Shown here piece after piece: positions 1 to 64,000 of a stretch of 64,000 bases of DNA. Made by a program: the position numbers and the translations under genes. The notes below the pieces were generated by a model. It was not told the DNA's origin, did no database searches, and saw nothing but the letters and a program-made list of their open reading frames with translations. This stretch comes from the human T2T-CHM13v2.0 reference genome, Homo sapiens. Position 1 is the first letter of the stretch, and each line of letters opens with the position of its first letter. The stretch is taken from NCBI RefSeq assembly GCF_009914755.1, contig NC_060929.1; one strand, 5' to 3'.

Positions 1-4236
<4,236 letters not shown>

Positions 4237-4629
4237 AGCAAACATGACTAAATATATCCATAATAGGAGGCAGTGAATAAGACAATCAATGCAAGGGGAA
4301 AAAATGCTAAATCCTATAATAAAACCCCGAAATAAAAAAGATTCAAAATTACATATCAAAAAAGCATATTATATATGCTTTTATCCAACTTATAACAACC
4401 CAGAATGACCAACTTCAAGACATATTTTAAAATTTTTTTGAGATTAAAAAAAGGCAAGCTCTTCTGGACAACAGACTTAGAAGGAAAGAAAATTGGGTCA
4501 TCACTGAATTTTTCTACAGCAACACTTTATGGCAGAAGTAAATGGATTAATACATTTAAGATAATCAAGAGTAAAAACATAGGTCAAAGATTTCATACCT
4601 AGCAAAGGGACTTTCAAGAATAAAGAGCA

Positions 4630-4659
4630 TTCCTGCCGGTCTAGTGGTTAGGAAAAAAA
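4630..4659 (+). pseudogene. Retroposed 5' fragment of tRNA-Glu followed by an A-tract
   Basis: ttcctgccggtctagtggttagga matches the tRNA-Glu 5' end TCCCTGGTGGTCTAGTGGTTAGGA at 21/24. Confidence 0.7.
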
Positions 4660-5234
4660 GGAAGAAAAGGCAAATTTGCAAGTTATCAACATTCAAGAAC
4701 TCTAGAAATATTGTTCCCATGAGGCCTTCTTGAGAAACCTACCAGAGAGCAAACTTCACAAAACCAAAATGACTAGAGAAACATTGACATAAAACTAGTG
4801 GTGAACACTAATACATAACTACTTGTAAAATTAATACTAAAAGAGAGCTAAAAATGAGAGATTATAATATTTAATATTATATGTAGATACAGGACAATGT
4901 AAGACAATTTATTTAAAAAACAGATGAGAGTGGGGAGAGCAAATTAAAAAATTGTTTTTTCTAAATAATATTGGTGGTAATAGAATTGCTATCCTGAGAC
5001 AATTATGCAGGTGATGTAGGATAAAGGAAATGAGAAATTTTCAGAAATTCTAATTATATTATCCCCTGTGTCCTTGGGAACTGAGTTTCTTAATGTGAAA
5101 GAGAAGAGATACAGATGTAATATAAAACAAATTAAGTAAAACCTTTGTACTCCAAAATTTGTATAGGAAGTACCAGTGTGAGTTTACGAGGTATTTTATC
5201 TTTAATATGAACTTATTAAATATAAAATATGCAT

Positions 5235-5291
5235 ATATGTGTGTGTGTATTTTTATATATACACACATGCGCACACACACACATGCATACA
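5235..5291. repeat. Mixed (TG)/(TA)/(CA) microsatellite
   Basis: Visible dinucleotide runs. Confidence 0.7.
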
Positions 5292-7330
5292 AATTGCATT
5301 AGCTCTGTCCACTGAAAAAGATCAGCTCTGAAAACCTTAACTCTGTCCATCGAAAAGATCTAGAAATGATGACCAACAGAACTGCAATGAGCAAACCAAA
5401 TATTATATTCCCACCAAAGAAAAAACAGATTACCATTGTGTGGTCTTTCTTGCTAAAACTATCAAACCTAAGGTAGGTTTTGGATAAAGATGACGAGTTT
5501 GACTTCGACATGCTGTGTTACACAAACGGAACAGCACAGGAATTGAAAATAAAATGAAAATAAACATTCAAGTGTTATTCAATTTGTTAAGAAAAATAGC
5601 AGAGGTCTAACTATGAGAAATCAAGAATCAAAGCACGGATAAATAATAAATATCCATCACAACATTTAGAGAAGTGAGAGATGTTTAGAAGAGGTAATAA
5701 AATAATGGGAGTCATATAAGGAGAAAGTTTAGAGAAGCAACTTCTTGAAGTATTAGTTTTCAGCCAAAGACTTAAGTGTACAAGATAGTCATCAGTTCCC
5801 TGGCCTTTTCATAGTGTAGTTGCAATAATAATTGCATCATAAAATTACAAAACACACACACAAAAGCTGGAAACTTCATTTGCACTTCAAATTTAAATCA
5901 CACAGCAAAAATAAAATCTTTGCAACTGTACATTGTGCAGTTATTAACATCTTCATTTTCTAAAGGAGAAGACTGATACACAGAGATATCAAAAGACTAT
6001 GGAAATCTTAGTTAATTGGTGGAAGAAGAAAATGAAGCCAGTTTGCTGCTGTTTCATTATCAATATCAGGGTCTATTTTGGGGGGATCCTGTCTCTATTC
6101 TTGAACATTCTAACTAGAATATTGAAAGACTGTCTTATGTGTGTCATTTATCACTATGTATTTATCAATATTCAGCTAAGAAGAAATTTCAAATTTATAG
6201 CTTGATTCTGTATCTTGGAAAACATCAAGGCCCTATCATAGCAAGATGGACAACAGAGGGTGCCCTTCACTTTGAGCATAAGATGCATTGACTAATCATT
6301 TCCTGAATCATTACTAAGTGATGCTTCATACAATTCTTGGCAACCGAGTCTTTTAAACTGCAACAGATGTGAAGTGGTGAGTAATATACTTCCGTATTTT
6401 TCTCCCTAAAGGCAGTTGAAATCAAATAATCATAGTCAAAGTGAAGGCAAACTCACGATAGTTAATTAAATTTCTATGCCAACGGAAAGCCTTATATAAT
6501 ACCTGGAGATGTTAACAAAGAAAGCTTTGCAAAATGAAATCAGAAGCTACTTGGTGTTAACTGATTTCCAGCTCAAAAGAGAGGGGGACAAGTAGTAGGA
6601 AAACTTTCATGCTGATAGTAACAACGGACTTCCAGGAAAATGTCGTTAGTAACAAACAGTGCCTTTGCTAATTGCTTTTTAGATTTTTCCACTGAGTAGA
6701 GTTATATATTCCCCATACAACTTATTAGGAAAACATTTACTTAAACCCTCCTTGACTTTTCACTGAAACAACAGTAAAGGGCATCACCTTCTAGTACTTG
6801 AGTTGAACAAAATGCTTTCAGCAAAGTCATTCTATATTTGCAGTAAACTAATTTCTCACAAAGAATGAAAGTTCCATACAGGGAAAAAGTAACAATTTTC
6901 ACCACAATTTGTAAGAGATGCTTTCACAAGAAAAATGAAGCATAGAATCCACAGGTTTCAAATGAAAAACTTGTCTGAAAATAAGGTGAAGGGCTGGCAA
7001 ACTTCCTGGTTTCCCCAAGAGTTTCAGGCTGAGAAGCCCATTGCAGCACGTGTACATCTCTCCTAATCCTTTTAACCCCAACCCCACACACTTACATGCA
7101 AAGCATTGGAATCCTTAAAAATCGCTAGAACTGATGACTAAGACTTGATGTTGTTCTAGGAGCTTCTTCAGAACTCCTGGTAACATTTTTCCTGTCTGGA
7201 TGTGCAAACTTTATATTATTAACTACATCAAATGAAAACCATCCCCCTCCGATCCTTTTGCTTTACATTCAAAGTAAAAGAATGAATTTCTATTTTATTA
7301 ATTTCAGGTTCCTTCAGATATGTAATTTAA

Positions 7331-7671
<341 letters not shown>

Positions 7672-9169
7672 AGGGTTTTCTTTTTAATATCAAAAGCTTT
7701 GCAGACCCTGTTGGTGGTAACGGTTGTATTTTTATTATAAGGTGATTAAGAAATTCTAATGATGACAAGAAGTTACTAAGTATGCAGTATCATTTTGTAA
7801 TGATTTATATTTTATCTACAATATCAACATCTACATATACTTGAAAAAATAACATGTTTACTCCATAATAATGAGATTTATACCCATAGGAATTTGTAAA
7901 TATTATCAAATAAATAACTCTCTACCCACTGCTTTTCCTTTTCCCTCTTGAGAGCACCACTACTGTTTTCCAGAGGGCTCATTTTTGTCTTAAGATCCTT
8001 CACATGTATCCATAAAAATTAAGAATAAATGTATAAAATAAAAATTCTTCATGTGTTGAAAGAGGATTCAATACACACCCGAGTATTATGGTAAGAAGCA
8101 GTGCTGTTTTCTCACTCAGCTGGCTCCACTACGTCTCCTACAGACCTAGGCTGAGGTGAAGCAGCTGGCGCTTTATGGCTCCTCAATGTGCTACCTCTCT
8201 TACCTTCTCAATTTCAACTAATGACATGCATCTTTCCTTTACCTGTCTAAGCTAGGCACCTTGGCGAGGTCTCTTGACCCATTTAATCCAACACAAGTTA
8301 TGCCTGCTACTACTGTTCCCGTTGAGCTGTTCACATTTTCACATCTGGTTAATGCTAGAGTCATTGGTCATATTACTGCCTGAGTTGTTTTTCCTAGGCA
8401 CAGACTGCAGGCTATCACAGAGCCCAACTCTTACCTCACACGAGGCCTTCCCCTCTACCTTTTCCTTCCTACTTCCCACTTGAAGTCTTAACCACCTTTT
8501 GAACACTGAAGACTCAGCGAAAATGTAACTTCCACTGTCAGTTACCTCGGTTTCTCTAAAAGTGTTTTATCTTATTGAATTTACACTTAATGCCACCTAA
8601 ACAAATGATTTCAAAATAATCTAACATCTCCTATCATAGTTTGCAAGCAACACAGGGCAGGGACTACATCATCATTACTGTGGTCTATTCAATAGATGTC
8701 TATTCGTGGCTGTCGCACACATCTCTATCAAAAGCTTCTAACAGCTCTCCCAGATTGTACAAACTCAAGTTCAAGAACTAGGTTTATCAGAACCCAAGTG
8801 GCCCCTAATCTCTCTCTTTATTCACATCTCTCTACCATTAGCTTCACATCTGTCTACCACTTTACTAGTAATTATCAGATATTTCAGCTACATGGCCTCA
8901 TTTTCTGTCTTTCAAATGTATTTTTTTTTTACTTTCACATAATGCTGTGTTTATTCACTTAATACATTTTCCCCTGATAACCCTTTCTGGTCACTCTTCA
9001 AGTCCATCTACTAATCTTTCTAACTGTTGAAGTCTTCCTCATCTTTTATACATAATTAAAATGTTAGCACTTCTGAGGAAACATCTACATTTTATCATTG
9101 AGAATTAATGTCCTTTTTTTTTCTTGTGTCTCAGAGTGCTTCACATATGCTTCATTCATATCAGAAAAC

Positions 9170-9540
9170 ACAGTAGAGTCTATGCCTTCCTGTGGCAACA
9201 ACTAAAGCCTAAAATTTCAACAATTTAACCTAACAAAGCTTATTTCTTGCTTATAGAGAATTCAGATAGGTCTGGCATCTTCCCAGGGCTGTTCTCTATG
9301 AAATGACTTCATTGGTCCACCAGGCTGCTTCCAAATTATGTCTCTGCTATGGAAACATGAGGCTTCCTTAATCACCTCAGGAGGACAGAAGAAACTGAAG
9401 ACTCTGCGGGGGATTTTAATGACTCAGCTCAAAAGTGACGTGCTGAGAATCTACAGGCAAAATCAGTCACATTGCCTAGCTTAATGCAAGTGTGCCTTCA
9501 AAAAAGAGGATGACTGGGTATTGGTGAGCACTCATATTAA
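9170..9540. mobile_element. Old LTR (MLT1K/LTR33-like)
   Basis: aacaaagcttatttcttgct...agtcacattgcctagcttaatgcaag motifs. Confidence 0.5.
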
Positions 9541-9819
9541 GTATCAGAGAAACTTACTGCATTAAATATATTTATGTATTCACTTGTCTCTTTTTGCTAA
9601 ACTGTGAGGTCAAGAGAAAAGTGGTAATTTCATTTCCATACCCCAGAACTTCAGCCAGTATCATGCGCTGAGTAAGACATCAATAAGTTATTGTTAGACT
9701 AAATTGAATTAAATTACAGGTGAAATAAAGTTGTGCTTAGCTTTGAGGAGAAGAAACAAATTCTATTTCGTCACCTTCCTTAGCATGCTGTATTCACATA
9801 GTCATAAAACGGAATCTGT

Positions 9820-10020
9820 AAGCTTAATGGAGTAAGCAAGAATTATGAAACTAGACTTCCCAACTTCAAATTCTGGCTCTCTCACATTTAGCTGTATAGG
9901 TTTGGGAAAATTACTCAATATACATTTACCTCAGTTTCCTCAAAAGTTTGTTATAAATATTAAATGAGTAATTCATGTAAAATACTCAAACAGTATCAAT
10001 ATGTTAAGTACTCAACACAT
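9820..10020 (+). mobile_element. MIR
   Basis: ttcaaattctggctct...agctgt...gggaaaattactcaa...cctcagtttcctc core. Confidence 0.75.
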
Positions 10021-10484
10021 TACATATGATTATTCATTTACTGCATGAATAAGATACCAAAGCTTTCTAATTGCTCTTAGAGAAAACTTCAAAGTTCTTT
10101 CCACACTCTGCATGACTTGGCCCTCATCCACTGCACCAACTTCAATGAAAACTATTTCCCTCTTTCTTAGTGATGCTTCAGGCATTTGAATCTTTTTTCT
10201 GATTTTTGTTGGTTGGTTGGTCAGTTGGTTGGTTGGATTATGCCAGATTAGCTCCTACCTTCAGACTTTTCAACAGTTTCCCCAAATTATTACTGTTCCA
10301 TCCCACCACCACCAGAAAACCACTGGTATGGCCTTTCTCATCATTTAGGTTTCAGACGACATTTGATCACCTCATCTAAAGTTGCCAACTACATTGACCA
10401 GTCATCCTCTAACATATCTCCTTGTATTATTATCTTCATACCATGACTTGTACCTATTAAGTTGTGAGATGAAAACTTTTTCTT

Positions 10485-10794
<310 letters not shown>

Positions 10795-11504
10795 AACTTT
10801 TTCTGTCCTCCTAATATATGGCATTGCAGAGTTTAAGTCATTTGTGCAATGTTACATTGCTAGCACCAGATTAAAACTCAGTCTGGCTCCAATGCCTCTA
10901 CTCTTGATCACTATGCTCCACTTCCTTGTTAAGCACTTCACCTATTTTCTCATTTAACACAAAATATTGTGATGGTTTTAAGTGCAAGTGCTAGAATAGC
11001 TAATTCAAACTGACTTAAATGACAAGCATCTGTACTATATTACATAAAGAAAGTCTTCCAGGTGGTGATGTAATCAAGGATGCAGACTGTCCATCTTTCT
11101 GCTCTGCTATACACTGTAGGTCAGTGATGCCTCCCCTCAGGGTCAGAGGACTAAAGCAATTTCAGACTTCACACTTGAGAAGAACATAGTAAGGAAAGAT
11201 GGCCTTTTTGTCCATGAATATATTTTATTGGAGAAAGAACCTTTCCCAAGAGGAGTTCAGTGGTATCTCCCTGGATCCAAGTGACCAGGCCTGGGTCATA
11301 TGACCCTGATCTGACTGAAGAGAGGTTGAGAAAGGAACTGATATGTGGAGGAACTGCCTCTAGAATTAGAGGCAGACTTTGACAGAACGTGGGTGTATAT
11401 GTGTGTAAAAGCAAGACCAAGCATATGCAGTGTGCAGAGGGAAGTAAGCCGAGAGAGTGCTAGGATGGCAGTGGGTAAGCAATTAGCAGTGCCTCCCAGA
11501 AGCA

Positions 11505-11655
11505 AACATTCTATCCTTATATCACAGATGTGAAAACAGACTCCAAGAAGTTAAAAACTTGCAGAAAGTCACCTAACTGGTAAGAGGCAAAATTGGATTC
11601 AAATCTAGAGTATGGTAATAAAATGAGAACTGTAACAACCATACTATACTGACTC
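11505..11655 (-). mobile_element. MIR fragment
   Basis: acagatgtgaaaacagactcc...gtcacctaactggtaag...ggattcaaatc. Confidence 0.6.
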
Positions 11656-12199
11656 CACATTAACCCCTAATCTATGCCATAATGTTTGCCTTAATCCATA
11701 TAATTCATTGGTGACTTATGCTTTGGTTTGTAACTTGGTATCTTCACGTTATATTCAACTTCCTTTTCTTACAAAAGCCATCTTACCCTTGACTGCTGCA
11801 CACAACTTAGGTTAAATGTGTCAAAATATTATTCAATGTCAAGGTTCTCAATATTTTTGAGTTCCTAAAATTGTATCCTGTGGTGACTTAGAGAGGAACA
11901 GATACAAGAATAGCTATTTATTGAAGGCTCAACTAAGCATTGCCTGTGTAACCATGACTGACTCATCCTTGTAATTTTAAAGACAGCTACATAATATAAA
12001 ACAGCATAGATGCTTAAAATAAGTTTTTATTTTTGTTTAACATGTAACCACATTATAAAGTTGTATCATGCATTTCTCAACTTAGAATTTAAGTGCATTT
12101 CCTTTCAGTCTTTTTCTTTAAATGTTATAATTAGAATTAACACTTATATTAACATTTGGTACCCTTATTTTTTACTTAGCTTTGAAACAAAATATAATT

Positions 12200-12520
12200 T
12201 TATGTTTACCATATAAGCTTTAAAATCATCATTTAAATATGCAATATTTCAGCATTTAGGTGCATCTTAATCATTGCCTAATGTTGAGCATTCAGTGTTT
12301 CCAATTGTTCTGCTATTATAAGCAATGTGTGACACGCGTCTCTGTGCATATTCTGAATTATTTTCTTAGACCATATTCCCAGAAGTGGAATGATTAAATC
12401 CAAGAAGATGAAAGATTTTTTTTATCAAGGAGTTTGCCAAATTGCTTTCTGAAAGTATGGGGTCAATTTACACTGTGATCAGTAATATATGGGAGCAGTA
12501 ATTTCTGTGCTCTCACACTC
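12200..12520 (-). mobile_element. Old L1 (L1ME-like) 3' fragment
   Basis: gtttccaatt...gctattataagcaatg...attcccagaagtggaat...gccaaattgctttc. Confidence 0.6.
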
Positions 12521-13079
12521 GGTGAGAAATACATTTCTAAATCGATAACTTAAAGTGAGCCTTCATTTTGTAATATGAGAAAAAGAAAAGAGAGAAGTTG
12601 AGGGAAAAGAGTCATAGAATCTACGCACTCTGTTAGGGCTCACAGTTTAGAAGGGACAAAATAAATACAAATACATGTCAGTAAAACACTATTGCGGATA
12701 GAGAATGGACAGAGAAACTATGTAGTGAGAGAAATGTGTCCTGGCTATTGTGGAAGCTTGGAAAGTAGAACAGCACTTGAGATACCTCATTAAAGGGCAA
12801 GGAGGGGAAAGGTGGGTAGAGAGGGCACACAAATTATAGGCATAAGCAAGAGCAAAGACGTGTGTAATCAATGAGGGACATGTTGCAATTTGCAGTCTGA
12901 GGTCATAAGAGAGTCAAATGGGAGTCAAAGAATGAAAGAGAATTCTGGTAGGAGAGACAGAGTAAGATCTCGGAGGGTATTATGTGATGTAATAGCTTAT
13001 ATGTAATCCTGTAGATTATGGAAGAATCACTGCACAGTCTTAAGAAAAAAGTGGGCAAGTCAAACTTCTTTTTAAATCA

Positions 13080-13256
13080 CTGTATTTCATCATGCAGTCT
13101 ATAAAAGCAACATCAGCATCACCCAGGAGGCAAAGAAATGCAAATCCTCAGTCCCAAATGAGATGTACTAAGTCCAAACTCCAGGACAGCCCAGCAATTT
13201 GTATTTTAACAGCACTCCAAGTGGATCTGATGTGCAGAAAAGTTTGGGAACCACTA
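13080..13256. mobile_element. MER5A (hAT-Charlie)
   Basis: catcagcatcacc...agaaatgcaaatcctcag...gtattttaaca...aagtttgggaaccact. Confidence 0.8.
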
Positions 13257-13483
13257 ACTTAAATTAACATTCTGGTTGCTTTGATGGGGTAAGGCTAAAT
13301 GTAAGAGGACCAGTCAGGAGGCTGCTGTGAAGATCAAGTGGAGACATGATGGGTCCTAAACTTGAGTAGGGGGATTGAAACCATTCAGGTGGACTGAGTT
13401 TACATAGGAGAAGTATGTAGATTGGGAACTTTTGGCTTAGGACAGAACCCTGGGGTTATATACAAATTATTAAGAAGAGGCGA

Positions 13484-13782
13484 GGCTAGGCACAGTGGCT
13501 CATACCTGTAATCCCAGCATTTTGGGAGGCCAAGGTGGATGAATGGCTTGCGCTCAGGAGTTCAAGACCAGCCTGGGCAACAGGGTAAAGCCGTCTCTAC
13601 AAAAAATACAAAAATTAGCCAAGCACGGTGGCATGTACCTGTAGTCCCAATTATTCAGAAGGCTGAGGTGAGATCACTTAAGCCCGGGAGGCGGAGGCTG
13701 CAGTGAGCCATGTTTGTGCCACTGTACTCCAGCCTGGGTTAAAAAGCGAGATCCTGTCTCAAAATAATAATAGTAATAAATA
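13484..13782 (+). mobile_element. AluJ
   Basis: gctcaggagttcaagaccagcctgggcaac; gaggctgcagtgagccatg. Confidence 0.93.
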
Positions 13783-14087
13783 AGATGCCAAAGAAGAAAC
13801 TCTCTTTAAGAAAAGAAAAGATATAGTTAAGGAAGTGCGAGAAGGGAAAACGGTGAATATCAGGAAAGCCAAAGAGAGAGAATTTTAAGAGGATTTGAGA
13901 ATCCCAAGTCAGATGAGGAACAGTACTTCAAAAACAGGAAGACAAAAGAGCATATTATATTTTGTAATCAGGGCATCATTTTTAACTTTAGAGAAAGCAG
14001 TTATAGTGCAGCATTGAAGATGGAATCCAATTAAAGGAAGATAAAGAAGAGATGCCATTTGAAAGAATGCAAGAAACTGCATAGATC

Positions 14088-14295
14088 CAGAGGTCAACAA
14101 ATATTTTCAGAAAAGGCCGAATAGTAAATATTTTAGGATGATGGGCCTATGGTCTCTGTGGCAATTACACAACTGTGATATTGTAGAGCAAAAAGTGGCC
14201 ATAGACAATATATAAATGAATGTTCATGGGTCTTCCCATGACTTTACTTATAAGAACAGGTGGCCTGCTAGTAAGTCATAAAGTGCCAACCTCTG
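14088..14295. mobile_element. MER58A (hAT)
   Basis: Terminal inverted repeats cagaggtcaaca / tgccaacctctg; internal atagtaaatattttagg. Confidence 0.8.
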
Positions 14296-14449
14296 GGTTA
14301 GACAATTGCAATAGGATTAAGGAAAGGTTTTTTTCCTTTTGTTTACTTTTGCTGTTTTTAAAATGAGAAAGTAATGTACATATTTATAAGCTAGAAAAAA
14401 GAGTCAGTAAAAATTAACTGTCAGTAAAATTAAAGAATGCACCTAGTCT

Positions 14450-14714
14450 TTTATTTAACAATATTTACTGTACTTATACTATGTTCCAAGCATTATTCTA
14501 GGCATTGAGACTTTGGGAATAAACAAGATAGACAAGGTCCCAAGGACATCAAAAATGACAGAATCAACAGATAACGCAAAAGATATACTAGATGATGATA
14601 CGTGCCATAAAAAAGAAAGACCAATAAAATAGGGTGATGTAAAGCGAGTGCCAGCTGGGCTACTCTAGCTTTACAAACAGGAAAGACTTTTCTGAGGAAG
14701 TTGTATTTAAGCCT
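14450..14714. mobile_element. L2 3'-end fragment
   Basis: atttaacaatatttactg...tactatgttccaagcattattctaggc. Confidence 0.6.
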
Positions 14715-15070
14715 TGCTATGGTCTGAATGTTTGCGTTCCCTCAAAATTCATATATTGAGACTTAATCCCCAATATGGTAGTATTAAGAGGTAAAGTCTT
14801 TGGGAGGTCACAAGAGCTCTGCAACTGCCCTCATGAACAGGATTAGTGCCATTATAAAGGAGGCTGAAGGGAGATTCTTTGCCCCTTCCACCATGTGAGG
14901 ATGGAGAGAAAGCACTACCTATGAGGAATGGGCCTTCACTGGACACCAAATCTGCTGGTATCTTGATCTTGGACCTCCCAGCCTCCAGAACGGTGAACAA
15001 TAAATTTCTATTGTTTGTAAATTACACAGTTTAAGGCGTTTTGTAATAAGAGCCTGAACAGACTAAGACA
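14715..15070 (+). mobile_element. MLT1A-type MaLR solo LTR
   Basis: tgctatggtctgaatg start, aataaatttc, gactaagaca end (TG...CA). Confidence 0.9.
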
Positions 15071-16889
15071 TGTCTTGACCTGAATGCCTAGAAAGTGCAG
15101 TAGAGAGACGTAGTGACTGGAAGAACAAGTCTCTAGGAGGAAGGAGTGTAGGGACCAAAGGGATGAATTCGACTTGGATGAAGGAAAACTGCTCATCTTA
15201 TCAGGCAAAGAAATAGGTGGAAAGGTTGGCCATATGTTTCCTTAAGTTCATAGATGGAAAGAGCAAAAGGTTCAGAATGACTACGTTTAGATTTCATGAT
15301 AAGATTACCCAACTAGAATGGTTAGAATGGAAGTTAAATTGAGAATGTAGGTAGAGTTGTGAATAATTGGTGGGGGTGGGGAATTGGTGGGGAAAGGACA
15401 AGAAAACTCACCAGAGTCAGATGGAATTAAAAGGTAGCAGTGAAAATACATCCATATTGGGCATAGCCATGAGAAATGTCTGCCTACTTGAATACTGCCA
15501 ATGTCATCAGGAAGAGAGACTTGCAGCATGTTCTGCAGGGAACAAAATGTAATTCAAACACATGTGTCCCTGACCAAACCACTACATTCATGTTGTATTT
15601 GAAGATTAAATGATCTATAGTACAGATTCACAGAGATAAGCTCACTCAAGAGAGTATGTTTCACAAACTTATAGGCAAAGACTAGAAACTGTGGAAACCA
15701 TTTGTATCACCTAACATGTCCTATCACAATGACTTATAAGACAGTGAAATTGAAGCCTTATATATGTTTTCAAAAATACACTGGAAGCTGCTGTGGGACA
15801 CTGCAGTATGTGCCACAGGGTAGAAAGAGGTACCATCTGTCAGGGAAAAGAGTTATTTTGGAAAACCCACAAAATGTAAGAAAGGAGAGAATCAGAACAG
15901 ATCCAAAGTATGGCAAATTAGATAAAGTGGGAAAACAGGCCTTAGCCAGCTGGATGGAATGTAGGGTTTTATACTCCTAACAGTTACTAGGGACTGTAAG
16001 GGTAGAAACAAGACAAAGAAATCCTAAAACTTGGTACTCAATTCCTCAGCTAAGTGGACTTCGGAAGTTGAGCATGAGATGGTTTGTAGCATCTTAGAAT
16101 TTTCAGCTCCGAGAAACTCAGAGATGAGGTTTCACTTCCCCAAGTGCTATTAAATAGCTTGCAAGAAGTTGAAAAGAAAACCCCTAGGGACAAATTCTAA
16201 GGAAATGTTGAAACAATGTTTCAATGTTGGGCATACCATAAAAATAAACCAAAAATCTGATGAATTAAAATAGAGAAGGAGAATCCAAAAACTAAGTGAA
16301 AGAGAAAGTAGATATGAATTAAAAGATTTTGAGTAGAAGACAGTACAATATAGAACAGTTACTATCTGTGCCAGTGAAAGTAGAGCAACTGTGACTTTTT
16401 CTAGAAGCCCGAAGTCTTAATGTAATCAGGAACATGGCCCTAAGAGTACATATCTAGATCTAGGAAACATATCAGCCTCTGGCATGGCAGATTGATAGAC
16501 AAGCCAGAATCACTGAACAAGACTTGATATTTTTACTCCTAGGGATAAGTAGGCCAAAGTTTATTTTCAAACTCAGGCAGGGCATTGGACAAGGGTTGTC
16601 TCTAGACTATTTTCAAAGTTCCTCCATGTTCCTAGCATGAGATTGGTCATCCTGCTACAAAGAATGGGAATAGGGCTGGGATAAGGTAGTGCATTACAGT
16701 CAACCACCATTATTACATATTAAGACAGAATTCCTGATTTTAGGTAAGAATTTATATTTCTCCTATAATTTTCTACTGTTCCATGGATATTTCCTGCCTA
16801 TTCTAGGACACAGGTGATACAGCAAATTTCAATGATGTATCAAAAAGACACAACACAAAAACAGATACAGTGTTGATGCAATATATCAG

Positions 16890-17160
16890 TGCATGTCAAA
16901 ATATGTTCAATGGAATATTAGTGAATGTGATGAACAAAAAGGATTTTATGATTAAAAAGCATGAGAAACACCCAGTTCAATGAAGTAAATATATTCTATA
17001 TTACCGTACTTCTCAGAGGTATTGATATCATAAATTGATTGTAGCTTTCCAAAGGAAGTATATAGAATAGAGTACTTATCAATGTTATCTGACCATGGAA
17101 CACATTTTGAAAGTACATTTAGTGAGACTTGTTTTCTATAGCACGCTTTATAAAATCTTT
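16890..17160. mobile_element. Old hAT-Charlie MER (MER102/103-like)
   Basis: acttctcagaggtattgatat...tgaccatggaacac motifs. Confidence 0.4.
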
Positions 17161-17259
17161 TACAGTTAAGAAAAAAATGATGCGAGAAGGATAGTACAAT
17201 TTCATCTTCTACTGTACAGCACCAATGTACTGCCCATTCAACATAAAAAAAAAAAATCC

Positions 17260-17472
17260 TGGAGAGAATCTACAGGTGAAAACACAGAGATATATACAAG
17301 ATGTCCAGAAGAGCCTTGTTTATAACAGCCCTATCTAAAAGTCCACCAACAGGAAAATAGACAAATAAGTTTTTATATATTTACGCAAAGAAAAATAATA
17401 CAACTATAAAAATAAAATAAAAAACATTTCATACAGCAACACAGGTGATAAAATTATTTTTAAAGAGGAAAG
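17260..17472 (+). mobile_element. L1ME-like 3' fragment (resumes about 23155-23350)
   Basis: acaagatgtcc...ttgtttataacagcc...gtccaccaacaggaaaatagacaaataa. Confidence 0.5.
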
Positions 17473-18146
<674 letters not shown>

Positions 18147-20158
18147 TCAAAGATAAAGAGGGCATTATACAATGATAAAGAGTTCAACACAACAAGATTT
18201 AACCATCCTAGATATATATGCACCCAACATCAGAGCATTCAGATTTATAAGACAAATACTACTAGACCTATAAAAAGAGATAGACAGCCATACAATAATA
18301 GTTGAGGACTTCAACATCAACACTTCACTGACAGCACTAGACAGATGATTGAGTTAGAAAACTAACAAACAAACTCTAGATTTAAGTTGGACTCTTGACC
18401 TAAGTTGGACTCTTGACCAAATGGACCTAGTAGACATCTATAGAACACTCCACCCGACAACTGCAAAATACACATTTTTCTCATCTGCACATGGAACATT
18501 CTCTAAAATTGGCCATCTGCTTGGTTGTAAAGAAAGTCTGAATAAATTCAAAGAAATCAAAACTACATCAAACATCTTCTCAGATCACAGTGGAATAAAA
18601 TTAGAAATCGATACCAAGAAGAACTCCAAAAATCACACAAGTACATAGAAACTAAACAATTTGCCCCTGGCTGACTTTTGGGTAAACAAAAAACTAAGAC
18701 AGAAGTAAAAAAAATACAATTGAAACAAATGAAAATAGAGACACAACATACATACCAAAAGCTCTGGGATACAGTAAATGCAGTGTTAAGAGGAAAGTTT
18801 ATAGCACTAAATGCCTACATAAAAAAACATCTCAAATTAAGAACCTAATATCACACCTAAAGGAACTAGAAAAACAAGTACAAATGAAACCCCAAGCTAC
18901 CAACAAAAAAGAAATAACAAAGATCAGAACAGAACTAAATGAAATTGAGACCAAAAGAAATCATACAAAGGATTAATGAAATGAAAGTTGGTTCTTTCTT
19001 TGAAAGGATAAATAAAATTGACAGACCATTAACTATAATAACCAACAAAAAAGAGAGAATATTCAAACACAATCAGAAATGACAAAGGTGACATTATAAC
19101 TTATACCACAGAAATACGAAAGATCCTCAGAGACAACTGTGAACATCTCTATGTACACAAACCAAAAAACCTAGAGAAAATGGATAAATTCTCAGAAATG
19201 TACAACCTCCGAAGATTGGACCAGGAAGAAGTTGAGATCCTGAATAGCCCAAGAGCAAATTATAAAATTGAATAAGTAATGAAAAATCTACCAAACAAAA
19301 GAGCCCTAGACCAGATGGATTTACAGCCAAATCTTCCCAGACATACAAAGAGCTGGTATCGATTTAATGGAAACTATTCCCAAAAAATCAAGGAGGGATT
19401 CCTCCCTAACTCATTCTACAAAACAGTTATCAACAAAATCTGGTAATGATACAACAAAAAAAGAAAACTACAGCCCAATATCCCTGATGAACATAGACAC
19501 AAACATCTTCAACAAATACCATCAAAGTGAATCCAACAGCATATCAAAAATAGAATTCATCATGACCAAGTGAGCTTTATTCCTGGAATGCATGGATGAT
19601 TCAGCAGACACGAATCAGTAAGTATGATTCACCACATAAACAGAATTAAAAACAAAAACCGTATGATCATCTCAACGTACACAGAAAAAGCCTTCAATAA
19701 AATCCACATCCTTTCATGATAAAAACCTTCAACAAACTAGGCATCAAAGGAACACACCCCAAAATAATAATTATTATTTTGACAAACTCACAGTGAACAT
19801 CATATTGAACAGGCTAAAGTTGAAAGTATTTCTCCTAAAAACTGGAGCGAGATAAGGATGTCCACTTTCACCACTCTAATTCAATACAGTACTGGAAGCC
19901 CTAGCCAGGGCAATCAGGCAAGACAAAAATAAATAAATAAAAGGCATCCTAATGAGAAATGAAGGAGTCAAATTGTATGCCACATGGTCCTATACCTAGA
20001 GGACCCTAAAGATCCTCTAAAACACCTCTAGACCTGATAAACAACATCAGTAAAATTTCAGAACACAAAATTAATACTGAAAAACCAGTTGCTTTTCTAT
20101 ACACCAACAATGCTCAAGCTGAAAACCAAATCAAGAATTCAATCCAATTTACAAATAC

Positions 20159-20785
20159 TGCGTCCAGAATTGGTTCCTTCTGGTGGGTTCTTGATCTCGC
20201 TGAATTCAAGAATGAAGCCGCAGACCCTCGAGGTGAGTGTTACAGTTCTTAAAGATGGTGTGTCCGGAGTTTGTTCCTTCAGATGTTCAGATGTGTCCAG
20301 AGTTTCTTCCTTCCAGTGGGCTCGTGGTCTCACTTGACTCCAGGAGTGAAGCCACAGACCTTCGCAGTGAGTGTTACAGCTCTTAAAGGTGGCACCTCTG
20401 GAGTTGTTTGTTTCTCCTGGTGGGTTTGTTGCCTCCCTGGCTTCAGAAGTGAAGCTGCACACCTTCGTGGTTAGTGTTACAGCTCATAAAGGTAGTGCGG
20501 ACCCAAAGACTGAGTAGCAACAAGATTTATTGCAAAAAGCAAAACAACAAAGCTTCACAACGTGGAAGCAGACCCAGGCGAGTTGCCACTGCCTGCTTTT
20601 ATTCCCTTATTTAGCCCCACCCACATCCTGCTGATTGGTCCATTTTGACAGAGTGCTGACTGGTGCATTTACAAACCTTTAGCTAGACACAGAGCACTGA
20701 TTGGTGCATTTACAATCCTTTAGCTAGACAGAAAAGTTCTCCAAGTCCCCACCTGGCCCAGAAGCCCAGCCAGCTTCAGCTCTCA
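20159..20785 (-). mobile_element. LTR12 (ERV9) solo LTR inside L1PB
   Basis: TG...CA ends; repeated gaagccgcagaccctcg units; ctgattggt (CCAAT) repeats; 4-bp TSD atac/gtac. Confidence 0.93.
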
Positions 20786-20888
20786 GTACCACACACATAA
20801 AAGAAATACTTATGAATACATTTAATCGAAGAGGTGAAAGGTCTCTGAAAAAGAACTATAAAACATTGATGAAAGAAACTGTAGATGA

Positions 20889-21256
<368 letters not shown>

Positions 21257-23074
21257 TAAAATGACTATATGGCCCAAAGCAATCTACAGATTCAACACAA
21301 TACCTGTCAGATTACCAACACTGTTTATCATAGCATTAGAATAAAAATATCTAAAATTTATACCAAACCAAAAAGAGCATGAATAGTCAAAGCAATCCTA
21401 AGCAAAAAGGAGAAAGCCAGAGGCAACATATCACCCAACTTCAAACTATAGTAACCAAAACAGCATGGTACTGGTACAAAAATAGACATATAGATCAATG
21501 AAACAGAATAGAGAACACAGAAATAAAGCCACATACCTACCATCAACTGATTTTCAGCAAAGTTGACAAAAATTGACAATGTGGAAAGGATTAAATAAAT
21601 GGTGTTGGGAAAACTAGATAGCAATATCCAGAAGAAAGGATTCCTCTTGAGGAATCTCAAATCAATCCGAGTTAATTTTTGGATATAGAGGGAGGTATGG
21701 GACCATATACAAAAAAATGAACTCGAGATAGATTAAAGATTTAAATGTAAGACCTGAAACTGCAAAAATCCTACAGGAAAACCTGGAAATGATTCTTCTG
21801 AACATTGTCCTTGAATTTATGACTAAAACCTCAAAAGCAAATGCAATGAAAACAAAAATAGATAAATGGAACTTAATTAAGGAGCTTAGTAAACAATCAA
21901 CAGAGTAAACAGACAACCTACAGAGTGGAAGAAAATATTTTCAAATTATGCATCTAACAAAGGACTAATATTCAGAATCTACAAGGAATTTAACAAATTA
22001 ACAAGAATAAAACAGCCCCGTTGAAAAGCAGGCAAATGACATGAACAGACACCGCTCCAAAGAAGACAGACAAGTAGCCAAAAAAATATAAAAAAATGCT
22101 CAACATCATTCATCATCAGAGAAATGCAAGTTAAAACCACAATGAGATACCATCTCACACCAGCCAGAATGGCTATTAATAAAAAGTCAAAAAATGACAG
22201 ATGTTGGCAAGTATGCAGAGTAAATGGAACACTTATATACTGTTGGTGGAAATGCATATTAGTTCAATCCCTATGGAAAACAGTATGGAGATTTCTCAAA
22301 GAACTAAAAATAGAACTACCATTCAACCCAGCAGTCCCACTACTGGGTATCTACCCAAAGGAAAGGAAATCATTTTATCAAAAAGACACCTGCACTTGTA
22401 TGTTATTGCAGCACTATTCACAATAGCAAAGTCATGGAATCGATCTAAGTGTCTGTCAACAATGGACTGGATAAAGAAAATGTGATACATATATACACCA
22501 TGAAATGTTACACAGCCATAAAAAAGAATAAAATCTTGTCCTTCACACCAACATGGATGTAGCAAGAGGCCAGTATCCTACATGAAATAACTCAGAAACA
22601 GAAAATCAAACACCACATGTATTCACTTATAAGTAGGAGCTAGTCAATGGGTATATATGGACATAAAGATGGAAATGATAGACACTTTCAACTTAAATGT
22701 AGGAAGGGTGGGAGAGGGAGAAAGGGTTGAAAAACTACCTATTGGCTATTATGTTCACTATTTGGGTGATGGGTTCACTGCAAGCCCAAACTCCAGTATT
22801 ACACAATATATCAATATATATTGATATATGATATCGATATACCATATATCAATATATCGATACATCAAATATATGTATCGATATATCAGTATATCAAATA
22901 TACTATGTAATAAACCTTCAATGTACCCCTAAATCTATAATTTTTTAACAGAAGAGTTTTAGTTGCTCCAAATATATACCAAAATGCTTTAAGAGTCTAA
23001 ACTCTTCAAGTTGTACAATTTAAATATATTCAGTTATTGTGTTTTGATTATACCTTAATAAAAGCTACCAAAAT

Positions 23075-23152
23075 CATAACTGAAAAAAATTTTTCTTTAT
23101 AAATTACTGTTTCAGGTATTCTGTTATAAGCAACAGAAAGCAAACTATAACA
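23075..23152 (+). mobile_element. 3' end of the MST LTR
   Basis: tttctttataaattac...caggtattctgttataagcaacagaaa...ctataaca. Confidence 0.8.
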
Positions 23153-24067
23153 CAAGGGAATGGCAAACACAAAATTTAGGGTGAGTGGGGGAGGCAAGTG
23201 GATTGAATAGGGAGGAAACACAGATAGAGCCAACAGTGTGGATAAGTTCTAACTCTTAACTTGGGAATTCTCTAGGGGTGTTCATTTGATTATGTTTCAT
23301 AGTACACATATTTGCTGTGGTTTTCTTTAATGTCTATCAAGTATCATGTAATGAAATGTAATCTCCAAAAACTAATTGTTGCCTGGCGCATAATAGGCAC
23401 TCAATAAATATTTGTTTAATCACCAAAATTATTAAGCCCAGTAGGGTACCAAGGCAATAGAGCTCCCTCATTGACATTAAGGTGGTTAATGTTGACGAAT
23501 GTCCAGAGAGATATTAAGAACATAGACACCTGTGCCCAAGCCTGGAGGGTGGAAGCACCTACAAATTATTGAGAATGAAAGTTGTGCCACTGCCCAGAAA
23601 CAGAGGACCCAGAGATGGACCTAGGATTATTTACATGAAATAAGAAAAGTAGTATTTCACACATACCTGTATTCATAGGCCAATAATCATATTTAGTACA
23701 TGTTTTTCAAAATAGTCAACTACTATAGAGCAATCCAACACCCAGTGATGTAAGGTATTGAATTTGACAATCAATCCCAATATTTGTGTACTTTCTGGAA
23801 TGTCAACTTGGGCATCATGATGTTACATAATATAAATTACTGTTTGAATCACTGAACCTCTTCTGCTTTTTGTAAGATGAAGGTGAGTTCCACTGCAAAT
23901 TGCTGTATGAGACTGAGACTCCAGCTCTTCACTGAAAAAATAGAAACCACAACAGAACTAAATCACAAAGTATAAAAGTTTTTGTTGCTATTGCAAGCAT
24001 CAACACCTCCAAAAATATCTTTATTATTTATTAAGTGGTGACCCTCAGTATCAGCGTTCCCAAAAGC

Positions 24068-24253
24068 AATGGTTCTCAACATGTGGCTCCCTAGTCCAAT
24101 AGTGTCAGTGTCACCTGGGAAACTGTCAGAAATGCAAATTTCTAGGTTTAATCCCAGACCTACTGAATCTGAAAACCTGGTATTGTAGCCTAAGAATCTG
24201 AGTTTTATCAAGCTCTCTAGATCTCAGACATTCATAAAGTTTCAGTACTGCTG
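24068..24253. mobile_element. MER5A
   Basis: caatggttctcaa...agaaatgcaaatt...cccagacctactgaatc. Confidence 0.85.
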
Positions 24254-25529
24254 CTTAGAATAATAGAGAAATCCTCACCAAAAAAGTAATCCTTTGCTGA
24301 TGAAAAGATTATTTTAGCCAAGGCGTCTCTGTGGTTCATATATGTTTTTATCTTTCTTAAGTTTCTTAACTTAATTAAAAAAGAGTAGTTCAGAAGGGCT
24401 TTTCCTCCAATGATGATCCTTAAAGTCTTAGCTATCCTTACCTGTTTTATTAACCAAACACAATAGTGCCAGACACATAAGCTTCTCAGGAACCACTGAG
24501 AAGTATTGTTCAGATCAGGGTAAGATAGAATTTTGAAACTTGAATTTAACAGTAAATCAAGTGCTTGCACAATTTTCCCAGCGTCTCAGAGCTCTTTTGC
24601 ATGCAGGGGAAAAGAGCTTGTTGTATTTCCTGCAGGAGGCTGGTATGAGTGTCAATTTTTTTAATTGTTAATGTTCAGGGTGAGCAATCTGTGAGAGCCC
24701 TCGGGTGCTTTGGGAATGAAGATGAGATACAACACAACATGGTGCAGCTTCTTCTAAAAACTATTAAAGATTATTTATCCTAAGCAAATATGGGCTCTTG
24801 GGTTTTTTCCATGTGCAGAAGAAATCATTCTCTCAGGAGCCTGGCTTTGCAGAATAATTTATATAGAAAATCATGAATCCCCTGGGGAAAGCATACAAAT
24901 CACCTACAATAGAGGGAGAATATGGATAAAAATTCTTGCCAAGAAAGATGGTTTCCAGGGATCTACAAACAAGGACTCTTAGAATATCTAAAAAACTAGC
25001 TTCAGTTTTAAAATATCTCAGAAGTTCTAAAACAAAGATATTAGAAAGAAACATGGGATTTGCAAATATTTTTGAAGTAGCAAGAATAGTCAGAATGATG
25101 AACAGAATCTAAACAAGTGATTCGACAGTTAATTATGTATTACTTTAAGACATCTCCAAAGCCTTAAAAAGCTTATTGTTCCTGAATGTATTATTCAGTG
25201 TTAATATGCGCTTGTGCTGCTTTGTTTTCCCACCAAACTGATAAGCAAATACAACAGTGTCTTATAGAAATGGTCTTTACTTTCCATCATGAGACATTCA
25301 TAAAAAGGCTATAATCCAGTGGATCTTTGCAAATCAAGTTATATGATTCTATACCTAAAATGCTATAACTGAGGGATAAGTTCCCATAACATCTCAACAT
25401 CCAATGTATCACAAGCTAGAGTTGAAGAATAGATTCTACAACTTGCTTCCAAAAAGACATATCCTCTGTCTCTCTCCTCCACGACAGCTTTAAAAACTGT
25501 CCACCTTTCTCACTATATTCCACATTGTA

Positions 25530-25769
25530 GTGGCTCAATTCCAAGACCAAGTATCCCTAGAGAACCAGCAGAAGCTGTATCAGTTTTTATGGCCTAACCT
25601 CAGAAGTTATAAAACACCACTTCCGCCACAGTCAAAAGTCCATCAGGATTCAAAAGAAGGGAAAATAGGACCCACCTCTTGATGGGAGAAGTGTCAAAGT
25701 CTCACCAAAGGAACATAAGAGGTAAGTGATATTGTCATGACTATGTTTGGAAAATATAATCTGCCACAG
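25530..25769 (-). mobile_element. MLT1 (F-H-like) LTR fragment
   Basis: ccacctcttgatgggaga...ggaaaatataatctgccaca. Confidence 0.65.
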
Positions 25770-25779
25770 ATTGAACACA

Positions 25780-28240
25780 CATCTAATCTTGGTCCCTCCT
25801 GAAATTTCACTAAGACAATATTAAATTGATTTCTTTCCCAAAGCGTAAACCCCCAAACACAGGGAGAAGGAAAGAAGAAGCAACAATGAAAGTTTAGAAG
25901 CTGGAAAGCAGATGTTCAACTGGCAAAGGACTTAACAGACCCCAGAAAACTGAATCTCATACTAACAACAAGGAAAGCTGAAAACTCATTGGATTTATAA
26001 TACAGAATCCTCCAAAGACTAAGCATATGGTAGCATTAGATATCATTATAAGTGTGAGAAGGAAAGAGCTAAAACAATGAGGATTTTTAAAAGCAATCGA
26101 ATCCATCAGAGGCCTCCTCAGATTTAGGCAGCCAAACGACTGCACGTCTCCCATGATTGCACAATACTGGAGGCATGTTCTCTTTAAGCAATAAAACAGG
26201 GAGGGCTTTGAACTACAGAGTCAAGGGCAGAGGTAACATGGTGAAAAGAGGGGGATTAAGTATGTCCACTGCTGACTAAGACCTCCAGCTGTCCTTCCTT
26301 AGTTGGCTTCCAAAAAAGTAGCAGCTAGGCCTTCACTCTCCAGGCAGAGGACTGGAAACATCATCTCTGAGAAAACTTAGCACTTCAAGATAATGTATTT
26401 AAAGGTCACAAGACTAAAAGGCTCCACTGCATCATCCTAATGTGATGTTCTGAGATGATAAGACCCACTCATGCCTCAGAGTTTCCAATCAACTTTCTTG
26501 GCCCTCCAGAATTACAAGATATCTGAGGAAAGCCTGAAACATGAAAGGTAAGAAAAATTGGAAAAGCAACATGAAGAAAATAGACCATGCAAAGAAGAGA
26601 GAAGTTTTCTAATGTGTATATTATTAATACTCATTGAAACAAAAGAAAAGATACAACTGTGGGGAGAAAAACAGGATGTTATGCTAAAAGGAACATTCGG
26701 AGAACCAAAAGAGCTCCCAAGTAGCAAAAATATGATAAAAAATAACACTAAAATCTCCTCCTCCTCCCCAACCTCCCCACAAAAAAAAAAAAAAAAAAAA
26801 AACCTGATAGTACAAAGTGTTAAAAAGATGGCATGACTTCCAGGTCACTTGACTCCGAAGGACATAATGTACATGAGCTGGTAAACTGACAAATACAGAT
26901 TTAATGAAATTGTTTCAAATTATAAACATAACAACTAGTAGAAATAAAAACCTTCTTAGAAATCATCCTCAGAGGCAAGAATACAAAGAAAACATTGATT
27001 TCATGTAACAGCAAACAAGAAGAGTAGCAAAAATAATTTTAAATTTTAAAAAAATGAAAGTAACAAGAAAAATGAAAAGATCAATCCAGAAGGTCCAGTT
27101 TTAAATAGTATTCCATAAATGGAAAACTGAAAAAGAAGGGAAGAAAATTACAAATAAAATAGTTCAAAAACAATTTTCAAAATTGAAGGACCTTAAGATT
27201 CCAAGATGAAAGAAACATTAAATGTCTGATGTAATGGAGACAAATAGACCTGTATCTGAGCACATCATTTCGATACTTCAGAATACTGAGGACTAAGAGA
27301 AGATTCAACAAGCTTTCAGAAAGAAAAAGAAATAGTTCTCCTAAAAAGGAACAGGAATCAAAATGGCTTCAGACTCTTCTCAGCAGCAACTTCAGAAACT
27401 GGGAGCATCAAAAGCTAAGAAAGAAATGACTTCAGATTTCTGATGGAAAATGAATTCTATACCAAGGCAAATTCTCAATAAGGTCTAAAAAAGTTAAAGA
27501 CGTTTTCACATGAGGCAGTCTCCAAAGTTTTACCCCCATCCATCCTTTCTCAAGGAGTGCCTAGAGGCTCTGCTCCACCAAAACACATTTTAAAATGCAC
27601 AGGAAATAGGGAAGAACACAAGAAAGAAAGAATGAGTCCCTAGGATGATGGGGACAGAAGATCCCAGAATGACAGCTGAGTCACCAGACATAGAGGGTGA
27701 CCAGGCCAGAATGGAGCAGGTCAGAGGGTTCAGGAAATACTTCTTCTGGAATACTAAATTAATAGAATATTTGATGCACAGAAGTTTGTGGTTGAAAAGG
27801 TAATGTGTTCATAAAAACTAAGCAAAACCAGACAGCTTTTCACTTTGTAGAAAACTTAAACATTGTACCAGAGAAGAAAAGTGATGGAGTTCACTAAATA
27901 AGTCAGCTGTGAGAAGTGTTTACATAGTCATAACAATAATGTAAACAGTCAGTATTTATCTAATCAAAATTACCACATAACTTTAGTGGGAAGGTGGAGA
28001 GATGGGATGGCTGAGCCTATTTGTCAGAGGTGCAGGGAACAATGAGGTGAGCAAAAACCACCTTTTCGATAGTGGGAAGTCAACAGATTATACCTGACAC
28101 TGAAAACTCAGAGATAATACTACAACTATAACACTCAGCAACAGAGAGACAAGTAACAAAATAATTAGCTGGAAGTGGTTTCCTCTAGGGAGAGTAGTAA
28201 AGAGGTGTCTTTCATAAGAACCTTTGTAAAAGTTTTGACT
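25780..28240 (+). mobile_element. HAL1 (half-L1)-like element
   Basis: ORF1-like remnant 27080-27520, then ctttctcaag...tgctccaccaaaac...ggatgatgg...gatcccagaatgacagctg...ggagcagg. Confidence 0.7.
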
Positions 28241-28384
28241 TTTTAGTCAAATAAAGAAATACACGGGGGAAATAAACCTTTGTAAAAGTTTTGACTTTTT
28301 AGTCAAATAAAGAAATACACGGGGGAAATAAACCTTTGTAAAAGTTTTGACTTTTTAGTCAAATAAAGAAAAATACGGGGGAAA
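28219..28384. repeat. Minisatellite, about 3 x 56 bp
   Basis: Units start at 28219, 28275 and 28331; the first two are identical. Confidence 0.97.
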
Positions 28385-29986
28385 ATGAAAGAGCATCATT
28401 CAAACAGGAATATCTACATCAGCTTATTGGGAAATATAAGAATTAAGGCACATTTTTGAGGTGGTTTAACCATGCCAGTGATAAATTACAAACATCGGAA
28501 TTTTGCTTCCCAATTTCTCTGCTATCAGGACCTAATAGAAATCAAAGGCACTATTTAAATTTTCAACTGTTTTCAAGTCAGTTTCACTATTGTAACTTAC
28601 TAATTCTCATAGCATTCTGAATAGATAAAACATTCATTGGCAAGCTCTTGAGACTGAAAATGTGCATTTGAGGCAACCATGTCCTTAAAAGCAGCCATTT
28701 ACAATGGATTAGAAGAGTGCATGTCTTATGATTTTTATTATCTAATTGTAAAGTTATTTATAAGGTCTAAACCATCCTTTGAGAATAATGATAATACACT
28801 TGAAAATAACACTTCTGGATCATTTCTTTGAGGTTTTATGTATTTCCTTAACTCTTAAAAGGTTTTTGCTCACCTCTTTGCTCCCTGCACCTGACAAATA
28901 GGCTCAGCCTTTCCATCACATTTTTCCCATTTCATTTTTCCCCGTGTTTCACTTTAAGACTAATTGTAGACACACTTTGCTGAAAAACCATAAAATTCTG
29001 CTTCAACATACTTAGAGTTAACTAGTTTTTAGCATGCTAAGTCATGCATAATATTTAATGACCATCAAATTTTAGAAATAATTTTTCCAGATAATAATCA
29101 GCTAAATGTTGGATTATATTTGAATATGAAGGTTTGAGGCTTGACTCTTTTCATTTTGATCAATGATTAAGGGTTTAAAGCAAATTTTCTTGATCTTCTT
29201 AGTATTATCCTTATGATTCTGTCTTATAAAAAAAAGCTCCTCGAATATTGCTTTTAGATTTTTCTTAACATAGTAAATTTTTTACACCAAGTGTTTTTAT
29301 TTTCCTCACCAGAGGACACACAAAAAATCTGTTCATCATACAGTGAAGAAATATTTAAACATTAATAAACATTATGTATGCTTTTTGCAGATCAAATGCT
29401 TCCAAAATAAATTCCATTGTAATGAAAATCCACATTAAAAATAAGAAAATTTCTAAGCTACTAGTTGAAATTAATTTTTGTTAGTATTTGACATAAAATT
29501 AAAATCCAAATTAAGAAATTGGTCAAACTCCTACAGTCCATAATAATATGATTTGGCCATAAAAGTAGAACATCAGAATTTGCTTACATTTCCCTTTAAA
29601 TTAATAATGGACACAAAACCCATATACACTCAAGATACCCAAAGTAATGAATGTTGTAAAGGAAAAGAGTATAACATAAACTGTCATTCATCACAGCTTC
29701 AAACAAACAAAAAGCCACCTTTTATGGAGTTACTTGGCACACATTTATAATTCACACTAAATAAAATTACTCTTACTAAATTATCTTGATACCCTATTTC
29801 TATATATAATGGCATTCTGGTTGGGTTCAGTTCAGTATACCTCATTTCTCTTGTAAACTGTTCATTTCATGCCTATGGGCATAGCCTCCTTGCTTGCAGC
29901 CCACTTGATCCATTCATTTTGATTATCTTACCAAAGGTACAGAAACAATAAAAATTTTTAAAAAAATTATTATTAACTGCAAAATA

Positions 29987-30287
29987 GGCTGGGCACAGTG
30001 GCTCACGCCTGTAATCCCAGCACTTTGGGAGTCCCAGGTGGTTGGATCATGAGGTCAGGAGTTCAAGACCAGCCTGGTCAAGATGATGAAACCCTATCCC
30101 TACTGAAAATACAAAAAAAAATTGCTGGGCCTGGTGGCAGGTGCCTGTAATCCCAGATACTTGGGAGGCTGAGGCAGAGAATTGCTTGAACCTGGGAGGC
30201 GGAGGTTGCAGTGAGCCGAGATCATACCACTGCACTTCAGCCTGGGTGACAGAGGGAGACTCTGTCTCAAAAAAAAAAAAAGAAAAA
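29987..30287 (+). mobile_element. AluSg-like
   Basis: ggatcatgaggtcaggagttc...caagatg; A tail. Confidence 0.93.
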
Positions 30288-31519
30288 ATAATAATACTAA
30301 TAATAAATGAAAAATATAAATGAGCCAAATGAATGAATAAAAACCTGTTTTTTCCAAATCTGGTTTACCTAACAGAGATTAAGCACCTCTTATGTCAAAT
30401 AAATGTCATCCTCATTTTCCAAAAGCAACTTTAATGTGCCTACCATCCTGGATTATGCATTTCTAAACAACACAGAATCTGGAAACCTGCTTTAGGTAGA
30501 TAGATCATAAAAATGAATATCAATTCATTCCCTGCTAAATCTAATCTGCCCATTGTTGCTGAGATCCTTAACTTTTCTTGCTTTTTTCATGACAGATTTA
30601 GGTGAAAGATAATGCAAAGCCACATAAAATATTTCACCACATTAAACTTAACTCCCTAAGCATACCAGGAACTCTTGCATTTCCTAGAACTAAAAACCAT
30701 TACCTTACACTTCATGTGATTTATTTTGAGATTATATTTTGTGCACTGCTCAAAGAAAGCATTCAGCTGCTTCTGAAGGCCAATTGGGGTTTGAGAGATT
30801 AATGAATACTGAATCTTTAGTCTTGAAAAAGGAACAGTCATGCAGATGTTAAAAACATTTTGGGCATGAAAACTATGCCAAAAGTCTCAGTGATATCACA
30901 TAAATGGATGCTAAATAATGAAAGGCCATCACCCCATCATCTTCTCTTCTGAAGGATTTGATCATAATCCAGCATGTATCCTTCAACCTGTAAATTATTA
31001 ATTATAGCTAAAAGGAGATTTGGGAAATTTCATAGTGACTCATAGTCACTACTGATATTTGATATTTGCATAAATAAACCCCTGGATGTTTAAATGTCAT
31101 TTTGTCCTTATAAAGCAGGAGATGGAATTTTTTATCCAAATCACCCTATTCCAGGACACCAGGCAAAGGCTGAATTGTGCCGAAATCTGGTTAATGTAAG
31201 GGAAATGAGAGAAAAGCAGTAACTGCATGAGCAAACATACACAGAAAGAGACTTTGACAAGTTAGATCTAAAAATGGATAGGGAAAAATATAGGGATGGG
31301 AAATGGGAGCAAAATAGAAAAAAACACTGCAAATTATGGTATAATTCATTAGAAGGTCTAGACATACTCATTACTTATTTCTATCCATTTCTTTTCCAGA
31401 GGCATGTCTCTGTTTAAAGATAGCTGATGTGCTGGCAATAGTATGCAGATTACACGTTAAGTAAAAAGAAAAAAAGAAAGAAACAATTTCAAAATCATTT
31501 AGTTGATCGTGTAAATCAT

Positions 31520-31551
31520 TGTGTGTGTGTGTGTGCGCGTGCACACGCACA
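31520..31551. repeat. (TG)n / alternating purine-pyrimidine tract
   Basis: tgtgtgtgtgtgtgtgcgcgtgcacacgcac. Confidence 0.85.
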
Positions 31552-31693
31552 TCAATGCACTTGTGTATATACATGTATGCACAGGTATACAGATTCACCA
31601 TCCAGAACAAAATGTGAGGTGTCTTCTGTACTACACATATATACAAATAACTAGCCCCATGGTGAGATACGTAACCATGGACAGATGCTTGGA

Positions 31694-32064
31694 TGTATTA
31701 GTCCATTTTCACACTGTTGATAAAGACATACCTGAGACTGGGCAATTTACAAAAGAAAGAGCTTTAAAGGACTAACAGTTCCACATGGCTGGGGCGGCCT
31801 CACAATCATGGTGGAAGGCAAGGAGGAGCAAGTCATGTCTTATATCTATGACAGCAGGCAAAGAGACAGAATTTATGCAGGGGAACCCTTCTTTTAAAAA
31901 ATGATCAAATCTCATGAGACTTATTCACTATTGCAAGAACAACATAAGAAAGACCCACCTCCATGATTCAATACCTCCCACTGGGTCCCTCCCAAGACAC
32001 GTGGGAATTGTGGGAGTTATAATTCAAGATGAGATTTGGGGGAGGACACAGCCAAACCATATCA
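31694..32064 (-). mobile_element. THE1 (B-like) MaLR solo LTR
   Basis: tgtattagtccattttcac...gacacagccaaaccatatca. Confidence 0.93.
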
Positions 32065-32840
32065 TAGGGAGAATTAACCATGCCCAGAAGATTTGAATAT
32101 CTACATTTACAAGCTGCCTATCTTAAGTCCAAAAACTGAAAGAAGAAAATATATTTAGAAATAGTTTATCCATGTGAATTAGTTATCCAGCTTCATATTG
32201 CAGACATGCAGAAGTACTTAAACTATGTTTTATTTTTTATTTTCTTTCTCATTATTCATTGAAGCTGTTTTTAATTTCTAGCAAGATCTAAATTAGGTTT
32301 ATTTTAACTGTGAAGTATCTAGTAGTTACAGTGTAAAGCTTTCACTGTATATTGAAGCCTAAGCATTTAATAATATGTCATCATTCCTAGTTATTTCATC
32401 AGAAATCAATCGTAGTCTATATTTCAGAATAAAATTTACATTTGAAAGGTCTATAACTTCTCAGATTTCTGAAACTTTCCCCAAGTGGAATTTTGTAAAA
32501 AGACTTCTCCTTCTCACTAATTTTATTCAATTTTTGAATCAGAAATGTTCTTAATATTATAAATATTTTTGAAAGTGTTTTGACTGATTTGTGTTAAGAT
32601 TTAGAGATGGAATATTACACTTAAAAATATGGAGCTCAGTATTACATAAGTCCACACAAATATGAGTTTAATATTTGAGTTTATTTATCATAGCATTACA
32701 GCCTTTACCCTTAAAGTTCAACTCTTTCAATGAAATAACCTCCAATTCACTAAAAAACTCAATTGTCCAGAACATTCTACTCTCTTGCCCTGTTAGTCCT
32801 TCACTCATTTAAATAATAACAATAATAATGGTGAACAACC

Positions 32841-33334
32841 GGTGGTAGGCAGAATTTTGGTTCCCATAGCCTTTGCCCCCAACCCCCATGTTATGCCTGT
32901 GAATGTCACATTACATGGCAAAAGAGACTTTGCAGATGTAATTAAGGTTACTAATGAGCTCTTTACTAATTAAGATAGAGAGTTTATAACTGGTTTATCC
33001 AAGTAGGTGCGCTGTAATCACATAAGCCTGAGCCCTTAAAAGCAGAGGAAGGACTGGGCGCGGTGGCTCACGCCTGTATTCCCAGCACTTTGGGAGGCCA
33101 AGGCGGGCGGATCACGAGGTCAGGAGATCGAGACCATCCTGGCTAACATGGTGAAACCCCATCTCTACTAAAAATACAAAAAATTAGCCGGGAGTGGTGG
33201 CGGGTGCCTGTAGTCCCAGCTACTCAGGAGGCTGAGGCAGGAGAATGGCATGAACCCAGGAGACGGAGCTTGCAGTAAGCGGAGATCGCGCCACTGCACT
33301 CCAGCCTGGACGACAGAGTGGGACTCCGTCTCAA

Positions 33335-33366
<32 letters not shown>

Positions 33367-33746
33367 CATAGGAGGAGGGCAAAATAGAGAGACCAGAGAG
33401 ATGAGGCAGAAGTCTGAGGGATTCAAAGCACAAGATGGATTCAACATGACATTGATGGCTTAAAAGTGGAGGGACCCACATGTCAAGGAAACAGCGACCT
33501 CAGTCCTAAAACGACAAGAACTGAATTTTGCCCAATCACCTGAATAAGCCTGTAAGCAAGATCCTTCCTTAGAGGCTCCAGATAAGGAGCCCAGGCTGGC
33601 CAACACCTTTATTTCTGCTTTGTAAGACCCTAAGCAGAGAACCTGGCAGAAGGCTCGGATCTAGAGAACTGTGAGATAATCAGTGGGTGTTTGAAGTCAC
33701 TAAGAATGTGGTAATTTGTTACAGCTGCAACAGGGAACTAATAACA
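32841..33746 (+). mobile_element. MLT1D/E-type LTR split by AluY
   Basis: gtggtaggcagaat...gactttgcagatgtaattaagg...gtggtaatttgttacagc. Confidence 0.85.
33051..33367 (+). mobile_element. AluY with (CAA)n tail
   Basis: gagatcgagaccatcctggctaac, gaatggcatgaacc, gagcttgcag. Confidence 0.95.
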
Positions 33747-33749
33747 ACA

Positions 33750-33960
33750 GAGCACTTGCATGGGTCAGGCTCTAACTGCTACATGTTTATAAACTCATTA
33801 AATCTTCACAACAGCCTAACAAGGTGAAAAACATTTTCTAGGCAAGAAGATTAAGACACAGATTATAGGTAGACTGTGACACAAGTAGTAAGTAACAGAG
33901 CCCAGATTTGAACCCAAGCAGCCTTACTCCAAAGACTGTGATATTCAAACTATCATTACA
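33750..33960 (-). mobile_element. MIR
   Basis: aatcttcacaacagcc...cagagcccagatttgaacccaagcag. Confidence 0.7.
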
Positions 33961-34824
33961 CTGTAGGGGAGTGAGATTAGGCTTACGAGCAGAAGGAGAG
34001 AGAGTGAGAGAGAGGACAACATGATGAGAAGAGAGGAGAGAATATAACTGGAAAAACAGATGACTATTAGAAAACTGGAGAAGAATTCAGAATTCCAACT
34101 GCTTCTGTCTAACATCCTGTCATCAAAACTAAATGTTTCAGTAATGATGTCATTATAAAATTGTGATTGACTCTCCATGAATTTTTAATATTTTTACTAT
34201 TGTCTTTAGGTCAACCCATGTATTTCCCTGCAATAAAATGTGTCAGGACACTTGATTACATGCAAATGTCACATCCATTAACTTGTCTGGACCTTCTAGT
34301 GGACTTTCACTCAGCTCCTTGTGGGTAGAGACTCACTTATTCATATTCTTAACACCCGCCCAGGGGTCAAAACAGGCAGAGAGTTTTACAGAATAAATAG
34401 GGGGAAAATGTAGTATAAATGTTTTGAAAACTGCAAAGCATTATTTTAAAAATAGGAAAGCTTATTATAGTATCTCTTCAAATGACATTATTCCAAATAT
34501 ATTTTAATTCATAAAGCTGAAAAGCCAGTTACCAAATACATTTTCTTCAAAGACTTCTGACACATGCAGCCCATCTGACTAGAAAGAGTTCTCAACACTT
34601 CTCTTTGGTGCTTGCATAGAACTTTCTTCACAGCTCATGCTAATTTAGTTCTGAGTTTCATAAGCATACAAAAATTTAGTCCATAAATAGCCCAGCATCC
34701 TCAAGGCAGTGGGTAGGAGTTCCCTGAATCATTCCATGAGATTTCTCAGGAGAGTCTTCATGTTCAGATTAGACCCATATGTCCATAATGCCTTTATTAC
34801 AAAAGTGTGGGGTGGGGAAAAGTA

Positions 34825-35010
34825 TTTAAGAGTCACTAGCCTTGGATTCAAATACCATCCTTGCTACTGTCCGTAGAAAGCCCTGGTGTAGAGAATTGTT
34901 TATATTTTCTGAGCCTCAATTCTTTATCTTTATCACTCTGATAATAATATCCAACATTTCTAATTCTCAGAGACATCATAAGAAACATATGACATAATGT
35001 ATGTAAAAGT
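34825..35010 (+). mobile_element. MIR
   Basis: ggattcaaatacc...ctgagcctcaatt...ataatgtatgtaaaagtg. Confidence 0.6.
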
Positions 35011-35664
35011 GTTTTATAACTTTTAAAGAGCTAAGAGAATAACATTGTTTAACCTCTCTCAGGGCTTTCTAGATCTTTACTTTTAGCTGGATTTTACTAG
35101 TGTATAGATGAGAAAAATGAACACATCTGTGGTGCTTACTTTCCACATTTCAGATGCTGGTTTAATAGTCTATGATTGCCATTTCTTACTGGTTCACCCA
35201 CTGGCCCTTTCTAGATTTGTTCCTGCTAAACCATGAATTCCTAAACATCCTCTTTTGGCCCAGTTTTTCATCTTATCCAAAACCTTTCCCTTATCTTCAG
35301 GCTGATAAAACATCCCACAAGTCTGTTTCCTGTTAAATGAAGCTTTTGGATTTATACCTTGACCTGTATTTGCAGCTCACCCAAACCTTTTGTCTGTTTG
35401 TTTGAACCTCAGTCACACTTATCTTGGTCTAGTGGTTTATAATATATTCTTATCATTTTCATTATAAAATATGATGTTTCTACCCAAAAGTATTTCAATC
35501 TTATTTCGTTTTTTATAAAAAGTTACACTTTTTTGTTTTACCTCTCCTACAGAACATTATAAATTCTTCTGCCTATTCATGCCCAGAGATAGTCCTAAGC
35601 TCAAGGTAAATGCAGTGATATTTTCTAAAACTATGCTCAAGGTCTTTCTTTGCCTGAAAAGACT

Positions 35665-36040
35665 TGCGTTAGTTAGGGTAATGTCAGTAACTACGGTAAA
35701 TAAACCCTAGAATTCCAGTGGTCTATGGAATAGAAGTTCATTTCTCCCTCAGTGCAACATAGTTATTTCAGATGAGTAGGGAGATTTTCTTTGCATATAA
35801 TTCAGAGACCTGTGTTTCATTGTATTGGGAATGTGCCATCCCTGAGGGCTTTATCTTTTTGTGCATCCTTCCAGCAGAAAGGAGGGTAACACACATCATT
35901 TCTGCTCCAGTCCATTAGCAAGAACTAGTCACAAGGCCATATCTAGGCACTGACATAGCTGGGAAACATAGTCTCCTACTAAGCAGCTGCTTCCAGTAAT
36001 AACTCTACCATGGAAGGAACACAAGGATCGGTGGGTATCT
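35665..36040. mobile_element. Old LTR (LTR33-like)
   Basis: gttagttagggtaatg...atagaagttcatttctc...agaactagtcacaaggcc...gctgggaaacatagtc. Confidence 0.55.
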
Positions 36041-37263
36041 GAATGGTTGCATGAATTAAAAAACCAGAAACTAATGCAGCCTAAGAATCAAAAAGTAGTT
36101 ACCAGAGCAAGTTTTCTGCATAAACTCTTTCCTACCCAAGTGGCAGATGAGGGAATAGAGAACTTTTCAAAAATATATGCATATAGTCCAGAGACAGATC
36201 AGGGAAGTCATAAATTTTAGCTTAGATATAAATAGAAATTATACAGCCAAATAAAACTAATCAAGCTGGTCAAATTCCTTACCATTAAAGAAAGGGACTT
36301 GCACAGATTTCCTCTGGATATTGACTGCATTGCTAGCAACCTGGAGTAGGTTGAAAATGAGCATGGGTGCATTGCCTCATGCTGCAGAGAGTTATGGTAC
36401 ATGTAAAAGATTACATAGAAAGAGAACAGCTGTCTTACTTAGCTTGTAATAACATCTTGGACTTAAGTGATCAACCTTCTCCATGATCATCTAGAATATC
36501 AAGCATAGCCTCTTCAAATGTACCTCATGCATAATCAGGCATTGTTGCCTTTTCACTTACCACAGATGCAGTAAGTCTGAGGTAGCAAGACAGTTTCACT
36601 AAAAAAAAAAAAAATTACTTCTTAAGAAATGACTCTGTATGTAAGAAATTCCAGGAGATGGCATGTACCTTTCAGGTTTTTCAGCTTATAGATTGCCAGT
36701 TAGTCTCTCCAGTACAGAGATGCAAGGGCTGACACAGAGAGCAAATCTCCTGCTGCTGTGTAAAGGGACATCCTCAGAAGTTTCTTTTCAAACATCTCAA
36801 AATGGCCTAAAACATATCCATAAATAAATCCTTAGAGAAATTTGGATTCAAGTTAGAGAAATATTTATCAAAACTTGCAAATATTCATTATAAAAGAAAA
36901 ACTATAAATATGCTCCCCATTATACAAATTATAGTGGTAGGGATACCCTGTGAAAAGGTCATTTAATTCATAATAGCATGTAGAAAACTGGTTAGATAAA
37001 TTTTAATATGGGAAAGCAAGGTAATGCATTTAGCAATAAATAATTTAAACTATAAGTATAAAACAAAGAGTTCTGAGCTAATAGTTATGGTCAAGAATAA
37101 AGGACCTATGATGAGAGGAAATTGCTCACATTAGGCATCCATGGCTTTAAAAGCCATCCAAATATTGTGGGTAATTGGACAATTTTAGTATGTAAGGGGA
37201 AAATGAGTAATTATTATTTTTCTCTTCTGTAAAATTATGGTGCTTCCACACATGAAACACAAC

Positions 37264-37714
37264 TGTGCAGCCTTTGGAGCGTGCTCCTCAGATGCCCCTT
37301 GAAGGGAAAATCTACTTCAAGGAGCATACTCATCAGACAGTCTCTGGTGCTATACCATGAAGCCACCTCAGCATTCATATGGAGGCCACACTATACCCAG
37401 ACTGCTCACAGCCAATGACAGAGTACATCGGTGGTTCTAAAGCTGCCACATCCCCTGCCCAAAAGGGGACTTCTGTAACAGGCGATCTTTTCTCTGGGGC
37501 TACCCATCAACCTGCCAGAGGCCTTCTCAGAGCTGCACTGCAGTCTGAGGCTCTGCCCACCCCATCCTCCTTTCTTATCTCCCTTTACAGGTGTCAGACA
37601 TCACACTCATATTCTCTTTCTCTCCTGTATTATCTATGGACATTTCTCCCAGTAAATCTCTTGCACATCTAATTCCATATTTGTATTTCCTTCCCAGAGG
37701 ATGTAAGCTGATAC
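37264..37714 (+). mobile_element. LTR16-type 5' LTR of an ERVL provirus
   Basis: TG start; cagccaatgac; gtaaatctcttgcacatctaattc; directly followed by a primer-binding site. Confidence 0.8.
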
Positions 37715-37715
37715 T

Positions 37716-37730
37716 TGGTACCAGAAGTGA
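37716..37730 (+). promoter_or_regulatory. tRNA-Leu primer-binding site
   Basis: tggtaccagaagtg is complementary to the tRNA-Leu(TAA) 3' end. Confidence 0.75.
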
Positions 37731-39772
37731 TCTGATATAGCAGATACCTTGCTGCCCAACTAGGAGGAGGCACAGATAGTCTCTGCACAAGGAGAGAGGC
37801 CAACTGCTAAAAATTTTAGTAGCGTTGACCTGGAAAAAATGACTCAATGGAAGGAACACTGTGACTGGTATTCAGTCATTTGAAATCTATGGTGAAAAAA
37901 TGCATGAAGGGACAGAAGAATTAGCTAGTTATTACTAAGTTGCCCTGACACTCTACAGAAGGATAATGACAAACTTGAGTCACTTAATGGAGAATTAATG
38001 TTGAGTTTAAGAGCCAGAGGACCTTTTTAGTAGCTTCTGAATATTTCTTATTTTGTGCAATGCAAAAGTAGACACAGAGAAGGAGCAAGCACGGGACCTA
38101 AGAATTAGGTTCATGGAGCTCCAGAATCATTTAAGTGACCAGCCAAGACATTTCTGGTATGCTAAGGTCAAGGTTCAGGTTGAGAAGGTATGGGGCAGTG
38201 AGGATAAACTAGGTAGATGCCCCTAAGGATTGGGGCTCTGAAGACTACCCTGAAACCATGTAGTTTGCAGAGGTGACCCAGCCCCATTAACAGACGGCAC
38301 TCCTCTCATGCAGGAGACACTGCAGAGGCCTCTCTCTGCTGCAGGAGACCAGGGCCCCCCCGCTGCCCTCACTGCTCTTTCAGCTGCAATTCTGATCCTG
38401 AGGGTCAATCCCAGCATAATCCAGCCAGGGACATATGGGACCAAATAAGGCAGGAAAGACTTTACACACCAAAGGAACAGCAAGCAAGAAGTAGAAATCA
38501 TGAACCAACAGGAGCAGTGGGAGAATCTTGGGACTAGATTTTGAGGGTGCTTGGTCAAGAGAACCTGAAAATAATACTGAATGAACAATAATTCATTCAT
38601 TTGGAGACATTTTCTTGTGATGTGAGTTTAATGTCCTGGCAAGAGCCCTGGGAAATAAGGCAAAATTCACTGTTAGGGGGACTTTTAGAAGCTTAGAGAA
38701 AGCAGTGGCTCATGCTGAGCAAAGTTGAAATGCCAGAGTTGATATGGCAGACAGTAGCAGATGGAATGAAAAAGCTCTAAAAGGTAGACATGCTGGAATG
38801 AACATCCAACTGAGGATAATGCTCCGTGGGAGGTCCCAGAGGATGCAGAATTCCCCTAGGCTACCAGGAATGCACTGGTGAGAGGGGCACCAACCTCACT
38901 AAGAAGTGCAGCAGGGGCTCCTCTGCAAGCCAGGGCTACATCAGGGGAGGTGGTCGCCAAGCCTGGGCCATGAATAGCCAAGGGGGTAACAGAGGCTGGG
39001 AGGTAGCATTTCACTGTCAGAAGCCAAAGACCACAATTATCATAATGACTGGCAACCCACAGGGACTTGAGAAGATGGCTAATAAGCTGTCATATCCTAG
39101 TGAATAAACAGACTGACAACAATAAGAGTGCTGCTTAATATCTAGCAACAGTGAAAGAGCAGAGAGCTTAGAGTGGTCACTCCACTGAAAAGGCATAATT
39201 CCTTTCTCATTTCCTGAGAAAGCCTATATGGTAGGGGGAAAAAAGCACTTAGTTCTTCCACAGGGGAGCCTGCAGCCATTTACTCAGATAATGGCTGGAG
39301 AAAGGGTATTATCCAACATTTTGAGGACTATTGGACATAACATTCTGAGTTGACATTGATACCCAGAGACACAAACAATTATCATAACAACCTCATCATT
39401 AGAGTGGGTCCAGGTAATAAAGGGAATCACTGATAAAATCCAACATACAGTGGGGTCACTGGGTACACAGATAAATCAAGCGGTCATTTCCATGAGTGTA
39501 TAGTCAAGATTCAAAATTAGAGTTCATGGCCAGGTGGGGTAAGCACTATCATAGTGGCAAAGGCTGAGTGAAAGCCTCTAGAACTATCCCCACCCTTCAT
39601 GCAAGATAGTAAATCAAAAACAATATTATATCATGAAAAGATGGTAGGGATTATTGCTACTTGCATGATTAAAGCTCAGTGTTTTAGGAGTGTAGCCTCT
39701 ATCATACCTTTGTGTAATTCATCGGTTTAACCCCTGCAGAAACTGGATAGATTAGAGAGAATGGCTGTAGAC

Positions 39773-40117
39773 CAGTGGTCACCAACCTTTTTGGCATCAG
39801 GGACCAGTTTCATGGCAGGCAATTTTTATACAGATGGGGGTGGGGTGGAGGAGTGGTTTTGTGATGAAACTCACCTCAGATCATCAGGCATTAGATTCTC
39901 ATGTGTAGTGCACAATCGAGATCTCTTGCATGTGCAGTTCACAATAGGGTTTGCACTCCTATGAGACTCTAATGCTGCCACAGATCTGACAGGAGGTGGA
40001 GCTCAGGCAGTAATGCTGCTCACTCACTGACTCACCACTCACCTCCTGCTGTGCAGCCTGGTTCCTACCAGGCCTCAGACCAGTACCTGTCTATGGCCCA
40101 GGGGTTGAGAACCCCTG
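39773..40117. mobile_element. MER1B (hAT) inserted in the ERVL RT
   Basis: Termini cagtggtc / aacccctg; perfect 8-bp TSD ctgtagac at 39765-39772 and 40118-40125. Confidence 0.93.
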
Positions 40118-41176
40118 CTGTAGACTACCAGAAGCCCAACCACATAGTAGCCTGATCATATCCACCAGACCAAACACAATTTTATTGCTAAAGCTGAAGA
40201 ATAAGGCCTTCTGTAGTCATGAAAAGGGATCAGACTCTGTTGTATTTACCTGAAATGGACAATGATGGTCATATACAGTTTTACCCTCAGGCTATAAAAA
40301 CTGTCCTGTCTTCTGTCATAGATAGTATCATCCAATCACATATGGACTGTCACAACATGCCACAGAAAACCACACTGATCCATTACATCAATGACTTCAT
40401 AGCTAGCAGGCAGGATGAACGTGAGATGTCTAGAGCCCTGGAAACCTTAGTAAGACATCTGGACTCAAGATGATGGAAAATTGATTCATTGAAAATTCAG
40501 GGACCTACCACGTAGTAAAGTTTTCAGGGGTGCACTTGTTGCAGAAACATCCCCTCTAAAGTAAAACGCAAATTGCTGCATTTGGCATCCTCAACTACAA
40601 ATAAGGAAGCACAAAGTCCAACAGGCTTCTTTTGGCTCTGGAGGCAACATGTTCCATACCTAGGGATACTTTTCTGGCTGATACAATGCATAACATGGAA
40701 AATTACTAGATTCGAATGGAGCTCAAAGCAGGAAGGGGCTGTGAAGCAGGTCCAGACTGCAGTGCAAGCAGTCTTGTTGCTTGGACCATGTGGCCCAGCA
40801 GCCATTATGATATAAGAAGTGTTACTAGAAAAAGATGCAATGTCAAAATTATGGTAAACCCTAATAGGAGAATTGTAGACCTTTCATGAAATAGCTTCTG
40901 ACATGTTGCTAGGCCCAGGTGCAGATGGAATGCTTGACTTGGGACATTAAGTGACCACGCATTCAGCAGTGCCCATGGTTATATCAGCACATTTTATCAG
41001 ACCTTTCAAGTAATAAAGTTGAACAAGCTCAGCAGCAGTCATTCATAAGAAAGAAATGTTGCACCAGGATGAAAAGCACACTGGAGCAGAAAGGAAGAGT
41101 AAGCTGCAGGAGCAGGTAGCCCAGCCCCTAGTGTCAGATACCATGGTTACAACAGTGTCCCTCCTGTACCTTGCTC

Positions 41177-41435
41177 ATATGGCTATATGCAGGTCCTGTA
41201 TAACCAGCTGAAGAAGGAGAAAAACGTCCAAATTTGTTTGTGGATGGGTCAGCTCAGCATGGGAGCATAAATTCTAAAACGATGGCTACTGTACTACAAC
41301 TACATTCAGGGGTGGTCTTGAAAAATAGTGGAGAGAAAAAAAATGTTTCTAACTGGTGGAGCTGTGAGTGGTTCAGATATACTTTGTATGGAAGGAAAAG
41401 TGACCTGAAGGAAGGAGATATATGTGGACGTGTGG
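41177..41435 (+). repeat. ~259-bp direct repeat, copy 1
   Basis: atatggctatatg...gatatatgtggacgtgtgg; repeated at 42246-42503. Confidence 0.95.
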
Positions 41436-42245
41436 TGATACGGGAGTGCTGGGAAGGGAAGTGCTGGGTAGAGAAACACGGGTCCCTGGCGAGGGCTCCA
41501 TCACCATGGACATAGGTGAGGACAGGCACTCCTACTTTCCCACCCAAATGTTGCATTTTCCAAGACCACCTTGGCCTGCCATGCCCCCATCCTAGGCCTA
41601 TAAAAACCCCAGACCCTAGCAGGCAAACACACAGGTGGCCAGATGTAGAGAGGAGCACATCGGCAGAAGAAGATGCAAGCAGCTGGTCATCGAGAGAATG
41701 TCGAGAGGAGCACATGGGCAGAAGCGCACACCAACAGGCACTGGCACGCTGGCAGGCCATCGACCGGTGGGATGAGGCGGGGTTTGACTGGGGAAGTCGG
41801 AGTACAGCCAGGACTACAGAGGGGCCCAACTCCAGGGGAAAACCATCTCCTTTCTGGCTCCCGCATCAGCTGACAGCTACTTCCACTCAATAAAACTTTA
41901 TACTCATTCTCCAAGCCCACAAGTGATCCAGTTCTTCCAGTACACCAAGGCAAGAATCCGGGATACAGTAAGCCCTCTGTCCTTGCGACAAGGTAGAGGG
42001 TCTAATTGATATGGTTAACACAAGTCATCTACAGATAGCAAAATAAGAGAGCACCCTGTAACACGTGCCCACTAGAGCTTCAGGAGTTGTAAACATTCAC
42101 CCCTAGACACTGCTGTGGGGTTGCAGCCCCACAGCCTGTTCGTCTGTATGTTCCCCTGGAGGCTTGAGTAGCAGGGCACTGAAGAAGCAAGCCACATCTC
42201 CATTGTATGTCATGTGAAGGGGACAAGGGAACCTTTCCCGTTTCA
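41436..42245 (+). mobile_element. ERV1 solo LTR (LTR1 family-like)
   Basis: tgatac...acctttcccgtttca; TATA-like cctataaaa near 41598; aataaa at 41889. Confidence 0.88.
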
Positions 42246-42503
42246 ATATGGCCATATGAGGTCCTGTATAACCAGCTGAAGAAGGAAAACATCCAAATTT
42301 GGTTGTTGGATGGGTCAGCTCAGCATGTGAGTGTAAAATCAAAAATGATGGCTACTGTACTATAACTGCATTCAGGGGTGGTCTTGAAAAATAGCGGAGA
42401 GAAAAAAAAAATGTTTCTAATTGGTGAAGCTACAAGTGGTTCAGATATACTTTGTATGGAAGGAGAAGTGACCTGAAAGAAAGAGATATATGTGGGTGTG
42501 TGG
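42246..42503 (+). repeat. ~258-bp direct repeat, copy 2
   Basis: atatggccatatg...gatatatgtgggtgtgtgg. Confidence 0.95.
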
Positions 42504-43049
42504 TGGGTGTACATGTGTGTGCATGTGTATTTCTGGGTAGTAGTCAATGGCCCGGTCAGCTGATCAACAATAGCCTAGAAATAAAAGGACTGAAAGATCA
42601 GAGATGAGGAGATCTCTAGTAAGGCATGTGCATAAACATATGCGAGTGGGCTCAAATTATGAAACTTTTTGTATAACATGTTAACATCTACTAGAAAGCA
42701 TCCATCATGGGAAAAGCACTGAAGAATCAAGTAGACAAAATGACGTAGCCAGTTGACTTTAGCCAGTCGACTTTAGCCAGTCTTACTTATCAGCCGCTAA
42801 GAAATGGCATGATGGGCATATGAACAAAGGCACTGAGGTGGCAGTATTGGAGTCTGCACAGGGATCTAACATGGACTCTCACCTGTCCAGGCCTATTTAC
42901 CTACTGTCATGCTGAATGTCCAGCCTGCCATGAGTGCTGAGTCCCCATATAGCACTATTTCTGCAGGAGATTAGCCAGTTACTTGGTGGCAACTCGACTA
43001 AACTGGATCTCTTTCATCTTGGAAAAATTGACAGTTTGTCCTTACAGAG

Positions 43050-43455
43050 AAAATGTAAGATGCTCAACATCACTAATTATTAGAGAAAGGCAAATCAAAA
43101 CCACAATGAGATGCCATCCCACACCTGTCCGAATGACTATTACTAAAAAGTCAAAAATTAACAGATGGTGTCAAAGTTGCAGAAAAAAAGGGAATGCTTA
43201 TACATTTCATGTGGGAATGTAAATTAGTTTAGCTATTGTGGAAAGCACTTTGGCAATTTCTCAAAGGACTTAAAACAGAATTACCATTTGACCCAGCAAT
43301 CCCATTACTGGTTATATACCCCAAAGAATTCTAATTATTCTACCATAAGGACACATGCACATGAATGTTCATCGTGGCATGATTCACAATACCAAAGACA
43401 TGGAATCAACCTAAATGCCCATCAATGACAGACTGGATAAAGAAATTGTGGTACA
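43050..43455 (+). mobile_element. L1PA15/16-like 3' fragment, left part
   Basis: RCSTSLIIRERQIKTTMRCHPTP remnant; resumes at 47620. Confidence 0.88.
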
Positions 43456-44036
43456 GGAGAGGACCCACAGACACTCTGAAGGAAGCCAACTGCTCCTGCA
43501 GGACCTGGGAGACCCCCCAAAAAACTGCACAAGTATCCACGGCTGAGAGGCCCATAGATGGTTCACATTACAGGACTCTGTGCAGACAACCCCCAGTACC
43601 AGCCCAGAACTGTGTAGACTCACCAGCTGGCTAGACCCAGAAGAGAGACAACAGTCACTACAGTTTGACTCACAGGAAGCCACACCCACAGGAAAAGGTG
43701 CAGAGTACTACATTAAGGAAACACCACATGGGACAAAAGAATCTGAACAACAGCCTTCAGCCCTAGACCTTCCCTCTGACAGCCTACCCAAATGAGAAAG
43801 AACCAGAAAACCAAACCTGGTAGTATGGCAAAATGAGGCTCTTCAACACCCCAAAAAAATTACACTAGTTCACCAGCAATGGATCCAAACCAAGAAGTCC
43901 CTGACTTTTCTGAAAAAGAATTCAGGTTAGTTATTAAGCGAATCAGGGAGGAACCAAAGAAAGGCAAAGCCCAATGCAAAGAAATCCAAAAAATGATACA
44001 AGAAGTGAAGGGAAAAATATTTAATGAAAGAGGTAG

Positions 44037-44316
44037 CTCAAGGACAAAAAACCAAACACCGTATGTTCTCACTCACAGGTGGGAATTGAACAATGAGAGC
44101 ACATGGACACAGGAAGGGGAACATCACACACAGGGGACTGTTGTGGGGTCGGGGGAAGGGGGGAGGGATAGCATTAGGAGATACACCTAATGCTAAATGA
44201 CAAGTTAATGGGTGCCGCACACCAACATGGCACATGTATACATATGTAACAAACCTGCACATTGTGCACATGTACCCTAAAACTTAAAGTATAATAATAA
44301 TAAAATTTAAAAAAAA
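44037..44316 (+). mobile_element. Young L1PA (PA2-4-like) 3'UTR fragment inside L1PB ORF1
   Basis: caaggacaaaaaaccaaacacc...gggagggatagcattaggag...taccctaaaacttaaagtataataat. Confidence 0.92.
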
Positions 44317-46933
44317 TCAAAAATTCAGGAAACTTTAGACATACTTTTACTTTAGACACACTTTTAGAAATGTGAAATGCTCTGGAAAGTCTCAGCAATA
44401 GAATTGAACAAGTAGAAGAAAGAAATTCAGACCAGAAAGACAAGGTCTTTGAATTAACCCAATCCAACAAAGACAAAGAAAAAAGAATAAGAAAGTATGA
44501 ACAAAGATTCCAAGAAGTCTAGGATTATATTAAATGACCAAACCTAAGAATAATTGGTGTTCCTGAGGAGGGAGAGAATTCTAAAAGCTTGGAAAATATA
44601 TTTGGGGGAATAATCAAGGAAAACTTCCCCAGCCTTGCTAGAGACCTAGACATCCAAATACTAGAAGCACAAAGAACACCTGGGAAATTAATTGCAAAAA
44701 GATCTTCACCTAGGCACATTGTCATCAGGTTATCCAAAATTAAGACAAAGGAAAGAATTTTAAGAGCTGTGAGACAGAAGCACCAGGTAACCTATAAAGA
44801 AAAACCTATCAGATTAACAGCAGATTTCTCAGCTGAAATCCTACAAGCTAGAAGAGATTGGGGCCCTATCTTTAGCCTCCTCAAACAAAACTATTTTCAG
44901 CCAAGAATTTTGTATCCAGCAAAACTAAGCATCATATATGAAGGAAACATACAGTCTTTTTCGAACAAATGCTGAGAGAATTCACCATTACCAAGCCACC
45001 ACTACAGGAACTACTAAAAGGAGCTCTAAATCTTGAAACAAATCCTGGAAACACATAGAAACGGAACCTCTTTAAAGCATGAATCACACAGGACCTACAA
45101 AACAAAAATACAAGTTAAAAAGCAAAAACAAAAAACCAAATTACACCAGCAACAAAAAGCATGATGAATGCAGCAGTACCTCACATTTCATTACTAACAT
45201 GGGAATGTAAATGGCCTAAATGCTCCATTTAAAAGATACAGAACCACAGAATAGGCAAGAACTCACCAACCATCTGCTGTCTTTAGGAGACTCACCTAAC
45301 ACATAAGGACTCACATAAACTTAAAGTAAAGGGGTGGAATAAGACATTTTATGCAAATGGACACCAAAAACAAGCAAGGGTAGCTATTCTTGTATCAGAC
45401 AAAACAAACTTTAAAGCAATAGCAGTTGAAAGAGACAAAGAGGGACATTATATAGTGGTAAAAGGCCTTGTCCAACAGGAATATATCACAATCCTAAACA
45501 TATATGCCTCTAACACTGGAGCTCCCAAATTTATAAACAATTACTAACAGACCTAAGAAACGAGATAGCAACACAATATTAGTTGGGGACTTCAGTACTC
45601 CATTGACAGCACTAGACAGGTCATCAAGACAGCAAGTCAGCAAAGAAACAATGGATTTAAACTATAACTTAGAACAAATGGACTTAACAGATATATACAG
45701 AACATTTCATCCAACAGCCACAGGATACACATTCTATTCAACGGTGCATGGAACTTTCTACAACAGAGACCATATGATAGGCCCTAAAATGAGCCTCAAT
45801 GAATTTAAGAAAATTGAAACTATATCAAGCACTCTCTTAGACCACAGTGGAAGAAAACTGGAAATCTACTCCAAAAGGAACCTTCAAAATTATTCAAATT
45901 CATGGAAATTAAATAACATGCTCCTGAATGAGCAGTGAGTAAAAAATGAAATCAAGATGGAAATTAAAAAATTCTTTGAACTGAAAGACAATAATGACAC
46001 AACCTATCAAAACCTCTGGGATACAGCAGAGGCAGTGCTAAGAGGAAAGTTCATAGCCCTTAATGCCTACATCAAAAAGACTGAAAGAGCACAAACTGAC
46101 ACGTGAACATCACACCTCAAGGAACTAGAGAAACAAGAACAAACCAAACCCAAACCCAGCAGAAGAAAGGAAATAACCAAGATCAGAGCAGAACTAAATG
46201 AAATTGAAACAAAAAAGATGCAAAAGATAAATGAAAAAAAAATCTGGTTCTTTGAAAAGATAAATAAAACTGATAGACCATTAGCAAGATTAAGCAAGAA
46301 AAGAAGAGAGAAAATCCAAATAAACTCACTAAGAAACAAAACAGGAGATATTACAACTGACACCACTGAAATACAAAAGATTATTCAAGTTTACTATGAA
46401 CACGTTTACACACATAAACTAGAAAACCTAGAAGAGATAGATAAATTCCTAAAAAAAATACAACCCTCCTAACTTAAATCAGGAAGAATTAGATAACCTG
46501 AACAGACCAAAAACAAGCAGTGAGACTGAGATGGCAATTTAAAAATTAACAACAACAAAAAAATCCAGGACCAGACAGATTCACAGCAGAATTCTGCCAG
46601 ACATTCAAAGAAGAATTGGTACCAATCCTTTTGTACTATTCCACAAGATAAAAAAGGAACCCTCCCTAATTCATTCTATGAAGTCAGCGTCACCCTAATA
46701 CCAAAACCAGGAAAGGACATAACCAAAAAAGAAAACTACAGACAGATATTTTTGATAAACATAAATGCTAAAATCCTTAATAAAATACTAGCTAACTGAA
46801 TCCAACAACGTATCAAAAAGATAACCCAACATGATCAAGAGGGTTTCATATCAAGGATGCACGGATGGTTTAACATACACAAGTCAGTAAATGTGATACA
46901 CCACATAAACAGAATTAAAAATCACATTATCAT

Positions 46934-47094
46934 CTGTGTTAGTTTGCTGAGAATGATGGCTTCCAGCTTCATCTATGTCCCTGCGAAGGACATGATATCA
47001 TTCTTTCTTATGGCTGCATAGTATTCCATGGTGTATATGAGCCACATTTTCTTTATCCAGTCTATCATTGATGGGCATTTGGGTTGTTTCCAAG
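46934..47094 (-). mobile_element. Inverted L1PA (PA7/8-like) fragment, no tail
   Basis: gtgttagtttgctgagaatgatggcttccagcttcatc...gatgggcatttgggttg. Confidence 0.88.
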
Positions 47095-47242
47095 ACACTT
47101 GCACACACATGTTTATAGCAGCATTAATTCACAACTGAAAAATCATGGAACCAACACAAATGCCCATCAATCAACAAGTGGATAAAGAAACTGTGGTGTA
47201 TATATATATTATATATACATAATATATATATATGAATACTAC

Positions 47243-47305
47243 ACAGTCATAAAAAGGAATTAACAGATAATAAAAAGAATTAACAGTCATAAAAAGAATT
47301 AACAG
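47243..47305. repeat. About 3 x 19-20-bp tandem repeat in the L1 3'UTR
   Basis: acagtcataaaaa(g)gaatta units. Confidence 0.85.
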
Positions 47306-47619
47306 CATTTGCAATGACCTGGATGAGATTGGAGACTATTATTCTAAGTGAAGTAACTCAGGAATGGAAAATCAAACATCATATGTTCTCACTGATATGT
47401 GGGAGCTAAGCTATGAGGACGCAAAGGCATAAGAATGATAAAATGGACTTTGGGGACTTGGGGGGAAGAGTGGGAGGGGGATGAGGGATAAAAGACTACA
47501 AATATGGTGCAGTGTATACTGCTTGGGTTATGAATGCACCAAAATTACCACTAAAGAACTTACTTATGTAACCAAATACCACCTGTACCCTAATAACTTA
47601 TGGAAAAAAAAATTTTTAA

Positions 47620-47993
47620 TGTGGTACATATACACCATGGAATACTATGCAGCAGAAAAAAGTGAGGTCATGTCCTTTGCAACAACACAGTTGGAGCTAG
47701 CAGCCGTTACCTTAAGTGAACTAACACAGGAACAGAAAATCAAATACCACATTTCCTCACTTATGAGTGAGAGCTAAACATTGAGTATAAATGGACACAG
47801 AAAAGACAACAGCAGACACCAGGGCCTACTTGAGGGCAGAGGCGGGAGGAGGGAAAGGATCAAAAACTACCTATTGGACACTACACTTATTACCTGGGTG
47901 CACCAAACCCCTGTGACATTCAATTTACCTATATAACAAACCTGCACATGTACCCCTGAACCTAAAATAAACGTTAAAAAAAAAGAAAAGAAA
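47620..47993 (+). mobile_element. L1PA15/16-like 3'UTR, right part, with A tail
   Basis: gggcctacttgaggg...aaacctgcacatgtacccctgaacctaaaataaa. Confidence 0.9.
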
Positions 47994-47994
47994 A

Positions 47995-48250
47995 TCCCTC
48001 TCTGGACATATGAATTTGTTTTTTCTGCCCACAGATCCTCGCTGTCCAGGCCTCGCTGACACAATGCCTGATCCACAAACATTGAATCCCCACAACATAG
48101 CAAGGGTAACTGAACCTGATCAGTAGGAGGAAGTAGTGCCGCTTTAACATAATGGGAGAAGAGGAGATTCTGCATGGAACCCAGATGGCCCATTTGTGAA
48201 TTTCTTGATTCTCACTTGCCCCACTGTGTGTGAACACACACAGCAACCCT
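47995..48250 (+). mobile_element. ERVL integrase region resumed
   Basis: tctggacatatgaatttg...caatgcctgatccac...atccccacaacatagc (CLIH..IPH.IA-like). Confidence 0.65.
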
Positions 48251-50754
48251 GCCACTAAATGCTGGTGACATATTTGCATTGGAAATGAACTTAAATAGTG
48301 AGTTGGTTTTACAAAGGCCACAAAAGAGACTTAGGTAATGACTATTGTTTGTTCTTAGTCTAAGTTTGAATCCATGATTCAAGTTGACATTTTGGAATAT
48401 CTTGTAATGTCTTTGAAGAATATCAAACCTAACCAAGGGCTCCATGTATTTTGTTTTTTCCTTTTGCACAAGATAAACTTAATTTTGTAGTAGTTTTAGG
48501 TATTTGGGAATCATAAATCATTTACTTAAATCAGTTTCAATTTCATTACTTTTCCATAATCTGAATACATAATTGTTCCAGTTTATTTTTAATTTACAGG
48601 GAAACTCACAAGGACAAGTTTGGCACTTCTTCACTTGTTCTGAGTTGTTTATGTGGTTGGATTCAGTTATTAAGGCTTAGATCCAGTTTGTACTCACAGC
48701 TCTGGCCTGGGGCCTTCTTCTGTGTCTCTGCCTACTTCTGTGGAGGCATGAAGAGAGGCACTATGTCCATGTGATATGATGCAAAACCACTGAACTCATT
48801 TGAGGTGTCAAACTTAGAGGCTGATCCTTACTTTTTCCTTCCCAATGTGTAAAAATAAACATCCCAATCTCCGGCTTCTCTGATTGCATTAGTCACAAGT
48901 TGTCACATGATTCCTTTGTTCTTAAAACATTTTTAATGACTGAAAATAACAGTTTTCATCTCATCTTCAAAAGGTTATTTCTAACAATCCCAAATCTGAA
49001 GATATGGTTTTAAGTTTCTGAGTGGCAGGAAGTAAACTAAACTTTTTTTAAATGAAAGATATCAAAAGAAATAGTTAGGTCTTTGTCAGACTCTAGCCTT
49101 GTGGAAAAATTCTAGATGAAAATTCTGGGATAAATTTTGCAATTCTAACATTACTTTATTCTTTTTTGATCCATTAACTAGGAAGTTTTCCTTAATCATC
49201 TCTACTTTGCTAGACATAATGGAATAATACAAAATAAATAGGGCTCAATTTCTATTCAGGACTGTAAGATCTAATGGTACAGATAAAATTAATACACATG
49301 AACTCATACAGAACAATCGAGAGTGAGCAATGTGGTGCTGACTTTAAGTATAACAGGTGTTTGGGACAAAGTAGAGATTAGTGAAGATCAACGTAATAAA
49401 AGAAAGCTTTATGGAGGAAGTAGTGTTTGAACTGAGGCTTGAAGAATGTACAAAAGGTGGTTAGGAGCAATGGTTCTATAATGAAGCAGACATCAGCAGC
49501 TGTGTGGCTGGGGAGCTATGGGGCTCACAGAAGTAAGATAGCTTACCTTTCTAAGCCTTATTCATTTGTAAATGGTGTTAATTATAGTACCTACCTGATT
49601 GTTTTATTTTTTGTTTTGTTTTAGAAAATGGGATAACAAATGCAAAGGACTTAGTCATAAAAGTTAGCTTTTAATATTAGGCAGAGAGATGAAACATATT
49701 GAGGAAGGAAAGCAAGTAACTCAAAGAACAAAGATGGTTGATGCTTATATGCAGGCCAGAGTGTAGGGTGGTGTGTGGTAGGGTCTAATGGAAATAAGAA
49801 TAGACGGATGAAGTAGCACCGTGCCAAAGAGGAGCTTAGAAGCTTAATATACATATTTATCAACTCATTCAAAAGATATTTAACATCTACTGTGTACAAG
49901 TCATTGTGGTAATAATGAGAATTCCATGTTGAAGACTAGTATCATTTCTACCCTCATGAAGCATCGCTCTTGCAGGGAATAGAAGCATTAAAAAATTATA
50001 AGTGGAAAAGGAGAAATACAAAAGTTTATATTATTATGAATTCCATAAATGTTTATGATGTTGAAAAAGAAAGCTTTTCTTACCATAAAAATCACTACTA
50101 ACCTATGTGAGATAAGACATATGATTAGATATGACACACAACTCTCTAAGAAAATAAAAACAAAATCACTCTGTCTATATAACACAATCAACTTGACAAA
50201 AAGTCCATCAGGGCTGTAAAACCAATATGAAACTCGATCAAACTTTTGATATCTGGAGACACAGCCTAAGTTCTAAAACTCCTTTGAAAACTGCACAACC
50301 AGCTTTATCTTTCCTCAATCTTTGGGTTCACTCCATCAATGTGTTCCCATTTTTCTGGCCTGAACCTACCCACGTTCTGGCTATGTAAAAACCCTGCAGC
50401 TTACTTTGCTTTCTTTATCTCATCATGATTTTGTTTTCTCTCCTGCATTTCTTTCTCTAATGTGGTTTGTGGCCAAAAGGCTCTTTCTTGCACACTTGCT
50501 TTCTTATAAGACCTAACTCAGTTCAAGAAATGTTTTCTGTGTGTCTACTATGTTTCCATCACTGATACAGCCACTGATTTGGGTTTTATTCTTTCCTGGG
50601 ATGTTATCTTGCCATAAATATGGATGTTGCACACAAGATACACTTAATAAAGGTAGAGTTACAGTAGGTTAAATATTACACAAATATATTCTATGTATAA
50701 GAGCTATTTCTAGTCACAAGGAGTTTATTCACATAAATAGTGCCTTTTAAAATA

Positions 50755-50802
50755 TTTGGGTTGGTGTGAAAGTAATTGTGGTTTCTGCCATCACTTTCAA
50801 TG
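50755..50802. mobile_element. Half MADE1 (Hsmar1 MITE)
   Basis: ttgggttggtgtgaaagtaattgtggtttctgccatcactttcaatg; preceded by TA. Confidence 0.8.
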
Positions 50803-50859
50803 TGTAATAAATAATAAATAAACACATTAATTAATCCTATGTGTAAGTCTCTATGTGCT

Positions 50860-51250
50860 AGTTTATATGCATTAATGAAAAACATCAACTTTTTCATGAT
50901 ATAACACAGCAAAAGTTGATTTCTCATGTACACAACCCATGTAAGACAACAGAGAAGCTAGGTTTATGGCAGTCACTCAGAGGCCCAAGTGGACAAAGCC
51001 TCTATCTTCCTATGCAGCTGCAATCTCACAAGAGCCTCCAGGTTTTAGCAGGGTGACAAAGGGAATAAAGGAAATTATGCACATGATCTTCTGTGCTTTA
51101 GCTCAGAGGTGCCACCAGTCACTTTGCTCTCACTTTGTTGGTCAGGGCATATGACATGTTTGTCTAACTTTAATGGGACAAAGACATGCAACCCTCCTAT
51201 TCTCCCAGAAGGATTAGAGGACCAGGAATATTAGTGAACAATGTCAATCA
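50860..51250. mobile_element. Old LTR (MLT1K/LTR33-like)
   Basis: taacacagcaaaagttgatttctc...gtcactcagaggccca...ggaatattagtgaaca. Confidence 0.55.
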
Positions 51251-52719
51251 TAATTTATAAGACAAATCAACCTATCCATTTAAGAGACATGCTATATACA
51301 CACTGCCATTTGTATGCAGCAGAGACATCTGAATTGAACAGAAGTGCAACACTTAACAATTCTCAGATCATTTGTCACACAGTAATTTCCTGTCAACTTC
51401 ACTACCTTAAACATCCCCATTTCATAAACAACACTCAGACAAATTCTCAAATAGCTACCAAATACGGAGAATGAACATAGTTCTCCAGCAACTTCTAACA
51501 GCAATGACAGCTTCATAACACTAACCAGATTTTCCAATAACATTCAGGGAAGAACTTCTCTTCTGCTAATTTACTTCAAGGAACTTCAATGACTTTTGGC
51601 CAAATCCAGTTTCTGATTCTATTCTGGTAGAAATTTCATGACAACAAATTATCTAGGGTCTCTTTAATTTTGCTCTGATAGTGTTCCCTTAAACCTGCAA
51701 AATCAAAAGGACTGACTGCCATTTATAAGAGTTGGCATGGGGATTACTTAGAGTCACAGATAATCTAAAATGCAGTATACATTTCATAACTGACATATAT
51801 TTACACCTGAAAGAAAGAAAACTAGCAAATGAATCTAAAGTGAAAACTTTTAGCTAACCAATGTTAACTTAGAACTCAAGTATAATCATGTTCATTAAGA
51901 ACTTCACATTTAAAGATGCAAAAGTATATAGACTATTTTTCAGAAATGATCCTGCATTCTACTTTTCTCTTAATTCTGAGAAGGTGTATTTGCCATACCT
52001 ATAACGCCTGCTTTTTGCAACAGTTTGGGTTATATACTTGTCAGTTTCATATACAACAGTGTAAATACCTTTGCTAGTGATAATCATTGTGATTTTTTAC
52101 TAATGATTATAAAGTGATAAGAATGATACTTTGCACTGTGTACTTTCCTTTGAATCAGCTCAAAGCTTATGTCACAATCAATATGATAGCGTTTATATTG
52201 CTGTCGCAGGCTTTCATTGACATTCTAACACAAGCAGCTGTCATAAACCAGCCAAAGAAGAATGAGGCTATTATGTTGGTCTTATTGATTTAAACTAAGT
52301 GAAAGTGGTCCATATGTCTTTAAGTTCTTTCAGCACAGCTTCAGTTATGACTTAAAATTGTTTATTGAGAAGAAAAATACGAGTTTCAATTTTCTCCTCA
52401 TGTATTTAAGACAAAGTATCTCTGCTCTTCTTATGGAAATATGTAGTAACTGAACACGTCTTAGAAAGGTGAGTTCCCTTAAAAGGCTTTTCCTAGAAGT
52501 TGTAATGCTCTGTACTAGTCTTCTTATGTAAGAGGTTTGCTATCATACACATCTCTATGATGATAATTGGCCTAAATGGAGATTCCATTGATGATCCCAA
52601 TTTTGTAGTCTCTATAACTGAGTCAAACACACAGATTTTCTAATTTGCCCATTTCTCTTTACTTGATTTATTTAACTAACTTGAGATTATAAATTCACTT
52701 AGCTGTTAAATTTTTATGT

Positions 52720-53460
<741 letters not shown>

Positions 53461-53895
53461 CTACAAATTTGGTATTAATATTAAATATTTAAAATTCATT
53501 TGTCATATTTTCTTTTGAAGCATTATAACAGATTGGCATGTACAAACTAAAGCTTTTTTTAAAAAAAGTACAATTCAAAGAAGCTTTATGACATACTACT
53601 TCAGGAATTATGATTTCATCCTCAGAAACCTTCAACACCATCCTGTTACTATAATTAAGGAAACTGTGTAAAACCTTTCTTTCCATCATGCCTCTCCTTT
53701 ATATTGGATGTTTGATATCCTTTGGGCAAAATCAAGAAGACCCTTGCAGGTCTCTTGGACAAACTTCTCCTGTGCCTGGCCTGCAAGGTATCCAGTGCAC
53801 TGAATGTGGGTGCAGAATCCTCTGCCTAACAAGACCCACCAAGCTGCCAGGCATGTCACAGAGACATACAAGGCAGACAACAGTGAATGTATCTC

Positions 53896-54215
53896 TTTTT
53901 TTTTTCCCAGCTTTATCCTGGTATAATAGACAAATAAAAATTATATATGTTTAGGGTATGCAACATGATTTTGTGATATATGTATATTTTGTGAAATGAT
54001 TACCATGATCAAGCTAATTAACACATCCATTACTTCACATAGTTACCTTTGTGTGTGGGGGGCAGGGTGAGCATACTTAAGATCTACTTTCTTAGCAAAT
54101 TTCAAGTATATAATACTTTATTATTAATCATAGTCACCATGCTGTACATTAGGACTCCAGAAATTATTTATCTCATAACTGAAAGTTTGTACACTTTGGC
54201 CAACATCTCCCCATT
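53896..54215 (-). mobile_element. L1MA8/9-like 3' end
   Basis: T-run; caagctaattaacacatcc...cttaagatctac...gtcaccatgctgtacattag. Confidence 0.88.
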
Positions 54216-54574
54216 AATTAATGCATCATATTAATTGATGCATAATTCAATGTATAAATATGCATACTTAATGCATCTTATTATGTTATATATCTGTAAA
54301 AACTATGTTTTTTGCTCTGGGAAATTGATTACAAATTGTTGCAATACTTGTGGTTCACTTACTGATCTGTAAAAATATATACAATGCATATCTTATCACA
54401 AAGTATTTGCATTTATGGGTTATTGTGTCTGGTTCATGCTTATCTTTTAGGGTCCCCAGAGCAGAGACTATATTTTGTATATCCCAGCATCCAGGCAGTG
54501 GAAACTGAATAAATAATTGTAGCAGACAAAATTGTGATCCATCATATGTTATGGGAGAGAAAAAAGGACAAAAA

Positions 54575-54770
54575 AATTACTGAACATTGACTGTACTGGA
54601 GTACTTAATGTAGATTATCTTACGTAATTCTCATAATAACCCTGAGGTAGATACTATTACTAGCACTGTCCCACCAATGGGCAAACCGTGATTAAAAGAA
54701 ATTTAATACCTGGACCAAAGCTGTGAAGTCAGTTAGTTGCGGAATCAGTATTTAAATCGAGGCATCCAAA
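54575..54770 (-). mobile_element. MIR
   Basis: taattctcataataaccctgaggtagatactatt. Confidence 0.6.
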
Positions 54771-55224
54771 CAGCTGGCTTCTGTAGAATATCTTCAGAAT
54801 ATTTTCCTACTCAGAGAAGGCTAGAGAAGCACAGTGGCATTTTGGGAAACCATTTCCTGTTGTAACACAAGGGCCCTTAGTGCTCTCTCTTCTATGTGTT
54901 TTACCTTTACATTTTTTTTTATTAAACTACACCTCAAAACTCACTGTACACCGTTCTCTGAGCCATCAGCTGCTCACTCAGTAGATCAATGCAGGCCCAG
55001 GGCCAGAACACTTTGAAGCTTTTGCTCTAACTTTACAGTCAATTCAGACCCCTGGTGTTCTTTTGCCGCATTTTTGGATTGATTCCTTTCCTCCTGTGCC
55101 AGGTTAGCACCATTATCTCTTCTCTTAAACAACAAAAGCAAAATGCTGAAACTGCAGTGAGAACATGCTCTGATTCCTATTGTGATTGCTGTGTCTTTCA
55201 TTCTGAAGCAGCATAACTTAGAGG

Positions 55225-55440
55225 ATATAAGCCTGACCTCCAGAATCAGAAAGTGTGACTTCAATTCCTGACCTGTTCTGTGGCCTTGAGCAAGGTATTT
55301 AATCTTTCTGGGCCTCAATTACTTCATGCATAAAATGGGGATAATAATAGCATCTATTTCATAGGGTTGTTGTGAGGATTAAATTAGTAATTACATGTAA
55401 AACTTAGAGCACATTGCCTGGAACATAATAAGCTCTACAT
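55225..55440 (+). mobile_element. MIR
   Basis: gtggccttgagcaag...aaaatggggataataatagcatctatttcatagggttgttgtgaggattaaat. Confidence 0.88.
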
Positions 55441-56714
55441 GAGGTATGATAAAGAAATACAGTTTCTTCCAAGAATACAAATGCTTGATCTTCCATTGAT
55501 TTGAATGAAATACCAGCCATAAATTCTATGAACAAACATAGTTTGGAAAGCCAGAAACAGGTGAAAATGTAAAAACTGAAAATACGTAATAAATTCCCAA
55601 GTGCCGTTCTCAATATGTGACTTAGACGATAAACTATCTTCAGCATTGCCCTGAAGAGTCTTTCATAATTCTAGTATTCTGTCTCTCTCTCTCATTTTCA
55701 GTAGCTGTAAACTGTTACTTCAAACCTTCACTATTATACTTCATTTGCATAAATATCTCCAGAGTTAATTCCTTGACAAAGTTTCCTGGGAAATGGCTGA
55801 AGACAAGACCATATTTACAACCAGGAGGCAAGTACCAAGCAGTCCAATCTGTGGAGTGTTTTATTCCCTTGCAAACACACCGCCTTGGTCAGTCAGAACT
55901 TGTCCTCTGTTCTTATCTGTTTTCCCTTAACATTGACCGCCCTCACCAACTGCAAAAAGAACACCTTGAAGAGATTAATTATTAATTTCAAAAAAGTCAC
56001 TTCAAACACTTCAAAAGTCAACATAGAAGGGGGAAAACCCCCAATAACTGATTGTACAGTCACACAACATTTTATTTATTCTTTTCTTCAGTCTTGGAAA
56101 CCAAAATGTCAATTCAATTTTATGACATCGGAGACATAAATGGATATGAGTTTAAGATGTGCTGGTGTTAAAATATTTATTGCTTAAATCTGACAGTCAT
56201 ATTTATAGTCTTATCTCCAAAGACCTGTGAAGTGTATATTATTAAATGGAATCTATATAGAGACATTTTGTTCCCAGAATATATAATTCGCCTATTGAGT
56301 TTCTTTGCACATACCTGTTTTAAGCTAAAGAATTTCAATGGCTTCTGGATATTCAACTATTTTTTTAATTCCTGTGGAAATCAGCACACAATAAATCACT
56401 ACAATTGACGGTTTGGGCATTTCACAGAGGTGAATCTCTAGCACTACCTATGGAACTGAAGATTTTCAACACAAGATACCAAACCTGTTAGAAATTATGT
56501 TTTCCATTTTTTCAAACAAAATTTCAGGTCACTTTGGCCCACATGCTCCTTCAAGTAGCTGTAAAAATGATTTAAAGATTATAAGCTAAAAATATGTATA
56601 GTTTGGGCATTTGGAATCTTTCCAAGTGCCAAAGAATTTTGTGTTTAACAAATATTTTAACTCCTTAAAATATACAAGATATTACCCTAGCCTCCGTTAA
56701 AGCAAGCTAATAAA

Positions 56715-56940
56715 AATAGCTAACATTTAGAAGGTGCTCACTTTGTGCAGGGCACTATTCTAAGTACATTCCATGGAATAACTCATTTAATTTGCCCCGT
56801 AACTCTATGAACAACATGATATTAATTCCCCATTTAAAATATAAGAAAGCAAAACCCAGAGACAAGAATAATTCACATATCTTGTAAAGGTAAAATCGGG
56901 ACACAAAAACAGAATGTGACTCTAAAACAGCCTTCTCCAA
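56715..56940 (-). mobile_element. MIR
   Basis: aatagctaacattta...gcactattctaag...aactcatttaat. Confidence 0.7.
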
Positions 56941-57699
56941 AGGAAATAGCCTTGGATTTGGCCCTTGAGGATCTTTCAGTAGAGTGGAAGAAAGGAAGAG
57001 AAAAGAATAAAATAGATAAGTCATCATAGAGTAAGCATAAAATGTAGAAGGAGAAGAGTTTTAAGGAGTTGAAATAAAGGAGGAAGTACCCCCATTTTCA
57101 TCAAAACTGAAAAGTTTGATTAAGGAAAGTGGCATATTAATTGGCATATTAGAGATGGTTTATATTTAAGGAGTTGGAGCTGGTTCAAGGCATTCTCAGT
57201 AGACGGAAAAGTAAAAGAAGAGGCACAGAGACGGTACCGTGAGGCACGTTGCAGGGAAGAGCAAGTAGTTCATTTTAGTAAAGCATGGGATACAGAAAGA
57301 GCAGCAGTGGTCTAGGTAAATCTGAAAAATAAAATGAGCTTTAAAATTTTTCAAAAATATTAAATGCTAGATCAAAGAGTTTTGGAACTTAGCAATAGGG
57401 AAGTTTAAAGAATTTTTGAATGAGTAAAATGATTGAAGCATCGTTGGGAAAATATTTATCTAGCGTTGGCATTTCATTAAATTTATCATCTATTTGACTC
57501 CTATTTCCAAACATTTAAGATTAAATGTCTATACTAAAACAGAAAATAAAAATGAGAAAAATGGAGGTGAGATGTACTTTTAGTAAGACTGTAGTAAGAC
57601 CAAGGAAGAGCCAGTTATTATAATGGCTATCAAGTTAAAACTAAGTGAGTGGTTTGCAGGATGGACTGGGCAGAGGAGAGCTCATGGTCATTGGTTCCA

Positions 57700-57865
57700 T
57701 TCCTTAGCCACACTTTAGAATCACCAGGGCCTCTTTCAATATCTCAACACTCAGAACCCATCCCAGACCAATTACATCAGAATCTCTGAGATTCCAACTC
57801 AGATGTCAATATTTTTTAAAGCTCCCAGAGAGATTTTATTGTGCTGCCAAGATTGAGAACTATTT
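57700..57865. mobile_element. MER5-like
   Basis: tagaatcacc...cccagaccaattacatcagaatctctg...aagctccc...gattgagaac. Confidence 0.7.
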
Positions 57866-58303
57866 TTCTAGCAAGTTAAGTGATGAAGATTTGGCCTTCA
57901 GGGCTGATAGTAAGAATGGAAAAGAGGGAAGAAATCTGAAAAATAATATGAAGGAAAAAATCAATATCTCTTCTTGAAAGTGCTGAGAGAATTGTTCCCA
58001 CAGCTCAACTCATTTTAAAAACATCCTTTTTCACATGAGATTAGACAAGTTTGGAAATTTGGCATTCTTAATCAGAACACAGGTCTCCACTGATACCAAG
58101 GGAAAATAATTGCATGGGATGGGAGAAGATGTCACTTATGTGGCAGGCCTCACTCTCCTCATTTTACTTTACAATTATGAACACCTTTCCTATCTTCTTA
58201 ATGACACATTTTAAGAACATCAATGCAACAAAACATAGCAAAGAACTCACTAAAGATTCCCTGAGATGATAAACTAACATTATGATTTCATGGTATAATC
58301 TTT

Positions 58304-58987
58304 TGTGGAGAAAAAGGAATGCTTCTACACTGTTGGCAGGAGTGTAAATTAGTTCAACCATTGTGGAAGACAGTGTGGTGATTCCTCAAAGATCTAGAGG
58401 CAGAAATACCATTTGACCCAGCAATCCCATTGCTGGGTATATACACAAAGGAATATAAAACCTTCTATTATAAAGATACATGCATGTGTATGTTAATTGC
58501 TGCACTATTCACAATAGCAAAGACATAGAATTAACCTAAATGCCCATCAATATAGACTGTATAAAGAAAATGTGATCTATATACACCATGGAATACTATG
58601 CAGCCATAAAAAGGAATGAGATCATGTCTTTTACAAGGACATGGATGGAGCTGGAAGCCATTATCCTCAGCAAACTAACACAGGAACAGAAAACCAAACA
58701 CCACATTTCTCACTTATAAGTGGGAGCTGGACAATGAGAACACATGGACACATGGAGGGGAATAACATACACTGGGGCCTATTGGTGGTGTTGGGGGAGG
58801 GGGAGCATCAGGAAGAATGGTTAATGGACGCTGGACTTAATACCTAAGTGATGGGATGATATGTGCAGCAAACCACCATGACGCACATTTACCTCTGTAA
58901 CAAACCTGCGCATCCTGCACATGTACCCTGGAACTTAAAATAAAAGTTACAAAAAAAAGTATAAATAAAGAAATAAAATAAGTAAAA
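58304..58987 (+). mobile_element. L1PA10/11-like 3' fragment
   Basis: gtggagaaaaaggaa...gcatcaggaagaat...gtaccctggaacttaaaataaaag; A-rich tail. Confidence 0.92.
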
Positions 58988-59456
58988 ACCCCTTATGAAG
59001 TTGTTTCTGGCATTTCAACAGGTTGAACATCAAATTCTAGATCCATTGGTTGTGCTCATTTCTCTGATCACAGAATTAATTATTTTGATACCTTTCTTTA
59101 AATAACAGCATCATCAAAAGCTGCATATTTTGGCAATCACTTATAGATTCAATTATTGGTTACCTTTGATTGAACGAGTAACCAGAATGACAACAGCCAA
59201 GGTTGTTTTGTTCCTATTGCCTTTGTGAGCCTTTCCTGGGTTTTACATGGTGACATTCAAACTGGCCGTAACAAGGCAAGTACAGTTACTGTACCCATTG
59301 ACCATGGACTACTCTTACTTAGAAGCTGTTTTTGAGTAAATTCCAATGTGCTACCAAACTTTAATTAATCAATTTCCTGTTATATTTTTGCCAGCTATAT
59401 AAAAAAGGGATTAGAAATGCAAGTTTGAGCCACCTCCCTTAAAAATGCAATACAAG

Positions 59457-59814
<358 letters not shown>

Positions 59815-60464
59815 TCAAAATTATGAATATTAATTGTTTCATCCAGTACCTTATGTTCCTAAAATATTTTACAATCATGTTTAGTTAATCCTCATTAAAT
59901 CCCATTTAGGCATGCCAGCATTTATATTCTCATTTCATAAAGCGAGGTTCAGAAAAGGTAAATAATGGTATAAGTGGTTGAGCAAGCCAGTTGAAAAGTG
60001 AGATTGAAAGTCTGTGTAGCCATTCTCCTTTCAGCAGCTCACTGTCTTCCCTACAACATTTCCATGTTAAAGTGCTCCAGTGGACAAATTTTCTTTCCTG
60101 TATCTCCAGGGCCTTATTGGGCCCCAAAACCTTTATATTTGCTTGGTAATAGGTCTACTAAGTAATAAAAAACTTAACTTTGAAATGTTACTTAAGTTCT
60201 CTGTAATTCAAGTATCTTTGTTTTTTTGTTGTTGTTGTTTGTTTGTTTTTTTCTTAAAGTACTAGTCCCCAAAACTGAGAAGCTGCATCTAAGATAATTC
60301 TTGAATCAAACACTACTTTGCACTGTTGAAGTGGTAAGGGGCAGGAAGCCAAATAACAGGTCCGGGCCAAGGAAAAATTTATAGATGTGAGTGAAGTCAG
60401 TTTTCCCTATTCTGCTCTTTTTTTTCCTTTTTCTTCCCTCCCAACTATATCAATGTTTAACCAA

Positions 60465-60790
60465 CAAAATTTATTTATTCAACATACTGTTACTGGGAGC
60501 CTATTACGGGTCAGGCACTTCATGAAATACTGGAAATTCACAAGAATGAATAATAAATACACAACTCCTACACGGTGGTTCACAGCTTGGTAGGGGAGAT
60601 AGATACATAAACAAATAGCTCAGACTACAACGTGCTACAAAATGGCACTGAGGTAAGGGCAAACGGGTGGGAACACAGAGGAAGCAACAATTAACTCTGC
60701 CTGTGGGAAGCAGAGAATGGCTGCATTAGAAGGTCCCTCTAAGCTAGGTCTCTAGTGTGCAAGAGTTTGCCAAGGAGAGGAAACAGCACT
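60465..60790. mobile_element. L2 3'-end fragment
   Basis: atttatttattcaaca...gagcctattac..gtcaggcact...gggaacacagaggaag. Confidence 0.7.
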
Positions 60791-63107
60791 TTTAAGTGAC
60801 ATTCTTTGGAAGGAAGCTTACATTCTAACAGGATTCTAAATCGTAACTTGACATATTTAGTATTTTTTCTGAGTGACGGCCTTCTCTGCCACTTTCCCCA
60901 AATCACCATCTATGACTCGGCTGCAAATTATACATTTTTCTATTCTGCACCCTTAGTCTAAATACTAAGGGACCACGGAAACATCTGGTGGTGAAAAGAT
61001 AGATGAATTTGAAGTTGAGAGCCCCAAATTTAAGATCATTAACTGGGGAGAAGGAAGGGCTAGGAGAGAGACAGAGAGACAAAGAAATGGAAAGAAGATA
61101 CAAAAGGAAGAGACAAGAAATAAGCAGCAATTGGCATTAGTGTTCACAAAATAATTGTCTTGAGTGTGATCACCTTGAGGCCTTATGAAGTTATTGTATC
61201 AAAGGGATTAATGATTTCAAGAATGCTTTGTAAAATGAAGAAGCTACACAAGTAGATGCATGATTATGAAGAGTAAGCTTCAGCCTGTAATGGAGATGGG
61301 TTGCATTCTCCCAGGTCCAAATGCAGCTGTGTTCTTGGAGCTGCCCTGTCTGAAGAGGAGACAGAGATGAGACGAGGCCTGGGAAGATCTGAAAGAGCAT
61401 ATGTGTCCACGGGGTGTGACCTCCTTCAGCTCTGTTGCATTACAGAGAGCATTTCCTGTGCCAGCTCAGCCATAGCCTGCCTTTTCTACAGGATATCAAG
61501 CTCCAAGTTTACAGTTCCTATCAGGGAGTCTCTTTGTTTGAACAAAGGCTCATTTGTTAGGAAGTGTCACAGATCAGCGTGTATCAGATGCAAGATTGAA
61601 TGTCCCTCAAGCACAAAGACATGCAAAGCTATGCCAGGATACCAGCAATGGGGCTTTTCACCATGAGAAAACAGATGGTCAGAGTGAAAAAGGCCAGTCT
61701 TTATGGAAAAGAAATTCTTCCAACCAACCCCCACCCCTATGCCCCACTCCCTCTCTCCCCACTCCCTCTTTCACCCGTTGCACTGACAGGGAAACATTCG
61801 ATATGCTGCAACATCATCTGATGTTTGCATCCTTTTAATTAAACCAAGAGATCTGGAATAGGGATGCCCTTGTCTGTGCAGAGAAATGATTTCAAAAGGA
61901 AGATAATAGAACCTCTTTTTCTTCAGGCTTGCAAGAGGCTTGTGTGTAATTTGTCCTTTGCAAGAGCAATCAAAGATAACCGGTGCACAATTGATTACGG
62001 GCTTTGTGTCTTTTTAATTACTTGTTTCTACACACTGGTTTAGTTACATGCTGAAAGCAGATCCGTCTGAGTTCCCTCTAAGCTGTAGTGCTTTCTTTTG
62101 CTTACATGGTTTAATAATAAAGCTATTAGTAAGCTACCACCACATAGAACAATACTATCAAACTGGGTAGATCTTGAATCTTGCCTTTCTTTATTCTTCC
62201 GATAGACTATTAGATGTTTTCATGGAAAACAAGGTTAAAGAATACTACATCATTGCTTAGCTATAGAGAATTATTCTACAATTTCAGGAAGGTAAAGTCT
62301 TTGACATTCCGAAAGCAGAGTTCACAGGACAGAAAAGTTAGAATTAACACAGCAGGTTTTTAGTTTGTTTTTTTTTATTTTAATTAACAAATATAAGAAT
62401 AAATTCTCTCTCTCTTTTTAATGAACTCTAATCTATGGACTTATAAACTGAATTCCTTTGAAAACCCATAGAAAAAGATGAAAAGCTAGCATAGTGCATA
62501 GATCAAATTTATTATTGTTTGTATTCGATGCACAAAAAATGCTGTCAAAGCAGTAAATGCCAGATGAAAATATAGAAACAATTTTATTATTAAGTTTTCA
62601 ACCTAAAAGGTGAGACAGTAAAAAAGGAGTTTCATAATGATAGCCTGACTAACTAAACCTCTATGCTACCATTAACCTACTACTAATAGTAATGCTACTA
62701 TTAGTGCCCTAGAGAGAAAGAAAAGCTAAAGATTGTAACCACACAAAAGAAACACAGATGATTTCAGTATTTAGACTCTGTTACTATAGCTGCTGAAGTG
62801 GGAAATAAATGAAAAGCCTAACAAAATGTGTGATTCCTCACTAAGGATACTATATACAGAGACCCAGCCTTCTGCTTTATCACCTCCATAGACATGAGCT
62901 CCCTGAAAATGGGGAAACTACCCCAACCTCTGAAAAAATCTCTGAGTCTAGATCCCCACCCACTTGTCATGCTCTCAGACCCTTTATGGATTACTTGGGC
63001 CACGGCAATAGATTCCTCCTCATTTCTAGCCATGCTCCCTATTTTACAAGCACGTATCTGCCTATCAAGTGTTCAGTATGTGCTTGGCTGCCTGGAGAAT
63101 GCAGAAA

Positions 63108-63502
<395 letters not shown>

Positions 63503-64000
63503 TTACGCAGAGGAGAAGGAAATCCAGACACAAAGGGCAGAGAGATGAGACCTCACAGAGTATGTGGGACTTAAGCTGCGCTGAAATATAATGGGTATTG
63601 AACAGATTTGGGAAGGCAAAGAGCAGAGAGCATTGCAACATGGATTCATGAGGCAGTCATGGGTAGGGCAGGATGTAGACATGGAGAGAATGGAAAATGA
63701 AGAACTGTGGATAGGATCAGGCTGATTACAAAAAATTTTAATGCCAGACATCTTTTAAACAAATATTTATCTGGTATCTTCTGTATGATAACTGTTGACC
63801 TAACCACTGGAGATTATAAAAGGAAGAAGACATAGTCTCTACCTCCATGAAACTCACCATCAGATAGAAAAGAGAAACTGGTCATATCAAGCACCCAAAG
63901 TTATTATGTATCTGTATGCCATTCTAGCAGAACTTTATACTTACATTAATGCAATAGTATTATTTATTTATATGTTTATCTTATACCCAATATAATGTAT

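What the first reader, a model, noticed from the sequence alone, without database searches (positions are those of the whole stretch)
41177..42503. Solo ERV1 LTR flanked by a ~259-bp direct duplication (giant TSD)
Seen: 41177-41435 ends exactly at the LTR's TG, and a second copy starts exactly after its CA (42246-42503), roughly 85-90% identical by eye. The duplicated DNA is the host ERVL's RNase H region (FVDGSA). Known: gammaretrovirus-like integrases make ~4-bp TSDs. Inference: either a fossil aberrant (uncoupled-end) integration, or a crossover between two independent LTR1 insertions ~259 bp apart on different alleles. Divergence between the copies should date the event.
Basis: partly seen in the sequence, partly recalled or inferred. 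Interest (0 to 1): 0.8.

Follow-up and report, generated by a model that had tools for sequence, protein, structure and literature searches.

The report
Old solo LTR with 259-bp target duplication
A fossil retroviral LTR on human chromosome 5 is flanked by two copies of the same 259 bases of host DNA instead of the usual 4, a rare integration accident already known from younger human endogenous retroviruses and from a mouse-type retrovirus grown in cell culture.

Summary
An intact 810-bp solo LTR (41436-42245, TG...CA) is abutted base for base by two direct copies of host DNA, 41177-41435 and 42246-42503. They differ at 22 of 257 aligned positions, with 4 indel events. Other copies of this LTR family carry 4-bp duplications: 15 of 28 exact and 9 of 28 matching 3 of 4. 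This copy has none (GTGG versus ATAT). Only 1 of 37 loci examined has a long abutting flank repeat. Three paralogues of the old host ERV carry the segment once, in line with its flanks.

[quoted passage not shown] This is known: HERV-K HML-2 has cases of 61-450 bp, and XMRV gave one 273-bp case in 15 sites. It is a new member of a known kind.

One point stays open. The two copies are about half as diverged (7.3% at non-CpG sites) as the LTR's own divergence predicts (about 13%), though not significantly below the youngest of ten 5'/3' LTR pairs (9.2%). Gene conversion, a late insertion or a later rearrangement remain possible. The ERVL/RNase H label for the host could not be confirmed. Primate orthologues would decide the dating.

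The parts
41177..41435 (+). Copy A of the duplicated target (host ERV pol-like DNA), ending at the LTR's first base
41436..42245 (+). Solo LTR, 810 bp, TGATAC...GTTTCA. TATAAAA at 41599 and AATAAA at 41889 on the + strand. Short-head variant of a family with over 1000 candidate copies in this genome
42246..42503 (+). Copy B of the duplicated target, starting right after the LTR's last base
42504..42505 (+). TG of the target identical to the LTR's first two bases. This is the 2-bp ambiguity or microhomology at the left junction, so the duplication is 259 or 261 bp
40237..40863 (+). Host ERV, RT-like stretch (YINDF) upstream of copy A, heavily degraded
   Evidence: foamy-virus Pol best, E 0.15; RVT_1 E 0.038, below cut-off
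42506..43060 (+). Host ERV continuing downstream of copy B, in line with paralogues. It opens with a GT-rich low-complexity stretch

Best explanation
An ERV1-type (gammaretrovirus-like) element integrated into an already old, degraded ERV pol sequence. The two viral DNA ends were joined to opposite target strands about 259 bp apart instead of 4 bp apart. This is an uncoordinated, half-site or wide-stagger integration. Filling in the two single-stranded stretches duplicated the 259-261 bp between the joining sites, which is a giant target-site duplication. Recombination between the two LTRs later removed the interior and left a solo LTR.

Shown: the anatomy, the intact LTR ends, the lack of a 4-bp TSD, the family's normal 4-bp TSD, and the single-copy ancestral arrangement. 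Inferred: the joining mechanism, the provirus-to-solo-LTR step, and the reason the two copies are less diverged than expected. My reading of that last point is gene conversion between the copies, or a late insertion from a divergent source lineage.
For: 1. Both junctions are exact to the base at canonical LTR termini shared with other copies.
2. There is no normal TSD. The flanks read GTGG and ATAT, 1 of 4 matching. Of 28 other independent loci, 15 have exact 4-bp TSDs, 9 match 3 of 4 and 4 match 2 or fewer (partly by eye). Of 8 further loci, 4 are exact, 1 matches 3 of 4 and 3 are unclear.
3. The geometry is that of a TSD: direct repeats, with the left copy ending at the LTR and the right copy starting at it.
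4. Paralogues L033, L040 and L046 of the host ERV carry the segment once, in line with the sequences before copy A and after copy B. No paralogue is closer than 74%, so A and B are copies of each other.
5. Differences are split evenly: 8 derived in A, 8 derived in B and 6 ambiguous.
6. There are precedents. One of 15 XMRV integration sites had a 273-bp duplication (PMC2857682, passages). In HERV-K HML-2, 8 of 622 LTR5_Hs sites have flanking repeats over 10 bp. One of these is 250 bp with a verified empty allele (PMC5488345, sections 11 and 13).
7. Only this locus, 1 of 37 examined, has a long repeat abutting the LTR, which fits a rare accident.
Against: Copy divergence is low for the LTR's apparent age.
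- At non-CpG sites A and B differ at 18 of 247 (7.3%, 95% interval 4.3-11.5%).
- This LTR differs from other copies by 12.1-16.1%. It has about 48 private non-CpG changes in about 700 columns.
- The composition-matched expectation is 32-34 differences against 18 observed (P 0.002-0.005).
- Ten full 5'/3' LTR pairs of related elements range from 9.2% to 15.4%, median 13.1%. A-B is below all ten, though not significantly below the lowest (P 0.43).
- No closer LTR relative exists that could mark a late-active lineage. The best match is 82% over the full length, and 88% and 86% for the end thirds.

The empty site in an outgroup species was not seen, because no primate genomes are on hand.
Confidence: 0.62

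Rival explanations
1. The duplication arose after a normal integration. One version: the LTR went in at the left edge of the segment with a normal 4-bp TSD (ATAT). Later a replication template switch skipped the LTR by using the two TSD copies as microhomology. It copied the segment, then jumped back to the LTR start through the 2-bp TG microhomology. The result looks like a TSD but is not one.
For: The copies are about half as diverged as the LTR's own divergence predicts. There is a 2-bp TG overlap at the left junction. The left junction lies in GT-rich low-complexity DNA. Kahyo et al. also raise 'pseudo-TSD' models for HML-2 (PMC5488345, section 13).
Against: It needs two precisely placed switches in one event. 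A 2-bp overlap arises by chance 1 time in 16. A-B is not significantly below the youngest LTR pair of the family (P 0.43). I know of no precedent for such an event, and my searches listed none.
Confidence: 0.1
2. Two independent insertions of the same LTR family landed 259 bp apart on different alleles. A crossover within the LTRs then produced segment-LTR-segment.
For: The structure is indistinguishable from a single long TSD. No test here excludes it.
Against: It requires two insertions within 259 bp while both were still polymorphic, in a family with roughly 1100-1600 candidate copies in 3.1 Gb. That comes to about one copy per 2-3 Mb. It also requires a crossover between them. No chimeric signal was found: the best permutation P was 0.001-0.009 before correcting for 406 parent pairs. 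Power is low, because only 1 of 28 inner branches of the tree is well supported. Long duplications from single integration events are seen directly in cell culture.
Confidence: 0.05
3. A tandem duplication of the 259-bp segment existed first, and the LTR then happened to insert at its junction.
For: None specific. A related model is discussed for HML-2.
Against: A normal insertion would leave a 4-bp TSD at the LTR, and none is present (GTGG versus ATAT). The insertion would have to hit the exact junction base. The copies would then have to be at least as diverged as the LTR is old, yet they are less diverged.
Confidence: 0.03

Closest known systems
HERV-K (HML-2) LTR5_Hs insertions with unusually long TSDs (Mamedov et al. 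2004, known to me only from the reference list; Kahyo et al. 2017, PMC5488345, abstract and sections 11 and 13 read)
   Same: A solo LTR or provirus with intact ends, directly flanked by 61-450 bp direct repeats of target DNA. The 7p21.2 solo LTR has a 250-bp TSD, almost the same length as here. The events are rare: 8 of 622 sites have repeats over 10 bp.
   Different: Those are young betaretrovirus-like insertions whose copies are 99.6% identical or show 0-3 mismatches. Empty alleles were verified for two of them. This one is an old ERV1-type LTR whose copies have drifted to 91% identity, and no empty site has been seen. Its family's normal TSD is 4 bp.
XMRV (gammaretrovirus) proviral clone C-3 with a 273-bp target duplication (Kim et al. 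2010, PMC2857682, passages read)
   Same: Gammaretrovirus-type integration that normally gives a 4-bp TSD. A single event gave a duplication of about 270 bp, ascribed to uncoordinated joining of the two ends.
   Different: That was an experimental somatic integration, and its left LTR lacked 5 bp including the conserved terminal dinucleotide. Here the left LTR end reads as intact, or at most lacks 2 bp that the target happens to supply.
Aberrant integrations of HIV-1 and RSV with integrase or LTR-end defects (PMC5041404, search listing and start of abstract only; citations within PMC2857682)
   Same: Duplications of host sequence at the integration site when the two ends are not joined in concert.
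   Different: Those were provoked by drugs or mutations, and gave deletions, insertions and inversions as well. Nothing here shows what caused the uncoupling.

Membership tests
Retroviral insertion with unusually long target-site duplication | Direct repeats of host DNA abut both LTR ends with no spacer | tested here: met
Retroviral insertion with unusually long target-site duplication | LTR termini are the family's canonical processed ends (TG...CA) | tested here: met
   The 2-bp TG ambiguity at the left end is noted.
Retroviral insertion with unusually long target-site duplication | The family's normal short TSD is absent at this insertion | tested here: met
   GTGG versus ATAT, 1 of 4 matching. 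In the family, 15 of 28 are exact and 9 of 28 match 3 of 4.
Retroviral insertion with unusually long target-site duplication | The pre-integration (empty) site holds the segment once | not testable with these tools
   No primate genomes or human variants are on hand. Indirect support only: 3 paralogues of the host ERV hold it once, in line with the flanks.
Retroviral insertion with unusually long target-site duplication | The age of the duplication equals the age of the insertion | tested here: inconclusive
   A-B is 7.3% at non-CpG sites against about 13% expected. It is within reach of the youngest LTR pair, 9.2% (P 0.43).
ERV1 (gammaretrovirus-like) LTR, 'LTR1/HUERS-P2' type | 4-bp TSD | tested here: met
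ERV1 (gammaretrovirus-like) LTR, 'LTR1/HUERS-P2' type | Gammaretrovirus-type internal region between related LTRs | tested here: inconclusive
   Elements of about 4.6 kb with a 3-kb interior. Gag_p30 scores E 0.005 and 16.8 bits, below its 27.4-bit cut-off.
ERV1 (gammaretrovirus-like) LTR, 'LTR1/HUERS-P2' type | Match to the curated LTR1 library entry | not testable with these tools
No Dfam or Repbase library is on hand. The LTR1-HUERS-P2 pairing is taken from PMC5753468 (passage).
Host element: ERVL pol, RNase H domain | Significant match of the duplicated segment to RNase H | tested here: not met
   No RNase H family at E <= 10 for either copy. Only the DGSA-type motif is seen by eye.
Host element: ERVL pol, RNase H domain | A pol closer to spumavirus-like (class III) than to other retroviral pols | tested here: inconclusive
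   The best solved-structure match is a foamy-virus Pol, but at E 0.15. RVT_1 scores E 0.038, below its cut-off.

The most novel reading that the evidence does not exclude
The flanking copies really are younger than the LTR. A giant 'TSD' can then arise long after integration, by a template switch that uses the LTR's own 4-bp TSD and a 2-bp terminal microhomology. If so, some published long TSDs that lack a verified empty allele could also be post-integration products.
Probability: 0.1. Interest if true: 0.5.

Novelty: new member of a known kind. Interest (0 to 1): 0.3.

Why it matters
It shows that the rare uncoordinated-end integration seen in cell culture and in young HERV-K copies also left fixed germline fossils in an older gammaretrovirus-like family. 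It is a caution for TSD-based annotation and for solo-LTR dating. The flanking repeats offer a second clock at the same locus, and here that clock disagrees with the LTR's own divergence. The finding has no evident functional consequence: no gene is annotated in the window.

Tried and rejected
- Early misreading: I took a purine-rich stretch upstream of 22 LTR copies for a polypurine tract plus interior sequence. I fetched four 10-kb upstream stretches looking for 5' LTRs and found none. Searches then showed that the homology stops about 43 bp upstream. It is an extra head in a longer LTR variant, and those copies are solo LTRs.
- Chimeric-LTR test: nothing survives correction for 406 parent pairs. 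Power is low because the tree is star-like.
- APOBEC-type inflation of LTR divergence: G/A and C/T differences are nearly balanced, 0.048 versus 0.039-0.046, so this is rejected as the cause of the dating gap.
- Base composition as the cause: AT and GC sites diverge alike in the LTRs, so this is rejected.
- Late-active sister lineage: no LTR copy is closer than 82% over the full length, or 88% and 86% over the end thirds.
- Pfam on the host ERV in three frames on each side gave no retroviral domain at E <= 0.1.
Only 8 further loci were added.

Full report
**Observation**

The window holds an 810-bp LTR at 41436-42245. It starts TGATAC and ends GTTTCA, with TATAAAA at 41599 and AATAAA at 41889 on the + strand.

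Directly before it lies 41177-41435, and directly after it lies 42246-42503. The two stretches are direct repeats. They differ at 22 of 257 aligned positions (18 transitions, 4 transversions), with 7 gap columns in 4 events. Identity is 91.4% at aligned sites and K2P is 0.092. BLAST of the left flank against the right gives 88.9% over 262 columns, E = 9e-95.

After copy B the target continues with TG (42504-42505), which equals the first two LTR bases. The duplication is therefore 259 or 261 bp, and the left junction carries a 2-bp overlap expected by chance 1 time in 16.

**The LTR and its family**

- **Copy number.** A search of the window's own assembly found 1624 first-look candidates, of which 40 were scored. 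All 40 other matches are 77-85% identical.
- **Termini.** The other copies share the same termini. About two thirds of the sampled copies carry an extra 43-bp head that also begins TGATAC. I first misread this as interior sequence and corrected it. The window's copy is the short-head form, as are several solo copies with perfect TSDs.
- **Normal TSD.** Of 28 other independent loci, 15 have exact 4-bp TSDs, 9 match 3 of 4 and 4 match 2 or fewer. I dropped L008, an X/Y duplicate of L006, and counted L017 and L047 as one element (some were read by eye where the script found no head). Of 8 further loci, 4 are exact, 1 matches 3 of 4 and 3 are unclear.
- **This copy.** The window's LTR has GTGG on the left and ATAT on the right, 1 of 4 matching.
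- **Long flank repeats.** A long repeat abutting the LTR occurs only at this locus, 1 of 37 loci. Flanks of 700 bp were compared and of 400 bp. L007 has flank repeats of 66-71% identity that do not abut its LTR.
- **Class.** Related LTRs flank elements of about 4.6 kb with a 3-kb interior. One interior gives a weak Gag_p30 match, E 0.005, below the cut-off. This and the 4-bp TSD fit a gammaretrovirus-like (ERV1) family. A Repbase review pairs the LTR1 families with HUERS-P2 (PMC5753468, passage). No repeat library is on hand, so the name LTR1 for this copy is untested.

**The target**

- **RT upstream of copy A.** One frame reads through a degraded reverse transcriptase (YINDF). RVT_1 scores E 0.038, below its cut-off. 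The best solved-structure match is a foamy-virus Pol at E 0.15.
- **The duplicated segment.** It encodes FVDGSA in copy A and LLDGSA in copy B. No RNase H family matched at E <= 10. The host is clearly an old ERV pol. The labels ERVL and RNase H remain plausible but unconfirmed.
- **Paralogues.** The nearest paralogues are only 65-74% identical over comparable lengths, so A and B are copies of each other and not of separate elements.
- **Ancestral arrangement.** In paralogues L033, L040 and L046 the segment occurs once, in line with the sequence before copy A and after copy B. The ancestral order was therefore before-segment-after, with one copy.
- **Polarity of the differences.** Using three paralogues as outgroups, 8 differences are derived in A, 8 in B and 6 are ambiguous.

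**Mechanism**

Both junctions are exact at processed LTR ends, the repeats are direct and no short TSD is present. This is what is expected if the two viral ends were joined to opposite strands about 259 bp apart and the gaps were then filled.

This has been seen directly. Of 15 XMRV integration sites in cultured cells, 13 had 4-bp duplications, one had 5 bp and one had 273 bp. The authors ascribed the last to uncoordinated integration (PMC2857682, passages).

Germline fossils are in print for HERV-K HML-2. These include flanking repeats of 250 bp (7p21.2, empty allele verified), 111 bp and 450 bp. In all, 8 of 622 LTR5_Hs sites have repeats over 10 bp (PMC5488345, sections 11 and 13). An earlier report by Mamedov et al. 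2004 I know only from that paper's reference list.

My searches listed no such case for an ERV1 fossil. I did not search every phrasing.

**Dating**

- **Tree.** The LTR tree is star-like: 1 of 28 inner branches is well supported. The window's LTR has a median end branch, 0.158 against a median of 0.16.
- **This LTR against other copies.** At non-CpG columns it differs from them by 12.1-16.1%. It has about 48 private changes in about 700 columns.
- **5'/3' LTR pairs.** Ten full pairs of related elements, identical when they integrated, differ by 9.2-15.4%, median 13.1%. Three further pairs with partial LTRs scored higher (19.2-22.3%) and were left out. L066 (15.0%, 3' LTR rearranged) was also left out.
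- **Copies A and B.** They differ at 18 of 247 non-CpG sites, 7.3% (95% interval 4.3-11.5%).
- **Expectation.** The composition-matched expectation is 32-34 differences against 18 observed (P 0.002-0.005).
- **Comparison with the pairs.** A-B is lower than all ten pairs, but not significantly below the lowest (P 0.43). Against the other nine, P ranges from 0.07 down to 0.001.
- **Causes tested and rejected.** Base composition does not explain the gap. Neither does a G-to-A excess. No closer LTR relative marks a late lineage.
- **Indels.** Indel events do not show the deficit: 4 in 257 sites for A-B against a median of 6 in 794 for the LTR. Two of the four lie in A-runs.

I read this as gene conversion between the two close repeats, or as a late insertion from a poorly sampled, divergent source. 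A later origin of the duplication cannot be excluded.

**Rivals**

- **Crossover between two insertions 259 bp apart.** It gives the same structure but needs two very close polymorphic insertions. The chimera test found nothing, at low power.
- **Insertion into a pre-existing tandem repeat.** This is rejected by the missing 4-bp TSD and by copies that are younger, not older, than the LTR.
- **Post-integration template switch.** It would use the TSD and the TG overlap, and it would explain the young copies, but it needs two precise jumps.

**Verdict**

It is a further, older example of a phenomenon already documented, so its interest is modest. The unresolved clock mismatch is the one point worth following up with primate orthologues.

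Noticed in passing
loci L002, L004, L006-L011, L013-L016, L019, L023-L030 (about 43 bp upstream of the aligned LTR start): About two thirds of the sampled LTR copies carry an extra 43-bp head that repeats the LTR's first 26 or so bases. The window's copy and several others lack it. This looks like a head duplication or deletion variant within the family.
   Followed up: partly
loci L052-L067, and L017 with L047: Related LTRs flank short elements of about 4.6 kb with a 3-kb interior that shows only a weak Gag_p30 trace. These are probably non-autonomous gag-only proviruses. Their 5'/3' LTR divergence spans 9-15% at non-CpG sites.
   Followed up: partly
loci L005, L024, L028, L030: Four of 28 other LTR copies lack a recognisable 4-bp TSD (2 or fewer of 4 matching) and have no long flank repeat. 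They may be recombinants or deletion-type aberrant integrations.
   Followed up: no
locus L075: This LTR sits with a normal CTAG TSD inside what looks like a pre-existing tandem repeat of about 20 bp in the target. At first glance it mimics a longer TSD.
   Followed up: partly
loci L006 (C23) and L008 (C24): The same LTR insertion with identical flanks lies on two contigs, with 15 differences in 804 sites (1.9%). It is a recent duplication between the two chromosomes, and I counted it once.
   Followed up: no
window 43100-45000: LINE-1 pieces follow the host ERV. An ORF2-like tail is read by eye near 43100-43500. ORF1 domains (Transposase_22 E 5e-31, Tnp_22_dsRBD, Tnp_22_trimer) lie at about 44400-44970.
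   Followed up: no
window 42490-42540: The right end of the duplicated segment lies in a GT-rich low-complexity stretch that is longer here than in paralogue L040. The left end lies in an AT-rich CATATG-type stretch. Whether such DNA favours single-end joining is unknown.
   Followed up: no
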